DNA of 64,000 nucleotides from an uncultured archaeon (GCA_963787445.1 CAWBCT010000013.1:43096-107095), one strand, 5' to 3'; positions 1 to 64,000 are shown, numbered from the stretch's first letter. Numbers and translations are program-made. The notes: generated from the sequence alone by a model not told the origin.

Positions 1-305
1 CAAAGACAAAACACCCGAAAGAAGTAAGTGAACTGGAGAAAGGAATCCGACACGGTGTAAAAGGTTCTGAAGAATACGAACCCTTTAAAGAAAGAGTAAC
101 GAGAGTTTTTGGGAATATTACAAAAGCCAATCAAAAGACCGTCGCGATTCTCACCCACGGCGGAGTGATCAGGTGCATAATCCGGGAAATACTGAAGTTT
201 GGTGAATTGGAGAAACTGGGCGATTGTGCAATAATAGAGTTCAGTAAAGATGGGAATAAATTCTCATTAATAGCCTCCGATGGTGTGGTTTTCAGTAGGG
301 AATAA
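1..305 (+). CDS. Histidine phosphatase (phosphoglycerate mutase-like) family protein, 3' part only
   Basis: Frame from nt 3 reads ...EEYEPFKERV...KTVAILTHGGVIRCII...LGDCAII...; the THGG motif is typical of the family C-terminal half; stop TAA 303-305. Confidence 0.75.
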   Translation, partial: KTKHPKEVSELEKGIRHGVKGSEEYEPFKERVTRVFGNITKANQKTVAILTHGGVIRCIIREILKFGELEKLGDCAIIEFSKDGNKFSLIASDGVVFSRE

Positions 306-327
306 CACACGTCAAACCATCATAACG

Positions 328-335
328 TATATAAA
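328..335 (+). promoter_or_regulatory. Candidate TATA box for the 16S precursor
   Basis: TATATAAA upstream of a hairpin-rich leader and the 16S processing stem. Confidence 0.4.
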
Positions 336-465
336 GCTTCTTACGTATAATATACCTCATCCGCTCTCGAAACGCCTAGGCTTTTCGGAAGGATAATCAT
401 GACCATGATTGTCGGGCTTCTCGCCCGCTTTGTCGTCGTGATTGGTGAAAATTCCTATTGGAATT

Positions 466-505
466 AGATGTAGTCTTGAGAATGCAAAGAGGCAACAACG
501 CAATT
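466..505 (+). other. 5' arm of the 16S processing stem (bulge-helix-bulge)
   Basis: AGATGTAGTCTTGAG-A-ATGC-AAA-GAGGCAAC..GCAATT is complementary to 2056-2093. Confidence 0.8.
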
Positions 506-520
506 GCAAATTAAGAATCA

Positions 521-2007
521 ACTCCAGTCGATGCTGCTGGAGGACACTGCTATCAGATTTCGACAGCCATGCAAGTCAACATCTCGACATGAGGTGTGGC
601 ACACGGCTCAGTAACGCGTGGTCAATCTAACGTAGAGAAGGGCATAACCTTGGGAAACTGAGGCTAATTCCATATAGGCTACGGATGCTGGAAGGCACTG
701 TAGGCGAAACGGGATGCGAAATGGAGCATTTCCGCTCTACGATGAGACTGCGTCGGATCAGGCAGATGGCGGGGTAACGGCCCACCATACCTTTGACCCG
801 TAGGGGATATGAGAGTATGAGCCCCGAGAAGGGCACTGAGACAAGGGCCCTAGCGCTACGGCGTGCAGCAGGCGCGCAAACTCCACAATGCGGGAAACCG
901 TGATGGGGGGAGTCTGAGTGGCAAGCTTTTAGCTTGCCTTTTGCTAAGTTTAGTCAGCTTGGCGAATAAGTGCTGGGTAAGACCGGTGGCAGCCGCCACG
1001 GTAATACCGGCGGCACAAGTGGTGTTCACTATTATTGGGTTTAAAGCGTCCGTAGCTGGCCGAAACCGTCTTATGTGAAATGTAGGCGCTCAACGTCTAT
1101 ACGTGCATAAGATACCTTTCGGCTAGGGAGCGGGAGAGGTTTGGAGTACTTATGGGGTAGTGGTAAAATACTGTAATCCTATAAGGACTACCTGTGGCGA
1201 AGGCGCCAAACCAGAACGCATCCGACAGTGAGTGACGAAGGCTAGGAGAACGAATCGGATTAGATACCCGAGTAGCCCTAGCAGTAAATCATGTAGACAT
1301 TGGTGTTGCACCTATCTCGAATAGGTGCAGTACCGTAGGAAAACTGTTAAGTCTACCACCTGGGGAGTACGGCCGCAAGGTTGAAACTTAAAGCAATTGG
1401 CGGGGGAGCACACAAGGGGTGGATGCTACGGTTTAATTGAATTCAACGTCGGGAATTTTACCTGGAGCGACGGCAGGATGAAGGTCAAGCTAAAGACTTT
1501 GCCTAACGAGCCGAGAGGTGTTGCATGGCGATCGTCAGTTCGTGGTGTGAACTATCAGGTTAAGTCCTGTAACGAACGAGATCCTCGCTGACAGTTGCAA
1601 CCGGCGCAGATGTGCGCCGAGCACTCTGTCAGGACCGCCTGCGTTTAAGCAGGAGGAAGGAGAGGGCTACGGTACGTCAGTACGGCCCGAATCTCCAGGG
1701 CTACACGCGGCATACAAAGGTTGGCACAATGGGTTGCCACTCAGAGATGAGGAGCTAATCCCCTAAAACCAATCTAAGTTCGGATTGAGGGTTGAAACTC
1801 ACCCTCATGAAGTTGGAATCCCTAGTAATCGCATGTCACCATCGTGCGGTGAATATGTCCCCGCTCCTTGCACACACCGCCTGCCAAGTCATCCAAGTGG
1901 GGTCTTAGTGACGCCGTATCCTAACAGATGCGGTCGAACTAAGGTTTCGTGAGGGGGGCTAAGGCATAACAAGGTATCCGTAGGGGAACCTGCGGATAGA
2001 TCACCTC
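521..2007 (+). rRNA. rrs: Archaeal 16S rRNA, unlinked, no intron evident (about 1487 nt)
   Basis: Conserved blocks CAGCCGCCACGGTAA, ATTAGATACCC, AAACTTAAAG, GTAACGAACGAG, CTTGCACACACCGCC, 3' GATCACCTC. Confidence 0.98.
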
Positions 2008-2055
2008 AAAACTTTTTACAAAGTTTTATTATAAACTAGTGTGCGTACAGAACAG

Positions 2056-2093
2056 AATTGCGTTGCCTCGCATTAATACTCAAGACTACATCT
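2056..2093 (+). other. 3' arm of the 16S processing stem
   Basis: AATTGCGTTGCCTC-GCAT-TAA-TACTCAAGACTACATCT pairs with 466-505. Confidence 0.8.
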
Positions 2094-2187
2094 TTCCTTA
2101 TTTTTATGGTTCTTAGCTGAGCCGTATCTTTTTACAGCCCTACGGTACTATTATATATCTATTATACACCAATTATATAATGATTAT

Positions 2188-2424
2188 ATGTACACCACAA
2201 TACAGATAACAAAGAACACGCGTGAGAAGCTCAATGGCCTGAAGCTATACCGGAAGGCCACCTACGACGAGATAATTGGGGCGCTGATAGACATGATACC
2301 AGAAAAGGATGAGGAAGGAAGATATACGACCGAATTCAGGGCCTCGCTGCTACGCGGATTTCTTGACATAAAACACGGAAGAACGCACACGCTAAAGGAG
2401 ATGAAGGAGCGATTTGGTGCTTGA
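2188..2424 (+). CDS. Antitoxin (RHH-like) of a RelBE-type TA pair
   Basis: MYTTIQITKNTREKL...TYDEII, C-terminal DIKHGRTHTLKEMK; abuts the relE gene. Confidence 0.75.
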   Translation: MYTTIQITKNTREKLNGLKLYRKATYDEIIGALIDMIPEKDEEGRYTTEFRASLLRGFLDIKHGRTHTLKEMKERFGA

Positions 2425-2682
2425 TTGGCGTACGAGGTCGAATTCTCAGATGAAGCGGCCATGCAGCTGGAAGGCATTGATAAAAACACGGCAAAACGAA
2501 TACTCAAAAAACTAGAGTCTGTAAGGGAGAATCCTGGCGCATTTTTGGAGGGGCTTACGGCGCGACCTCAGCGCAAATTGAGAGTTGGAGACTATAGACT
2601 ATTAATAATCGTTGATAAAAGCAAGCGTAAAATCTTCATAATGTCCTTGGGGCATCGAAAAAACATATACGAAAGGCATTAA
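2425..2682 (+). CDS. relE: RelE/ParE-family toxin
   Basis: YEVEFSDEA...KLRVGDYRLL...LGHRKNIY; TTG start. Confidence 0.9.
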   Translation: MAYEVEFSDEAAMQLEGIDKNTAKRILKKLESVRENPGAFLEGLTARPQRKLRVGDYRLLIIVDKSKRKIFIMSLGHRKNIYERH

Positions 2683-2732
2683 GAAGATCCGAACCGTGAG
2701 AACTCTTTTATATCAGAAAATCTAGAAGAATA

Positions 2733-3377
2733 ATGATGGAGAAGATAGCCACGCTGCCTAGTAGGGCGGAGCTAAAGTTGGTTGCAAGGGATCCCAAAAT
2801 TACACTTGGTCAGGGAGAGCGAGACCGCAGGGATGTGCTCCTTGACCGCTTCTGGATCAGCCATGGCTGGTTTAAAGGTCCGGATTCAGGGAAGGTTCTT
2901 ATAAAGCCCAAGTGGAAGGACGACGAAGAGGCACAAGTAGAAGCGGTTAGACTTCTCTGCGAGCAGCTACTTAACAAGAACCCTCGGAATCTTGTGGCAA
3001 AGGACTTTCACAGGAATAGGCTTGGAGGACTGCTGGCCCATCATTTCAACGGAAGCCCGTTCGCTGCTGCGTCAAAAACCTATCCAAGGGAAAGGATAAG
3101 GGAGTGGGAGATGGTTTCCACCCCGCGCATATTTTTCAAGAAGAAGCAAAATAGGATAGCCGCGGTGGAATGGCTTGTCGACAAGCTAGCGAAGGACCCG
3201 CGAGAGATAAAAAAGACCGATTTCTATGACAACTATCTCGGAGGAATGTTGTGTTACCGCCACCACGATAGTCCCTATTGGGCATTACTCGAAGCCGGCT
3301 TTGTAACGGAGGAGGATAAGCGATACATGAAGCGCACCGGCATAAGAAGAAAGGATTTATTAGTTCTTTTAAGGTAA
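2733..3377 (+). CDS. Hypothetical protein with two tandem ~60-aa repeats (DUF4046-like)
   Basis: Repeats L..KNPRNLVAKDFHRNRLGGLL..HFNGSPF and L..KDPREIKKTDFYDNYLGGML..HHDSPY. Confidence 0.6.
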   Translation: MMEKIATLPSRAELKLVARDPKITLGQGERDRRDVLLDRFWISHGWFKGPDSGKVLIKPKWKDDEEAQVEAVRLLCEQLLNKNPRNLVAKDFHRNRLGGLLAHHFNGSPFAAASKTYPRERIREWEMVSTPRIFFKKKQNRIAAVEWLVDKLAKDPREIKKTDFYDNYLGGMLCYRHHDSPYWALLEAGFVTEEDKRYMKRTGIRRKDLLVLLR

Positions 3378-3402
3378 AGTGTGATATAGTTAAGGTTTGT
3401 CC

Positions 3403-3894
3403 ATGAAGATCAAGCTCCAGCCCTATTTGTGCTACCTCGCTGGCCTTCAGAGCAGGAGCCGCACCGAGCAGAATGCCATAGGTATCTTCACTCATGATGA
3501 CGTTTTCGAGAGCAAATTTGTCAAGATGTGCCTTGACAAGGTAAAGATTGAGCCGAACCGCATAATTATAGAAGAGGGCGCCGGCGGAACACGTCACATC
3601 TTCTTCTATCACTCCAAGCTCGGCGGCCAGCTCCGCAAGATCTCGGAGAACTGCGGCAAGATGTTCCGGGCCCCGACCAATGAGTCAAGAAGCTACCTTG
3701 CAGGCATCTTCGACGCTGCAGGCCATCTGACTGTAAGCGGTCTTTACATCAGCAAGATAAGCGTTCAGGAGTCGATTATGTTGCAGCAGCTCGGGGTTCA
3801 CACCCAGGGCGAGAAAGTACTGAACATCAGCCAGTTCCTGAAGCTCATAGATGGATTCAGTTTCAGGCCGCACGCACTTCCAAAATCGCGCTAA
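3403..3894 (+). CDS. Stand-alone degenerate LAGLIDADG-domain protein
   Basis: Two motif-like segments, YLCYLAGLQSR and SYLAGIFDAAGHL. Confidence 0.6.
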   Translation: MKIKLQPYLCYLAGLQSRSRTEQNAIGIFTHDDVFESKFVKMCLDKVKIEPNRIIIEEGAGGTRHIFFYHSKLGGQLRKISENCGKMFRAPTNESRSYLAGIFDAAGHLTVSGLYISKISVQESIMLQQLGVHTQGEKVLNISQFLKLIDGFSFRPHALPKSR

Positions 3895-3961
3895 TTGTTC
3901 TATTTCCGACGAAATCTTCGCAAGCTATATAAACTTCTTTAACTCATATTCATCTGATAAA

Positions 3962-4504
3962 ATGGAGCAGCGAGTCATACTTGTGGACGAGAATGATAAT
4001 CCACTTGGAACCGAGGAGAAGATGAAGGCCCACCAGAACGGAGGCAAGCTTCATCGCGCACTTTCGGTGTTCGTGTTCAACAAGAACGGGGAGACGATGC
4101 TTCAGCAGCGCGCCGCCATAAAATACCACACGCAAAATAAGTGGTCAAACACCTGCTGCAGCCATCAGATGGAGGGTGAAGACACCATAACCGCGGCCCA
4201 TAGGCGGCTCAAGGAGGAGATGGGTTTCGACTGCCCGCTTAAGGAGGCGTTCAATTTCACTTACCACGCCGAAGTCGGCAACGGGCTCAAGGAAAACGAG
4301 TTCGACCACATAGTATTTGGCACTTTTGATAAGGTTCCCCGGCCCAATCCAGACGAGGTGCAGGACTGGAAGTGGATTAGCCTGCCTGAACTCAAGGCGC
4401 GGATAAAGTCCGACCCCGGCTCCTTCACTCCCTGGCTCCGCCTTATGATTGACGAGGTAATCAAGAACTACGAAAAGCTGAGTCCGGGCAGAAAAGCCAG
4501 CTAG
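3962..4504 (+). CDS. idi: Isopentenyl-diphosphate delta-isomerase, type 1 (Nudix fold)
   Basis: VILVDEND, LHRALSVFVFN, LQQRA..K, WSNTCCSH, ENEFDH, FTPW. Confidence 0.93.
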   Translation: MEQRVILVDENDNPLGTEEKMKAHQNGGKLHRALSVFVFNKNGETMLQQRAAIKYHTQNKWSNTCCSHQMEGEDTITAAHRRLKEEMGFDCPLKEAFNFTYHAEVGNGLKENEFDHIVFGTFDKVPRPNPDEVQDWKWISLPELKARIKSDPGSFTPWLRLMIDEVIKNYEKLSPGRKAS

Positions 4505-4560
4505 AACTTCCTTCACATTCCACTAATACTTATTTAAGCTTAATCGCCCTCTGTGTATCC

Positions 4561-5007
4561 GTGAGTCATGTGATTCTGGGCGTCCGCAGTATCTATGAAA
4601 AAGCCTCTTTTACTGACGGGAAGCGCATCCTTGTAGAGCGTCTCTGGCCGCGAGGCATAAGGCGCAGCACCGCGAACATCGACACCTGGGCGAAGGACAT
4701 AGCCCCCACAAACGGCCTCCGCCTGCGGCTTGCCGCGCACAATGAGTGGTGGCCGGTCTTCAAGAAACGCTACCTCAAGGAGCTTGAGGTCAACAAGGCC
4801 GTGCCAAGGCTGCTTAACCGGATCACAAGAGAGGACATAACCCTAGTCTACTCATCAAGGAATGACCGTAACAATAACGCGACCATACTTTACACCTTCC
4901 TGAATACGAGGCTCAAGAGACTGCAGAAGCAGCAGGCACTAAAATCCGCGGGCCTTGCCAAGCGCGCTGCAAATCGCGAGAAAATGCTCGGGATCCCAAG
5001 TAATTAG
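4561..5007 (+). CDS. DUF488/YeaO family protein
   Basis: DGKRILVERLWPRGI, WAKDIAP, FKKRYLKEL, ITLVYSSR..NNA. Confidence 0.85.
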   Translation: MSHVILGVRSIYEKASFTDGKRILVERLWPRGIRRSTANIDTWAKDIAPTNGLRLRLAAHNEWWPVFKKRYLKELEVNKAVPRLLNRITREDITLVYSSRNDRNNNATILYTFLNTRLKRLQKQQALKSAGLAKRAANREKMLGIPSN

Positions 5008-5046
5008 AGCTAAATATCTGAAAATTGCTTAAATTTTAAGAGATTA

Positions 5047-5949
5047 ATGGCTACTAAATTGTCTGCCAATCGGGCCCAGGCACTGGGTGACACAAGGACC
5101 CTCAGTTCTTTTGATCTAGGGATTCTGCGGCGCGTGTTCGACGAGCACAAGAGCTCTGTAATATGTCCGACGTTGAACGGCAGTTCGAAGTTCGTATATT
5201 TACTGAGGGGCTACTTTGACGGCCGCGGCGCCGAACCTCCTCTTCTTCTCCCGATGAACGTAAAGAGCTTGCGCTACAATCTTTTTGACTTTCTGGCCAA
5301 CTCCGACTTTGTCTATTCACAGGACTTCGAGAAGATGAGGTCCGAGGCAGGCCGACGTGGCTTCGGAGCGGAGATTACCTCATTTATTAGGGCTGCTTTG
5401 GAGGAGCCTGCAAAACGGCTGAAAAAGATTGTCAGGGAGACCGAGACTGCTTCCGCCACTCTAAACTCCAACAGGTTCCTCATACTGGATTGGAGTTATA
5501 CGCACAGTGCCGGACCGGTTACCTGTGTTGGAAACCCGAATCGCTCCACGGTTGACGCCGTCGCAACTGTGCTAAATGCTTTACGAGATAGGCCAGAGAT
5601 ACATCTGCTCGCGGTAAGCGACTACAGCCCGCTCTTGCCCATAAGCGTCCCGGACAGGTCCCACGCGAGCAATGTAGAATGGCCAGCCCTACGCGACCGC
5701 GCAAGACTTCCAAACAAGGTTTTCTTGGAGTGCTATGACCTCCTCCAGAGCTGGGCACAAGATAAGTATCTGCCTCAAACAGAGGGGGTTAGAATGCACT
5801 TGATGGACGGTGCGTTCAGAGGATCCGTGCTTGCTGGCGATTTACTCCGCGAGAGCGTAAGAAACGCCGATTTGCTGCTCAGCAAGGGCTTTGAATCGGG
5901 CAGTAAGGATAAGTATGGTTATCCTGAAGAGCGGGACCTGGTTTTCTAG
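5047..5949 (+). CDS. Orphan hypothetical protein
   Basis: 300-aa ORF with its own TATA box; no recognised motif. Confidence 0.6.
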   Translation: MATKLSANRAQALGDTRTLSSFDLGILRRVFDEHKSSVICPTLNGSSKFVYLLRGYFDGRGAEPPLLLPMNVKSLRYNLFDFLANSDFVYSQDFEKMRSEAGRRGFGAEITSFIRAALEEPAKRLKKIVRETETASATLNSNRFLILDWSYTHSAGPVTCVGNPNRSTVDAVATVLNALRDRPEIHLLAVSDYSPLLPISVPDRSHASNVEWPALRDRARLPNKVFLECYDLLQSWAQDKYLPQTEGVRMHLMDGAFRGSVLAGDLLRESVRNADLLLSKGFESGSKDKYGYPEERDLVF

Positions 5950-6513
5950 TCAGAGCTCGAGCTTCTTGACTTCGAGCCTTCCGATGCTCGCTATGTTGTG
6001 TATGCGCTTGGTTGCCTCGCTCTGCATCGTCCCGTCTATCACGTCCTTCACCACCGCGCTGCTGTCCCTCTCCTTCATGTAGGCCGTCGCGAAGTCCGAG
6101 AGCTCCTTCCTGAGCGCCTTTCTCTTCTTTGTGGTTACTCTTCGCGTGGTTGTCAAAAGAAGCTTAAGTATTACCGTCTTGCCGTTCTTGTCCTTGACCT
6201 TGTCGACCGTGTACATCGTGCTCGCGTGCCTCTTCACCATCGAGTGCATGTAGCTGTAGGTCTGCTCAAGGTACTTCAGCTCGGTGTGCACAGCGTTGCC
6301 ATTTACGCTGCTGACCCTCAGCCCCACCACCAGGAAGACGTGGTTGGGGTTGTTTGTTATCCAGGACATGCTCACCTTGATCAGCCTGCCGATCGCGTCC
6401 TTGTCCTCGCTTGCCGGCATCTCTCCAATCGTCTGGTTTCCGAGCATCTCCGGAGTGTAGATGTTGAACCACTTCTTTGCCTTCCACTTCTCCATCCCTT
6501 TTGTTACCGCCAT
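5950..6513 (-). CDS. rps3ae: 30S ribosomal protein S3Ae (eS1)
   Basis: KWKAKKWFNIYTP..LG...IGE.PA, IGRLIKVS, EVKKLE. Confidence 0.92.
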   Translation of the reverse strand: MAVTKGMEKWKAKKWFNIYTPEMLGNQTIGEMPASEDKDAIGRLIKVSMSWITNNPNHVFLVVGLRVSSVNGNAVHTELKYLEQTYSYMHSMVKRHASTMYTVDKVKDKNGKTVILKLLLTTTRRVTTKKRKALRKELSDFATAYMKERDSSAVVKDVIDGTMQSEATKRIHNIASIGRLEVKKLEL

Positions 6514-6516
6514 CTA

Positions 6517-6978
6517 CTAACCCTTGATGATAAGCGCAGCCTTCTCTGGGTTGTACTTCCAGTCCTCCGGAAGCCTTCCCTCGCGCTTGTAATACTTTGT
6601 CAATCGCCATATCTTCGATTCGGTCCTCTGCAGGCTCGTTTTGTTGTGCATGTCCTTCTTGTTCGTCGCCAGGTGCTTTCTCAGCCCCACTGCCTTCTTC
6701 ATGAGGTCGAGCATGTCCTGCGGGAACTCCTGTTTGAAGCCTTTCTCCTTCATCACCACGACCAGGCGCTTGCCCAGCGTGTTCTTTATGTAGTGAACGT
6801 TATCCTTGTCCTTCAGGTACTGCCCTATCAAAGTGGGTCCCAGCCCCTGCTTCATGTACTGGTCGATGGCCTTGCCGATCTCCTCCTTGCTCTTCGCTCC
6901 CTCGATGGGGGTTATAGCGTCCAGCGCCGGCTTCCTAGACTTGGACTTGCCGTGCTTCTTCGTATGCATTCTTGCCAT
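6517..6978 (-). CDS. rps15p: 30S ribosomal protein S15 (uS15)
   Basis: MARMHTKKHGKSKS, ESKIWRLTKYYKREGRLPEDWKY. Confidence 0.97.
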   Translation of the reverse strand: MARMHTKKHGKSKSRKPALDAITPIEGAKSKEEIGKAIDQYMKQGLGPTLIGQYLKDKDNVHYIKNTLGKRLVVVMKEKGFKQEFPQDMLDLMKKAVGLRKHLATNKKDMHNKTSLQRTESKIWRLTKYYKREGRLPEDWKYNPEKAALIIKG

Positions 6979-7108
6979 TAGACCACAATATTTTGATACC
7001 GTCTTGAAATGTTAGATGAAAAAGACTAACCTAGTGCAATATCAAGCTATATATTGCTAAGGAATATTTATAAGGGTTATTGTTGGCAACTGCCCTCTAA
7101 AATAGGCC

Positions 7109-9457
7109 CTATTTCAGCACGCTAATCCTCAGTCCGGTCTCAGGAAGTTCGATCTCGCCTTTTCCTTTAGTGATCTTCTTTACTTTCATGGCGCCCTTGA
7201 TATCCTCAAGCCCTTCTTTCAGGTCGCCCTCTATGGTCAGTTCTGAGAGATCCGCGTTAAGCGCCATCTTGTTGTCGTGCTTCCAGGACCTTACCGCAGA
7301 GATGACCTTGCAGATCTTCTCGCCCTGCTCAATGGACTTTTCGTCCACCAGCTTCTTTTCGAATGCAGGCCAAGATGAGATATGTATCGAGCTCTTCCCT
7401 ACCTCATCCCTGTAAAGCTCCTGGTAGATCTCCTCGGTTATGTAGGGAATGAAAGGCGCGAACAGCTTCAGGAGGGTGAGAAAGACCTCATTGAGCGCGT
7501 AGTTCGCGCTGGTGTCCTTGTCATAGATCCGGTATTTGATGAACTCAAGGTAGTTGTCGCAGAAGAACCAGAAGAACTCCTCCACCACGCGCTTCGCGCC
7601 CGCGTAGTTGTACTGCTCGAACTCCTCGGTTGCCTGCTTCACCACCAGCCTCGCCCTGGAAAGTATCCACTTGTCCATGATATTTGTAGGAACCTTGTCC
7701 GTGCTCTTGTTGCTCGAGACAAACCTTGCCACGTTCCAGAGCTTGTTGACAAGCCTTGCCCCTGTGATTACATCCTTGTCCTGGAATGAGGCATCCTCCC
7801 CAAGCCTTGTCGAGCTTGCCCAATACCGAAGTGCGTCGGCTCCGTGTCTTTGGATTATCGGCATTGGCTCTACCGTATTGCCCTGCGACTTATGCATCGG
7901 CTTTCCATGCTGGTCAAGCCCATGGCCCGAGATGATTACATCTTTCCATGGGAGCTTGCCCGTGTGCAGGTAGGACTTTACAACCGTTGTGAAGAGCCAG
8001 AAGGAGATTATGTCGTGCGCCTGTGGCCTAAGCGACATCGGGAAGATCTCCATGCGCTCTCCCTCGAGGCCCCATCTTGCATTTATCAGCGGAGTTAACG
8101 ATGAGGTAGCCCAGGTGTCCAGCACGTCCTGCTCAGGCACGTACTCGGTTGAACCACATTTGCCGCACTTCTTGCCCGGCTTTGAGCTCAGCGGGTTGAC
8201 CGGCAGTTCTTTCTTGTCTGGGAAGATGGGCTCATCGCACTTCTTGCAATACCAGACCGGGAATGGGATTCCATAGTAGCGCTGCCTGGAGATCCCCCAA
8301 TCCCACTGCAGACCGTTGACCCAGTTATCGTAACGCACCTTCATGTGCTTCGGGGTCCAGTTGATCTGGCCGCCGAGCTCGAGAAGCTTGTCCTTCAGGT
8401 CGAGGTATTTTATGTACCACTGCTTCTTGACCAGGAACTCTATCTCTGTCTTGCAGCGTTCGTGAACATTAACATTGTGCTCAATCTCCTTTTCTGCTAT
8501 CAAGAACCCCTTCTCCTTGAGCTCTGTGATTATCGCCTCCCTGGCCTCTTTGATCTTCATCCCCTTGAAATGGGGGTCTAGCATCCGTCCGTGCCCATCA
8601 ATGATTATCTTGAGGGGGAGGTTGTATGCTTTGTACCATTCTATGTCGGTCAGGTCGCCGAAAGTGCAGCACATAACCACCCCCGTGCCCTTCTCCGGGT
8701 CTACGCGCCTGTCTGCAAGTATCGTAACTTCCTGCTCAAAGATCGGCACCTTCACCTTCTTTCCTACAAGCTTCGCATTCTTTTTATCATCCGGGTTGAC
8801 GAAAATGGCGACGCACGCCGGGAGCATCTCAGGCCTGGTCGTTGCTATCACCACGTCCTTCGAGAACTTCAACGTGACAAATTTTGACTTGAGTAGCTTA
8901 TCCTCAAGTTCCATCTGCGAAAGCGAGGTTCCCTCCTTGGCGCACCAAATGGTGGGCGTCTCCTTTCTGTAGGCCCTGCCCATCTTGTTTAGCTCTAGGA
9001 ATGAGTACTGGGAGATCTTCTGCACGTCCCTGCTTATCGTAGTGTAAAAGAACTGCCAATCGACAGAGACGCCGACCGTCTTCCAGATGTCAACGTACAT
9101 CTTTTCATACTCCTTTATGCTGGTCTCCACCAGCTCAATGAACTTCTCGCGTCCCACCTTTTCCGCAGTCACATTGTTCTGCTTCTCAACAAGAATCTCC
9201 GTTGGCAGCCCATTGTTATCAAGGCCGAACGGATAGAAGACGCTGAAACCATTCATTCGCTTGTAACGAGCTATGAAGTCTGCCTGCGAATAGGAGAAAA
9301 CGTGGCCAACGTGAATGAAACCTGAAACTGTCGGAGGCGGTGTGTCTATGGCATAGATCTCGCCGGCCTTCTTGCCCTTGAATTTGTAGATGCCCTCCTT
9401 CTCCCAGAACTCGCGTAGGCGCGGCTCCGCTTCCTTGGGGTCGTATCTATCCTGCAT
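7109..9457 (-). CDS. valS: Valine-tRNA ligase, archaeal type
   Basis: IDTPPPTVSG, HVGH, ATTRPE, DWGISRQR, DVLDTW, PMHKS (KMSKS variant). Confidence 0.95.
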   Translation of the reverse strand: MQDRYDPKEAEPRLREFWEKEGIYKFKGKKAGEIYAIDTPPPTVSGFIHVGHVFSYSQADFIARYKRMNGFSVFYPFGLDNNGLPTEILVEKQNNVTAEKVGREKFIELVETSIKEYEKMYVDIWKTVGVSVDWQFFYTTISRDVQKISQYSFLELNKMGRAYRKETPTIWCAKEGTSLSQMELEDKLLKSKFVTLKFSKDVVIATTRPEMLPACVAIFVNPDDKKNAKLVGKKVKVPIFEQEVTILADRRVDPEKGTGVVMCCTFGDLTDIEWYKAYNLPLKIIIDGHGRMLDPHFKGMKIKEAREAIITELKEKGFLIAEKEIEHNVNVHERCKTEIEFLVKKQWYIKYLDLKDKLLELGGQINWTPKHMKVRYDNWVNGLQWDWGISRQRYYGIPFPVWYCKKCDEPIFPDKKELPVNPLSSKPGKKCGKCGSTEYVPEQDVLDTWATSSLTPLINARWGLEGERMEIFPMSLRPQAHDIISFWLFTTVVKSYLHTGKLPWKDVIISGHGLDQHGKPMHKSQGNTVEPMPIIQRHGADALRYWASSTRLGEDASFQDKDVITGARLVNKLWNVARFVSSNKSTDKVPTNIMDKWILSRARLVVKQATEEFEQYNYAGAKRVVEEFFWFFCDNYLEFIKYRIYDKDTSANYALNEVFLTLLKLFAPFIPYITEEIYQELYRDEVGKSSIHISSWPAFEKKLVDEKSIEQGEKICKVISAVRSWKHDNKMALNADLSELTIEGDLKEGLEDIKGAMKVKKITKGKGEIELPETGLRISVLK

Positions 9458-9508
9458 GTTGTTCTATTAGCGGGAATATGTATAAAAGGATTAGGAATGC
9501 CGAGGAGT

Positions 9509-10222
9509 CTAGCCCCACATCTCTGCGAATATGTGCTTCTCGTCAACGCCCATGGAGATGAGCCCTGTCTTCAGTGCCTTCACGAATTCAGGCGGGCCGC
9601 AGATATAGCTGACCCTGTCCTTCACATCCGGAACCTCACGAAGTATCATGTTCGTGTCAACGTGGCCCTTCTCTCCATTCCATCCGTCGCCATCGGCTGG
9701 CCTGGTCACCGTCACCACGGTCTTAACCCCGAGCTTCTGTTCTATCTCACCAAGCTCGTCCTTGTTGATAATTTCTGTGGGATACCTCACGCTGTACAGC
9801 ATCCTGCCGTCAATCTTCTGGGCCTTCCTCTCTATGTTCCTGAGCATGGAGAGGAATGGCGCAAGCCCTGTGCCGCCTGCGAGGAAGAGGAATTTCTCTC
9901 CTGAGTTTATGTCAAACTTGAATTGTCCATACGGAGCCGAGACAGAGTAAACGTCACCAACTTTTGCTAACGCGAGCTTGCTGGTGAACTTTCCGCCTAT
10001 CAGTGCAATAAGAAATTCAAGCGTGCTTGAAGGCGGGGCGTTGGCTATCGAGAATGCCCTGGCTATCTTTTCGCCTGTGGTAGGATCATTGTACTGCAGC
10101 ATCGCGAACATCCCCGGGACGAAATCGATCTCAGTGCCGTCCTGCGCCCTGAAGGTGAACTCTGAGACCAGAGGCGTAAGCTTCTTGACTTCTGTAAGGA
10201 TATAGGGCTTGTTGGTTATCAT
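9509..10222 (-). CDS. FAD/NAD(P)-binding oxidoreductase, ferredoxin reductase (FNR) superfamily
   Basis: F.PGMF, RAFSIAN, PYGQF, LAGGTGLAPF, YSVR, YICGPP. Confidence 0.9.
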   Translation of the reverse strand: MITNKPYILTEVKKLTPLVSEFTFRAQDGTEIDFVPGMFAMLQYNDPTTGEKIARAFSIANAPPSSTLEFLIALIGGKFTSKLALAKVGDVYSVSAPYGQFKFDINSGEKFLFLAGGTGLAPFLSMLRNIERKAQKIDGRMLYSVRYPTEIINKDELGEIEQKLGVKTVVTVTRPADGDGWNGEKGHVDTNMILREVPDVKDRVSYICGPPEFVKALKTGLISMGVDEKHIFAEMWG

Positions 10223-10242
10223 CGAAAAGCCTGCTTGGAGAG

Positions 10243-10581
10243 CTACTGGCTCTTCATGCTCGTCATGTTCTCTATGGCGCGCTCGTGCTTCTCCATCGCC
10301 TTCACTATCTCCTTGAGCTTGGGGTTGATGTTGTAGCCGAGGTCGTAGCCGCGCTCTGTCCTGATGTGCGTAGGCTGAAGAACATTGAGTGTCATTGAAA
10401 GAGTTCTAAGGGTGAGTATGAGGGTCTTGCGCGTGAAGCTCTTTCCGAGCTCCAAATACAGCTCGCGCGTGGTTCTTGGCGACTTTATCATGAGGAGTTT
10501 CAACACCGCATAGTTTGGCTTGCTCATCAGCTTTCGGATAAGCCAAATCTCATCATCATTCTTATCTCTCTTCGCCATCAA
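10243..10581 (-). CDS. Winged-helix (HxlR/ArsR-like) DNA-binding protein
   Basis: Basic 112-aa protein with a wHTH-like pattern; upstream of the oxidoreductase. Confidence 0.5.
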   Translation of the reverse strand: MMAKRDKNDDEIWLIRKLMSKPNYAVLKLLMIKSPRTTRELYLELGKSFTRKTLILTLRTLSMTLNVLQPTHIRTERGYDLGYNINPKLKEIVKAMEKHERAIENMTSMKSQ

Positions 10582-10724
10582 TCTCCCAGTCTAATATGAA
10601 CAAGTAAGTTTTATAAATACCTTTCCCTCGTTCTCCCCTCCACATCGCTACCGAATCCTAGCCTAATAGAAAGGTATAAAAAGAGTAATGGGTATTACAT
10701 ATACCAAAGTAATTTTCTGATACT

Positions 10725-12236
10725 ATGCTCCTAGCCAAATTACGTCGACAGATGCTTTTTCACTCTAACAAAAAGCAGGAAATGGTGAGTTCACAAAGAT
10801 TGAGCTTCGAGATAGATACGCCCATCTCCGCGCCTCCTGTAAAATCCTTTACAATGGGCACATCCTGCACAATCGTGACTGCGCATGGCACAAATTTCTA
10901 CAACGTAGGCGACCATCGCCTCTCAAGGCACGAGCACGAACTCCTGTCGCTTGCCAAATCTTCAGTCATAGAGGCGCTGGCCTCCCTTGATGTCCCGATC
11001 TCCATGTCCCTGTTTGAGCAGGCACGGGCGATAGCGAACGCGCGCCTTGCGCAAAGCGCTGACCAGCCCACCGCTTCGTACCTTTCGTACCTGGTCGCGC
11101 ACGACACCGTTGGCTTTGGCCCGATAAGCCTACTGATGGAGAACCGCTCTAACATGGAAGAGATAGAGATCAGCTCTCCCAGCGAGCCCATCTCCGTGTA
11201 CCTGTCGGATTTTGGCCGCTGCAAGACAAACCTCTCTTTCAGGGATGAGCAGAGCTTCAGGCAGTACATCAATAAGTTCATCTATGAAAGCGAAAAGGAG
11301 CTAGGCGAAAACATGCCGATCATCGACGCCCAGGTCGGGGAAGCCCGGATTCACGCCCAGATAAGGCCCTATGCGGTCAACGGCGGTGCAGCCTCCATAA
11401 GGCTCGGGCGCGGCAAGCAGATGGGCGCGTACGCGCTTCTAAGGAGCTCGACGCTGTCCCCGGAGATTCTCGCCTACCTGTGGACGGCCCTGGACTCGTC
11501 AATGAACTTTGTGATCTCCGGCGCTCCCGGGAGCGGGAAAACCACGCTGGTCCACGCGTTGGCGCAGTTCGTCCCGTGGCACAGCAAGCTGGTCACCATA
11601 GAGGATGATGTCAACGAGCTGAAGCTGGACGGCCCGTCGATGAACACGGTGGCGCTCTACGGGTCCAAGTTCAGCGGGATAAGCGCCAAAGCCCAGGTGA
11701 TAAATGCGCTGAGGATGCGTCCGGACCGAATAGTGATAGGGGAGATAAGGGGCGAGGAGGCGTCGGAGCTGTTTTCCGGCGCAAACCTCGGGACGCCCTT
11801 CATGACCACCATGCACAGCAGCGAGGAGCCCCTTGGGGTCATAAAGAAACTGCTTGTTAAGCCCATGCGGGTTGAGCCGGGCTCCCTGAGCATGCTTGAC
11901 TTCTCGGTTTACATGAAGCAGCAGGACCTGAAGAACAGGACGGTAAACGGAATATCAGAATACAAATGGCTGAGCCGCGCCGAGACCGAGGAGGGGACCG
12001 TGGTCGGCGACTATGACCTGGTGAAACACAGCTGCATCGTTGAAGACTCAAAGCTCGCTTCAGGGTTCATGGAGGTCTCGAAGGTCATCGCTGCAAACGC
12101 CAGGATAACTGGGCTTTCAGAGGCTGCAGCAAAGAAAGAGTTCGAAAGCCGGGTCTCCATAATCAAAAAGGCCCTATCGTCGTCCAAGAATGAGGATGAG
12201 TTCAGGCAAAACATATGGAAGGCATGGTACTCATGA
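10725..12236 (+). CDS. Type IV pilus/Tad assembly ATPase (CpaF/VirB11 family)
   Basis: Walker A GAPGSGKTT, Asp box TIEDDVNE, ALRMRPDRIVIGEIRGEEA, His box TTMH. Confidence 0.92.
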   Translation: MLLAKLRRQMLFHSNKKQEMVSSQRLSFEIDTPISAPPVKSFTMGTSCTIVTAHGTNFYNVGDHRLSRHEHELLSLAKSSVIEALASLDVPISMSLFEQARAIANARLAQSADQPTASYLSYLVAHDTVGFGPISLLMENRSNMEEIEISSPSEPISVYLSDFGRCKTNLSFRDEQSFRQYINKFIYESEKELGENMPIIDAQVGEARIHAQIRPYAVNGGAASIRLGRGKQMGAYALLRSSTLSPEILAYLWTALDSSMNFVISGAPGSGKTTLVHALAQFVPWHSKLVTIEDDVNELKLDGPSMNTVALYGSKFSGISAKAQVINALRMRPDRIVIGEIRGEEASELFSGANLGTPFMTTMHSSEEPLGVIKKLLVKPMRVEPGSLSMLDFSVYMKQQDLKNRTVNGISEYKWLSRAETEEGTVVGDYDLVKHSCIVEDSKLASGFMEVSKVIAANARITGLSEAAAKKEFESRVSIIKKALSSSKNEDEFRQNIWKAWYS

Positions 12237-12934
12237 ATAGATTATCGGTTCTGCATACTTCCTGTTTTGTGCTGCTCGGCTCCAGCATTTTTGCTGTTTC
12301 CACAATAATGGCAGAAGGACTAACCCTCTCTTCGTCCCTGCTCGACCTACTCCTCTCCTTTTCCTCATCGTTCATAATCATCCTTTGCATAAGCATAATA
12401 GAAGACGCGCAAAAATCAAAGGTCCTGGAAGAGGCCTTTGTAAATTGTCTGCGTTCCACCATTTTTTACAACTCTAACGGAACCCCGCTTGCCCATGCTC
12501 TCGAGCTTTCCCTGACCCCGTCCACCCCGAACCCCATAAAAAGCGAGATAAGACGCACCGCAAGCAGGATCCAACTCGGAATCGACAAACCCGAACTATT
12601 CATCTCCCCGAACCTTCTGAAGTTCTGTAACACCTTCAAAGTCTCTCCGGGCAGGGTCACCGATGTTGGAGGCCTTGGCGCGCTTCTGGAAGCCCACGAC
12701 CTTCATCTCAACGAGCAGCTCTCCTACATCGAGTCTTCAATCCAGAAGTTCGCCACGGCAAACATGTTTTTAGCGGTGATAGCACCATCGTTCATTCTTT
12801 TTGCATTTATTGGCAACTCCATAATCTCCCAGGGCCAATCTGACCTGCGCTTGCTGTACGTTCTGCTTCTTGGCGTTATCCCGGCTCTGTACGCTCTCTC
12901 GAGCCTGCTCTTCTCAAGGCGAATAAATGCTTAA
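12215..12934 (+). CDS. TadB/TadC-like platform membrane protein, divergent
   Basis: TM-cytosolic helical-TM layout directly after the ATPase. Confidence 0.55.
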   Translation: MEGMVLMNRLSVLHTSCFVLLGSSIFAVSTIMAEGLTLSSSLLDLLLSFSSSFIIILCISIIEDAQKSKVLEEAFVNCLRSTIFYNSNGTPLAHALELSLTPSTPNPIKSEIRRTASRIQLGIDKPELFISPNLLKFCNTFKVSPGRVTDVGGLGALLEAHDLHLNEQLSYIESSIQKFATANMFLAVIAPSFILFAFIGNSIISQGQSDLRLLYVLLLGVIPALYALSSLLFSRRINA

Positions 12935-13682
12935 ACACGTGCCTGAACTGCTTTTTTGCGCCTTGGAAGTGGGTCTGCTTCTCGCTTACCTGTTTTGGGG
13001 CTTTGGTTTGCTGCTTTTCGCCCTGCTGGCAGTTGCAATATCGCACCTTCTTTGGAGGCGAAAGCAAAAAAGGCCCAATGAGGATTGGCTCTCATCCTAC
13101 TGCCACGTGTTAGGTGCCAAATACTCCGCCAGCGGTGCCCTGGTTCATAGCGTTGAAAAGGTTTGCTCAGATCTAGGCTCCTCTCCCTTTTCAGAGATTC
13201 CAAGACGGTTCCGCCTTGGCGATGATGAACCTTCACGTAATTCGGCGCCCCCTGGCTTCACAAAAAGCTTGTACGAGATGCTTGGGTTCAGCATAAAAAC
13301 CGGAAGATCGGTGCGATCATCGGTGGAAAAGCTGCATAGGAGCCTATTGCACGAGACCAAGTCGAAGAACCTGACTTCAGCCAAGGTGGGCACGATGAGC
13401 TCCATAACCTACCTGGGCTTGGTCTTCTTCCTTCCGATGTTTGGTGCCGTAAGCTCGACCATCTTCTCCACCCTTTCAACATCGGCCGCAGCCTCAGCGG
13501 GCTCGGCCCAGAACCTGGCATTCGCCGTTTTGATCTACATAGCGCTGGGCCTTTACATAACCGCCTATGCCTATGGGGAGCGCAGGAGATTCTCAGAGAT
13601 GACCTCTGCCATCCTGCCTCTACTTTCGGTAGCAGCCTTTGTGCTGTTCTTCACCTACACCTACATTTCCACTCTACTATGA
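12927..13682 (+). CDS. TadC-like platform membrane protein
   Basis: Multiple TMs, RFRLG and SIKTGRS segments, locus context. Confidence 0.55.
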   Translation: MLKHVPELLFCALEVGLLLAYLFWGFGLLLFALLAVAISHLLWRRKQKRPNEDWLSSYCHVLGAKYSASGALVHSVEKVCSDLGSSPFSEIPRRFRLGDDEPSRNSAPPGFTKSLYEMLGFSIKTGRSVRSSVEKLHRSLLHETKSKNLTSAKVGTMSSITYLGLVFFLPMFGAVSSTIFSTLSTSAAASAGSAQNLAFAVLIYIALGLYITAYAYGERRRFSEMTSAILPLLSVAAFVLFFTYTYISTLL

Positions 13683-13691
13683 GGTAATAAT

Positions 13692-13991
13692 ATGAGAAAT
13701 ACGAGAAGAAATTGGAAGACAAGAACAAACATCGCAGTCCGTTGCGTGACCCGGCTCCTGGTGCCGCCCGAGGCGCGCTCGCTGCTCGCTGTGGCGAGCT
13801 CCAGGAAGGGGCAGGGCTCGCTGGAGTACATCATGATGGTGGCTGCCGCCAGCGTGGTGATCGTGATAGCCCTGGCGATGGTGGTGAAGCTGAAGGGTTC
13901 CGCCTCGAGCACGGTCTTGGTGAACGGGAACTCGATGAGCGTCTCCCAGGCCATTTCGACCGAGCTCGGGAACCTGACCAGCGGAGTCTGA
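13692..13991 (+). CDS. Archaeal type IV pilin (class III signal peptide)
   Basis: RKG|QGSLEY followed by a hydrophobic helix. Confidence 0.85.
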   Translation: MRNTRRNWKTRTNIAVRCVTRLLVPPEARSLLAVASSRKGQGSLEYIMMVAAASVVIVIALAMVVKLKGSASSTVLVNGNSMSVSQAISTELGNLTSGV

Positions 13992-14011
13992 AAACAGCCA
14001 GCGGTGGAGAG

Positions 14012-14371
14012 ATGCATCTGCAGCTATCGGTAGAGTTTCTGATCTACCTCGCCATCTGCGGGGTAGCCCTTCTCGTCTCGGTAGCTGCGCTTTCCACCTA
14101 CCTGCGCAGCCTCTCCGGCTCGAGCAGCGCCCAGGCGAACTCGACCTTTGCCTGGCTTCTCTCCTCTGCGGAGTACTCCGGCGTGAGCAACTTCAGCGCC
14201 TACGTCCCAAGCGGGATCTGCGCTTCAGGATCTCCCCCACAGCTGACTCCGGAGAACTCAGGCTATTACCTGCCCGAGGCCGTGGGGCTGGACAGGGCCT
14301 CCCTGTGCCCCTCCGGACGGAGCGAGCAGTTGACGCTGGAGGAGAGCAACGGGAGTGTGGTGCTTAGATGA
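14012..14371 (+). CDS. Minor pilin-like protein
   Basis: MHL|QLSVEFLIYL plus hydrophobic helix; real start is ATG 14012. Confidence 0.7.
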   Translation: MHLQLSVEFLIYLAICGVALLVSVAALSTYLRSLSGSSSAQANSTFAWLLSSAEYSGVSNFSAYVPSGICASGSPPQLTPENSGYYLPEAVGLDRASLCPSGRSEQLTLEESNGSVVLR

Positions 14372-14577
14372 GGCTCCAGATCAGCTTCGAGCTCCTGGTC
14401 TCGCTCTCCCTAGCGTTCGCCCTGATGTTCTACCTGGCCGGTGCGCTGCTGGGCCTTGCGCCACGGCTCAGCAACTTGCAGCAGAGCGCCTCATCCCAGG
14501 TCGCGAACTCCGTGAACCTGACGCAAAGCATGGCGCTCCAGGCCGGATGCTTCGAATCAAGCCAGGTGCCAGGATGA
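14368..14577 (+). CDS. Minor pilin-like protein
   Basis: MRL|QISFELL; ATGA overlap with the previous gene. Confidence 0.7.
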   Translation: MRLQISFELLVSLSLAFALMFYLAGALLGLAPRLSNLQQSASSQVANSVNLTQSMALQAGCFESSQVPG

Positions 14578-14912
14578 GGGCCGTGCTGATCTCCCTTGAC
14601 CTGCTGATCGCGCTTCCGATACTGTTCACCGCGATCACCCTCTTCCTGGTTTATTCCTACTCTTCGGTTGGGTACCTTTCCTCAAGCTCTTCGGGCGCCT
14701 CCGCCTTGTTTGAGCTTTATCTCCGGTCGGTCCCGTTTTACAACACGCTGAGCTCCTCGCTGGCGTACAACCAGAGTTCCGGCCTACTGTACTCCTCCCC
14801 GAACGAGAGCTTCGCACTCGAACCCCTTGCCATCATTAGCGGTTGCGGATCAGAGTACGCCTGCAGGATAGTTCCGGTGTCTGGAAAACTTGAGGTGTTG
14901 GTGGGAAGATGA
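14574..14912 (+). CDS. Minor pilin-like protein
   Basis: MRA|VLISLDLLIAL; ATGA overlap. Confidence 0.6.
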   Translation: MRAVLISLDLLIALPILFTAITLFLVYSYSSVGYLSSSSSGASALFELYLRSVPFYNTLSSSLAYNQSSGLLYSSPNESFALEPLAIISGCGSEYACRIVPVSGKLEVLVGR

Positions 14913-16201
14913 ATAAAAGAATTCAGACGAGCATAGAATTCGTCATACTGCTCACGTGCGTCTCCACGCTTTCCCTCTCGGGGATACTTTTGTTTAAGAG
15001 CCTCGAGACGCAGGGCTCAAGCGCCGTGTCCGCGATTGCGAACAAGACCCTGACCGCCCAAACCAGGTCCTACGTCCCGGTGAGCACAGGATCGCCCTAC
15101 CTGAACATTTATTTTCCGGAAAACTCGACCCTCGGAACCCCAAACCGAATGCAGATAGACGCCTACGGCTGCGATAGCGGCCATGCGCAGATAAACATCT
15201 CATCAAACTCCCTCACCTTTTCAAGGACAAAGATAACCGCGAATCTTACCGGGATCTCTGTCGAAAATGTATCCTTCGAGCCGTTGCAGGCCGGGCCGGC
15301 GACAGGTTCTGTCACGTACACGATGAACTGCGGTTCCACGAATGACTCTGGTTCCTACCCCCTTTGGACATACGCGACCTACAGGCAGCAATCCCCCGGC
15401 CAGCAGGACGATTACGCGGTCATCACCGCAAGAAATGAGAGCCTACTCTACCGCCTGCTGAATCTGGGCGGAATCTACAACTTCACCACCTTCAACCACT
15501 GCACCTTTGTGAACTTTTGGACCGTCCCCTACAGCGCGGACAGGCAATGCTATTATGACACCGGAGCCTCGGATTATCTGGCATTTGATGGCAGTTGCCT
15601 GGCCCCAGACTACCCCTACAGCAGAGCCTACTGCGATGTTCCAGACCTTCTGAATTACAACATCAGCCAGCTCAACTCATCCTACTCTCTAGACTACTCG
15701 TTTAAGCTCACGCTTCAGACCGCCCTTGGGCTTGCCTCAGCAAACCTCACCTCGGCCTCCCAAAACTCTACGGTGTACTCAAACGGGCAGGCGATAGGCA
15801 CTGCCAGCGTCTCAGAGTCCTACGCCCCTTCCTATCTGCCGCAGCAGATTATCGTGCAAGGGCCGGGCCAGGCCTACAGCTACGGAAACGCGACCGCCTA
15901 CTCGCAGTATGAGCAGGCCTACGACAGCCTCAACGATCTTTTGCAGTTTTACAACAATGCCGAGATATCTGGAGACAGCCAGGCCAGCATACAAGTCTCG
16001 CTGTACGCGGTCTCAACAAGCTCATCGGCTTTCCTGCGCTCGCTCACCGGCATAACCGGAAGTTCCTGCGAAGTCAATGGGGGAGTATACCGATGCCCTT
16101 CCAAGGTGCCGTTCACCTACCAGATAAACGTGAACCTGCCGGGCCTGGAAGGTCAAAACGAGTCGCTGAACTATGCGGGAACCCTGGTAAGGATAAATTA
16201 A
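14909..16201 (+). CDS. Large pilin-anchored adhesin-like protein (Cys-, Tyr- and sequon-rich)
   Basis: MNKRI|QTSIEF plus TM; 430 aa, beta-rich, many N-x-S/T sequons. Confidence 0.7.
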   Translation: MNKRIQTSIEFVILLTCVSTLSLSGILLFKSLETQGSSAVSAIANKTLTAQTRSYVPVSTGSPYLNIYFPENSTLGTPNRMQIDAYGCDSGHAQINISSNSLTFSRTKITANLTGISVENVSFEPLQAGPATGSVTYTMNCGSTNDSGSYPLWTYATYRQQSPGQQDDYAVITARNESLLYRLLNLGGIYNFTTFNHCTFVNFWTVPYSADRQCYYDTGASDYLAFDGSCLAPDYPYSRAYCDVPDLLNYNISQLNSSYSLDYSFKLTLQTALGLASANLTSASQNSTVYSNGQAIGTASVSESYAPSYLPQQIIVQGPGQAYSYGNATAYSQYEQAYDSLNDLLQFYNNAEISGDSQASIQVSLYAVSTSSSAFLRSLTGITGSSCEVNGGVYRCPSKVPFTYQINVNLPGLEGQNESLNYAGTLVRIN

Positions 16202-16208
16202 TGGTTTT

Positions 16209-16571
16209 ATGAAGGCACAATTTGCAACATTTGAAGCGCTTGCAGCAGCGTTCGTGATTACTTTGGCGATGGCTTCCGGATCGGCCATCATCGGCTCCTA
16301 TGCCTCACGGCAGTACTACTCATCGGAGCACCTCCGCCTGGTGCTTGCCGAACATGACTTCGTGGAATCCTCGCTGGTTAACTATTCCTTGGACTCCTGC
16401 ATACTCTCCTATGTGCAAAACAGGAGCAGCTGCATGGGCTATTATTCCTCCTATTTTTCCAAGCTCTATGGCCTGGGCCAGTTCAACATCTCGGCACCTG
16501 GAAACTTTACCACTGGCGAAAGCTGCTTTCCGGTATTGAATTCGACCCGGCTCCTTTGTTTTGGTGATTGA
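16209..16571 (+). CDS. Minor pilin-like protein
   Basis: MKA|QFATFEAL plus hydrophobic helix. Confidence 0.7.
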   Translation: MKAQFATFEALAAAFVITLAMASGSAIIGSYASRQYYSSEHLRLVLAEHDFVESSLVNYSLDSCILSYVQNRSSCMGYYSSYFSKLYGLGQFNISAPGNFTTGESCFPVLNSTRLLCFGD

Positions 16572-16850
16572 CTGGCCTTCTATGGAATTGCGATCACGAT
16601 GACCATAGCCCTGTGCGGATTTTATTTGGCGGCGATCAGCAACGCAACCTCTAATCTGGGTCTCATCGGGCTCCAGATGTATAAATTAGCCTCCATCACC
16701 GCTCTCCAAGCAAGCGGCTCCTCAACGGTAGGAAATCCGCCCTATGCTAACTTATCATTAAGAATAAACGGAGTCTATTCAAAGAACCTGAATGGTTCTA
16801 CGATTATGGGCTACGTTGGTTCGGGATTTTACTGCCTATTTCCGTCATAA
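16572..16850 (+). CDS. Small membrane-anchored protein closing the pilus operon
   Basis: Frame open from CTG 16572, immediately after the previous stop; first ATG 16599. Confidence 0.5.
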   Translation: MAFYGIAITMTIALCGFYLAAISNATSNLGLIGLQMYKLASITALQASGSSTVGNPPYANLSLRINGVYSKNLNGSTIMGYVGSGFYCLFPS

Positions 16851-16938
16851 AAGAACAAAATATGCAATTTTGTAATACCTCTTGTATTCTTATAGTAATA
16901 CATATATATCTTTGTAACTGTATAATATTGGTGAATTT

Positions 16939-17157
16939 ATGTCAGAAGTTATAACTCTTCGGGTAAGCCATGAGACAAAAAGGCTCATGAATCAGATGGA
17001 CATAAATTGGAGTGAGGAAATCCGGGGATACATAGAAGGAAGAACAAAATCTTTCCACCTGCATGGTCTACTGAATAGGATCAAGAAAAATGCAAAACAA
17101 ATCAAAGTCAACACAGACAGCACCCGGCTGGTAAGAGCAGATCGTGATGCCAGATGA
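16939..17157 (+). CDS. vapB: VapB-like antitoxin (RHH)
   Basis: VITLRVS.E.K..M....INWSEEIR, VRADRDAR; overlaps vapC. Confidence 0.85.
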   Translation: MSEVITLRVSHETKRLMNQMDINWSEEIRGYIEGRTKSFHLHGLLNRIKKNAKQIKVNTDSTRLVRADRDAR

Positions 17158-17576
17158 CCGTAATAGACTCAAGCGCCCTCATCAAGCTGCTTATAACTGA
17201 AAATGGCTCTGCCGAAGCCACGAAAGTCTTCTATTCGCTTACCGGCAAAGGCGAACCGCTGATCGCCCCGGATATAATTTTTTCAGAAGTCATGAATGGC
17301 CTATGGAAGCACAATGTCCTGCTGAAGGACATAACTGACAAGAAACTCGGAATGGCCAGGGAGAGCCTGGAGCTGGTGTATGCAGACCTAGAAATATCCA
17401 AGGCAACAGAACTGGCAGAAGACTCCATTCGGATAGGCATGGCCCACAAGATTACTTTTTATGATTCTTTGTATGTTGCATTGAGCCTTAATACCAACTC
17501 TCCGTTATTCACGTTTGACAAATACCTTAAAAGCAAAGCAGAAGAGATTGGGTTTGAGGTATTAAATTTAAGCTAG
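17154..17576 (+). CDS. vapC: VapC PIN-domain toxin
   Basis: VIDSSALIK, SEVMN, ITFYDSLYVAL, TFD. Confidence 0.9.
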   Translation: MTVIDSSALIKLLITENGSAEATKVFYSLTGKGEPLIAPDIIFSEVMNGLWKHNVLLKDITDKKLGMARESLELVYADLEISKATELAEDSIRIGMAHKITFYDSLYVALSLNTNSPLFTFDKYLKSKAEEIGFEVLNLS

Positions 17577-17607
17577 CTGCTAGGGTCTGTATAGGATTCA
17601 GAAAGAG

Positions 17608-17808
17608 TCATACTTCAGAACGGGCGCTCTTGTACCTGCCGCGCTTCTTAAGGTCGCTCCAGCAGTCCTTGCAGATGAAGGCCTTCTCGGTCTTGCTCAC
17701 GCGCTTCGAGCTCTTGAGGCAGTCGTAGCACACCTTTCTGCTGCAGTAGCCGCATACGTTGTACTTGTATGCCTCTCGACCGCATCGCTCACATAACATA
17801 GAACTCAC
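17608..17808 (-). CDS. Small zinc-finger protein
   Basis: Four CxxC motifs (CERC, CGYC, CYDC, CKDC) in 66 aa. Confidence 0.7.
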   Translation of the reverse strand: MSSMLCERCGREAYKYNVCGYCSRKVCYDCLKSSKRVSKTEKAFICKDCWSDLKKRGRYKSARSEV

Positions 17809-17957
17809 TGTGCTTCTATATTAGGATAACAAATGTATATAAATGGTGCAGAATCAGGCCGGCAAAACCTGCTGCCCAAGAAATTCAGCCGCCATAACGT
17901 CAGAAAGGCTTTAAATACATATCTATTAATAAGATATTGCGACCACAGAGTGTCTTC

Positions 17958-20900
17958 ATGCTTTATCTGAAGTCATTGGCTATAAACAAGTTCAAATCCT
18001 TCAATCACGCTGAGCTGCTGATCGACAAGGGCTTCACGTGCATAATAGGCCCCAACGGGAGCGGAAAGAGCACCATCTGCGACGCGGCGCTCTTCGCGCT
18101 TGGCGAGAACTCGCTGAAGCGCCTGAGGGTAAACCGCTACGACAACCTAATTAGACAGTCAAAGGATGGGAAGGACAAGCTGAGGACCGCCTACGTCCGC
18201 ATGGAGTTCGGCGGCGATCAGGACCTCTCCATAACGCGTTTCACAAGAAGCGACGGAAAGACGAAATACAAGGTTAACGGCAAGAACATGAAGCGCTTCG
18301 AGGTTCTTGAGCTGCTTGCGCAGCACGGGATAAGCACCGACGAGACCAACACGATTGTTCAGGGAGAGATTGCGCAGCTCGGCCAGATGAACCCCTCCCA
18401 GCTGCGCGAACTGATTGACATCGCATCCGGAATCAGGGAGTTCGACGCCAAGAAGAACGAGTCGCTCAAGGAGCTCGACAAGGTAAACCAGAAGATAGGG
18501 GAGGCAAAGATAAGCCTGAGCGAGCGCAGCGGCTTCCTCAACGAGCTTGCGGCGGAGAAGAAGTCGGCGGAGCAGTACCTGCAGATGAGTGCGAGGCTGA
18601 AGGCGCTCACCTACAGCATCCTTCTGGACAAGAGGGAGACCGCGGAGAAGTCCCTCTCGGAGTTCACCTCAAACCTCGCGATTGCGGATTCAAAGCAACA
18701 GTCCGCATCACAGAAACTTATCGCAGTTAATGCCAATCTTGAAAAGCTCACGGCCGAGAGGCAGAGGCTCACGAAGCAGCTCGGGGAGAGCACGGACAGC
18801 ATGGGCTCGACCAAGGCGAAGCTCGAGTCGGTCAACATACAGATCGCGAAGAACGAGGCGGAGATGGCCGCGCTGGTCTCATCAGTGGCAGAGACCAAGA
18901 AGCTAATTGAATCGACGGAGAACGAGGGCCGAGAGAAGGAGGGAGCGATAGTCAACAACAAGGCAAAGATAGCCCAGCTAGAGAAGGAGCTCGCGCCGCT
19001 CGAGGAGGCGATTAAGAAGGCGAAGATTAAGCCGGAGGAGTTCAAGTCGAATCCTGACAGGATAAAGAAACTGAGCGAGGAGGTGCAGAGGCTTGAGCAG
19101 CAGCTCACCGAGGCAAACGAGCAGGTCTCGCAGATAAATGCGGAGCTCTCCATTTCAGGAAACACCAGATCCTCAAAGTCGTTGGAGCTTGATGCGGCCA
19201 ACGCGCGGCTCGCGAAGATGCTTGAAGAGACCCAGGCGCTCGAGAAGCAGCACCAGCAGTCGGGTAAGAAGCACAAGGAGCTTGCGCTGGAGTCGGCCGC
19301 ACTGGTAAAGGAGATAGACTCGATAACCACGAGCATCTCCAAACTTGATGATGAACACATCGCGCTGATGGAGCAGAAGGCGTACCTTCAGCCGAGGTCC
19401 CAGGCGCTTCAGGACAAGCTCAAGCAGCAATTCGGGGAGTCGAAGGGCTTCTTCGGAAGGGCGTCGGAGCTGTGCACCTACGATGCGAAGTACGCCTTTG
19501 CGGCGGAATCGGCGGGCGGCTCAAGGCTAGAATATCTCGTGGTGGACACGATCGAGACCGCCAACAAGATGATAGACTACATGAAGAAGAGCGGGCTCGG
19601 CAGGGCGACCTTCATCCCGCTAAGGGACGTCAGCGAACCGCGAGAATCCACTGCACCGAAAGGAGTGCAGCCGGTTCTAAAGTTTGTGAATTATGATTCA
19701 AAGTATGTGAAGGCGTTCGCCTACATCTTCAGCAACACTTACCTGATCGACAATGTGGCAGATGCGAAGAGTCACGGGATCGGTCGCTACCGCTACGTTA
19801 CGCTCGACGGCGACATAGTCGAGCCCGCCGGCGTGGTTTCCGGAGGCTCGATGGGCAAGCGCCAGTCAATGGCATCGCTTACTGCTCGTATGAGCACTGT
19901 TCTTGCTGAAAAGACCAAACTAAAGTCCTCGCTCGAGTCAAAGAACGTTGAACTAGCATCCACAAGAAAGGGCGAGGCCTACGCTGAGATGGAGGTCAAG
20001 AGCGCGCAGTCCCAACTGGACGCCTCATCATCGCAGCTTACGCTTACAAAGAAGGAGATAGCAGAGGCGAGCAAGGCGATAGAGCAGCTGAACAAGAAGG
20101 AAGCCGAGCTCGTCAAGAGCCACACCCAACTGGTGTCGGGTAGGGAGAAGCTTGACAAGTCGCACATCGAGAGGCAGAAGGAGCTCGACGACGCGGTGAG
20201 CGAGACCGTAGAGCTATCAAAGAAGATGGCGGCGGGAGGGATCACCAAGGAGGAACTTGAGGAGCTTGAGGCGAAGAGGAAGAGCGCCGAGAACCTGCGA
20301 ATAGGAAGGGCCTCATCGGAGAAGGAGAACACGATGCTGAATGTGAGGATAACCGAGCTGCAGAAGGAGGCGGGCGACAGGAGGGCAGCGCTCAAGGCGA
20401 CGGAGAAGACGATCAAGGCGAAGAACGAGGCGCAGTCCGCGCTGGCGGTGTCAAGGAACTCAATCGAACTTCAGATTTCAAACGCGAACGGGGAGAGCAA
20501 GAAGGTGTTCGAGAAGTTGAGCACGCTCGACAAGGAGCTCGAGAAGGTCGGGATGGAGAAGGGCAAGTTCAGCGCAGAGCTCAACACCCACGAGCGCCAG
20601 GTCGGCGAGCTGAAGATAAGGAGAAGCCAGGTCGAGACGACGCTCAAGGACCTCATCGCGGAACTTTCCATGTACAAGGAGGCGATCGAGCCGGTAAGGC
20701 AGCCGATCACCGAGATGGAGAACGAGTCGGTGGTGATAAGCTCAAAGCTTAGGGAGATGGGCAACGTCAACCTGAAGGCGCCGGAGCTCTACGCAGAGAA
20801 GTCAAAGGACGTGGAGGAGGCGCGCGGCAAGGTGGAGACGCTTGAAACCGAGCAGCTCGCCATAAGGCGCATGCTCGAGGAGATAGAGTCCAAGAAGCTG

Positions 20901-21362
20901 CAGACCTTCATGAGCACCTTCAACGACGTGCTGGTGAACTTCACCAAGTTCTCAACAACCTTCTTCAAGGACAGCCCGCTGCTAACACTTCTCAACCCGA
21001 AGGACCCGTTCAACGGCGGCCTCGATGTCACCATAATGGAGGGCAAGACCAGAAAACACCTCGCCTCGCTGAGCGGCGGCGAGAAATCGCTCGTGCTCCT
21101 GCTTTTGCTCTTCTCGATTTACATGTGCAGGCCTGCGGCGCTCTACGTATTCGACGAGGTCGACGCCGCACTCGACAAGGAGAACGCGAAGAAGCTCTCC
21201 CAGCTCATGAAGCAGCTAAGCGAGAACGCCCAGTTCATAGTGGTCAGCCACAACGACTCTCTTATAACGAATGCGGACGTGGCCATCGGCGTGGTCAAGA
21301 CGGGCGGCGAGTCAAAGGCCCTGGGGCTGGAGGTATCTGGAATGGCGCCAGGCGTTAAGTAG
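17958..21362 (+). CDS. smc: Chromosome segregation protein SMC
   Basis: FKSF, Walker A GPNGSGKS, coiled coils, hinge GRATFIPL/VTLDGD..GG, LSGGE, FDEVDAALD, QFIVVSH. Confidence 0.96.
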   Translation: MLYLKSLAINKFKSFNHAELLIDKGFTCIIGPNGSGKSTICDAALFALGENSLKRLRVNRYDNLIRQSKDGKDKLRTAYVRMEFGGDQDLSITRFTRSDGKTKYKVNGKNMKRFEVLELLAQHGISTDETNTIVQGEIAQLGQMNPSQLRELIDIASGIREFDAKKNESLKELDKVNQKIGEAKISLSERSGFLNELAAEKKSAEQYLQMSARLKALTYSILLDKRETAEKSLSEFTSNLAIADSKQQSASQKLIAVNANLEKLTAERQRLTKQLGESTDSMGSTKAKLESVNIQIAKNEAEMAALVSSVAETKKLIESTENEGREKEGAIVNNKAKIAQLEKELAPLEEAIKKAKIKPEEFKSNPDRIKKLSEEVQRLEQQLTEANEQVSQINAELSISGNTRSSKSLELDAANARLAKMLEETQALEKQHQQSGKKHKELALESAALVKEIDSITTSISKLDDEHIALMEQKAYLQPRSQALQDKLKQQFGESKGFFGRASELCTYDAKYAFAAESAGGSRLEYLVVDTIETANKMIDYMKKSGLGRATFIPLRDVSEPRESTAPKGVQPVLKFVNYDSKYVKAFAYIFSNTYLIDNVADAKSHGIGRYRYVTLDGDIVEPAGVVSGGSMGKRQSMASLTARMSTVLAEKTKLKSSLESKNVELASTRKGEAYAEMEVKSAQSQLDASSSQLTLTKKEIAEASKAIEQLNKKEAELVKSHTQLVSGREKLDKSHIERQKELDDAVSETVELSKKMAAGGITKEELEELEAKRKSAENLRIGRASSEKENTMLNVRITELQKEAGDRRAALKATEKTIKAKNEAQSALAVSRNSIELQISNANGESKKVFEKLSTLDKELEKVGMEKGKFSAELNTHERQVGELKIRRSQVETTLKDLIAELSMYKEAIEPVRQPITEMENESVVISSKLREMGNVNLKAPELYAEKSKDVEEARGKVETLETEQLAIRRMLEEIESKKLQTFMSTFNDVLVNFTKFSTTFFKDSPLLTLLNPKDPFNGGLDVTIMEGKTRKHLASLSGGEKSLVLLLLLFSIYMCRPAALYVFDEVDAALDKENAKKLSQLMKQLSENAQFIVVSHNDSLITNADVAIGVVKTGGESKALGLEVSGMAPGVK

Positions 21363-21370
21363 GTGCCGCC

Positions 21371-22408
21371 ATGGTGGAGAGGAAGCAGAAGCAAAAAAAG
21401 AAAAAGGACGACCGGTTGATTTATCTTTTGTACGCAGCTGTCCTAATTTTGATAATTCTGTACATACTTCAGAACAGCATAATAATCGGGGCGCTAGCCT
21501 TTGGTGCAATAATAGTGACCATGGCGGTGGAGTTCAAGAGCAGCATAACCTCTGAAGGAGTGCGCAAGACCGCGATTGACCTGGTGATAGCTGCGATAGC
21601 GGTCGTGATTGTCGTATGGATCCTGCCCTCCTTCCTGCTCCAGAGCTCTAGCCCGACCAACGTGGTGGCGAGCTGCAGCATGCTCCCCTCGCTGGGCAGG
21701 GGCGACCTGGTGCTGGTCCACGGGATCAGCAACTTTTCATCCTTCATACGGCAGAACCGCATCCCGACGGTGAACGTCAGCGCCCAGTCATTCAACTCGA
21801 TGCTGAAGAACATCACCTCAGAGTACCTGGAGCCGTTCGCCTACTTGAACAATGACAAGTCAGACGTGGTCCTGGCGCCCTACCTAAACTCCAGCCTTAG
21901 CAGCTACAGCTTCGGCATGTACAACCTGGGCTGCATCCAGTTCTACCTGAACTACGGCGAGACAAGCCTGTTTTACAAGTGCTATGTCGCAAGCCAGGCA
22001 AACAACCTGATAAGGTACAATTACACCCTAGGGAACGTGACCGTCTCAGGCAAGGAGACAAGGATCTTGGAGACGAGCAACATCACCATAGCAAACACCA
22101 TGATAACCGAGGACTACGGCAACCCGGTCGTTGTGTACCAGACCGTCCAGGGCGACTCGTTTGCAACTGATCCGCAGGTCATACACCGGGTCTATGCGGT
22201 CATAAACGCCAGCGGCTCCTACTACGTGCTTACCAAGGGAGACAACAACCCGGTGCTCGACATCCAGGCGGGCAACTATCCCGCAGGCCAGGCTCAGGTC
22301 ATCGGCTATCTCTTTGCCTCTGTGCCGTACCTTGGCTACCCCTCACTGATAATAAAAGGGCAGCTCGCGCCTGTGGCCCAGTGCAACCAGACCATACTGA
22401 ATAATTAG
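21371..22408 (+). CDS. Signal peptidase I (S26B/Sec11 type) with a large insertion
   Basis: VVASCSMLP, GDLV, IHRV, TKGDNN, VPYLGY. Confidence 0.85.
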   Translation: MVERKQKQKKKKDDRLIYLLYAAVLILIILYILQNSIIIGALAFGAIIVTMAVEFKSSITSEGVRKTAIDLVIAAIAVVIVVWILPSFLLQSSSPTNVVASCSMLPSLGRGDLVLVHGISNFSSFIRQNRIPTVNVSAQSFNSMLKNITSEYLEPFAYLNNDKSDVVLAPYLNSSLSSYSFGMYNLGCIQFYLNYGETSLFYKCYVASQANNLIRYNYTLGNVTVSGKETRILETSNITIANTMITEDYGNPVVVYQTVQGDSFATDPQVIHRVYAVINASGSYYVLTKGDNNPVLDIQAGNYPAGQAQVIGYLFASVPYLGYPSLIIKGQLAPVAQCNQTILNN

Positions 22409-22411
22409 CGG

Positions 22412-23152
22412 CTACGTCTCGCTCGGGAAGAACTCGCTGTAGGCCTCCAGCGTGCCTATGTCATACCATCTTCCCTTGTTCACGACGGCGTGAACCTCCT
22501 GGTTCTCTAGGAGGGACTGTATGAAGTATCCTGGAGAGTCCGGGTTGTTCTGCTTGCCAAGGTACTCCGAGAACTCGGACAGGCTCTCCGCAGGGAAGAC
22601 ATAGATGCCGGTGCTTATCAGGCTTGACTCGGGAACCGCAGGCTTCTCCCGAAAGTTTACAACCCGGTGGCCTTCGACCTTTACCACCCCAAAGCGCGTT
22701 GCGGACTCCGTGGAGCCGATGTCGTAGGCGCAGATGGTCGGCTTCCTGTGCTCATTGAAGTGGCTCACCACGCCCTTCAGGCTGAAGTCGTAGTAGTTGT
22801 CGCCTGCAATGATTATCGTGTCGTTTTTCAGCCCCGCCTGCTTTATCGCGTACTCTATGCCCCTTATGGCGCCGAACTTTCCTTCATGGTACCTGGTGGG
22901 CTCGACCACGAGCTCCATCTTCGTCTCGCTCTTCGCCTGCTTGTGGCTCATCCAGTACTCAAACTGGTTTGCGAACTTCTTGTTTGTCGATATGACTATC
23001 CGGTCGACTCCCAGCGAGGAGACGTCCTCAACTATGTAGTCGATTATGGGCCTGCCGTTTATGGGAAGGAGCGGCTTTGGCAGGAACAGGCTGATCGGCT
23101 GTAGCCTTGTTGCGAAGCCTCCGCATAGTATAAGTGCATCCATTTTTTTCAC
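22412..23152 (-). CDS. Sugar-phosphate nucleotidyltransferase
   Basis: LILCGGFATRL.P...PKPLLPI, AGDN, FGVV, EKP, WYDIGT. Confidence 0.9.
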   Translation of the reverse strand: MKKMDALILCGGFATRLQPISLFLPKPLLPINGRPIIDYIVEDVSSLGVDRIVISTNKKFANQFEYWMSHKQAKSETKMELVVEPTRYHEGKFGAIRGIEYAIKQAGLKNDTIIIAGDNYYDFSLKGVVSHFNEHRKPTICAYDIGSTESATRFGVVKVEGHRVVNFREKPAVPESSLISTGIYVFPAESLSEFSEYLGKQNNPDSPGYFIQSLLENQEVHAVVNKGRWYDIGTLEAYSEFFPSET

Positions 23153-23254
23153 ATTTTAGCCGTATTTTAAGAATACAGCCGCGCCTAGCTGCCTATATGT
23201 TTAAATGTCAAATAACTGATATATATACTTTATGAGAGCTATATTCGTGATTTC

Positions 23255-23518
23255 ATGCTGAGCGCCATAGTCACCTCTCTCGACGAGGACAACCTGCTAG
23301 CCACGCCTTCCGGAAACATCGACGTAAAGGCCTTTATCGGCAAGAAGGCCAGGTACATGGACAAGTCGAACAGGTGCTGGCCCGCAGTCGTAACCGGCGC
23401 TGACGACCCCTATGTGATAATAAAGTTCGACAAGTTCCCGAGCGGGATTGGCCAGGGCCAGATAGTCGACCTGATGGAGGACGGAGATGACGAGGCCGCC
23501 TTCCTGCGCGGAGAGTAA
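23255..23518 (+). CDS. L35Ae (eL33)-like small beta-barrel protein, acidic
   Basis: FIGKKARY.DK.....AVVTG....VIIKFDK.P.G.GQGQIVD resembles archaeal L35Ae but lacks the basic N-terminal loop. Confidence 0.45.
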   Translation: MLSAIVTSLDEDNLLATPSGNIDVKAFIGKKARYMDKSNRCWPAVVTGADDPYVIIKFDKFPSGIGQGQIVDLMEDGDDEAAFLRGE

Positions 23519-23523
23519 GCGGC

Positions 23524-24135
23524 TCAGCGCCTGAACATCGTCTTGATCCTTCCAAACCCTTCCGAGATCACAGCGTAGCTCCCGCTTATGGTGATTATCG
23601 CAGGCAGCGGGTTGAGCGTAAGGACTGAGGTCGCTATCCCGGACACTATGAGCGTCTTGGTTATGGGCATGTCCAGGAACTCCATCAGCTTCTGCTTGTT
23701 TGTAGTTGTGAGGTTGGTCGCCGAGTCTATGTCCGTGGTGCAGAAGCCGTTTGCGAAGGCGCGAATATGCCCGTCCTCCTCGCTCGCGAGTATGCAGGTT
23801 GTGCCCCTAATCTTCTTGCTCGTGCCCAGCGCAAAGGCGTGCCGCTTCCCGTGGCCGATCATCCTCCCCGAGTGTATCAGCGTGGCGCCGTAGTGAAGCA
23901 TGAATCCATAGGGATCTATGATGATTGCGCCATCGAGCGCAGCGAGCTTCCGTATCGTCTGCTTGTCGTGCTCGTTGAAGACCGAGAGCCGCCGGTTGTC
24001 CTTCCGGTAGATGTCCGGATTGTAGTCCTTGTAGTAGATCCCGTTACCGCGCTTGAACTCGACCACGAACAGGCAGCCCTCTGGCTGTCCGCGCGCAAGC
24101 TCGAAGCACGCATCTAAAATGCGTTTGTTTTCCAT
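23524..24135 (-). CDS. Diadenylate cyclase (DisA_N/DAC domain) with a hydrophobic C-terminus
   Basis: GCLFVV, LAALDGAIII, GHGKRHAFA, ILASEEDGHI. Confidence 0.85.
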   Translation of the reverse strand: MENKRILDACFELARGQPEGCLFVVEFKRGNGIYYKDYNPDIYRKDNRRLSVFNEHDKQTIRKLAALDGAIIIDPYGFMLHYGATLIHSGRMIGHGKRHAFALGTSKKIRGTTCILASEEDGHIRAFANGFCTTDIDSATNLTTTNKQKLMEFLDMPITKTLIVSGIATSVLTLNPLPAIITISGSYAVISEGFGRIKTMFRR

Positions 24136-24204
24136 GATCGCCGATACTATGTAAAATGAAATGGTTTATAAATGTTGCCTGCACTTGCGGGTTAGTGGAA
24201 CTCC

Positions 24205-24245
24205 CGAAAAATAAAAAAAGAAGTTGGTGCGGAAACCGCACCAAC
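24205..24245 (-). terminator. Hairpin plus U-tract terminator of the COG1361 gene
   Basis: GTTGGTGCGG-AAA-CCGCACCAAC (24223-24245) followed on the minus strand by TTCTTTTTTTATTTTT. Confidence 0.7.
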
Positions 24246-24253
24246 CAAAACCT

Positions 24254-25855
24254 TTACTTCTTCTTGTCTCCTGCCTTCTTCTTGCTTCCAATCAGGCCGC
24301 GCTTTCTAGCTATGAAAACAACAGCTACAATAACGACAACGGCAACTACGCCGTAGATTATGCCGCTGCTGCCGCCCGACCCGGACCCGACCGTTGCGAA
24401 GTAGGTGTTCGAGCCCGAGTACTGCTGCTGGACCGCGCCGTTGGGTTGCCTCCAGGTCTCATAGACGGTCACCGGGTAGTTGCCCAGCGCGCCGTTCGAG
24501 TCGACGCTGACGGAGAACGAGACGTTTGCTGACTGCCCCGGCATCAGCGATGGGATGTAGTAGGTGCTCGTTATCGGGGTCACCGGGTAGCTGCTCTGGA
24601 AGGTCACCTGCACATTCTCAGCCTCTATGTTGCCCGTGTTGGTCACGATGAGCTTGATCGGCATGTTCGTAGAGCCTGGCTCGAGGCTGTAGTTGCCCGC
24701 CGTTATGCTGAACGTCGAAGAGGATGCAACCGAGAGGTTCAGCTGCTCGTTCTGCACGAACTGGGAGGCGTAGTTCTGCGAGGTGTAGGTTACCTTCGCA
24801 TTGATCGCCGCGCTCGATCCGGTGTTGTTGTTTGCGGCAACCAGCAGCGTCTGGGTCGTGGTCTGGCCCGCTGCCAGCGAGCCGATGAAGAACTTGCTCA
24901 CCGAGCTAAGCACCTCTATCCCGGCGCTGGGCTGTATGTTTATGCTGACGTTCTTCGCCGTCCCGGTCCCGACGTTGGTGATGGAGAGGACGAGGCTCTG
25001 GTTGTAGCCCTTGTAGAGCGCGCTCGGCGTAGCGGAGGTGATGTTAACGATCACGTCCGGGTTGTTAACCGCGACCGAAACCTGCGCATTGGAGCTGACG
25101 TTGTATTTCTGCCCCGTGTCGGAAGAGTAGGTGACGTACATCGGTATCTGGTAGGTGCCGTTCACCAGCCTGGAGTTCACGCTGTAGACCGCGTTTATCA
25201 CCGAGGCCCCTCCCTGCTCGAGAGTGCCCACGCTGAACCTGGTGCTTCCCTGGGTCTCAAACTGGGGCGTGCTTACCAAATTCAGGGTAACGTTCTTCGC
25301 CTCGCCGTAGCCCGCGTTCGAGACGTCAAGAGTGAGTGACGCCGACTGGCCGGGGCTGATGGCTGAGGACACTGCGCTGACGCTGATGCTCGGCGCGCCG
25401 TTGACGTAGAAGCTCAGCGGCATTACCGACTGCCCGGTGACCTCAACGCTCTGCCCGCTGATCAGCTCGGTTGTCTCGTAGTTGGCCACCAGGTTGAGCG
25501 TGTAGGTGCCCGTTGCGGTGGTCTTGGGTATGTGTATGTTGTAGGTGAAGTACTGGGTGGAGCCGCCGTAGAGCCCCTGGGACATGCTCGTTATTATATA
25601 GGAGCTGACCGGGGAGAAGTTCAGTATCGGGTAGCTTCCGGTGAGCTGTAGGTTCACGTTCTGCAGGACCGATGAGTACGAGTCGTACAGCTGCAATGTC
25701 AGCGTCACGTTGCTCCCTGCAACCACCGGGTTGGGGTTCGTCTGTAGGTTGTAGACCGACAGCGCGCTGCTTATGCTCTGCGCGCCGACCAGCGCTGGCA
25801 CCAGTAGGGCGAGCACCAGGCCTGCCATCATTCCGATTCTTAGTCCTTTGTTCAT
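24254..25855 (-). CDS. COG1361 S-layer-domain / Ig-repeat membrane-anchored protein
   Basis: Signal peptide, repeated N.G.G.AKNV CARDB-like motifs, C-terminal TM and basic tail. Confidence 0.8.
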   Translation of the reverse strand: MNKGLRIGMMAGLVLALLVPALVGAQSISSALSVYNLQTNPNPVVAGSNVTLTLQLYDSYSSVLQNVNLQLTGSYPILNFSPVSSYIITSMSQGLYGGSTQYFTYNIHIPKTTATGTYTLNLVANYETTELISGQSVEVTGQSVMPLSFYVNGAPSISVSAVSSAISPGQSASLTLDVSNAGYGEAKNVTLNLVSTPQFETQGSTRFSVGTLEQGGASVINAVYSVNSRLVNGTYQIPMYVTYSSDTGQKYNVSSNAQVSVAVNNPDVIVNITSATPSALYKGYNQSLVLSITNVGTGTAKNVSINIQPSAGIEVLSSVSKFFIGSLAAGQTTTQTLLVAANNNTGSSAAINAKVTYTSQNYASQFVQNEQLNLSVASSSTFSITAGNYSLEPGSTNMPIKLIVTNTGNIEAENVQVTFQSSYPVTPITSTYYIPSLMPGQSANVSFSVSVDSNGALGNYPVTVYETWRQPNGAVQQQYSGSNTYFATVGSGSGGSSGIIYGVVAVVVIVAVVFIARKRGLIGSKKKAGDKKK

Positions 25856-25874
25856 TTTATCACTCTATTAAACA

Positions 25875-26990
25875 TCAATCGATCGTGCTCTTGAACATCG
25901 CAAACGCCAGCGCCACCACGACCACCGAGAAGACGACGAGCACGACGAGGTCAAGGAGCATCTGCGTCGGCACGATGTAGCCGGCGAGCATGACCTGGCG
26001 CACCGCGTTGGTGGCGTAGGTCATCGGGTCTCCGGCGCTGAGGGTCTGCAACAGCGGCGGGAAGGCCTGCACCGGGGTGAACGCTCCGGAGAGCACCCAG
26101 GCGGGCATGACCACTATCTGCGCGATGATTGCGTACACTTCCACGGCCTTCAGCCTGGACGCTATGAGCAGCGCGATGGCGCTGAAAGCTATTGAGACGA
26201 GCACCGTGACGATCAGTATCCAGAAGAGCCCCACCGCGCCCATGGCTATACCTGCGCCAAGGATGATTCCGAGAGCCAGGGCAACGAAGCCGTACAGGGT
26301 TGACTGGACTGTTCCGGCGAGCAACTTACCGAGTATTATCGAGTTCTTGCTTATGGGCGTTATGAAGAAGGATTTCATGTTGCCGAGCTGCCTGTCCAGT
26401 ATCACCGAGAAGCCGCCGCTGAACACCGAACCAAAAGCCGCAGACATGATTATGATGCCGGCGACCAGGAAGTCTTCATAGGTGCTGTTCGCGCCCTGGG
26501 TCGGTATGGGGTTAACGAAGCTGCTGCTCTTGCTGAGCGCCTGGTTGAGCGTCGCCACCTGTGCGCCGAATGGCTGGGCGGCGCTCTCAACGAAAGGCAG
26601 CACCGCAGCCACGGAGCTCGCCTGGCTGCTTGCGTAGTAAACATCGATCGCGGGCCCGCCCGCCGCGCTCGGGAACTGGGGGAGTATCACGACCACCGCA
26701 TCCACCTGGCTGGTGTACAGCATGTTCATCCCCGACGCCTGGTCCGTGATTGCGGCTATCTGCACCGTTGACCGAGCCTCGAGCGCGTTGATGAACTGCT
26801 GCGACTGCTGGTTGTTCGCGTAGTTGACGACTGCGATGGGCACGTTGCTCACACCGTTGCCTATGTTGCCGAAGAATATTATAAAGATGAGCGGAAACAT
26901 TGCGGACCTGATCAGGTTGGTCCTGAGGTTGGACTTGAAGATCAGCATCTCCCTGTTGAATATCGTCAATGCGTCTTCTAGTATGCCCAT
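25875..26990 (-). CDS. ABC-2 type permease
   Basis: VPIAVVN, DRQLG...FITPISK..IILGKL, LSGAFTP, PMTYA. Confidence 0.9.
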   Translation of the reverse strand: MGILEDALTIFNREMLIFKSNLRTNLIRSAMFPLIFIIFFGNIGNGVSNVPIAVVNYANNQQSQQFINALEARSTVQIAAITDQASGMNMLYTSQVDAVVVILPQFPSAAGGPAIDVYYASSQASSVAAVLPFVESAAQPFGAQVATLNQALSKSSSFVNPIPTQGANSTYEDFLVAGIIIMSAAFGSVFSGGFSVILDRQLGNMKSFFITPISKNSIILGKLLAGTVQSTLYGFVALALGIILGAGIAMGAVGLFWILIVTVLVSIAFSAIALLIASRLKAVEVYAIIAQIVVMPAWVLSGAFTPVQAFPPLLQTLSAGDPMTYATNAVRQVMLAGYIVPTQMLLDLVVLVVFSVVVVALAFAMFKSTID

Positions 26991-26991
26991 C

Positions 26992-27990
26992 TCATCTCCT
27001 CCCTCTCGCCAAGGCCTGGCCCCTGGCGTCCTTAGCGTCACCAAGAGTGTCTCTGAAGCTGCTGCCGGTAAGCTTTATGAAAACGTCATCAAGGGTAGGC
27101 AGGTGCATGTTGAATGCAAGCACGTCCTTCTCCTCGTTTTCGAGCAGGTGCGCCACCCTCATCGAGGTTCTAAGTGAACGCTTCTCGAAAGTGATTATTA
27201 TCTTGTCATCCTTTATCACGCCGTCCACGCCCATCTTATTCTTTATCATCTTATGGACCCGCTCCACGCTCTCCGGCGTGGTGGTTATCTCGACTATGGT
27301 GCCCTGCGAGGCCATGCGCTTCAGCTCCGAAGCGGTGCCCATCGCTTTTATCTCTCCATGGTCTACTATGGCGATTCGGTCGCAGAGGGTGTCGGCCTCT
27401 TCGAGATACTGCGTAGTGAGTATGACCGTGATCCCCTTCTTATGGAGCTCGTTGATGTGCTTCCACATTGCAACCCTGCTTTGAACGTCCAGGCCTGTCG
27501 TTGGCTCGTCCAGAATCAGGATCTTCGGCTCTTGTATCATCGACTTGACCAGGTTCAGGCGCCGCTGCATCCCGCCGGAGTAGGTGCCAGCCGGAACGTT
27601 GCCGAAGTCTGTAAGGTTTGCCTCCTTAAGCGACTCCTTCACACGACCCTCTATCTCCTTTTCAGGTATGTGGTAAAGTTTTGCGAACATGTGCAGGTTT
27701 TGGGCACCGGTCAGCGCCGATTCGACTACCGTCTCCTGGGTCATGAACCCTATCATCTGTTTGACCTTTATGGTGTTCTTGACGTTGTCATATCCCTCGA
27801 TGATTATGTTGCCCGATGTAGGCTTTAGTATCGTAAGTATCATGTTCAAGGTGGTGGTCTTGCCTGCTCCGTTGGGCCCGAGCAATCCGAAGATCTCCCC
27901 CTTTTCTATCTTGAAGCTGACTCCTTTGACCGCCTGAAAGTCGCCAAAGCTCTTCTTTATGCTATTCACTTCCACGGCGTATTCAGGCAT
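26992..27990 (-). CDS. ABC transporter ATP-binding protein (DrrA-like)
   Basis: GPNGAGKTT, YSGGMQRR, LDEPTTGLD, PTLDDVF. Confidence 0.95.
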   Translation of the reverse strand: MPEYAVEVNSIKKSFGDFQAVKGVSFKIEKGEIFGLLGPNGAGKTTTLNMILTILKPTSGNIIIEGYDNVKNTIKVKQMIGFMTQETVVESALTGAQNLHMFAKLYHIPEKEIEGRVKESLKEANLTDFGNVPAGTYSGGMQRRLNLVKSMIQEPKILILDEPTTGLDVQSRVAMWKHINELHKKGITVILTTQYLEEADTLCDRIAIVDHGEIKAMGTASELKRMASQGTIVEITTTPESVERVHKMIKNKMGVDGVIKDDKIIITFEKRSLRTSMRVAHLLENEEKDVLAFNMHLPTLDDVFIKLTGSSFRDTLGDAKDARGQALARGRR

Positions 27991-28351
27991 TGAAATCAGC
28001 TATCAGCTCTTTTGCGCGCTTTATGTGCAGGACGATTATGGCCCTGGCCTTCTTCAGCATCTCCTTGCCCTTGGGTGTGAGTTTATACTTTTTCTGGACC
28101 TTGCCCGAGATGAGCCTCGCCTCGCTTGTGACAAAGCCCTCCTTCTCCAGCGCATTGAGGTTGTTGTACACGTCGTTCTTCGTGACTTTCATCGGCATGT
28201 GGTGGTTTTTGTGGGAGAGCGCTTTCAGTATCGCGTAGGGGTAGTCCTCACCGGCCTTTATCTTCCTAAGGATGATGAGCTTCAGTATCCCGTTCATGAA
28301 GGACTTGTCTATGTGCTTTCGCACCTCCAAACCTATTTCTTCAGTGTTCAT
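27983..28351 (-). CDS. PadR-family transcriptional regulator
   Basis: YPYAI, VYNNLNALEKEGFV, KKYKLTPKG. Confidence 0.88.
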   Translation of the reverse strand: MNTEEIGLEVRKHIDKSFMNGILKLIILRKIKAGEDYPYAILKALSHKNHHMPMKVTKNDVYNNLNALEKEGFVTSEARLISGKVQKKYKLTPKGKEMLKKARAIIVLHIKRAKELIADFNA

Positions 28352-28357
28352 GCAATC

Positions 28358-28377
28358 TTAGTTTAAACTTAAACTAA
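28358..28377. promoter_or_regulatory. Putative PadR operator
   Basis: Perfect inverted repeat TTAGTTTAA-AC-TTAAACTAA between the TATA box and padR start. Confidence 0.65.
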
Positions 28378-28506
28378 TTAGTTATTACACCATAATGAAT
28401 ATAAACATATTGCCGATTTGCAAGTCGCTTTGGAAAAGGCTCCGGCGGGTTCGGGATTCCATGCAAAAACCATTTAAATTACTTTATACGATATAAGTTC
28501 GATAGC

Positions 28507-31341
28507 TTGATCAATTATCAATCCGTAGAGGAGCGGTGGCAGAAGGCCTGGAGAGAGGCGAAGATCTTCGAGCCCGGCGTCAGCCCAAGGCCTTCCTACA
28601 TGGTCACTGCTGCATTTCCTTACACCAACGGTCCGCAGCATCTTGGTCACCTCAGAACCTACTGCACCGCCGACGTGCTGGCAAGGTACAAACGCATGAA
28701 GGGCTTCAATGTCCTCTTTCCAATGGGCTTCCACCTTACTGGAACGCCTCTACTTGCGCAGGCGAACAAGCTTAAGGAGAAGAATACCGAACTCATTGCC
28801 GACTTTAAGTCCTTCGGAATCTCCGACGAAGAGATAGAGAAGATGAAAGACCCCCTTTACATGGGCCTTTACTTTGCGAAGGAGATTCGGTCGGGAATGG
28901 AGAAAGCTGGCTACAGCATCGATTGGACAAGGAGCTTCACCTCGATAGACCCGCAGTTCAGCAAGATGATCGAGTGGCAATTCGGAGTGCTTAACAGGCT
29001 GGGATACCTGGTCCAGGGCAGGCATCCGGTAGGCTGGTGCCCCAGGGAGAACAACGCGGTTGGGATGCACGACACCAAAGGGGACGTGGAACCTGAGATA
29101 GAAAAGGAGATAGCCGTTGCGTTCAAGGTTGATGGCCAAGATTACTCAATCCTTTGCACGACCTTCAGACCAGAGACCCTCGAAGGAGTCACAAACCTGT
29201 TCGTAAACGAAAACGAGGCCTATGTGAAGTGCAAGATGGGCGGCTCGCAGACTTTATACTGCATATCAAAAGCAAGTGTGGACCAGGTGGGTTACCAGCT
29301 CGGGCTTCAGGTGGTCGGGGAGATTTCCGGCAAGGAGCTGAGTGGAAAGAGCTGCAGAAACCCATTCAACGGCGTCGCCCTCCCGATTTTTCCAGGGTAC
29401 TTCGTGAAGCCGGACGTTGGAACCGGGGCAGTTATGAGCGTTCCAGCTCATGCACCGTTTGACTACGTGGCCCTCATGAAGCTCAAGAAGTCCGGCTATA
29501 ATGTTGGCGAAATCAAGCCGATAATTGTTCTGGAGATTCCCGGTAAGCAAAAGACAAGCAGCGCGCCTGCCTCATTGGACATTCCTGCCCTGGCGTATCT
29601 TGAGGCAGTGAAGGCCGACATAAATGCTGAAGACAAGCTCATAGAGTCTGCAACAAAGCTGCAGTACAAGGAGGAGTCGCACAAGGGCAAGATGCTTACC
29701 AAAGGCTTTGAGGGAATGAGCGAGCCCGAAGCCAGAGAGAAGATGAGCAAGCAGCTGATCGACAGCAAGGACGCAATCGAGCTGTACGTCCTTGTGAACG
29801 AGGAACCAGTCCTGTGCAGGTGCATGACGCGAATAGTGGTAAAAGTCGTTGACAATCAGTGGTTCATCAATTATGGGGACAAGGAGTGGAAGGAGATTGC
29901 AAGAAAGGCTCTTGCCAACGTCCGGATAATACCGGAAAAGAGCAAACCGGCCTTCTCATCGGCGCTCGAGTGGATAAACCTTAGGGCGGTAGCCAGGGCC
30001 CAGGGGCTCGGAACTCATTTCCCGCTGGATAAAAATTATCTTATAGAGTCTCTTTCCGACTCAACCATGTACATGACCTTGTATACCATACAGAATCTCC
30101 TAAAGGGTGTTGAACCCGAGAGACTCACCCCTGAATTCTTTGAGTATGTGTATCTTGGTAAGGGCGACCTTCAGGAGATCTCAGGCAGGACCGGAGTGGA
30201 TTCCGAGCTGCTGAAGCGTTGCAGGGAGGCCTTTTCCTACTGGTACGCCGACACCTCCCGCCACTCAAGCCTCGAGCTGATCTTCAACCACTACACCATG
30301 TACATTTTCAACCACGCCGCAATCTTCCCGAAGGAGAACTGGCCGAAGCAGATAGTTGCAAACGGCGTTGTGATGATGGAAGGGGAGAAGATGAGCAAGA
30401 GCCTAGGGAACATTATCATGCTCTCCGATGGAATAAAGAGGTTCGGCGCCGATCCGCTCCGCTTCGTGATAGTTGCAAGCACCGACCTGTTCAACGATTC
30501 GAATTTTGCCGAGGACTCGGTTCGCGGGACCCAGGAACGGTTCGAGTACCTTTACAAGGTCTGCTCCGACCTGGATGGCATGGAGGCCGGGGAGCTCTCC
30601 CAAATCGACTACTGGCTGTACTCGAAGATCAACAGGAAGATCAGCTACGTAACGGAGGCGATGGAAAAGCTCGAGCTCAGAGACATCTCAACTGAGCTGC
30701 TTTACAACACCGTGCTCGAGCTGAAGCACTACTTCCTGCGCGGAGGGAAGAACAGCCTTGCCGTGAGGGAGTACATCTCGCAGCTGATACTCATGCTTCA
30801 GCCAGTTGTACCGCACCTCGCTGAGGAGCTATGGCACCTCATCGGAAATTCCAGCTTTGTATCCATCGAAAGGTGGCCCGAGGCGGACCCATCCATGCTG
30901 AGCGACCAGGTGGAGAGCCAAGAGGAGTTCGTCGAGAACGCGCTGAACGACTCCAAGCAGATAGCGGCGCTGATGGGGAAGAAGTCGGAGAAGAGGGCGA
31001 GGGAGATAACACTCATAGTGGCGAGCCAGTGGAAGCACGACCTGCTGGAGAGCCTCTCAAAGAGCAGGAGCATGGAGAAGGCGCTTGCCACGATCGCGGA
31101 CAAGAAGGAGCCGGGTAAGGAGGCCGCCGCAAAGTATCTCGGCGGGTACATGAAGCGGGTAAATGAGCTGAAGGTGCCGGGCCTCTCATCCGACGAAGAG
31201 CTCAGCGCGCTGAAGGGCGCCATTCCTTATCTTTCGCAGATGCTGGGCTGCAATGTAAAAGTTGAACCAGAAAATGAGTCAAAGTCAGAGCGTGCAACCC
31301 GTGCGTCGCCGTCGAAACCCAGCATAGACCTAGTTTATTGA
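28507..31341 (+). CDS. leuS: Leucine-tRNA ligase, archaeal type
   Basis: AFPYTNG..HLGH, TFRPET, GTGAVMSVPAHAPFD, IESLSDST, KMSKS. Confidence 0.96.
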   Translation: MINYQSVEERWQKAWREAKIFEPGVSPRPSYMVTAAFPYTNGPQHLGHLRTYCTADVLARYKRMKGFNVLFPMGFHLTGTPLLAQANKLKEKNTELIADFKSFGISDEEIEKMKDPLYMGLYFAKEIRSGMEKAGYSIDWTRSFTSIDPQFSKMIEWQFGVLNRLGYLVQGRHPVGWCPRENNAVGMHDTKGDVEPEIEKEIAVAFKVDGQDYSILCTTFRPETLEGVTNLFVNENEAYVKCKMGGSQTLYCISKASVDQVGYQLGLQVVGEISGKELSGKSCRNPFNGVALPIFPGYFVKPDVGTGAVMSVPAHAPFDYVALMKLKKSGYNVGEIKPIIVLEIPGKQKTSSAPASLDIPALAYLEAVKADINAEDKLIESATKLQYKEESHKGKMLTKGFEGMSEPEAREKMSKQLIDSKDAIELYVLVNEEPVLCRCMTRIVVKVVDNQWFINYGDKEWKEIARKALANVRIIPEKSKPAFSSALEWINLRAVARAQGLGTHFPLDKNYLIESLSDSTMYMTLYTIQNLLKGVEPERLTPEFFEYVYLGKGDLQEISGRTGVDSELLKRCREAFSYWYADTSRHSSLELIFNHYTMYIFNHAAIFPKENWPKQIVANGVVMMEGEKMSKSLGNIIMLSDGIKRFGADPLRFVIVASTDLFNDSNFAEDSVRGTQERFEYLYKVCSDLDGMEAGELSQIDYWLYSKINRKISYVTEAMEKLELRDISTELLYNTVLELKHYFLRGGKNSLAVREYISQLILMLQPVVPHLAEELWHLIGNSSFVSIERWPEADPSMLSDQVESQEEFVENALNDSKQIAALMGKKSEKRAREITLIVASQWKHDLLESLSKSRSMEKALATIADKKEPGKEAAAKYLGGYMKRVNELKVPGLSSDEELSALKGAIPYLSQMLGCNVKVEPENESKSERATRASPSKPSIDLVY

Positions 31342-31357
31342 CAAGTCCCGAGATTGC

Positions 31358-31780
31358 TCATTTGCCCATGAACTTCTCGCCGAACTTTAAGAATGCCTTG
31401 CAGTCCTTTATAGCCTGCGTTGATTCCAGCTCGGAGGAAAGTTCGCCGCTGTACTGGATAGCGTGCCTTGAGATCCTGTAGGAGTTCAAAATATTCACGA
31501 ACCCAAGAATCTCTTTGTTTGACTTGTACAGTTGCTCAAGCGCACTTACCATTGCAAAATGGCCGCGCTCTTTGTAGCCCGCCTTGAAAAGTAACGCCCT
31601 CGCGACATGGAACATGCTGTTGTAGGCCAGCAAGAATGCGGTGTCATAAAAGTTCATCTCCATGTTGCCTTCCGCCCTTTCCAAAAAGTGTTTAGCCATG
31701 CTGATGGAACCACTCATCTCTTCGGGCTTCACACCTTCTCTTCTAATAAACCCTTTCTCCAAAAGCTCTTCAATTTTCAT
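31358..31780 (-). CDS. HEPN-domain protein
   Basis: AYNSMFHVARALL, H.., R..RHAIQY; coupled to the MNT gene. Confidence 0.85.
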   Translation of the reverse strand: MKIEELLEKGFIRREGVKPEEMSGSISMAKHFLERAEGNMEMNFYDTAFLLAYNSMFHVARALLFKAGYKERGHFAMVSALEQLYKSNKEILGFVNILNSYRISRHAIQYSGELSSELESTQAIKDCKAFLKFGEKFMGK

Positions 31781-32325
31781 ATCTTCGCCCCACCAAGCAG
31801 CACATGATCCTTAATCACCGAATAATAAAATAAGTCTTTCTTTGACTCCAGTTTCCTCCATTCCGCAAAATTCATGATTTCTACCTTGACTTCTTTGTTT
31901 ACTTCCCCTTCAATTTCCCTTATTTTCTTCAAATCTAAGGTTTTTACACTGCTTATCGCTAGCAGATCAACATCACTACCTTTGTCATACTCGCCGGTTG
32001 CATGACTTCCATACAACAAGAGTGTGGAGATGTGCGGGTTGGCCTTTAGAAAACCGTCCATGCGCTCTGACACCAGGGCCAGGAAATACAGTTTTTTGAG
32101 TTCGAGCGTCTGATAGTTAGTTACCAATGAATACAATTTGAGATTCCCAAGCCTTTCGCTTTTCAGGAAACCATTGCGCTCATAAAATTCCAAATATGTT
32201 TGAGCTGTTCTGGGGCTAACACGAAGCGCTCTTGTTAGGCCCTTTACGTGCACTTTTCCGTCTTCTCTGAGGAAGAACTCCAGAACTGCCCAGCCCTTAA
32301 AACGCCGCCAATCAGTAAATATCAT
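31777..32325 (-). CDS. wHTH-minimal nucleotidyltransferase (MNT antitoxin)
   Basis: LYGSHATGEYDKGSDVDLL with an N-terminal HTH. Confidence 0.88.
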   Translation of the reverse strand: MIFTDWRRFKGWAVLEFFLREDGKVHVKGLTRALRVSPRTAQTYLEFYERNGFLKSERLGNLKLYSLVTNYQTLELKKLYFLALVSERMDGFLKANPHISTLLLYGSHATGEYDKGSDVDLLAISSVKTLDLKKIREIEGEVNKEVKVEIMNFAEWRKLESKKDLFYYSVIKDHVLLGGAKI

Positions 32326-32332
32326 AATAAGA

Positions 32333-32366
32333 AATACGATAGTATGATATATAATACTTTCGTATT
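32333..32366. promoter_or_regulatory. Putative MNT-HEPN operator
   Basis: AATACGATAGTAT-N8-ATACTTTCGTATT, 13-bp inverted repeat with one mismatch. Confidence 0.55.
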
Positions 32367-32455
32367 ATTGATTAATATAATCCCTAGCCTCTGGCTTGTT
32401 AAAATCCGCTGGAAGCTTAATATAGTTTCTTTTTCTATCCGTAATCGGTGCGCAG

Positions 32456-33526
32456 ATGCTCAAAAAGGCGTTCGAGTCCAGCGTAAATTATCTTCAGGTA
32501 ATGGACGAGACCGGAGCCATCGACCAGACTCTTTTTCCAAAGGACGTAAACGACGCAAAGATCCTTGAGATGTACAAGAACATGCTCTTCGCGCGCAGTG
32601 TCGATGCGAAAACGCTGAGCCTTCAGCGCCAGGGCCGCGCCGTAACCTACGCCCCGCTCCTGGGAGAGGAGGCAACGCAGATTGGAAGCGCGATGGCGAT
32701 GCGGAAGGATGACATCTTCGTCCCCTCGTTCAGGCAGCATGGCGTATTTCTTACAAGGGGCGCGTCACTAGAGCTTCTTTATGTAGGCTGGAGAGGGTTC
32801 GAGGATGGCAACGTGATACCCAAGGAGATGAACGCCTATCCTGTCGCAGTCCCTGTTTCGACGCAGATCCCACACGCCGTGGGAATTGCGTTCGCCCAGA
32901 AATATCTCAAAACCGGCAAGGCGGTGGTTGCATACGTCGGAGACGGGGGAACGTCGGAGGGCGACTTCTACGAGGGAATGAACTTCGCGGGCGTCTGGAA
33001 AGTCCCGCTTGTGATAATTATAGAAAACAACCAGTGGGCAATCTCAATTCCGCGCGCAAACCAGACCGCAGCCCCGACGCTTGCACAAAAAGCGATAGCT
33101 GCTGGAATAGATTGCATTCAAGTGGACGGGAATGACGTTCTTGCAGTCTACAAGGCAACCCAGGACGCGATAAACAACTCTTCCAGGGGCCCGACAGTGA
33201 TTGAGTGCCTCACCTACAGAATGGGAATGCACACAACTGCGGATGACCCGTCAAAGTACCGGTCTGACGCCGAAGCAGAGTTGTGGAAGCCCAAGGATCC
33301 CCTCCTCAGAGTCAAAACCTACCTTATGCAGAAAAGAGTCATAGATGCCAACTTCGATGTGCAGACAACGGAGCAGCAGAACGCGCTGATAGACAAGGCT
33401 GTGGAGAGCGCCGAACAGTTCAAGCCCGACCCGGCCACGATGTTCAAGCACATTTACAGCTTTATGCCGCAGCTCCTCCAGGAGGAGCTTGACGAGGCAA
33501 CAGCCGCAAAGTTCTGGCAGGAGTAG
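32456..33526 (+). CDS. pdhA: 2-oxoacid (pyruvate) dehydrogenase E1 alpha
   Basis: LQRQGR, GDGGTSEGDFYEG.N, ENNQWAIS, YRMGMHTTADDP. Confidence 0.93.
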   Translation: MLKKAFESSVNYLQVMDETGAIDQTLFPKDVNDAKILEMYKNMLFARSVDAKTLSLQRQGRAVTYAPLLGEEATQIGSAMAMRKDDIFVPSFRQHGVFLTRGASLELLYVGWRGFEDGNVIPKEMNAYPVAVPVSTQIPHAVGIAFAQKYLKTGKAVVAYVGDGGTSEGDFYEGMNFAGVWKVPLVIIIENNQWAISIPRANQTAAPTLAQKAIAAGIDCIQVDGNDVLAVYKATQDAINNSSRGPTVIECLTYRMGMHTTADDPSKYRSDAEAELWKPKDPLLRVKTYLMQKRVIDANFDVQTTEQQNALIDKAVESAEQFKPDPATMFKHIYSFMPQLLQEELDEATAAKFWQE

Positions 33527-33534
33527 ATGATATT

Positions 33535-34500
33535 ATGCAGATGAACATGGTTTCCGCTTTGAACAACGCCCTCTCGCTAGCGATGCAGGAAAACGAGAAG
33601 ATCGTCATTTTGGGTGAGGATGTTGGGAAAGACGGCGGAGTTTTCAGGGTAACCGACGGTCTTATTGACAAGTTCGGAGCCGGTCGGGTGATTGACACGC
33701 CCCTCGCAGAATCCGGGATAGCCGGCACTTCAATAGGAATGGCTCTCGCAGGTATGCATCCAATCGCAGAGATGCAGTTCGCCGGCTTCGCCTTCCTCGG
33801 TCTTGCCCAGATTCTTAATCATGCCGCAAGATACAGGGGCAGGACGCGCTCGGTGATGACGGTTCCCATGATGGTAAGGATGCCCGTAAGCGGAGGGGTA
33901 AGAACGCTGGAGCACCACTCGGAAAGTCCTGAGACCTACTTCTCGCATGTCGGCGGTCTTATTGTCCTAGAGCCATCAAATCCGTACGACGCAAAAGGCC
34001 TGATGATAAAGGCGGCGAGGATGAACGACCCAGTAATCTTCCTTGAACCGACAAAGCTCTACAGACTTATCAAGCAGGATGTTCCAGAGGATGTTTATGA
34101 AGTCCCAATAGGAAAGGCTAATGTCGTTAGGGCAGGAAGCGACCTCTCGATAATAACCTACGGCACGATGGTCCCGCTGGTCAAGGAGATAGTTGAAAAG
34201 AAGAAGCTCGATGCGGAAATAATAGACCTGAGAACGATAAATCCTCTCGATGAAACCACAATAATAGCCAGCGCCATGAAGACCGGAAGGGTGGCGATAG
34301 TGCACGAAGCGCCGGAGAGCTTCGGAGTCGGGGCGGAAATCGCCGCAAGGATAGCAGACAAAGCGATCTTCGAGCTTCAGGCCCCGATCATAAGGGTCGC
34401 GGCCCCGAGCCTGCCCTATCCGTACCCCGGATACGAGAATTATTATGTTCCAAACGAGCTGAAGATCTCGCAGGCGTTGGATAGACTGATGAGCCCGTGA
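33535..34500 (+). CDS. pdhB: 2-oxoacid (pyruvate) dehydrogenase E1 beta
   Basis: GEDVGKDGGVFRVT, DTPLAESGI, EHHSES, IDLRTINPLD. Confidence 0.93.
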   Translation: MQMNMVSALNNALSLAMQENEKIVILGEDVGKDGGVFRVTDGLIDKFGAGRVIDTPLAESGIAGTSIGMALAGMHPIAEMQFAGFAFLGLAQILNHAARYRGRTRSVMTVPMMVRMPVSGGVRTLEHHSESPETYFSHVGGLIVLEPSNPYDAKGLMIKAARMNDPVIFLEPTKLYRLIKQDVPEDVYEVPIGKANVVRAGSDLSIITYGTMVPLVKEIVEKKKLDAEIIDLRTINPLDETTIIASAMKTGRVAIVHEAPESFGVGAEIAARIADKAIFELQAPIIRVAAPSLPYPYPGYENYYVPNELKISQALDRLMSP

Positions 34501-34504
34501 TTGC

Positions 34505-35734
34505 TTGAAAGAGATAAGATTTGTTGATGTTGGGGAGGGGATAACCGAGGGTCACATTCGGGCCTGGCTGGTCAAGAACCTGGATACGGTGAAGGAGGAC
34601 CAGCCGGTGGTGCAGGTAGAGACGGACAAAGCCATAGTTAACGTTCCCGCGCCAATCTCGGGAATCATAAAAATTGCAGCCCAGACCGGAACCACTGTCA
34701 AGGTGGGCGACCTGGTCGCCTCGGTCGGAGAGGCTTCAGAATTTTCTTCCACGCAGCAGGTAACACCTTCAGCACAAGCATCGACTGGTGCAGCACCAAT
34801 CCTACAACCTCAGAAATCAGTTCCGCAGGTTGAAAAACCCATGGCAACAAACGAGATACTCGCCCCGCCATCGGTGAGGAAGCTCGCCAGGGAGCTCGGC
34901 ATAGACATAAACCGGGTTACGGGCACGGGCCCGAGCGGAAGAATAACCGAGAATGATGTAAGGAACTTCATAAGTAAAACGCAGAAGCGGGCGATCCCGA
35001 AGTTTTCCGGAACGCTGGAGGAGCAGCACAAGGAGGAGCTTACACGCATACCAATGTCGCAGACAAGAAAAGCGATTGCGCGGAACATGGAGCTCTCCTG
35101 GACGATACCGCGTGCGGTCCATATGGACCTGATCAATGCAAGCAGTCTCTTCGCACTTGAGCAGAGGGAGAAGCCGCGGCTGGCCGAGCTGGGGATAAAG
35201 CTCACCTTCCTCCCGTTCATAATCAAGGCCACGGTTGAGGCACTGAAGGAGCATCCGTACTTCAACTCCAGCTACGACCACGAGACCTCGGAGGTGATAC
35301 TCAAGAGGTACTACAACTTGGGCATAGCCGCGGAAGCGCCCGATGGCCTCAAGGTCATCGTGATAAAGCAGGCGGACACGAAGAGCATAGCGCAGATAGC
35401 CAAAGAGCTGCAGGTCCTGGCCGAAAAGATAAAGAACCAGACGATAACGGTGGAGGAGATGTCCGACTCCACCTTCACCATAACGAACATCGGGAGCCTG
35501 GGCGGCGGATTCCTCTCGGTGCCGATGATAAATTATCCGGAGGTCGCGATACTCGGGATACAGGCGATCAAGGACATGCCCGTCGTCGTTGACGGCAAGA
35601 TCGCCATCGCCAAGATGCTTCCCTTCTCGCTCGCCTTTGACCACCGGGTGGTTGACGGCGCTGACGCTGTCAAGTTCGGAAGCACGCTGATAAAGTACAT
35701 CGAGGACCCTGACTTCCTCGAGATACTGGGTTGA
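34505..35734 (+). CDS. pdhC: Dihydrolipoamide acyltransferase E2
   Basis: Lipoyl motif VETDKA, E3-binding PSVRKLARELGID..GTGPSGRI, DHRVVDG. Confidence 0.93.
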   Translation: MKEIRFVDVGEGITEGHIRAWLVKNLDTVKEDQPVVQVETDKAIVNVPAPISGIIKIAAQTGTTVKVGDLVASVGEASEFSSTQQVTPSAQASTGAAPILQPQKSVPQVEKPMATNEILAPPSVRKLARELGIDINRVTGTGPSGRITENDVRNFISKTQKRAIPKFSGTLEEQHKEELTRIPMSQTRKAIARNMELSWTIPRAVHMDLINASSLFALEQREKPRLAELGIKLTFLPFIIKATVEALKEHPYFNSSYDHETSEVILKRYYNLGIAAEAPDGLKVIVIKQADTKSIAQIAKELQVLAEKIKNQTITVEEMSDSTFTITNIGSLGGGFLSVPMINYPEVAILGIQAIKDMPVVVDGKIAIAKMLPFSLAFDHRVVDGADAVKFGSTLIKYIEDPDFLEILG

Positions 35735-35738
35735 TGGC

Positions 35739-37118
35739 TTGGTAATGGGCTCGCTTCCTGAAAAGGTTGACCTTGTTGTGATAGGCGGCGGAGTCGGCGG
35801 GTACACCGCGGCGATACGTGCAGCAGAGCTGGGAATGAGCGTTGCACTTGTGGAAAAAGAGAAGATGGGCGGGGCCTGCTTGAACTATGCCTGCATCCCG
35901 TCCAAGACCATGATCAACATCGCCAAGATGTACTACGACACGAAGAACGCGGGACAGTTCGGGATAAGCGGCCAACTGCAATTGGACGCGAACAAGATTT
36001 TTGAGTGGCGTGTTGGCGTATCTAACAAGCTTCAGGAAGGCGTAATCTTTCTGTGCAAGTCAAACGGCGTCGAGCTGGTTAAGGGCGCGGCCACATTCAC
36101 ATCCTCAAATAAGATCCTAATAACAAACGGCACAGAGATAGAGTTCACAAAGGCAATAATAGCGACCGGCTCTCAGCCCACTCCGCAGGACACCGTCCCT
36201 TTCGGCGAAGGCGTTCTTGACTACAAGCAGGTGCTTCTTCTTGATTATATTCCTAAGAGCATGACGATTCTCGGAGCAGGCTATGTTTCTGTTGAAGTTG
36301 CGATGCTCTTCGCGAAGTTCGGCACAAAGGTAAATATCATAGCCAGGTCAGACCTGCTCTCGCGGTTCGACAGAGAGGCCGTGGATGTTGTGAAAAAGAA
36401 GATGCAGGAGCTCGGGATAAAAATATACGCCGGTGCGACAGTCACCTCCAAGGAAGGCAAGCAGCTGAAGCTCAGCACAGGCGAGACGCTTGATCAGGAG
36501 ATAATCGTTGTTGCGGTTGGACTGAAGCCCAACACAATGGGCCTTGGGCTTAGGAACACCAGAGTTACGCTGGATGATAAAGGTTTCGTAAAAGTTGACT
36601 CCTCTCTCCGAACCACCGATTCAAACATACTCGCGATAGGCGACGTGGTCGGGGAGCCCATGCTTGCCCACAAGGCGATGAGGCAGGGTCCGATAGCCGC
36701 AGAGGTTGCGTACGGGATGAACTCTGGGTTCGACAATGTAGTCATACCCGCAGTAATCTTCTCAGACCCGGAGATAGCGATTGCCGGAATCCTGGAGGGC
36801 GATGGCATCCTCACTAAAAAGTATCCCATGTCCGCAGTCGGTAGGGCGATAGCGGTTGGCAAGACCGAGGGTTTTGTCAAGTTTGCATATACAAAAGATG
36901 GAATAGTGAAGGGAGTGGAGATAGTCGGGGAGGATGCGAGCTCTCTCATCAGCGAGGCGACGCTTGCGATCGAGATGGGCGCCACCCTGGAAGACATCGC
37001 AAGCACGATTCATCCGCATCCGACTTTCAGCGAGGCAATCCAGGAGGCTGCCGAGGCTGCGCTTGACAAACCGATAAACTTTTTCTACGGGAAGAAACCC
37101 GCTCAAGGCACTGTGTAG
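35739..37118 (+). CDS. lpdA: Dihydrolipoamide dehydrogenase E3
   Basis: GGGVGG, GGACLNYACIPSK, HPHPTFSE. Confidence 0.92.
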   Translation: MVMGSLPEKVDLVVIGGGVGGYTAAIRAAELGMSVALVEKEKMGGACLNYACIPSKTMINIAKMYYDTKNAGQFGISGQLQLDANKIFEWRVGVSNKLQEGVIFLCKSNGVELVKGAATFTSSNKILITNGTEIEFTKAIIATGSQPTPQDTVPFGEGVLDYKQVLLLDYIPKSMTILGAGYVSVEVAMLFAKFGTKVNIIARSDLLSRFDREAVDVVKKKMQELGIKIYAGATVTSKEGKQLKLSTGETLDQEIIVVAVGLKPNTMGLGLRNTRVTLDDKGFVKVDSSLRTTDSNILAIGDVVGEPMLAHKAMRQGPIAAEVAYGMNSGFDNVVIPAVIFSDPEIAIAGILEGDGILTKKYPMSAVGRAIAVGKTEGFVKFAYTKDGIVKGVEIVGEDASSLISEATLAIEMGATLEDIASTIHPHPTFSEAIQEAAEAALDKPINFFYGKKPAQGTV

Positions 37119-38041
37119 CCATTCGCCCACGCATTCGTGAAGATTATATTCGCGGGTACGCCATTGTTGCCGTTTCCGGAGTAATCGTTCACATCTCCGT
37201 TAAGTGGCCACCATGCCGTCAAATACTTGGGCTCCACCGGAGCGCCGCCTATGCCCTCCTGATATAGGAGCTGGACTGTGTTCGCGTCGAGCAAGGTGTT
37301 GTAGATTTGGACGTTGGAAATAAAGCCGTTGAAACTGTTCGCGCCGGGGTTATGCAAATCAGTTCCCAAATAGGATGTTGTGGTCACAATATTAGAGGGC
37401 ACCGGTCCCGTAACAACAACACTAAGTCCATTCAGATAAAAAGTATATTGCGTATTTCCGTTCCAGGTGTATCCAACAAACTGCCAGGTGTTCGGAGTCA
37501 TTCCAAAAGCAGTAGTAGGACCTTCTCCATCTTCGTCTATGGCCATGCTTGTTGCGCTTACTCGCAGAGCGAGATAACTTCCTAGGAAACCGGTGGTGCT
37601 TCCGTAACTTTCTACGCCACCAAACCCGGAGATGGGATCTGGACCATTATAGTAAACCCATGCAAAAACCGATACAGGATTATTGCCTGTCGGGAAGCCC
37701 GCTGTTCCGGTGCCAACCCAGCTGCTCTGCCCGTTGAACTGCGCGACGTATTCGGGGAGTTCCCCGTTACACACCCCTTGGAGATTGAGGTTTGCTGTGC
37801 TTCCAACACCTCCTGGCCTGAACACCCTGCAACTGTTTGGCTGCGCCCTGGGCGAGAGGTTGCCACCACCAAAGACTCCCAGTTCAAACAACGCCGCAAG
37901 GACTATCGCGATGATGAGTATGGACCATCCGTAGGTCATCAGGTACTCCATCGCGGACTGGAGCCGCCTGGTCCTACGGCCGTCACCGTCTCCAAGCTTT
38001 GCCTTGACTCTTCCTACGACGAGCATGAGTAGTATCCACAC
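37103..38041 (-). CDS. Class III signal peptide + LamG/ConA-like domain surface protein
   Basis: RL|QSAMEYLMTYGW, WQFVGYTW, FNGFISNVQIYN, WWPLNG...DYSGNGNNG. Confidence 0.85.
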   Translation of the reverse strand: MWILLMLVVGRVKAKLGDGDGRRTRRLQSAMEYLMTYGWSILIIAIVLAALFELGVFGGGNLSPRAQPNSCRVFRPGGVGSTANLNLQGVCNGELPEYVAQFNGQSSWVGTGTAGFPTGNNPVSVFAWVYYNGPDPISGFGGVESYGSTTGFLGSYLALRVSATSMAIDEDGEGPTTAFGMTPNTWQFVGYTWNGNTQYTFYLNGLSVVVTGPVPSNIVTTTSYLGTDLHNPGANSFNGFISNVQIYNTLLDANTVQLLYQEGIGGAPVEPKYLTAWWPLNGDVNDYSGNGNNGVPANIIFTNAWANGYTVP

Positions 38042-38093
38042 CTAACGCTTATAAAGATTGCGTGGTCATATATCATCATCTACTGGTGCAATT

Positions 38094-38366
38094 ATGGCAA
38101 AAATGAGCAAGGAGGAGTTGCAGCACGAAATCCGCATGAAGCGCTACCTGCATTACAGGGAGAAGCACAGCGGCTGGCACATCTTCAACGCGGTGTACTG
38201 GGGCATCTACATCCTGATAGTGGGGCTGATCCTCATATTCGAGAGCTCGTTGCATTACACGACCACCATCTCGGCAGGCGTCTCGCTGGTCATCCTTGCA
38301 GTAATGCTGGTGGTCTACGGCTTCGCCTCCGCGCTTCACCTGAAGTTCATGAAGAAGTACGGCTAA
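38094..38366 (+). CDS. Small two-TM membrane protein
   Basis: Two hydrophobic helices; precedes secF. Confidence 0.6.
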   Translation: MAKMSKEELQHEIRMKRYLHYREKHSGWHIFNAVYWGIYILIVGLILIFESSLHYTTTISAGVSLVILAVMLVVYGFASALHLKFMKKYG

Positions 38367-38375
38367 GCCTCCGCA

Positions 38376-39560
38376 TTGCCCGACCAAAGGAAGAATGATC
38401 TCATGGTTACTATACCGAACATATACAAGAGCAAGCATGCCAAATACTTCATACTCATACCCTTGGTCCTTTTCGTTGTCGGCATCTACTTCGCCACGCA
38501 TATAACCCTGGACTCCTCCCTAAGCGGCGGGGTGAGCATACTCATACAGACCAACACCACCATCAACCAGCAGCAGCTCGCCTCCCAGATCTCGAGCAGC
38601 CTCCACGTTTCAAGTCCCTCGATACAGGGCAGCCCGAGCGGGGTGCAGATAACCCTGAGCCTCAACCAGAGCATCGCCAACGCTGAGTCTAGCCTGCTGG
38701 ATGTCTACGGCTACGGGAAGAACTACTCCAACGCGAACTTCAACATTACGACCCTCAGCGTGGCGCTCTCGAACTCGCCGAACAACCAGACCCTAATAAC
38801 GCAGCTCGACGCCGCAAGGAAGCTCTCCAACTCCTCGCTGGCAAATGCGAGGAGCTCGCTGCAGTCCGAGCTCGCCTACCTTGAGCCGTTTGTCGGAACA
38901 ACCTATCTCAACTCCACGATAACCCCTTCAGAAATGGCGACCGTGGGCCAGTCCAGGTACACCAACGCCAGCGCAGTCTACCAGAACCAGATAATAACCG
39001 CGCTGCACAAGGTAATTCCGTTCACCACCTACTCCTACCAGCAGGTGACCGCGACCCTGGGAAGCTACTTCCTCGGGCAGCTTACTGACGTCGTCGTAAT
39101 CGCATTCATACTCATCTCCATAGTGGTATTCTTCATCTTCAGGTCGGTCGTCCCGGCATTCGCAGTAATATTCGGCGCAGCAAACGACATGATAGTGGCG
39201 CTCGGGGCGATGGGTCTGTTCGGGATCCCGCTCGGGATAGCGAGCATCGGCGCGCTGCTCATGCTGATAGGCTACGCCATAGACACGGACGTCCTCACGG
39301 CTGTGAGGATACTCAAGCGCCACGAAGGAACGCCCGAGGACCGCGCCTACTCGTCCATGAAGACCGGGCTTACCATGACCGCGACCGCGCTGGTCTCGTT
39401 CTCCGTGCTGTTCATCGTCTCGCTCTTCGCCTACGTCCCAACCTACTATGAGATCTCGGCAGTCATGATCTGCGGCCTGATAGCGGACGTATTCACAACC
39501 TGGTTCATGTCCGCAAGGCTCTCGCTTTGGTACAAGAACAGGAAAGAGGGGAAGAAGTAG
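38376..39560 (+). CDS. secF: Protein translocase subunit SecF
   Basis: LDSSLSGG, FFIFRS.VP, LMLIGYAIDTDVL, TGLTMT, GLIAD. Confidence 0.88.
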   Translation: MPDQRKNDLMVTIPNIYKSKHAKYFILIPLVLFVVGIYFATHITLDSSLSGGVSILIQTNTTINQQQLASQISSSLHVSSPSIQGSPSGVQITLSLNQSIANAESSLLDVYGYGKNYSNANFNITTLSVALSNSPNNQTLITQLDAARKLSNSSLANARSSLQSELAYLEPFVGTTYLNSTITPSEMATVGQSRYTNASAVYQNQIITALHKVIPFTTYSYQQVTATLGSYFLGQLTDVVVIAFILISIVVFFIFRSVVPAFAVIFGAANDMIVALGAMGLFGIPLGIASIGALLMLIGYAIDTDVLTAVRILKRHEGTPEDRAYSSMKTGLTMTATALVSFSVLFIVSLFAYVPTYYEISAVMICGLIADVFTTWFMSARLSLWYKNRKEGKK

Positions 39561-41150
39561 ATGCTCGGAATCGAATACGTAAAGGACAGGCACATCGCAA
39601 CCCTGCTAGTCATACTTCTGCTTCTGGGCTTCGCGGCCTACTACTACGGCATCCACCTGGGAATAGAGTTCTCCGGCGGAACAGAGATCCCGATAACGCT
39701 GGCCCACAGCGTGGACCCGAACACGATGAGCAGCCTACTCTCCACCCTGCAGCAGAGAATCTCAACCTTCGGCCTCAAGCAGGTCACGATCGAGGGAATC
39801 GGCGACTCCCAGGTCTACCTAATCATACCTTCCGTTAATCCGGGCGACATCAACAACACCATCGGAGTGATAGAGCAGCAGGGTCTCTTCCAGGGAGTCG
39901 TTGCCGGAAGGGAGGCGCTCAACGGCTCGGCGATACTCGGCGGAAGCGGCGAGATACAGCCCTCCTACTCGGTAAGCGGCAGCAACGTCACCTGGATCGT
40001 GAACTTCTACATAACCCAGGCGGCTGCGCAGAGCTTCTCCAAGGTGGTCTTCGGCCAGGCGAACCAGCCGCTCTACATGTACCTTGACCGACCGACCGGC
40101 GCCATAGTGCTGCTCAACAACTCCCTCCTCGGAGTGGCCGGTGCCGGCCAGAACGCGGAGCTCACCGCCATGGAGTCAGCGCTGGCGCTGGGAAACCAGA
40201 CGATCCCCGTGAAGCTGCTGAACTCCAACCAGAGCAACTGGAACAGCCTCTCCGCCTACTTCGCCCAGTCCCGCTCGCGCTACTACCAGGTGGTGCTAGC
40301 AAACAACACCTCGCCCAGCATAATCCAAAACCTCACCCGGCTAAACTACACGCTAATCAGGGAGTCGACTACGCAGATGACCCCCGTCTTCATCAGCCAG
40401 TCCTCGCTCAACAGCTCCACCATCCTTGACACCTGGCCCGCGCTCGGGCTTCTCTCCGCGCCGGTGCTCAACCCCTCCATAACCAACGGCGAGGTAGGGG
40501 AAGCCTACGCGATCTCCGGAGTCGCGCAGCCCGCCTCCACCGTCGCGGGCGAGATAGCAAACGCCAATAATCAGTCCCAGACCATCGCAAGCGTGCTGAG
40601 CGGCGGGGCGCTGCCCGTCAGCGTCATAGTCGGCACCCCGTTCACCACGCCACCCACACTAGGAAAGAGCTTTGAGTACATCAGCATCCTTGCGCTGCTG
40701 CTCGCGGTGCTCGCGGTGGCGATAACCATAGCGATCAGGTACAAGAGGCTCTTCCTCATCTGGCCCATAGTCTTCACCACCGTCGCCGAGCTCTTCATAA
40801 TAGCGACCATAATAGGCGTCATAGGAACCATCGACCTCTCCGCGGTCGCAGGAATGATTGCGGTGATAGGAACAGGCGTCGACGCCCAGATCATCATCAC
40901 CGACGAGGTGCTGCACGGAGGAAGCGAGAGCTTCAAGTCGAAGCTCAACCACGCCTTCTACGTCGTCTGGGCCGATGCGATACTTCTGGTCATAGCCATG
41001 CTGCCGCTGCTCTTCTCCTCATCCCTGGTTTCGGTAATCGGCTTCGCCGAGTCGACCATACTCGGGGGCCTTCTCGGGGCGCTGATAACAAGGCCCGCCT
41101 ACGGGGCCATAGTAAGCCGCCACTTCGCAAAAGGCACGAAGGTGGAGTAG
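39561..41150 (+). CDS. secD: Protein translocase subunit SecD
   Basis: LGIEFSGG, L.GGALP, PTLG, IGTGVDAQIIITDE, GFA, ITRPAY. Confidence 0.9.
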   Translation: MLGIEYVKDRHIATLLVILLLLGFAAYYYGIHLGIEFSGGTEIPITLAHSVDPNTMSSLLSTLQQRISTFGLKQVTIEGIGDSQVYLIIPSVNPGDINNTIGVIEQQGLFQGVVAGREALNGSAILGGSGEIQPSYSVSGSNVTWIVNFYITQAAAQSFSKVVFGQANQPLYMYLDRPTGAIVLLNNSLLGVAGAGQNAELTAMESALALGNQTIPVKLLNSNQSNWNSLSAYFAQSRSRYYQVVLANNTSPSIIQNLTRLNYTLIRESTTQMTPVFISQSSLNSSTILDTWPALGLLSAPVLNPSITNGEVGEAYAISGVAQPASTVAGEIANANNQSQTIASVLSGGALPVSVIVGTPFTTPPTLGKSFEYISILALLLAVLAVAITIAIRYKRLFLIWPIVFTTVAELFIIATIIGVIGTIDLSAVAGMIAVIGTGVDAQIIITDEVLHGGSESFKSKLNHAFYVVWADAILLVIAMLPLLFSSSLVSVIGFAESTILGGLLGALITRPAYGAIVSRHFAKGTKVE

Positions 41151-41789
41151 ATGCCCAAGCGATGCCCGATCTGCAACCGCTCCTCGGCCGAGATAGCCTT
41201 CTGCGGCGAGTTCTGCCGGAGCTGCACCGAGGAGAAGCTGCTGAAGAAGCTGCCCGGCGAGGTCGAGATCACGGTGTGCAAGCGCTGCGAGCGGGTCAGG
41301 TGCAAGGGCCACTTCGTCGACCCATCCATTGAGAACATCCAGGCCGCTGTCGAGCAGCAGTTCAAGGGCTACAAGATAAAGTTCAGGATCGCCGACGAGA
41401 CCACCGCCAAGATCGACGTGACCGAGTACAAACCCGACTACTCCATAACCGTAACCAAGCAGATTCCTGTGATAACCAAGTACGCGATGTGCGACTCGTG
41501 CAACAAGCGCGCAGGGTCGTACTACGAGGCTGTGTTCCAGCTGAGGGGACCTGACCTGGAAAGGATGGAGCGGTTCATCGAGAGGCTCACCAGGTACTTC
41601 GAGGTGAGGAACGAGTTCATAGCGCACGTGAAGGAGGCGGACAACGGGCTTGACGTCTACGTGAGCAACAAGAAGCTGGCCGCAGAGTACATACGGAGCC
41701 ACAAGCTGGTCGCCGTGACCTCCTACACCCTATATGGGCTGAAGAATGGGAAGAAGGTGTACAGGCACACCTACGCGATACGGCTGTGA
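41151..41789 (+). CDS. nmd3: Archaeal NMD3-family protein
   Basis: Four CxxC, GSYYEAVFQLRG, GLDVY, YRHTYAIRL. Confidence 0.88.
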   Translation: MPKRCPICNRSSAEIAFCGEFCRSCTEEKLLKKLPGEVEITVCKRCERVRCKGHFVDPSIENIQAAVEQQFKGYKIKFRIADETTAKIDVTEYKPDYSITVTKQIPVITKYAMCDSCNKRAGSYYEAVFQLRGPDLERMERFIERLTRYFEVRNEFIAHVKEADNGLDVYVSNKKLAAEYIRSHKLVAVTSYTLYGLKNGKKVYRHTYAIRL

Positions 41790-41851
41790 CGAGGACAACA
41801 GTCCAACAAGCTATAAATATCTAGAAAGCCACTAAGAATAGCAGTAATTTC

Positions 41852-42292
41852 ATGTTTCCAAGAATAAAGAGCAATGACAACACGGCTACACTTGAGCCAG
41901 CCACAACGGCGGCTATGCGGCGCCTGTTTCTTGAGCCAAAGTCGGCCCTGAGGCAGGAAAGGGAGTTGGCTGACAAGGTACATGAGAGGAGGAAACTCCG
42001 CACAGCCATACTGGCCCCTCTGGAAAGTTATAGCGACCGTGAAAGCCATGGCCTGACCACAAGGAACCAAACAGATCTCATAGTTGCTGTGGGAATAACC
42101 GCCCAGGCCCTTCAAACTGATGTAAACAACAGGAGCATCATCTCTCAGGCATGGGCTGAAAGCATACAGAGGGATCATGACAGCCCTGAAGGCAGACTTA
42201 AGTCAGTAGCCCTAATGAAACTCACCGCCGCAAGGCAACTGGGCATCGGAAGCGAAGTTGACGCGCTTCTCATGCAGCAGCTTGAAGATTAA
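41852..42292 (+). CDS. Orphan hypothetical protein
   Basis: 146-aa helical ORF with an extended TATA motif. Confidence 0.55.
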   Translation: MFPRIKSNDNTATLEPATTAAMRRLFLEPKSALRQERELADKVHERRKLRTAILAPLESYSDRESHGLTTRNQTDLIVAVGITAQALQTDVNNRSIISQAWAESIQRDHDSPEGRLKSVALMKLTAARQLGIGSEVDALLMQQLED

Positions 42293-42374
42293 AGTAGCAA
42301 AGAGCACTCATTCCATATACTCGGGCTTCCAGAAGCGATATATAACAATAATACGGGAATAATACTGGGCTTTT

Positions 42375-43622
42375 ATGATGAAGTTCGCATCCCTGATTGG
42401 AGCTTTACTCGTCCTCGGCTTTATCTACGCGGCCACCATCTCGCCGCTTCCGCAGGTCTTCAACAATGTGGGACTTGGCTGCACGCAGCCCAACGCAACC
42501 GGGCTGATCTGCACCAACGGCTCGCCGATCCAGATAAGCTTCGTCGCCTCCTCCACCTACTCGCCCTCCTACGGGAGCTTCACGCTCGTCTCCCTGAACC
42601 CGAACATCACCCAGCCGGTCGACGCCTACGGCGCCCCCTGCGCGGTCGGGAGCGGGCAGACCAACATCTGCCTTGTAACCATAGCCCCTTACTCGCCGCT
42701 GCTGGGCAACGCCACGGTCTCTCAGAAAGTCGCCCTGAAGTTTACCTCGGGCGCGTACCCGCAGGTCTACTCGTACCTCAACTTCTCGATCTCCCTACAC
42801 CACTACCTTAACTCGAGCGATGCTGCTCTGCTGCAGAGCTACAGGAGCACGCTCTCAACGTTTTCAACCCAGGCAAGCTACTACAACTATGTCTGCGCCG
42901 GCTACGGGATCTGCAACGCCACCGTGGCGGAATCGATCTCCGCCTCGAACGTCCTTCTCCTGAACGTGCACAATGCGCTCCAGCTCTCCAATCTGGCGCA
43001 GGCCTACACCAACATGACCGTTGCCCAAACCGCGGCCATACAAGAAAACACCACGTTCCTGCCCTTCTACTCCAATGCAAAAGCAATACTCTCCTACCTG
43101 ACGGCCGCGTTCTCCGACATCAATGCGGCGCAAACAAACTACAGGTCAAACTTCGCCCTGCTCCAGAACTGCACCTACTCAAGCGGCTCCGATGCCGCAG
43201 CCTATCTGAACAACAGGATCCAGCTTGCCCTCTCATCCGCCGTGCCTTCGACGCTGGCCCAGGCCCAAAGCTATGAAGGGTACGCCTCCGGGATGCTGCA
43301 AAACAGCACCAGCATAATAGCCTCCTGCAGACAGTACCACTCCTACTCCCCGCCGTTCCTCGGGATAGGCTTCGCCCTGCCCAACCCCTTCGGAGGGGGC
43401 CTGCTGTGGGATGCAGTCCTTGTGGTGATCATACTAATCGCAGCCCTGCTCATAAGGTCAAGGATCATAAGCAGGAACGAACTGAAGAGGATACGGAACC
43501 CGGTCGAAGAGGACCTGGACAGCACCTACAGTAAGAAGGAGCTGGGGAAGGCCGAAGAAGTAGTCGACGCCGAGATCGACGATGACGGGGAGTACCTCAA
43601 CAAGGTTTCAAAGAAGAAGTAG
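42375..43622 (+). CDS. Secreted, C-terminally anchored glycoprotein-like protein
   Basis: Signal peptide, paired Cys, sequons, TM, acidic tail. Confidence 0.7.
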   Translation: MMKFASLIGALLVLGFIYAATISPLPQVFNNVGLGCTQPNATGLICTNGSPIQISFVASSTYSPSYGSFTLVSLNPNITQPVDAYGAPCAVGSGQTNICLVTIAPYSPLLGNATVSQKVALKFTSGAYPQVYSYLNFSISLHHYLNSSDAALLQSYRSTLSTFSTQASYYNYVCAGYGICNATVAESISASNVLLLNVHNALQLSNLAQAYTNMTVAQTAAIQENTTFLPFYSNAKAILSYLTAAFSDINAAQTNYRSNFALLQNCTYSSGSDAAAYLNNRIQLALSSAVPSTLAQAQSYEGYASGMLQNSTSIIASCRQYHSYSPPFLGIGFALPNPFGGGLLWDAVLVVIILIAALLIRSRIISRNELKRIRNPVEEDLDSTYSKKELGKAEEVVDAEIDDDGEYLNKVSKKK

Positions 43623-43632
43623 AAGTGAAAAC

Positions 43633-44133
43633 ATGATCAACAGGCTTTACAAGGGACTCAGGCAGGTGTACGCGCCAAGGTATCTGGCGCTAAACCTGGT
43701 GCTGATCGGAATCTACTACCTCGTATTTGACTTCCTGATACGCTACCAGAACTACGGCCTTTTCCTCTCCGCGGTCCCTGTCTATATCGAGTACCTTACG
43801 ATCCTCACCGCCTCGATCCTACTGACCGTCTCAATATACGAGATATACCACGTAAAGAGGCAGCTCGAGGAGCTATCGGCGGGCTCCGCCAGCATAATCA
43901 CCCTGATCCTTAGCAGCGTGTTCGGAGGATGCGGATGCGCAACCCCCATCATATTCGGCCTCACAGCGCTCGGGATAAGCTCCACCGAGCTCTTCTCCGT
44001 GAACGCTATCCTATCGGGTTACATAATCTGGATCTTCTACGTGCTGCTGGTCGTAAATGCCGTCCTAATCCTCTATTATCTCAATAGGATCTCCACAGGA
44101 CCCTTGAAATCAAAGCGCAGAAATCGCAGGTAA
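43633..44133 (+). CDS. Four-TM membrane protein with a CGC motif
   Basis: GGCGCATP between TM helices. Confidence 0.65.
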   Translation: MINRLYKGLRQVYAPRYLALNLVLIGIYYLVFDFLIRYQNYGLFLSAVPVYIEYLTILTASILLTVSIYEIYHVKRQLEELSAGSASIITLILSSVFGGCGCATPIIFGLTALGISSTELFSVNAILSGYIIWIFYVLLVVNAVLILYYLNRISTGPLKSKRRNRR

Positions 44134-44174
44134 GAAATATATATCTGGCTCTGCAACTATAACTCGGTGCTAAA

Positions 44175-44723
44175 ATGGGGACACCTTCGCCTGCAACAAA
44201 AACTGCGACAGCAAATGTCAATCTAGCTAGGCCGTTTGTCAGCGCAAGGCGGACCGAATCTGTTATCGGCGAGCTTATGTTTGCATTAAAAAGAAAAATT
44301 GGTGACGTTGGAGTATGCGAAGGAGTCCTCAACCCAAATAACTCCACAGAGCAAGGTTTTCTTTATCTGATGAGGGAAGAGAACGCTGCAGCGCCATTTG
44401 AAACAAAAAACGCCAGGTGGCTCTCCTATGGTTTTCATCCTTTCGTTGTGATTCCGCCATCTAGCGTTTACGATAAAGGCTCGTCAATAGTCTCACCCGG
44501 CGGGGTCAGGTTCTGGGAAGGCGAGATGATCCTGCACTACGTTTTCAAGGACTCCAAATTCGCCCTATCGGCAAGAGAGATGTCGCTGCCCATACTGCCT
44601 GCTTTGAAGGCATTCGGCATTACTATACTTTCTCCGAAACAGATGAGCAGGCAATCATTTACCAACACCATAGCGGAGGTCTTCGAGCGCCAGGGCAATA
44701 CCTTCGATATAGATTGGGTTTAA
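44175..44723 (+). CDS. Orphan hypothetical protein
   Basis: 182-aa ORF with an extended TATA motif. Confidence 0.55.
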   Translation: MGTPSPATKTATANVNLARPFVSARRTESVIGELMFALKRKIGDVGVCEGVLNPNNSTEQGFLYLMREENAAAPFETKNARWLSYGFHPFVVIPPSSVYDKGSSIVSPGGVRFWEGEMILHYVFKDSKFALSAREMSLPILPALKAFGITILSPKQMSRQSFTNTIAEVFERQGNTFDIDWV

Positions 44724-44744
44724 CTGAACTTTCATGGTGTGCAA

Positions 44745-45068
44745 ATGGCTTTCAAACAGATAAAGATCGATGAGCTCAAGGCGAAGCTGGGCAAGAAGGA
44801 GACGATCGTAGTCAATGTTCTTGACAAGGAGGACTACGATGCGCTTCACATCAAGGGCTCGATCTCCATCCCCTACGAGGAGATGGTCGCGGAGGGGTGG
44901 AAGAGGCTGGACAAGGGCAAGGAGATCATAACCTACTGCAAGAACTACCTGTGCTCTGCCTCCCGAGAAGCCGCGGAGTTCCTTCAGGCGAAGGGCTTCA
45001 ACGTGAGGGCCTACGAAGGCGGGATAGAGGAGTGGAGCAAGGCAGGGCTCCCAACGACCAAGGGCTAA
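44745..45068 (+). CDS. Rhodanese-like domain protein
   Basis: HIKGSISIP, YCKNYLC..S, YEGGIEEW..AGLP. Confidence 0.88.
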   Translation: MAFKQIKIDELKAKLGKKETIVVNVLDKEDYDALHIKGSISIPYEEMVAEGWKRLDKGKEIITYCKNYLCSASREAAEFLQAKGFNVRAYEGGIEEWSKAGLPTTKG

Positions 45069-45108
45069 TTATTTTATACACCAAGCAAGCTATAATCTAG
45101 GTAATAAC

Positions 45109-45495
45109 ATGGCCGCAATAGACATAGCCTTCAGCTGCTACCCTGTCACGAGCCTGAAGAGGGCGCGAGAGTTCTACGAGAAGGTGCTGATGCTCAAGCC
45201 GACACAGGAATACGTGAAGGATGATGCAAACGGGATGATAGAGTACGACATCGGGCCCGCAACCCTCGCGATCGGTGCGGGTGCAGAGAGCATGAAGGTG
45301 GGGCCCGGAGGCGCCACCGTCGCCCTAGAGGTGGACAACTTCAAGGAGATGATTACACACCTCAAGAGGAAGAAGCAGGCCTTCCTGATGGAGCCCTACG
45401 ACGGTCCGATCTGCCAGATGCTACTTCTCAGCGACCCCGATGGGAACAAGATAATGATTCATCAGCGAAAACTTCAGGGCAAGCAGCGAGCATAA
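45109..45495 (+). CDS. VOC/glyoxalase family protein
   Basis: RAREFYEKVL, VALEVD, DPDGN. Confidence 0.88.
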   Translation: MAAIDIAFSCYPVTSLKRAREFYEKVLMLKPTQEYVKDDANGMIEYDIGPATLAIGAGAESMKVGPGGATVALEVDNFKEMITHLKRKKQAFLMEPYDGPICQMLLLSDPDGNKIMIHQRKLQGKQRA

Positions 45496-45531
45496 CTTTA
45501 TAGATATTGCGATGCTGTTTGATTTGATAAC

Positions 45532-45624
45532 ATGGCAGCAAAAAAGAGACACGCGAAATCCAGAAAGACTTCTCACAAGAGAAAGACGGTTAGGAGAAAG
45601 ACTGTAAAGAGGAGAAGAAGATAA
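45532..45624 (+). CDS. 30-aa K/R-rich protamine-like peptide (not in the ORF track)
   Basis: MAAKKRHAKSRKTSHKRKTVRRKTVKRRRR*, with its own TATA box (about 45497) and terminator. Confidence 0.7.
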   Translation: MAAKKRHAKSRKTSHKRKTVRRKTVKRRRR

Positions 45625-45629
45625 GTGTG

Positions 45630-45659
45630 GTGCTGATTTTCAGCACTCTCTTCTTTTTT
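45630..45659 (+). terminator. Hairpin plus U-tract terminator
   Basis: GTGCTGA-TTT-TCAGCAC followed by TCTCTTCTTTTTT. Confidence 0.65.
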
Positions 45660-45738
45660 CAGCCCAATTTACGCTACTTTTAGGGGCAGAAGCCCCTTCA
45701 AAGAATCTATTTATATCTGGAAAGCGGTAACATTAATC

Positions 45739-46146
45739 ATGGAAACGCTGAAGGTATTCAAGGCGGGTATGGTCGCCACCTCTATACTTGTCTCCCTGTC
45801 CGCTGTTTACGATAGGAATAAAGTCCCGAATAGCAGGGTCGCCTTTCCTAGGCCGATCCAGCAGCTCGTTCGGACGGATGCTACGAAGTTACCTGATGGC
45901 CGTCCTCTCTCAATCCAGGCCAAGGCTCTTCTCGACGCGCAGCTGAAGGAGCAGCTCAGGCGCGACGCCGAGGCCAGTGTCGAGCGTGAAAAACTGATAA
46001 AGGAACAAAAGTTCGTAAGAACCAAGGAAGAGGCAAAGTTCGCAGCCATCGTGATAGGATTCATCCTTGCCACAGGTACGATAAAGTGGACTCTCGAAAA
46101 TCTCCCAAGGCTTTGGAGCAAGCGCAAACCCGCCGCATCGGCCTAG
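45739..46146 (+). CDS. Orphan protein with hydrophobic N- and C-terminal segments
   Basis: 135 aa; extended TATA motif. Confidence 0.55.
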   Translation: METLKVFKAGMVATSILVSLSAVYDRNKVPNSRVAFPRPIQQLVRTDATKLPDGRPLSIQAKALLDAQLKEQLRRDAEASVEREKLIKEQKFVRTKEEAKFAAIVIGFILATGTIKWTLENLPRLWSKRKPAASA

Positions 46147-46173
46147 AGTCCAGTGGTGGCTACATAAACTATA

Positions 46174-47361
46174 TCAGTCTTTCCCATCTTTCAACGCCGC
46201 ATCGCTTCTTATTGCATCATAGACCTCTACGATTATTATCGCCGCAATTACAGCCAACGCGATTCCGACTATGATCCAAACCCCTGTGTCATCGCTGCCT
46301 GCCCGTGACCTGGCGGAGTCATTGGTAGTGTTGCTCGGCGCCGCGTTGATGCTCGTTGTGGTGTTCTTCTGTGGATATGCCTGACCGACGCCTATCGTGG
46401 TCACCGTCGTTTTGGCCGTAGTGTTCAAGGTCCCGGACTGGCCCACCATGAGGGCCTGCATTTTGACAAGAGAAAATCCCAACCGGTTTGTGTTGGGAGT
46501 ATTGATGTTCGATGCGAAGGTTATGGTGTAGCTGTTTGGTATGGCCTTCAATATTGAGACCCTCGGGTTCTGTGTTATCAGCATTATGACCGCCTGCTTT
46601 GTCGGCATTCCAAGAACCTGCCATACCGGACTCTCTCTATTTATAGCTGAGATCGCGTTATCGGTCGTGTTGATCGCCGCTGCCAATGCCACTGTGGAAT
46701 TTAGGCAGTTGGCAGTCGGGTTGGGAAGACTTGAAGGCGCAACTTCTTTGCACGTACCGGTCGTGGCGTTCGGAAAGATGTTAGGGTCCAGGACGCTCAC
46801 CCTGATGACATACGTTTTCGAATAGGTACTATTTTCCAGTGGCGAGACTATGATATCACGGGCAGGATTCGGAAGCACTCCAGCCAGAAGTCCGTCTATC
46901 CCGTTTGAAAACCCTATCGCCTCCTCGGCCAGTTCGTACAACGGAGAATAGATGTACAATGACTTGTTCCGGCATGCGGCCTGTGAGGTCGAAACCCCAC
47001 ACTGGGTTACTATGGCTGTCCCGTTATAAATGGGATACGTGTTTACCGTAAGGTTGTTGTTATAGATGCCAAATGCCGAGAGGCCGGCAAAGGCTGGGGT
47101 TATTGCCCAAATAGGAACTAGTCCTACGACGCCAGATACTGGAGCCTTGCCGGTTTCGCAGTCCGTCACTGCAAGAGCGGCCTGCGCGTTGCTATTGTTG
47201 TATACGCTCCCAGTACATGTATCATTTACGTAGACATATAACACGACATTTCCATTCTGGAAAGCGAGCGTCGAATTTGAGCTGTTGACTATTCCGGAAG
47301 CGCTGATTGTTGAAGGAGCGAAGAGAAGCAGTATTGCAAATAGAAAATAGAGGGGCTTCAT
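46174..47361 (-). CDS. Secreted, C-terminally anchored surface protein
   Basis: Signal peptide MKPLYFLFAILLLF, Thr-rich linker, TM. Confidence 0.7.
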   Translation of the reverse strand: MKPLYFLFAILLLFAPSTISASGIVNSSNSTLAFQNGNVVLYVYVNDTCTGSVYNNSNAQAALAVTDCETGKAPVSGVVGLVPIWAITPAFAGLSAFGIYNNNLTVNTYPIYNGTAIVTQCGVSTSQAACRNKSLYIYSPLYELAEEAIGFSNGIDGLLAGVLPNPARDIIVSPLENSTYSKTYVIRVSVLDPNIFPNATTGTCKEVAPSSLPNPTANCLNSTVALAAAINTTDNAISAINRESPVWQVLGMPTKQAVIMLITQNPRVSILKAIPNSYTITFASNINTPNTNRLGFSLVKMQALMVGQSGTLNTTAKTTVTTIGVGQAYPQKNTTTSINAAPSNTTNDSARSRAGSDDTGVWIIVGIALAVIAAIIIVEVYDAIRSDAALKDGKD

Positions 47362-47483
47362 CAAAACATAAAATATAAAATGACAAGCTATATAGAATGT
47401 GTTATGGGTCTGTGGCAAAGCTGCCCCTGGCCCACCCGCTAACACCAGCGATTATTGCAGTCTTGGCAACGGTCCAAATTTGC

Positions 47484-48260
47484 TTATTCTGCGTTCCAGC
47501 CCCCATCAACCGTCAGGGTGTGGCCGGTAACATAGGACGCGGCCTCGGACGCGAGGTAGACCACCGCGCCCTTCAGCTCCTCCGGGTCACCCACCCTTCC
47601 CATCGGCGTCCGCTCCACTATGTGCCCCAGGGCATTCTTGTCCTCAAAGATCCCCCCGGTCATCTCGCTCGGGAAGAAGCCCGGCGCTATCGCATTGATG
47701 CGTATGTCCCGCTTTGCGTACTCTATCGCCAGCGAGCGCGTAAGGTTCACCACGGCGCCCTTGGTGGCGTAGTAGGGCGCAGCCGGGAAGATGTCTCCCT
47801 CAAGCCCGTAGATGGAGGCGAGGTTTATGATGCTGCCCTTTCTCTTCTTTGCGAGCATGCTGGCTATCACGTGCTTTGAGAACAGGAAGGTGCCGGTCAG
47901 GTTGATGCTGACGACCCGGTCCCAGTCCTCCTCCTTCATCAGGTGGGACGGGCCCAGGGCCGCCACTCCGGCGTTGTTGACCAGTACGTCTATCTTTCCG
48001 AACTTCTTCTCCGTCGCCTTGACTACCCGGATTATGTCCTCCTCTTTTGAGACGTCGCAGGTCATGGGCATTATCTTTCTCTTCGTCTTCTTGGCTATCC
48101 TCTTCGCGCTCGCCTCAAGCTTGTCAGCCCTTCGGGCAACGACTACCACGTCCGCCCCTGCCTCGGCAAGGCCCTCTGCAAATGCTATGCCCAAGCCGCT
48201 TGAAACGCCCGTGACTATCGCCACCTTCCCCTCCAATTTGAATTTATCAAGTACTGCCAT
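47484..48260 (-). CDS. Short-chain dehydrogenase/reductase (FabG/Gno-like)
   Basis: TGVSSGLG, NNAG, YYATK, IAPGFF, VDGG. Confidence 0.93.
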   Translation of the reverse strand: MAVLDKFKLEGKVAIVTGVSSGLGIAFAEGLAEAGADVVVVARRADKLEASAKRIAKKTKRKIMPMTCDVSKEEDIIRVVKATEKKFGKIDVLVNNAGVAALGPSHLMKEEDWDRVVSINLTGTFLFSKHVIASMLAKKRKGSIINLASIYGLEGDIFPAAPYYATKGAVVNLTRSLAIEYAKRDIRINAIAPGFFPSEMTGGIFEDKNALGHIVERTPMGRVGDPEELKGAVVYLASEAASYVTGHTLTVDGGWNAE

Positions 48261-48326
48261 GCCATTACCAAGAGTAACAAGATGTAAAAGGCTAAAAAGT
48301 AGTAGCTGCCGGTTGCCTATTTGATA

Positions 48327-49208
48327 CTATTGCCCATCAAGGTGTTTCAGGATCTCCGGAATGAGGTCTACGACGTCAGATGCAAGTGCGTGATTGCCTT
48401 TCTTCGCATGCAGCGTGTCCCCTATCCTCGAGTGCAGGTACGCAGCTGCGACGCCGCAAAGGAAAACGTCGCCGTTGCCCGCCATGAACCCCCCGATTAT
48501 CCCCGAGAGGACGTCGCCCGTCCCCATCGTCGCAAGGGCTGCGCTCTTCGACCTTACGATCCTGACGCGAGCGCCGTCGGTGATGACCGTGTCGTGCCCT
48601 TTCAGCAAAACAGTTGCACCAAGCTTCTGTGCAAGGCGTTTTGCGGCTTTTACTCTGGAGTTGATCTCCTTGCCAACTTTATCTTTTCCGAGTTCAGCTA
48701 GCTCTCTCTCATTAGGGGTCAGCAGTATCCTCTTCGAGAGGCCGCCGTGAACGTATCTGATTGCAAAGATGGCGTCGGCATCAACGACGGTTGGCTTACG
48801 CGCCTTCACGCAGTAGCCCACCAGGCCGGCGATCGCGAGCAGGCTTCCTGGACCCCTTCCCACGCCCATCCCGACGACCACCGCGTCCGCCTTCTCAGCC
48901 TCCGCGCGCAGCACCGGAAGGTCCTTCATGGATATTATCTCCCCTGAAAGCGGCCTAACTATTATGTTTGCCGAAAGGCCCCTGACTGCGGGAGCAATAC
49001 CTTTGGGCACGCACGTTACGGCGTAACCCGCTCCCACCCTGAGCGCTGCAAGGGTGTCATAGGCCGCAACAGAAGCAAGGACCGGCGCGCCATGGAACCT
49101 GTCGTTGCCTCCGACTATCAAAACGCGTCCATTGTCGCTCTTGCTGGAGTAAGGACTCCTTTTGGGCATAGCCTGTTTGAGATCCTTTACGCCGGCAACT
49201 CCCTTCAT
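48327..49208 (-). CDS. nnrD: ADP-dependent NAD(P)H-hydrate dehydratase
   Basis: K.DNGRVLIVGG, GAP, VVDADA, LTPN..E, LLKG..T, GTGDVLSG. Confidence 0.92.
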   Translation of the reverse strand: MKGVAGVKDLKQAMPKRSPYSSKSDNGRVLIVGGNDRFHGAPVLASVAAYDTLAALRVGAGYAVTCVPKGIAPAVRGLSANIIVRPLSGEIISMKDLPVLRAEAEKADAVVVGMGVGRGPGSLLAIAGLVGYCVKARKPTVVDADAIFAIRYVHGGLSKRILLTPNERELAELGKDKVGKEINSRVKAAKRLAQKLGATVLLKGHDTVITDGARVRIVRSKSAALATMGTGDVLSGIIGGFMAGNGDVFLCGVAAAYLHSRIGDTLHAKKGNHALASDVVDLIPEILKHLDGQ

Positions 49209-49256
49209 GAGTTAATACTAAAAGGGCAACTTATATAGAATTTGGCGAACAAGGGC

Positions 49257-49817
49257 TCAGAATCCGGCGCGCTTCTTTCCTTCCTGTATAATTAGTGCTG
49301 AAGCCCCGCCGATGAGGGCTGTAGTCAACTGAAGGATGCCCATTGCTGTGAGGAAGGCCACCGGCACAAGGCCCACGCTAAAGAGAACGAAGGCTGAAAG
49401 GAAGAGGAAGCCCGCCTTTGCCCCTGCCCCTATTCCAAGCGAGAGCAACCTGTTTTGCTTCATCGCAAGAGTCAGCTTCTTCATGGAAAAGACAAGGATC
49501 AGGTTTCCGGCCCAGATGAACGGGATCATAGTCAGCAGAGCGCTTGAGGCGACCCCGAAGATCGCTCCTGCAGCGTAGGCGCCTACGGAAGGCAGAATTA
49601 TGACCGGTAGAAGTCTGTTTCCCTTAAGGTTGAACGCCGCAAGGACCAATGCGCAGTTCACCACGCTTCCGACAAGCAGCTGCGGCTGGCCAAGGACGAA
49701 CGGGATTGCGAATGAGATGGTCGCGTAGAGGAACATCTCGGCATACTCCTGCACCTGCGTTAGGGAGTACTCCTGCCTGAAGAAGGAAACCGGGATAAAG
49801 TCGTAGTCGAATTCCAT
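49257..49817 (-). CDS. ECF S-component-like multi-TM protein downstream of the hydrogenase
   Basis: About 6 TMs, QLLVGSVVNCAL, LPS, IPFIWAGN, QLTTALIGG; 4-nt gap to hydA. Confidence 0.6.
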   Translation of the reverse strand: MEFDYDFIPVSFFRQEYSLTQVQEYAEMFLYATISFAIPFVLGQPQLLVGSVVNCALVLAAFNLKGNRLLPVIILPSVGAYAAGAIFGVASSALLTMIPFIWAGNLILVFSMKKLTLAMKQNRLLSLGIGAGAKAGFLFLSAFVLFSVGLVPVAFLTAMGILQLTTALIGGASALIIQEGKKRAGF

Positions 49818-49821
49818 TTAA

Positions 49822-50931
49822 TCACTTGAGCGGAGGCTCGTGCGCCTTCCAGGACACTGCCGCAAGGTGGAGCAGCTGTTTTGCCTTCACTCCCCCTACC
49901 TCCCCTAGGAAGTCCTTGTAGAGCTGAGTCGCTGCCGGATTCTGTCCCGAGTCCGAGTAGGCGGCCTTGGCGCCGAGCGAGTAAAGCCCCTGCTTCCTCT
50001 TCTCTATTGTCTCCGGCGTTGATGGCGGCTGGCCCGCTCCCCCGATGCACCCTCCCCTGCAGTTCATTACCTCTATGAACTTGTACTGCTCGCGGAGCTC
50101 CCTCTCCTTCAGGACAGGCTCCGCATTCTGGATCCCGTCAATGACCAGTATCTTTATCTCCTTTCCATCTATCTCGAACTTTATCTCCCTGGTATTCTGG
50201 AATCCCCTAAGCATGTTTATCTGAGGCTCGGCGAGCGCCTTGCTGTGGCGGTTCGCGTGATATCTTAGAGTGGCCTCTGAAACCCCTCCGCTTACCCCGA
50301 ATAATCTGGCTGCTCCTGAAGAGGATCCCAGAAGCAGATCAAACTCGCTCTCCGGGCAGTCCCTCAGGTCTATCCCCTTTGCCTTGAGGAACTGCGCGAT
50401 CTCAACGGTGGTAAGCACCAGGTCGACCGCCGCCAGGTTCCCTCCAAGGAGCATCTCCTTCTTCTGGGCCTCCAGCTTCTTGACCAGGCAGGGCATTGCA
50501 GCCACAGAGTAGATGCTGCTCGGCTGAATCGACTGCTTTGCCGCGAAATAGGTCTTGATGAGCGTACCCATGGTCTCCATGGGGCTCTTCGTTGTGGCCA
50601 TATTCCTCTCCCTTAGCTCGGGGAAATCCCTCTCCAGGTCCATCACGAAGCCCGGACAGCAGGAGTTCATCAGCGGGAACGGCCCGCCCTCCGCCTGGCG
50701 CTGCTCCAGCTCCGCATCCTCCTCCATCACCACTATGTCTGCTGCAAAAGTAGTGTCAAAAACGTAATCAAACCCGAGTTTCCTGAAGGCGCCTATGATC
50801 TTATTGGTAAGCGGGGTCCCTGCCTCGTAGCCGAACAGCTCGCCCATCGCCACCCGGACCGAGGGTGCCATCTGGATGACCTTCACCACGCTCTTGTCTG
50901 CGAGCACCTTCTCTAGCTCCGCGGTGTCCAT
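49822..50931 (-). CDS. hydA: Minimal monomeric [FeFe]-hydrogenase (H-domain plus small-subunit motif)
   Basis: APSVR; L1 NSCCPGF; L2 MPCLVKKLE; L3 EVMNCRGGCIGGAGQP; C-terminal NP....LYKDFLG....KAKQLLH. Confidence 0.93.
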   Translation of the reverse strand: MDTAELEKVLADKSVVKVIQMAPSVRVAMGELFGYEAGTPLTNKIIGAFRKLGFDYVFDTTFAADIVVMEEDAELEQRQAEGGPFPLMNSCCPGFVMDLERDFPELRERNMATTKSPMETMGTLIKTYFAAKQSIQPSSIYSVAAMPCLVKKLEAQKKEMLLGGNLAAVDLVLTTVEIAQFLKAKGIDLRDCPESEFDLLLGSSSGAARLFGVSGGVSEATLRYHANRHSKALAEPQINMLRGFQNTREIKFEIDGKEIKILVIDGIQNAEPVLKERELREQYKFIEVMNCRGGCIGGAGQPPSTPETIEKRKQGLYSLGAKAAYSDSGQNPAATQLYKDFLGEVGGVKAKQLLHLAAVSWKAHEPPLK

Positions 50932-51020
50932 GGTCTCCTGATTCTTCTATCATGCACTAAATTAATAAGCCTGATTCAGTAGCGGTATGAAATTTGATAC
51001 TATCTGTGCTGGACACATGC

Positions 51021-51066
51021 CCATATGTCTACCTTATTGCAGATTTGTTAAAATGTAGACATATGG
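51021..51066. repeat. 12-bp perfect inverted repeat
   Basis: CCATATGTCTAC-N22-GTAGACATATGG. Confidence 0.8.
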
Positions 51067-51172
51067 CTTAGTTTTGGGCCAACGGAATTACTGGTTAATA
51101 GTTTAGTTTAAAATAAACCTGCGATGCAAAGAAAAGTAATATAACGGATAAATCCCTAATAGTATTGATAAA

Positions 51173-51406
51173 ATGGAGTTGGACATATATGGGTCCAAGG
51201 CCCAGGTATGGAAGGAGGGCAAGTACTACGGTGCTACGGTTAGGGAACTCCATGCAAATACCCAGGCCAAATCCTTGAGGGAGTTGAAGGATAACTTAAA
51301 AGAAGTAGTTACGCTGGTTTTTGAAGACGTACTTAAGCATGAGAATGAGTATAGTAAATCTGTAGTCATAAAAATAAAGAAGAACCTAATTCAGAACTTG
51401 GCGTGA
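51173..51406 (+). CDS. hicB: HicB-family antitoxin
   Basis: KEGKYYGATVREL.ANTQAKSL.EL..NLKE. Confidence 0.75.
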   Translation: MELDIYGSKAQVWKEGKYYGATVRELHANTQAKSLRELKDNLKEVVTLVFEDVLKHENEYSKSVVIKIKKNLIQNLA

Positions 51407-51410
51407 TGCC

Positions 51411-51503
51411 CTGGGCAGGCTCAGACCGATAAAAAGTTCTGAGCTTATACGCATTCTAACAAAGCAATACGGAGAGGCACTAGGCATCTGTTACAAAACC
51501 TAA
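51411..51503 (+). pseudogene. hicA: Truncated HicA toxin remnant
   Basis: (L)GRLRPIKSSELIRILTKQYG then divergence; GSH motif missing. Confidence 0.55.
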
Positions 51504-51508
51504 ACTTT

Positions 51509-52339
51509 TTACTCCGACCTGATGCTGGCGAGCTTCGGGGCCTCTGTAATGCTCAGCTGGTTTTGCATCTTGCCCAGCTGCTCGCTTATCCACCAGTCAA
51601 AGTTTTTGCGCTCAGGGTATCCCACCACCGTGGTCTCCCACTGGTTGGTCCTCCGGTCGAAATTTCTACTCATGGCATATCCCAGCGTGACCCCCTGGTG
51701 TTCGCCGTGGTTTGTGACCTTGTCGTACCTTTCCTCCAGCTCTTCTATTGCCGCGCTTATTTTAGGTATCTCCTCCTTTTTCCTGCCCGCCATCATCTCG
51801 ACCCCGGCTTCGAAGATCCTGGCGTGGCCCTCCTCGTGCTCCAGCAGCGCTTCATAGAACCTGTTAAACATGTGGGACACCTCCCGCGAGGCGTTTTCGA
51901 CCTTCGGCAGGGAGATGACTATCTTATAGCTGAGCTCTGTTACCTTGTGGCTTGTGGGATCCGAGGAGTAGAAGTAACTCCAGGTGGTCTCTCCGTTCAT
52001 CCTTCCGGGATTTGGGCTGTTTTCAAGAATGCTTTTGCGCAGCGCCTTGAGGCTCTCGCCGTTTACCTTGTAGTGCTGATAGATTATCGTCTCAGAGAGG
52101 GTCCCACCATTCACGCCGTAGGACCTGTATGCTGTCTTGTCCGTCTGGCTGTTTTCGGCCCTGACCGCAATCACCGATGTTAACGGCCTAGTGTCAAAAG
52201 ACGCCGGAGCCAGCTTCGCATTCTGCGGGGCTGAGGTACAGCCAGAGACCGCGAGCGCTGCGGCAAAGCCGACAGCCCTGAGCACGGACGTAAGGGCCGG
52301 GTCCCTTTCCTGGGCCTTTTGTGAGTGCTTTAGCGCCAT
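51509..52339 (-). CDS. DUF922-like Zn-dependent protease, membrane/lipid-anchored
   Basis: LLEHEEGHARI, YDKVTNHGEHQG, N-terminal hydrophobic ...AVSGC. Confidence 0.7.
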   Translation of the reverse strand: MALKHSQKAQERDPALTSVLRAVGFAAALAVSGCTSAPQNAKLAPASFDTRPLTSVIAVRAENSQTDKTAYRSYGVNGGTLSETIIYQHYKVNGESLKALRKSILENSPNPGRMNGETTWSYFYSSDPTSHKVTELSYKIVISLPKVENASREVSHMFNRFYEALLEHEEGHARIFEAGVEMMAGRKKEEIPKISAAIEELEERYDKVTNHGEHQGVTLGYAMSRNFDRRTNQWETTVVGYPERKNFDWWISEQLGKMQNQLSITEAPKLASIRSE

Positions 52340-52406
52340 CCTATAACCAGTACTATTCTAATTTTTATGGTATTTAAGCTCTTTGGAAGGGCCTACCTTT
52401 TCCTTC

Positions 52407-52718
52407 TCAGTGGGGGCCATGGCCGGCTGGCCTCGCCCTGCCGCCCGTCTCCCGGTATCCGAGCCTCATCTTCGCGTCCAGCCCTGCCGGCTCCAGTTTC
52501 CTCCTGAGGGCCCCGAAGGCCGGGTCGGCCATGAGCTTTTCGGCCCTTACCAGCTTCTTGAGTGCGCTGTGCCTGTGGGACACACCCAGGTACTCTATGG
52601 CGTCCATCCTCAGCTCCAGCGGCAGGTGGCGGTCGAGCACTGCCCTCCGGCACGCGGCGAAGATCGCCTTCCTTGAGTTTACGATGGGCCTCCTTACCTG
52701 CGCATCATCAGCTTCCAT
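52407..52718 (-). CDS. Orphan hypothetical protein
   Basis: 103-aa ORF with an upstream TATA box. Confidence 0.45.
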   Translation of the reverse strand: MEADDAQVRRPIVNSRKAIFAACRRAVLDRHLPLELRMDAIEYLGVSHRHSALKKLVRAEKLMADPAFGALRRKLEPAGLDAKMRLGYRETGGRARPAGHGPH

Positions 52719-52856
52719 CTTGGCACGGGCAGTATCTTTCCTCTATAGGTATTTAAGGTTTCTTTTAGCCATCCAACCTGGCCTCAGATTAAGGGCCAAT
52801 GCGAGCTGCGCAAAAAGCTATAAATATCTGGAAATGCACAAAACATTTGTGTTAAA

Positions 52857-53306
52857 ATGAGAACAAAAGCTCGAATTTCCGAAGTGAAATCACGACTGCC
52901 GGAGCCGATAAGCGCAGATAGCTTTACAACCGGCGGCGAGAAATACACAATCCTCAGATTTTCCGAAGGCGAAGGGCCTACATTCACACAGACCATAGCC
53001 ATAGCTAAAAGCAGAGGAGCGGCACTGCTGACCAAGGAGGAGATAAATTTCATAACCGCCCCAACAAATTCGCAAGATCCGGTAAATGCATTCAAAACAG
53101 CGTTGAGGCTTGGGGAATGGGGATTCATCCGCGACCAAGTTTCTGAAGAGCAGGACTCCAGAACCGAGTACCTAATCAGCACTGTTCTAGGAGGATCGCC
53201 TTATCTAGAAGTTAAATCTTTCGATAAAGGAAGGCAGGCCGCCAGAGTAGTGATCCTGAGGGAAACCGCCCCGGCAAAGGCTGCCGCAGAGGCCCAAAGG
53301 AAATAG
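52857..53306 (+). CDS. Orphan hypothetical protein
   Basis: 149 aa; extended TATA motif. Confidence 0.55.
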   Translation: MRTKARISEVKSRLPEPISADSFTTGGEKYTILRFSEGEGPTFTQTIAIAKSRGAALLTKEEINFITAPTNSQDPVNAFKTALRLGEWGFIRDQVSEEQDSRTEYLISTVLGGSPYLEVKSFDKGRQAARVVILRETAPAKAAAEAQRK

Positions 53307-53323
53307 AATTAATCCTTAGCAGC

Positions 53324-53797
53324 CTAGTTCAGCCATAGTATGCCCAGATTCAGCGCCAGGGCGATCGTAATCCATATTATATACGGAATCAGGAGCAGCA
53401 GGGCCTTCCTGGAGACCTTCGGGAGGTTGAGCATGAGCGCCAGTATGGTGAGCCAGAGCGCGCCTATGCACACGAGGCCCAGGGCGGGGGAGTGCAGGCC
53501 GAAGAAGAGGAGGCTCCAGAGCAGGTTGAGGAAGAGCTGGAAGCCGAAGAGCCAGAGTGCGCGCCTGCGGAGGTCTTTGCGGGCCTTAGCCTCCCAGATG
53601 AAGTACAGCGAGATGCCCATGAGCATGTAGAGTGTGAGCCAGACAGGCGCGAAGAGCCACGAGGGAGGAGTGAAGGAGGGCTTGTTAAGCGTTAGGTACC
53701 AGCCAGTGATGGCTGGAATGGTGAAGATGGTGCCTAGGTTGCCGATAAATTGACAGATAAATATTGAAACAATAAGTCTAAGCCAGTTGATACGCAT
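53324..53797 (-). CDS. tspO: TspO/MBR family protein
   Basis: WYLTLNKPSFTPPSWLFAPVW..LY, QL.LN..WS.LFFG, PYIIW. Confidence 0.93.
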   Translation of the reverse strand: MRINWLRLIVSIFICQFIGNLGTIFTIPAITGWYLTLNKPSFTPPSWLFAPVWLTLYMLMGISLYFIWEAKARKDLRRRALWLFGFQLFLNLLWSLLFFGLHSPALGLVCIGALWLTILALMLNLPKVSRKALLLLIPYIIWITIALALNLGILWLN

Positions 53798-53951
53798 TCA
53801 CACACACAAAATTATCAATGTCAAAGCGTTTAAATCAATCAGGTAAAACAAAACATGGAGGTACAGGGATGACGTCGTAAATACGTCTGTGAAAACGCAA
53901 TTAAGTAATATCACTTGTCTATCTTTGTATTGATATATCTATTTTTGCCAG

Positions 53952-54143
53952 CTATTTACCCACAAACTTGTCCATAACTTGAATAGCTTTTTGTGCTTCT
54001 TCTTTTATTGTTTCAACTATCTTTTTCTGTTTGCCATTCAGTTTTCCATAGTCGCCGCGCAGAAGCAGCGCGGAAAAGCCAGCTATGCTTGCCAACGGAG
54101 CCTTCACATCATGAACAGATTTCATTTCATAACCTCTAAGCAT
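53952..54143 (-). CDS. Stand-alone HisKA (DHp) domain protein
   Basis: H-box HDVKAPLASIAGFSALL, YGKLNGKQKK; no HATPase domain. Confidence 0.65.
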   Translation of the reverse strand: MLRGYEMKSVHDVKAPLASIAGFSALLLRGDYGKLNGKQKKIVETIKEEAQKAIQVMDKFVGK

Positions 54144-55651
54144 TCAAGACTTTACAAAACCCTCTAATTTCTCCAGCACTTTGACCATCCCTTCAGTATC
54201 TTGTCCGCAATACTTCTCCAGGTGCGCTCTAGTTTCCTTTATTTCTTTGGTAGAGGCTTTCTCTCCTTCGTAAGAGCCATGAGTGATGAACAGATAAGTT
54301 AGTGATGCTTGCGACCCATTCGCAATCTCAAAGCCCTCATATGTGACTCCGGTCAGCGCCGGCAGCACGTACTTCAAGGAAGCGCTGCCTTTCTGGGCCG
54401 GGTGATAGTATGCGAAGCCCCTGAACGGGACCAATAAGTCAACCATCCTGCTTACAGTTGAATCAACCCAGCTTGCATATCCTGGAAGCTCGATTGCAAG
54501 ATTCTTGAGAACCGTTTGTTCGAAAGTCTGATTATAGACAACCACGCTCCCCTTCGTGCCAAGAGCCTTCTTGAGCTGCTTGATGAACATGGGCCTTGGA
54601 TCGTCCGTGTCCTTGGCTATGAATGAGTAGTGCTTGGGGTTTTGGCCTTTCTTCTTGATAACATGCACGGAGAACTGGAAAGGTATCTGCTGGTATGGCT
54701 TCAGGCCGTCATACAATGGGATCGCGGTGTTGTACGTCTCGAAGTCTATGAAGTAAAGGGGTACTTCAAGAGCTTCATGAAGGAGCCAATCTCTTCATGG
54801 TCTATGTGGTGGATATTGTTGAGTGTACCTTCTGCTGTATCAGTTGCTTCGCATTAAGCTTGTAATCTTTAGGGATGTCCATTATCCTGAAGCACCCCGG
54901 CATTGAACAGCTCAATGGCCTTCTTCCCGCCCCAGTAAAGGTCCAGGATGTCGGATTCCGGATGCTCCTTCCAGAATCTGTCATTGATATGGATTCCGTC
55001 CGGATCATCGTGATATTCCTCGCCTCGTGTGAATTCTGGACACTTCTTGAGCCTTATGATGTCGAATATATTCTTTATCTTCGCAGGGACGTCGGGCATC
55101 AATGCGTCTATCTCTGTTGTGACTTCTGTCCTTGCAAAGAACTCGTTCGGATTTATCTTTCCGTGCCTTACATACTCCTTGTTTATGTGCACAACAAAGC
55201 ACTTCCGTATCTTCAGCCCTGCGCTCTCGTAGCAGTATCTCTGGAACGAAATATCCTCAAGATGGTACTCTTTGACGCTTGTGGAGCTCTTTACCTCAAG
55301 TATGTCCCATTTGCCACCTGCTACAGGCAGCAGTATGTCTGCCCTGGCGTAGCACTTTCCGTTCTTATGCAAGAATCCGGCTTCAAATAGGGGCTTCTTC
55401 TTATTGAGCAGCTTCCTGGATATCTTATCGTTCTCCCTCGGGACAATCTCCTTTATGTCTATGCCGTCCTTGAACAGACTCTTCGCAAGCTCCCCGACCA
55501 TGTTGCCCTCATCGAAGCGATGTTGTGTCTGCCCATCGACTTCCGGCAGCGCGTCGGGATCGTTGAATTTGAGCCAGACCGCCTTGGCGCAGCCTAGACC
55601 AGTCACGTAGTTGGACTTTGTCAGATATCTAATTGCCTTTTGGCGTTCCAT
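54144..55651 (-). CDS. PD-(D/E)XK nuclease + DUF2779 (RNase H-like) protein, split by indels
   Basis: LTKS....GLGC.K..WL, ARADIL, EVKSSTS, D..FQ; across shifts LYFIDFET, PYQQIPFQFS, YNQTFE, SLKYVLP, YCGQDT. Confidence 0.8.
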
Positions 55652-55658
55652 ACGTGTT

Positions 55659-56484
55659 TCAACTCCTCTGCCGCCACGTTCTGGCTACTGCATTTGATAT
55701 CTTTCTTATGGCGATAAGAATATCTTTATAATAGAATACATAGGCAAAAATCAGTACGAACTCCACCAGCCCACCAAGATGCACAAGATACGAATCTGCA
55801 AAGGAGCTATTGAACCACAAGAGCCCAATATTCTCTAGCAACGATATTGAGATGAAGAACAGCATTACTGGCCATATGACTGCAAAGACCGTGAAGATGC
55901 CTTTTGATGCCCCTAGGCCTTTCGGGCTTTTGACATGGTCTAAAGAGCCCACTTTACGTATAAATGCTATTACCTGCAATTCCACGAAAAGCCCGAAGCA
56001 GATCATTGTTAACAGGCTATCAACAAAGAAGAGGGAGATTCCGCTCGGCGTTATGTGCCTTAACAATGCCTCACCAAAGAGTAGGTACTGCGATCCGAGC
56101 AGCGCAAAGAGGAAAACATAAGGCAGATGGTAAGGCTTTTTATCAGTGGTGCCTTTTAGGATTATGCTGAACAGGCTGAATAGGAACAGCACCAGCAGCG
56201 CCATCACCATCTCCTCTATCGTGGTGGTTGTTGAGCTCCATGCTGTTTGCCTTGTATTATTTATCCCTTGCATTATGATTGTCCGGTTGGCATATAGCGA
56301 TACTTTTTCCGAGTATCCATTGAATATGCTTAGTAGCTGTGGTTGAATTGTGCGGCAATGCGGTTATATTGCTGTAAGGATATGCCGAGGCATAGTAGCT
56401 ACTCGTGTTGTACATCAAGAAGCACAGGACTGCAACGATGGCAACGGACGATAGATAGAAAAGGGTCAGGCGCTTTATGCGCAT
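55659..56484 (-). CDS. Multi-pass membrane protein (two track ORFs probably joined by an indel)
   Basis: N-terminal TM MRIKRLTLFYL..., S/T-rich segment, then about 5 TMs. Confidence 0.5.
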
Positions 56485-56499
56485 TTGAGTTTCGTTAAG

Positions 56500-57123
56500 C
56501 CTAGGCCCTGCCACACGATTACCTATGGGCATATCGAAATTCGCCTCGGAAAGGATCGTATGGTGCTCGCATTGATCTTGTCCGTGATCGGAATGCGTCC
56601 GTTATCTCTCATTTCCGGAAAGAGTTTCACCATAGTGTCGTTCTTCATCAGGATTACCCCGTCGCAGAACTTCCTCAAGCCTCTCAAGGCCCTGTATGGC
56701 CTTCTCCTGTCTCAGTTTCTCCAGCGAGAACGGATAACTCAAAACGGCTACGGTTACGCCTTCTGCTCCCTCGCGATCTTTGCGATCATGGGCGTGCCCC
56801 GGTGCCCGTGCCCCCCCCAAGCCCGCGCATATGAAGACCTGTTTGGCGCCCAGGAACCGTTTCTTGAGCCTGGATAATCCTGCGCACCGGCTTTCATTCC
56901 CATGCCGGATCTCCCGCCGCTCCAAGTCCACCAAGCAGCTTCCTGCCTATAAGCATCTTCTTCGAGTCCTGCATCAAGCCTCTCAAGCCTTTGTTTGTCA
57001 GTATTTATGGCCAGAAGCCTCACCAATCCGAGTTCCTCGCCCAGTAAGAACCTATTTACCGTATTGCATCCCGCGCCGCCTACCCCTACGATTACAACTC
57101 CCTGCTAGCGTTTTATCCTTCAT
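56500..57123 (-). CDS. FtsZ/tubulin-family GTPase, N-terminal domain only (frameshifted in this sequence)
   Basis: Across indels: VIVGVGGAGCNTVNR, AINTD, IG...GGLG.GG, VFICAGLGGGTGTGG.P.IAKIARE, TVAV.SYPF..E, CDGVILMKND, DAF; 3' end approximate. Confidence 0.8.
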
Positions 57124-57127
57124 CAGA

Positions 57128-57265
57128 TCACTCCATGATCGTTCTGAAGTCCTCCCGTATGCCCTCCAGGAGCTCGTCCCTCTCCTTCGCCACCGAGTCG
57201 TGGATTCTCTTGGCTTCGACCGCGATCTGCTTGTACTCCTCTGCCTGCTCTAGTCCGTTTTCCAT
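57128..57265 (-). CDS. 45-aa helical/coiled-coil protein (not in the ORF track)
   Basis: MENGLEQAEEYKQIAVEAKRIHDSVAKERDELLEGIREDFRTIME*, with a GGTGAG RBS. Confidence 0.6.
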   Translation of the reverse strand: MENGLEQAEEYKQIAVEAKRIHDSVAKERDELLEGIREDFRTIME

Positions 57266-57278
57266 AAACTCACCAATA

Positions 57279-58706
57279 TCATGCGTACATCGAGGAGTTC
57301 TCAATGGCCTTTGCTATCGCTGCCTTGCTCTGGCCCCTCTTCCTGTACTCCGCCACGCATCTCATAAGGTCTTCAGTGCCGAGCTCCGAAAGGGCTTGGT
57401 TTCCAGTCGTAAGCTCCTCCTTGAGCCTCTGGCCGAGGCCCATCTGGATGATCTCGGAGATGTCCGCGCCCGTCATGCCATCCGTTTCTGCCGCAAGCCG
57501 GCCATAGTCCACATCTGGACCTACCTTCTTGCCAGCTGCGTGGATCTTGAATATGGCTACCCTTGCATCTTTGTCAGGCGGCGGAACGGATATTATCTTG
57601 TCGAAGCGTCCGGGGCGCAGCAGCGCATGGTCCATCCTCTCTATCGAGTTGGTGGTGCCTATCACCGTGACCTTGTCCATGCCCTCGACTCCGTCCATCT
57701 TCTGCAGCAGCACGCTGACCATCCTTACGGTCTCCTCGTGCGCGTCTTCCCTGGACCTTGCAAGGCTGTCTATCTCGTCGAAGAGTATTATCGAAGGCGC
57801 GTGCTTCTTCGCCATGTCAAAGACCATCCCTATCCTTCTTGGGCTCTCCCCGTACCAACAGGACATGACATCAGTCAGACTCACGCAGAACAGCGAGGCC
57901 TGCGCAAGGTTGGCCATCGCCTTGGCCAACAGGGTCTTGCCTGTGCCGGGAGGACCGTTCAGCAGGATGCCCCTCGGGTACCTGATCCCCCACTTCTGGA
58001 ACGACTCCGGGCTCTTCAGGCCGTGACCCAATAGCGTTAACTCTGACTTAGCTTCATCGCACCCTCCTATCTCCGCAAACGTTATTGACGGCTTCTCTAG
58101 CCCTATGTCGGTCTCAAGCCTCCTCCTTTTTGCGAGGCCTGACCTCATCCTGGGCTTTTTCAGGTGCGTGAGGAGCTCAAGGTCCAGCTCGCTGCCCGCA
58201 GTCGCGTACACCGAGTTTATGAGCCATTCGGTGAGCCTGGACACTGACTCAATGTCTGTTTTCAGCGTTTCCGGGTTTATCTTCCTCTCCCTCAGCGTGG
58301 AAACCATGAGAAGGATCCCAAGGCACGACACCCTGTAACCGTTCCCGCTCTCTGAACTCAGTTCAACCGTCTTTTTCCCAAACCTTGCGGTATAATGCGC
58401 AGGCACGGTGCCCTTCATCGACTCAAAGACCTTGGGGAACTCGTTCTCCCTTGATTCGTATTCTGCTGTAATCTTGATGTTGTAGCTCTCGCAGTCCGAT
58501 GTGATCACCTGTCCGTCCTGGAACCTCTCGCCGATCTTCGCGAGCGGTATGTCCAGCTCGCTGTCATCGATTATCCTGACCGTAAGTTCATCGTCATGGA
58601 TCCTGTAGACTCCCCTATCATCTTCAAGTGCCTTCCTGTCAGAGAGCATCTCCGCCATCCTATTATAGTCCTCCTCCGAAAACGCGTTTGTTATCCTGAA
58701 AACCAT
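57279..58706 (-). CDS. Single-ring classic-clade AAA+ ATPase (Cdc48/PAN/Vps4-like) with an unrecognised N-domain
   Basis: EIGG, GPPGTGKTLLAKA, pore loop WYGES, FDEID, SRH TN....D.ALLRPGRFD. Confidence 0.92.
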   Translation of the reverse strand: MVFRITNAFSEEDYNRMAEMLSDRKALEDDRGVYRIHDDELTVRIIDDSELDIPLAKIGERFQDGQVITSDCESYNIKITAEYESRENEFPKVFESMKGTVPAHYTARFGKKTVELSSESGNGYRVSCLGILLMVSTLRERKINPETLKTDIESVSRLTEWLINSVYATAGSELDLELLTHLKKPRMRSGLAKRRRLETDIGLEKPSITFAEIGGCDEAKSELTLLGHGLKSPESFQKWGIRYPRGILLNGPPGTGKTLLAKAMANLAQASLFCVSLTDVMSCWYGESPRRIGMVFDMAKKHAPSIILFDEIDSLARSREDAHEETVRMVSVLLQKMDGVEGMDKVTVIGTTNSIERMDHALLRPGRFDKIISVPPPDKDARVAIFKIHAAGKKVGPDVDYGRLAAETDGMTGADISEIIQMGLGQRLKEELTTGNQALSELGTEDLMRCVAEYRKRGQSKAAIAKAIENSSMYA

Positions 58707-58765
58707 CCAGACACCGTCTTTTATAGAATGCGAGCAACAGTTATTTAAATATTTCTATCAAATAG

Positions 58766-58782
58766 TATAATAGTGTATTATA
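58766..58782. promoter_or_regulatory. Palindrome between the divergent AAA and CARF promoters
   Basis: TATAATA-GTG-TATTATA; AT-rich, so weak evidence. Confidence 0.4.
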
Positions 58783-58848
58783 AGGTATAAAGATGTATTA
58801 GTCATGGAAAGCTATAAAAGCGAGAGCAGCGAGAGTAAAGCGGAGGAC

Positions 58849-59452
58849 ATGGGAAAAAAGGTACTCATAGCCACTTTGTACAGTCCGGAGCCCGTGATAC
58901 TGGCAACCACCAGGCTCGGCCCTGAAAGACTAATCCTGCTTATCGATAAGACAAGCAACAAGGAGCAGGAGGCGTCATTGAAGCTCATAGAGGACTCCCT
59001 GGGCAAAGTCATAGACGTAAAGACGGTCAAGACTGACGTCTACGACATAGTCGAGATTGCCCGGGAGTGCGTCAAGGTCATCGACCTGCAGCCGAACGAA
59101 GACCACATCTTCGTGAATATAACCTCGGGAAGGAAGACCAAGGCGATAGGGCTCCTGTTTGCTGCCTATGCAAGACATTCAAGAGTGAGCAAGATCGCGT
59201 ATAATCCTGAAGAAGATAAATCTAGCATAGTCTATCTTCCAAGGCTAAGCTTCAAGCTTACGGATAATCAGAAAGATATTCTTAGAGAAGATAGGATCGA
59301 ATAAGTTCGAGACAATTACTGAATTGGCAAAAGCCATAGATATTTCTACGGCTATGTTGTATCGTGCAATAGACGAGCTGGAGGATATGGATTTGATAAT
59401 CAGAGATCCGAAACTGGAGCTTACTGATGCAGGGAAGATTGCAAGATTATAA
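58849..59452 (+). CDS. Csa3-like CARF-wHTH transcriptional regulator (one extra base near 59284)
   Basis: VLIATL, VNITSGRK, LPRL; corrected frame gives ITELAKAIDISTAMLYRAIDELEDMDLI....ELTDAGKIARL*. Confidence 0.8.
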
Positions 59453-59465
59453 TAAAGACGTGGGA

Positions 59466-60080
59466 ATGATGAACCATTCACTAGGAGAAAAAGATTACAC
59501 TGTTTTTCTTAACTCTTTTAAAAATTCTATGTATCGCTTAGCTAAAAACAAGACGGTAATGAAAAAATTAGAACTTAGCAATAAAACACATGGTGTCTTA
59601 GCTGAGGTATACGCAGTTCTTAGGTTGCATGAAGCATTTAAGACAGAGTCTATAACTTGGAAAGGAGGACAAACTCGGAGTATAGACTTAAAGTTAGGAG
59701 ATATTGATATACAGGTAAAGAAAATAACTGGAAAAAATGATGGACGCTTTTATTGGAATTGGAAAGATACAAAATTGGAAGAAAATCCAAAAGGCAGCGG
59801 GATACACAAAACTATCTCGTATAAAACTATAAAAAAATTGAAATGCAAATTTACATATCCATACTTATTCGTTTATATGGAAAATCTGAATAAACCCATC
59901 TTCTTATGTTTTTCAAAAGAAGAGATGCTAAGACTTTATGGAAAAACGATAAAATCTCATAACGCCTGATAAGGAAACCGAGAGAAAGAGGTGAAGGGCA
60001 AAAAAAACCTTAGTACTCCTCGTTTTTATCTGAAAGAAAGTGGACATAGAGACAAGTTTGATAAATTGAAACAAACATGA
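59466..60080 (+). CDS. Putative PD-(D/E)XK endonuclease, AT-rich
   Basis: G.LAE...SIDL...IQVK; probable indel near 59965, 3' end uncertain. Confidence 0.55.
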
Positions 60081-60092
60081 CATAGTCTTGGA

Positions 60093-61466
60093 TTACATAA
60101 GGAGTTGTTCTTGTATATTTTCTATAGTACCTCTATTTTGGAAGGTACATAAGATAGCTTCTCTAAATCCAGAGAACTCGTAAAATTCCTCCAACTTTAA
60201 GGTTAACAGTTCCAATAACTGACTCGCCGTAATAAGAACGACATTGTTAACTTTTGATTCCCTCTCTATATACTTTAGTTTTGAGTCTAATATGTTCTTG
60301 AAAAAGCTAGAGAGTAATGGCGTAATAAATAGTATCCATTCCTTCTTTGTTTAATTCATTTTTATATGTTTCTTGATATACTCGATTATAGAACGCTTTC
60401 ATCAGCTGACAAAATTATATCCATCCCCTCTACATTTACAATCGTACATTACTGCATAATGCTCGGACCTACACTTCGCTATACCATCTTATCTCTTTTG
60501 CCAGCACCGAGTTTCGTAATCTCGTATCCTAACATTTTAAACAGTATTTCGGGCTCTCTCTTCAAAGATGTAGTCTAGTTCCATATCTGCCTTTTTCTTA
60601 TACTTCATTTGAGTGGCAGATCATTTTTGCTATCTAGGACGGAAGTCAGATAGTATTGGCGGTATATATTCATCTACTGAATATGGATTAATTTTCTCCA
60701 GACAATACTGTAGTCTTACTTTTACCATTTTCTTGTGTATCTTCACCTTCTGCCTTTCTTACAAGTATCTTCTTCATTTATAATAGTACCAGATAACATG
60801 TTCCACATACCATAAATCTACAGACGTACCTAATGTTTTACTAAATAATGTTTCGAGCTCTTTATTGATATTGTAAAAGACAGCGTAATAGTCCTCGGGG
60901 CTTAGACCTTCAGGTAGAAATCCCCAACTGTTTAAAAGATGTTTCAGCTGAGTGGTATAATATTGGGAACTCTTTACTGTTTTGTATCTGCCAGAAATAA
61001 CTAAGAAAGTATAATGATGATTTTGCCCTAGGATTTGCTGCTTTAGGACCTGATGGATTTTTAAGACTCATTATGAACTGAACAAATCTTTTAATTTTTT
61101 CTTTAGAGTAATGTTATTTGGTAATTTCAGATATTCGATAAGGACGAGTCTTAATTTGTCCTTATCGTTGGCAGAGTTATAAATCATGTTGAAGAAACAT
61201 CTGGCCACTAATTCCCTTAAAGCCCCACAATCTATTCTTTTTGTTTATGCTGTCAATACATGTGTTTTAAATGTGGCTAAATCTGTTGTTCCAGAGAAAA
61301 GCCCATTTAGTTCTGCTTTGATATTGCCTATAACTTTTAGTCTTCTAGCATCTAAATCTTTATAGGAACCCATTTTATCTGATTCTACTAGAAAGACTTG
61401 TTCGCCATTTTTCTTAAATGTTTTTAACATTTCAGCTGAAGTTAATTGATTCTGTGAAAGTTCCAT
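60093..61466 (-). CDS. Restriction endonuclease-like protein (C-terminal FokI/Mrr-type catalytic domain), multiple indels
   Basis: Across shifts: NRLWGFKGISGQMFFNM, IPPILSD, FEE....LFKMLGYEI..LG, DGIA....YAVMYDCK. Confidence 0.6.
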
Positions 61467-61556
61467 AAATGACACTTGTTTCTAACTAAAACAGTGCACA
61501 TAAAGATATTTATATTTGTACGAACCCAGACAACGAGATGGCCAAAGAAGTATAAG

Positions 61557-61645
61557 ACTCCACACTCCTTACCCCTTCCCTTCCTTTTGGGAGTGGAGTG
61601 TCCCTTTGCTCTCGGGGAAGAGGCCGCTTGGACATTCTCCACTCC
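61557..61645. repeat. Cluster of CTCCACTCC-type direct/inverted repeats
   Basis: GGAGTGGAGTGTCC (61590-61603) pairs with GGACATTCTCCACTCC (61630-61645) or with ACTCCACACTCC (61557-61568). Confidence 0.6.
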
Positions 61646-61716
61646 GTTTCGCAGGTTGGGTGGATACTTTTCTAGTATTCTGTTAGTTTATTCCCGTGCT
61701 TTGTTTGTGTCCTTTT

Positions 61717-63848
61717 TCATAGTGTTATGCACTCAACGCTGTCGCTTATGAGGTGCTTCATCTCATCTCTCACCTTTTGGTTGTTTGTGACCAGCACTAA
61801 CTCTGCATTGAATCGCTTTGCCCTTTCCTTGCACTTCTCTATCTCCTCTGTTATGGCAGTTGGTCTGCATCTCATAGGCCCTGACCTTCTTTTCATCCCA
61901 GAGATACTTGAACTTTCCACCTCGCACCTCCTACATCGAATGCGTCCTGCTGCGCAAGAACGAAGGCGAAGTTGCCTTTTTCTTGGATTGTTTGGATTAT
62001 CTTGGTCATCATCTCCGTGTGCTCTGCGCTTCCTGCGTTAGCCTTTTGCCTTTCCACGAGCTTGTCCGGATTCGATTACCTCCCTGAACTTTGCGATGAA
62101 CGCGTTGTTCTGGTCTATGTATCCGGCATTCTTCGCGCGCTCGAGCAGTGACGGCTTGCTCTTTGTTCCGTACATTGTGGTAGGGCTGGTTATCCATCCC
62201 TTTTCCCTCAGCATCTGGTATGCGCCTTGCGGCGTTCCTGCCTTCTGGAGCGCGTAAGGAAGCGGTAGAGCGTAAGCTGAAGGGGGCTCTATGCCTTCCT
62301 TTCTCAGGAGCTCCATAATCCCTTGGCCTTGATGTGCCGTTCTCTGCCATTCTTTGAGCTTCCTATCTCCAGCTTTTGGGCTTTTTGCAAGGAGACGTGT
62401 AACTCTCTTCATCGCTCAGGTTGTCCATCTCCACGTATGCGGAGTGGGCCCTTCCCTTCTGGAGGGCGTGCTCGTCAAGAACGAAGCAGTGGCCCACGGG
62501 CATGCGCCTCATTATCTCTTTCTCTATGTCCGAGAGGTGCAGGATCTTGTGTATCCTCACCGCGTCTTCGGGCGCATGATTCGGATGGACGATCTTGACT
62601 GACGTGTTGGCCACCACCGCATCCGGAAGATCGGCAAGCATCTGGGTTGCTATTATAAGACCGAACCCGTACTTCCGGCCCTCCCTCACTATCTTTGCGA
62701 TGGGGTTTCCCTTCCGTATTTCGTTTTATGGCCTTGTACGCATCGTCCAGGGCTATAAGCAGCTTCACTTCTCCCTCGTCCCTGAACTCCTCTGTTATCC
62801 TTTGAAGCATTGAGTAGGTCACTAGGTCCTTCTCTGTTTCAGTGAGCCCCTCGAGCTCCACCACGTTGCAGGCCTTTTCCATAGTTCTCCCAGAAGCCCT
62901 TGGTTCCTCACCAAACACCTCAAACGTCTGCCGCAGCTTGTTCGCTATGTACTGGTTCTGCACCTTTATGTCCCTGAACTTCTCCAGCTACTATGCTCTC
63001 CCCGACCTTGTCGTAGAGCATCTGGATCGTGGGCTCAAGGCCTCTGGTCGTAGAGCTCAACCAGCAGCTCCCTAACCTTCTGGGCCTGAAGGTTCGTTCA
63101 GGTCCAAGTGAGAATTGTAGGGTTTCCGCCGCGATTCCACTCCTCCTATCGCCGCTCATGCCTCTGAGCAGTAGGGGATTCACCTTAAGGTTCCTTGGGA
63201 CGTTCCAGATTGGTCGCCTCCCCGAGCTTCTTGTAGCTGCCGGACCAGTCTATTATGAGGAAGGGTATTTCATATTTCGCATATCCCCTGGCCAGAGAGC
63301 CCTCATGGTGGTGGACTTGCCTCTCCGGTCTTGCCCACTATCATCATATGTGGGCTCGGCTCGCTCTTTAGGGACACATCGTAAACTCCTTTCGAACCGC
63401 CATAGGCTATGGCCCTTGCTGCCCTTTCCCCGTTCGCGTCAAGGAACCTATCTTCCTTTCCAGCCGGATCGTGTATTCATAGCCTATTGCTATGCCATTA
63501 TGCCTTGACTTCTTCATCCTGTCCTTGCGCTTCGCGATTTCCCTCCAGAGCAGGAAGCATACGCAGGCGCTAAAAAACAGGGCTAGGGCGATGTTTTCTG
63601 GTCAATGCCCAGAAAAGTATATTGAGGAATTGAAAAGGCACAGAATGATAAACACGAGCCATCCCAACGCATTTTCGTATATCGGCACACGCTTCCTTCC
63701 CTTTTTCACGTACTTGAAGAACTCATCCACTATCTTATTCGTGCTCTTTATCGCCTTCTTTCCTATTGCGGCTCGCCGCTATGCCTACTGCAAGGACTAT
63801 CGCGAAGATGTAGGCGACAGCGAAGCCAGCAAACTGTGCGATATCCAT
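61717..63848 (-). CDS. Membrane-anchored VirD4/TraG/HerA-like ATPase with C-terminal extension, heavily frameshifted
   Basis: About 3 N-terminal TMs, GIAIG, PHMMIVGKTG.GKSTT, FLIIDWSGSY, LLIALDDAY, REGRKYGFGLIIATQ. Confidence 0.75.
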
Positions 63849-64000
63849 CAGGACACCTTCAAGACCTTCTGGGGCACCTCGTCGGCTTCCTCCAGCTTGG
63901 TCACCTGCTTGCCTATGCTATCAACCATCGCCCTGAGTATCGGGTCCAAAGGTGCCTCGGGGTGCTCCAGGTACCACTCCACAGCCTCGGCGTACTCGAT
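63848..64000 (-). CDS. 3' end of an upstream hypothetical gene
   Basis: ...AVEWYLEHPEAPLDPILRAMVDSIGKQVTKLEEADEVPQKVLKVS*; TGATG overlap with the ATPase start. Confidence 0.5.
   Translation of the reverse strand: MEYAEAVEWYLEHPEAPLDPILRAMVDSIGKQVTKLEEADEVPQKVLKVS

Follow-up and report, generated by a model that had tools for sequence, protein, structure and literature searches.

A short FtsZ-family protein (sFtsZ) consisting of the N-terminal GTP-binding domain only is encoded in a window of 64,000 nucleotides from an uncultured archaeon, the window being the whole stretch of DNA that was analysed. This half-FtsZ is a genuine architecture. Its gene lies in an operon with five products (a AAA+ ATPase, a 45-aa helix, sFtsZ, a membrane protein and a nuclease-like protein) that is divergent from the gene for a Csa3-like CARF-wHTH regulator. 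The host of the locus, a small archaeon of symbiotic type, belongs to the Micrarchaeota (DPANN), and the operon is rare and accessory. We are highly confident of the anatomy of the locus and of the sFtsZ family as described here. The features, from the right to the left end of the locus, are:

59427..59969, + strand: 180-aa ORF that overlaps the CARF-wHTH gene at its end
58849..59452, + strand: CARF-wHTH regulator, Csa3-like, about 200 aa (Pfam and homologue alignment)
58707..58848, no strand: divergent intergenic region, AT-rich, with TATA-like boxes (sequence inspected)
57279..58706, - strand: single-ring classic AAA+ ATPase, 475 aa, intact in the assembly (PF00004)
57128..57265, - strand: 45-aa helical ORF, 13 nt past the AAA+ stop, with GGTGA upstream
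56523..57123, - strand: sFtsZ, N-terminal GTP-binding domain only, about 200 aa (Tubulin model and motifs)
55659..56532, - strand: membrane protein, about 290 aa, about six hydrophobic helices (hydropathy and homologue in the related locus L020)
54144..55651, - strand: DUF2779 / PD-(D/E)XK-like nuclease gene (PF11074)
53952..54143, - strand: 63-aa ORF, HisKA (DHp) domain only (PF00512, 1.2e-8)

A sequence-only reading of this DNA had described a tightly spaced AAA+ / 45-aa helix / FtsZ operon with RBSs, divergent from a Csa3-like CARF-wHTH gene, as an unusual gene combination in a DPANN genome. All of this held: the Pfam matches are real, GGTGA/GGAG RBS-like boxes were found, the gene set is both real and unusual, and the related locus is from Micrarchaeota, with the window's genome in the same order. 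The operon extends past position 56500, down to about 53952. The start of the membrane gene overlaps the sFtsZ stop by 10 nt, and the two genes are predicted to be translationally coupled in the window. The DUF2779-like gene begins 7 nt past the membrane gene; it matches PF11074 (1e-35) in its 3' ORF and, weakly, Cas4 in its 5' ORF. The HisKA ORF (53952..54143) sits directly behind it. The region 58707..58848, which has two short inverted repeats and no others, is presumed from its sequence to hold the promoters and an operator. The 45-aa ORF has no Pfam match and is 41% identical over 44 aa to an ORF at the matching position in locus L100 (pairwise E 2e-8). For the 180-aa ORF (59427..59969) there was no Pfam or PADLOC match, and a relative lies at the edge of locus L103 (tblastn, 38% over 63 aa, 2.75e-8).

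The FtsZ-like gene had been placed at about 56500-57123 on the minus strand, where the ORF track misses it, and its coding sequence indeed runs from 57123 to 56523 through three frames. The Pfam Tubulin model (PF00091) matches three fragments of this stretch, with internal stops, and reaches 43.7 bits once they are joined. The motifs follow one another in the announced order, as VGVGGAGCN, AINTD, GLGAAGDP, AGLGG/GGGTGTGA, YPFSLE and KND. The closest intact relative among the matches listed is P0059 (207 aa, 102/175 identical), and four intact FtsZ genes are found elsewhere in the same genome. The gene stops, as had been claimed, after about 200 codons: its TAG (56525-56523) overlaps the ATG of the membrane gene (56532), which leaves no room for a C-domain. 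Using four full-length FtsZ queries in tblastn, no C-domain match was found in 55600-57400, and nothing past FtsZ residue ~238 was matched in the window or in L020.

The assembly breaks the reading frame of this gene repeatedly. Frameshift-aware alignment requires 6-8 frame changes, by guide protein and penalty, on a corrected path of about 175 codons with no in-frame stops, and two further changes are likely near 56560-56612. With these two the count is about 8-10 indels; the earlier estimate was at least 8 single-base indels. That several of the indels fall in G runs was not borne out, since the region has one homopolymer of at least 5 bases (G8 at 56811-56818) and most breaks lie outside homopolymers. 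Breaks also occur in three other genes: a frame change near 59281-59287 divides the CARF-wHTH gene into two ORFs (58804-59304, 59324-59452), the membrane gene has one at 56337, and the DUF2779-like gene has at least three within 54716-54869. This could mean that the locus is a decaying remnant with real frameshifts, in which the sFtsZ, membrane, CARF-wHTH and DUF2779-like genes are pseudogenes and the AAA+ gene alone is intact. The at least 13 frame changes across four adjoining genes argue for decay, as do their position mostly outside homopolymers, unlike the usual homopolymer error, and the location of the locus 5-10 kb from a contig end, beside a low-GC, ORF-poor stretch. Yet the breaks are uneven, with none in the 1.43-kb AAA+ gene against about 8-10 in the 0.6 kb of sFtsZ; they concentrate where strains vary; the corrected path is open; and indels at least as numerous as substitutions are the profile of sequencing error.

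Contigs from public runs bear directly on this question, persistence of the frameshifts having been named beforehand as the sign of a pseudogene. The 5' half of sFtsZ, from 57123 to 56816, is one open frame in contigs from three public runs. All five listed run-contig pieces that align along most of their length to 56811-57246 carry frame-restoring indels relative to the window, and applying these indels gives an open frame from MK..VIVGVGGAGCN.. through ..KQVFICAGL. A sixth piece (record 3) covers just 39 bases of this interval. Within 56811-56954 two distinct alleles agree against the window, whose private changes there are indel-heavy (2 one-base deletions beside 2 substitutions). On the AAA+ gene these runs match in nine pieces with 0-1 differences and no gap, and hence contain the organism. 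Every break under run-contig cover is absent from two distinct alleles. Cover is nil at 56386-56778 and 59268-59500, and the bin 56255-56385 has one 40-base partial piece, stopping at 56214, so that the gaps take in the 3' sFtsZ breaks and those of the CARF and membrane genes. Two studies supplied the runs; the pieces bearing on sFtsZ are all from one of them, possibly on the source sample. No run contig is identical to the window haplotype over the sFtsZ gene, a point in favour of decay; at 3-8% divergence from the window over this gene, the contigs could be from sister strains with an intact gene, this strain's copy being decayed. Purifying selection on the CARF gene (below) is a further point against that reading. 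On balance we find decay rather improbable, and consider that the breaks are quite probably assembly consensus errors in strain-variable stretches. Frameshift clusters in metagenome-assembled genomes may thus conceal real genes exactly where strains vary, and read-level checks are needed for this reason before a pseudogene is called.

The existence of intact relatives is independent of the state of the window copy. The sequence-only reading would have been weakened if all homologues were full-length, and at least six intact short FtsZ forms of 203-229 aa exist (P0007, P0008, P0052, P0055, P0059 and P0062). P0007 (207 aa) and P0008 (208 aa) have PF00091 as their sole Pfam domain in precomputed Pfam annotation. 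The other four, found among the best 150 of 10849 hits, are of 203-229 aa and start with M; P0052 is on a 151507-bp contig and P0055 is on 11 contigs. FtsZ_C (PF12327) is absent from P0007 and P0008 and present in 32/34 other hits. Two hits without PF12327, P0027 and P0041, look frameshifted or partial. The GTP-binding loop motifs T1-T6 are kept across all six intact short forms, with the GGGTG(T/S)G signature in four of them and degenerate versions in P0055 (GGGIGTG) and P0062 (GGGTSTC). The T7 synergy loop (G-x-hydrophobic-N-x-D-F-x-D) completes the GTPase site of the neighbouring subunit in canonical FtsZ. A pattern search found no T7 motif in P0052, P0055, P0059 or P0062, and none was seen in P0007 and P0008. 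The short forms end 20-45 residues past the 'AF' of H7. Together with the window copy they form one clade of seven (support 96/93), within which window sFtsZ groups with P0059 (99/96); this clade joins the Z1-type paralogues of three Micrarchaeota genomes and P0009 with support 98/99. The sFtsZ branches measure 0.14-1.0 changes per site, versus 0.1-0.3 for canonical paralogues. The alignments and the tree indicate that the family is real, monophyletic and fast-evolving, with its origin in one of four Micrarchaeota FtsZ paralogues.

The CARF-wHTH gene likely starts at ATG 58849. In Pfam, ORF 58804-59304 matches HFX_2341_N (6.9e-13), CARF_Card1 (2e-7) and Csa3_N, and ORF 59324-59452 matches a MarR-type HTH (1.3e-3). 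With one frameshift, the window copy aligns end to end with intact homologues of 198-206 aa from L020, L100 and L103. Along its full length, the L020 homologue matches the PADLOC model CARF3--CARF (E 7.5e-51), and PADLOC Csa3 models also match it. Among the substitutions listed for the two contigs of run X2, 14 of 16 are synonymous, and the gene appears from these comparisons to evolve under purifying selection among strains. A search of the 82%-complete genome for Cas10 of the Csm1 type and for SMODS cyclases gave no match to the latter and none above cut-off to the former.

The AAA+ protein belongs to the classic clade, as had been proposed, and matches PF00004 in one stretch over 130/131 positions (1.5e-39). 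It is identical to P0002 at 295/475 positions with no frameshift. A family-specific N-domain (residues 1 to ~200) is followed by one Cdc48/VAT-D2-like AAA domain, 40-46% identical to D2 of Cdc48-type ATPases from related genomes, and by a C-terminal M-Y-A tail. A close kinship with katanin, spastin or Vps4, named there among polymer remodellers, was not borne out. Among the best 60 PDB matches, the best are VAT and Cdc48 D2, the others being Cdc48/p97, a 'vesicle-fusing ATPase' chain, AFG2, NVL, Rix7 and FtsH; katanin, spastin and Vps4 are absent from these 60, and no MIT or Vps4_C match was found in Pfam. Membership of the meiotic clade (katanin, spastin, Vps4) was rejected on these two grounds. 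Six family members share an invariant pore loop (CWYGESP), Walker B and SRH, and GPPGTGKT, IILFDEID and RPGRFD are conserved among them, the first varying at its second and third positions. Of the six listed members, five terminate in MYA and the sixth in RYA; the AAA+ proteins of L102 and L103 end in TYR and MYR. The tail thus has the HbYX form (C-terminal hydrophobic-Tyr-X), a reading that rests on three residues, and it is like that of the genome's own Cdc48, which ends in ...SMYR. Genes for 20S alpha and beta are also in the genome. HbYX-bearing Cdc48 and AMA are described as archaeal proteasomal ATPases acting with 20S (PMC3493965). Given the kinship of the ring with VAT/Cdc48 D2 and a tail like that of the genome's own Cdc48, a putative proteasome-feeding unfoldase fits the AAA+ better than a katanin/spastin-type severer; whether it docks on the 20S proteasome is, from its sequence, an evenly balanced call. 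The N-domain of 200 aa occurs in 6 proteins among 5.8 billion clusters and in 3/401 genomes of the phylum. It matches neither CDC48_N nor any other Pfam family, and its model, a poor one (pLDDT 56), has no fold match at E <=0.001.

The neighbourhood, whose absence elsewhere would also have told against the sequence-only reading, recurs in part, and none of the three refuting conditions set by that reading was borne out in full. In L020, from a second Micrarchaeota genome, the AAA+, membrane protein, sFtsZ and CARF-wHTH genes are all present, and CARF-wHTH adjoins AAA+ in three further loci; the set of four genes is, however, not fixed, since L102, L103 and L173 (2.8-6.1 kb of downstream flank) have other genes instead of sFtsZ. 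The conserved core is CARF plus AAA+, accompanied by sFtsZ and the membrane protein in 2 of the 5 loci with at least 2.8 kb of downstream flank. These two genes co-occur in the window and L020 in swapped order. Other cargo of the AAA+ gene comprises a TPR-AAA+ gene (L102, L173) and other small ORFs (L101, L103), and its N-domain is conserved even in loci without sFtsZ. As three of the five loci lack sFtsZ, the AAA+ protein need not act on FtsZ. The membrane protein is identical at 129/251 positions, with one frameshift, to an intact 267-aa protein of L020. It has eight homologues of 237-297 aa, none of them named; it has no Pfam match and could be assigned to no known family or fold, its model having a pLDDT of 52.

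These elements could be combined as follows. A ligand on the CARF domain would turn the operon on. GTP-bound sFtsZ would dock by its intact 'top' face on the growing end of cellular FtsZ filaments, which exposes T7, and would block further growth because it has no 'bottom' face, so that division would be arrested or retuned. The membrane protein may place or anchor sFtsZ. The AAA+ protein, docked on 20S by its HbYX tail, would unfold capped FtsZ or parts of the system itself and feed them to degradation, so that the arrest could be reversed. This whole scheme (CARF-switched operon, capping sFtsZ, proteasome-docking AAA+) is the best explanation that we have, and we put it forward tentatively, at somewhat short of an even chance. 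Capping itself, suggested by the sequence-only reading, agrees with FtsZ polarity and with a weakly supportive fold, and remains conjectural. In FtsZ, according to PMC8936486, the growing end is the bottom end, exposing T7, and incoming subunits attach through the top face, which carries GTP; mutants of the bottom face are toxic and the peptide MciZ caps filaments. These polarity data are bacterial. Folded with GTP and its own genome's FtsZ1-type paralogue, sFtsZ P0007 scored 0.58 (runs 0.59, 0.56 and 0.58), against 0.00 for the best of three controls, a verdict of 'weak support'. The runs share at least 93% of contacts, and partner pLDDT is at least 87. The mark is reached by 58/80 solved complexes and 2/110 mismatched pairs, a score of 0.60 or less being found among those reaching it in 7/80 solved complexes and in both mismatches. 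This fold used its own alignments and GTP, unlike the calibration, and returned no interface; the pass may also merely reflect FtsZ-FtsZ interfaces that had already been solved. We regard capping of filament ends by sFtsZ as a possibility that is appreciably less than even.

sFtsZ may alternatively make no contact with FtsZ filaments and serve as a GTP switch or partner of the membrane protein, for example in membrane remodelling, transport control or sensing, with CARF and AAA+ as a separate regulator-effector core to which it is one of several cargo sets. Both loci pair sFtsZ with the membrane protein, in swapped order and with coupling in the window, the AAA+ gene carries other cargo in L102, L173, L101 and L103, and the complex score is only weak. 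The long branches point the same way, because the surfaces of sFtsZ may have drifted from FtsZ contacts. However, the nucleotide-face loops, which form the filament contact face, are conserved in six diverged members, the FtsZ1-type partner stands apart from its controls (0.58 vs 0.00), and the membrane protein has no known family or fold that would hint at another role. We consider this alternative fairly unlikely. Another possibility is that sFtsZ acts as an adaptor or decoy, passing cellular FtsZ or itself on to AAA+-20S, with division set by regulated degradation and not by capping. The translocating pore loop and HbYX-type tail of the AAA+ protein, the 20S genes and the presence of AAA+ and sFtsZ in one operon in two genomes are consistent with such a role. 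On the other hand, any binding of FtsZ or sFtsZ by the N-domain of the AAA+ protein would be conjectural, and this domain is also conserved where sFtsZ is absent. We consider an adaptor or decoy very unlikely.

Work on FtsZ treats it as a unit of two domains, the C-domain of each subunit activating the GTPase site of the following one. A conserved, monophyletic family with the nucleotide-binding half of FtsZ only is a natural probe for filament polarity, capping and treadmilling in archaea, and would add a new kind of division regulator. The link of sFtsZ to a CARF regulator and to a single-ring Cdc48-like ATPase with a putative proteasome-docking tail suggests a joining of signal-controlled proteolysis with division control in the accessory genome of DPANN archaea, a group with a barely explored cell biology. 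In its strongest form, which we judge unlikely, sFtsZ would be a natural end-capper on DPANN mobile islands, a 'bottom-less' FtsZ serving as a division stop under CARF (second-messenger) control, whose block is cleared by a dedicated Cdc48-derived, proteasome-docking unfoldase. If true, the arrest could serve dormancy in infection or stress, or keep the cell in step with its host; it would be the first effector of division arrest tied to signalling through CARF, and also the first case of an FtsZ paralogue turned inhibitor through loss of half its core.

Several known systems resemble parts of the locus. Like Csa3-type CARF-wHTH proteins, the regulator has a CARF Rossmann-like domain and a C-terminal winged helix; the window copy is not beside CRISPR-cas. 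The AAA+ protein shares with Cdc48/VAT a D2-similar AAA domain, an aromatic pore loop and a tail that ends in hydrophobic-Tyr-X. It has one ring and not two tandem ones, and no Cdc48-type (double-psi-barrel) N-domain; identity with Cdc48/VAT was rejected on its single AAA stretch and the absence of CDC48_N. sFtsZ aligns to residues 39-223 of 364 of Methanocaldococcus jannaschii FtsZ (1FSZ/1W5A) with E 3e-33. It keeps T1-T6 of archaeal FtsZ1-type proteins and branches from a Z1-type Micrarchaeota paralogue, but it ends in or just past H7, without T7, the C-terminal GTPase-activating domain and the tail, and it is found on long branches and in an accessory operon, not a division locus. FtsZl1, as described by Makarova and Koonin 2010 (PMC2875224), also combines an FtsZ-like N-domain with the lack of any recognisable FtsZ C-domain, in a multi-gene, membrane-linked neighbourhood; it differs by a long coiled coil, an alpha-helical C-domain and the lack of T6-H7, and lies near vWA, GTPase and OmpA genes. 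At ~207 aa, sFtsZ still has T6 and the beginning of H7. We rejected an FtsZl1 identity for the family, whose members of 203-229 aa end after H7 and fall inside canonical archaeal FtsZ in the tree. The FtsZ1 of Agrobacterium tumefaciens (Rhizobiaceae/Phyllobacteraceae) is likewise an extra FtsZ shortened C-terminally, and its over-expression is reported to inhibit division (10.1101/2025.09.29.679267). Truncated FtsZ paralogues of Rhizobiaceae/Phyllobacteraceae are described there as keeping the whole GTPase domain and a short linker and losing no more than linker/tail motifs (10.1101/2025.09.29.679267), in contrast to sFtsZ, which loses half of the globular core. The bottom-face FtsZ mutants are full-length laboratory mutants, whereas sFtsZ is a natural truncated paralogue, known here from sequence. 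MciZ is a 40-aa peptide unrelated to FtsZ. The likeness to both lies in the principle, following PMC8936486, that a unit whose top face works and whose bottom face does not should add to the growing end and stop it.

Combining the three frames that cover 57123-56523 (-) reveals a hidden gene of the FtsZ family, called sFtsZ here, in which the motifs VGVGGAGCN, AINTD, GLGAAGDP, AGLGG/GGGTGTGA, YPFSLE and KND form an FtsZ N-domain and occur in the order that the sequence-only reading had described. The Pfam Tubulin model recognizes it as three stop-containing fragments, and finds four intact FtsZ genes (367–403 codons) on contig C5 of the same genome (1.05 Mb, 19 contigs, 82% complete; the window, 43096-107095 of contig C13, reaches a contig end). 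The four FtsZ proteins of this genome match the sFtsZ region by tblastn only up to residue ~238 (helix H7), and in 55600-57400 these full-length queries found nothing similar to an FtsZ C-domain. The gene thus stops near H7, as had been proposed. It belongs to a tightly spaced operon divergent from a CARF-wHTH gene, another point on which the earlier description holds, with gaps of 13 nt and 4 nt, an overlap, a gap of 7 nt and a divergent spacer of 140 bp.

Genes of the operon and its surroundings in the window
CARF-wHTH regulator gene (+), divergent, across a 140-bp AT-rich spacer; one frame change, at ~59281
57279-58706 (-), AAA+ ATPase gene, 475 aa; no frame change over 475 codons
13 nt after the AAA+ gene (-), helical ORF of 45 aa, GGTGA upstream
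57123 (-), ATG of sFtsZ, four nt past the 45-aa ORF
56525-56523 (-), stop of sFtsZ, overlapping the membrane-protein gene ATG (56532)
From 56532 (-), membrane-protein gene; one frame change, at 56337
54144-55651 (-), DUF2779/PD-(D/E)XK-like gene, starting 7 nt after the membrane-protein gene stop; at least 3 frame changes, 54716-54869
53952-54143 (-), HisKA-only ORF of 63 aa with an H-box, directly 3' of the DUF2779-like gene

A protein-to-DNA local aligner written for this purpose, tolerant of frameshifts, places 6–8 frame changes in sFtsZ, the number varying with guide protein and penalty, and encounters no in-frame stop. Paths guided by P0052 and P0062, two intact short FtsZ proteins, suggest two additional changes near 56560-56612. 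The earlier estimate of at least eight indels is thus of the right order, with a count that depends on guide and penalty. The sequence does not support several of them lying in G runs: the only homopolymer of at least 5 bases in the gene is G8 at 56811-56818. The breaks in the DUF2779-like gene form a second indel cluster resembling that of sFtsZ. In an ORF-coverage scan for assembly quality, spurious antisense ORFs occupy the gaps at 52% GC.

Whether these breaks reflect a decaying gene or a faulty consensus was examined with public sequencing runs. Five runs share words with 55600-59500 and four were compared in detail. The AAA+ gene is matched by nine contig pieces from three runs, X1–X3 (records 4, 5, 7, 8, 11, 12, 19, 20 and 23), with 0–1 differences and no gap, and therefore the window organism or a near-identical one is present in these runs. 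Ten more pieces of 35–54 bases at ~57748-57978 continue into unlike sequence and were attributed to AAA genes of other organisms. Over the sFtsZ/small-ORF stretch, five of the pieces listed (records 1, 2, 10, 17 and 18; 9 more pieces lie beyond those listed) align over most of their length, each with 3–13 substitutions and 2–6 gap letters relative to the window. In record 3, 39 bases of a 167-base contig match the sFtsZ stretch with 5 differences and no gap. No piece among those listed is identical to the window over sFtsZ. With the listed run differences applied, 56811-56954 becomes a single open frame, LIGRKLLGGLGAGGDPAMGMKAGAQDYSRLKKRFLGAKQVFICAGLGG, and the start-codon end is also open, reading MKGKTASREIVIVGVGGAGCNTVSRF... 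in X2 and MKDKNDGIVIVGVGGAGCNTVNRF in X1. X3 gives one 92-codon frame from 57095 to 56816, using a 17-base bridge given as a loose end. X1 carries an allele distinct from that of X2 and X3 upstream, yet all agree against the window in 56811-56954, where the window has two private substitutions and two private one-base deletions. One of these substitutions changes the canonical GAGGDP to GAAGDP. Such an indel-rich, clustered and allele-private pattern indicates a thinly covered long-read consensus in strain-variable DNA rather than decay, and the frame breaks are quite probably an assembly artefact. This comparison covers the stretch outside 56386-56778 and 59268-59500, where contig cover is absent, and in the bin 56255-56385 just one 40-base partial piece is found, stopping at 56214; the informative pieces come from one study, possibly the source sample, with no library type on record. 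Of the 16 CARF-gene substitutions listed for the two contigs of X2 (23 differing letters in all, 7 of them beyond the list), 14 are synonymous, a sign of purifying selection between strains. A database copy of the AAA+ protein, P0001, from a 3753-bp contig, is identical to the window translation at 474 of 475 positions, which suggests that a near-identical strain has been assembled as well.

The same short architecture is found elsewhere without interruption. A related Micrarchaeota locus, L020, has an uninterrupted 213-codon frame (P0007, 207 aa) that ends at the same point as in the window, and P0008 (208 aa), from a word-indexed search, is 74% identical. Both match PF00091 only. FtsZ_C is found as well in 32 of the 34 other hits, and the remaining pair, P0027 and P0041, seem to be frameshifted or incomplete. 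Searching 1.84 billion representatives exhaustively yielded 10849 hits, with 20 of the best 150 not longer than 260 aa. From their protein ends we judge four of these, P0052, P0055, P0059 and P0062, to be true short forms: they start with M, lack the T7 motif and extend 20–45 residues past the 'AF' of H7. The tails of the other 16 suggest canonical genes that are frameshifted or cut by a contig end. Since P0052 lies on a 151507-bp contig and P0055 is found on 11 contigs, their short length is not an edge effect. Homologues are therefore not all full-length, with six intact short forms found, P0052 being inside its contig. Motifs T1–T6 are retained in all six, and P0007 aligns with residues 39–223 of the 364 of Methanocaldococcus jannaschii FtsZ. 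The window copy is identical to P0059 at 102/175 positions, to the FtsZ1-type paralogue (Z1) of its own genome at 92/175 and to P0007 at 84/171.

A maximum-likelihood tree built from N-domain columns of 34 rows unites all seven short rows in a single clade (96/93) and pairs the window copy with P0059 (99/96). The short clade groups with the Z1-type paralogues of the source genome and of two other Micrarchaeota, G126 and G357, together with P0009 (98/99). This tree excludes P0036 and P0026 (long branches), two locus-end-cut duplicate rows and the window read-through obtained with P0007 as guide; the path used for the window row was guided by Z1 and hence biased towards it, and the row still joins P0059. 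In an earlier tree with P0007 and P0008 as the sole short forms, the window copy was unplaced among long branches. End branches measure 0.14–1.0 changes per column for the short forms versus 0.08–0.3 for canonical Micrarchaeota paralogues. With a single short clade beside the Z1-type paralogues, the tree implies one loss of the C-half, in one of the four FtsZ paralogues of these genomes; the short form persisted after this loss and diverged. When an sFtsZ profile was run on 401 genomes of the phylum, G126 was outstanding (329 bits, 213-aa frame), followed by canonical genes at 254 bits or less in the best 150 of 1301 matches; diverged short forms could be hidden beyond these. G126 has four long FtsZ genes and an sFtsZ, and G357 has four and no sFtsZ. 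As for a viral origin, no viral contig with a close copy was found, the 4 loci matched being 27–33% identical. Besides, the source genome (C5), G126 and G357, ~1 Mb each, all carry four full-length paralogues, two of them adjacent (L001–L004, L174–L181), and most of the 400 genomes matching the profile at E 1e-48 or better have 2–4 matches. P0051, P0053 and P0054 (744–840 aa) consist of two complete FtsZ units in tandem with a low-complexity linker.

The N-domain of the AAA+ protein (residues 1 to ~200) is rare, with 6 members among 5.8 billion clusters; a full-length match is found at 1 locus in 185579 species genomes and at 4 metagenome loci, and among 401 genomes of the phylum the family occurs in 3, one of them the source genome. 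Forty close relatives match by the AAA domain only, starting not before residue 167 among the 150 of 200 matches listed. No viral contig matched the N-domain, 66 viral loci being matched via the AAA domain only. Seven loci were compared.

Gene order at the seven loci
Window and L020: CARF-wHTH, AAA+, membrane protein and sFtsZ, the last two in swapped order between the loci; in L020 a UvrD-like helicase-nuclease separates the CARF gene, 3.6 kb upstream, from the other genes
L100: CARF-wHTH, AAA+, small helical ORF, then contig end, with no convincing FtsZ start in the last 167 bases
L101: AAA+, then a 190-aa ORF (2149-2721, +) that by eye we take to resemble a stand-alone Cdc48-N-type beta-barrel domain, and a relative of the 140-aa ORF of L020
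L102 (2320-3840, +) and L173 (1378-2880, +): after AAA+, another AAA+ gene whose product begins with a TPR region, replacing the small ORF/sFtsZ/membrane set
L103: CARF-wHTH, AAA+, 82-aa ORF, nuclease-like ORF and integrase, the only integrase beside the module

The CARF and AAA+ genes are neighbours in 4 loci and lie close together in one more, and therefore constitute the core. Conservation of the whole neighbourhood is partial: L020 has AAA+, sFtsZ and CARF-wHTH, and sFtsZ with the membrane protein is present in only 2 of the 5 loci with at least 2.8 kb of downstream flank. This pair is one of several cargo sets.

The AAA+ protein has a single PF00004 domain. It had been compared to katanin, spastin, Vps4 and Cdc48; among solved structures it is closest to VAT and Cdc48 D2, then to AFG2, NVL, Rix7 and FtsH, so that Cdc48 holds, while katanin, spastin and Vps4 are absent from its best 60 PDB matches. 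All members keep Walker A, Walker B, the arginine-finger region and an aromatic pore loop, C-W/Y-Y-G-E-S-P, and every one ends in a hydrophobic residue or R, then Tyr, then Ala/Arg (MYA, RYA, TYR, MYR). The 723-aa Cdc48 of the source genome itself ends in MYR, and 20S alpha and beta genes are present. Archaeal Cdc48 and AMA with HbYX tails are proteasomal ATPases, according to PMC3493965. On the basis of its Cdc48-D2 kinship, the HbYX-like tails, the 20S genes and this precedent, we read the protein as a putative Cdc48-D2-derived unfoldase, and the chances that it docks on the 20S seem about even. The putative substrate-selecting part would be the N-domain, whose AlphaFold2 model (6 sequences) has a mean pLDDT of 56, with residues 1–72 below 50; Foldseek found no PDB match for this model at E <=0.001, and the ESM Atlas no usable hit.

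The membrane protein has no Pfam or PADLOC match; its best Atlas score is 0.87, against unnamed clusters, and its structure model has a pLDDT of 52. The CARF-wHTH protein matches catalogued CARF3/Csa3-type regulators over its full length. As to a source of its ligand, no Csm1-type Cas10 above the cut-off and no SMODS was found in the source genome (82% complete). No tRNA is present in 40000-64000, and no RNA run is listed among the public runs covering the stretch. Elsewhere in the window, a [FeFe]-hydrogenase large-subunit-like gene lies at 49822-50931 (-) (PF02906, 7e-76, with a small-subunit motif). At 60000-62000, between the module and the contig end, GC is 36.5% versus ~52% elsewhere and long ORFs are nearly absent; the stretch is perhaps of foreign origin or non-coding.

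The comparisons establish the predicted architecture of sFtsZ, with a conserved nucleotide face and neither T7 loop nor C-domain. The family and its gene context are solid; its function is what we infer. According to PMC8936486, bacterial FtsZ filaments grow at the bottom end, which exposes T7, monomers join via a pre-organised GTP-bound top face, bottom-interface mutants are toxic and block division whereas top-interface mutants are not, and MciZ caps filaments. With a top face and no bottom face, sFtsZ would, given this polarity, add to the growing end of an FtsZ filament and terminate its growth. These polarity data are bacterial. That sFtsZ caps FtsZ filaments is a plausible role, if somewhat less likely than not. 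One fold of P0007 together with GTP and the Z1-type FtsZ encoded in the same genome reached a score of 0.58, and the controls 0.00. This counts as weak support: passes of this kind are usually wrong for guesses that were not already probable, and in families with solved complexes they may reflect structures that the model has learnt; the fold returned no interface.

In the literature, as far as the sources are available, nothing relevant was found for HFX_2341, nor any FtsZ reduced to its N-domain or any CARF/AAA+/FtsZ module, although such cases might still turn up in the additional files of PMC2875224 or in CARF catalogues; the earlier impression that this gene combination is absent from described systems thus stands. 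The shortened FtsZ paralogues of Rhizobiaceae keep the whole GTPase domain, unlike sFtsZ (10.1101/2025.09.29.679267), and FtsZl1 differs from it by a coiled coil, a different C-domain and the missing T6–H7 (PMC2875224). Neither fits sFtsZ, which at ~207 aa ends at H7 and nests inside canonical archaeal FtsZ. We regard sFtsZ as an architectural family of its own among FtsZ proteins, new together with its gene context, and both would surprise a cytoskeleton specialist.
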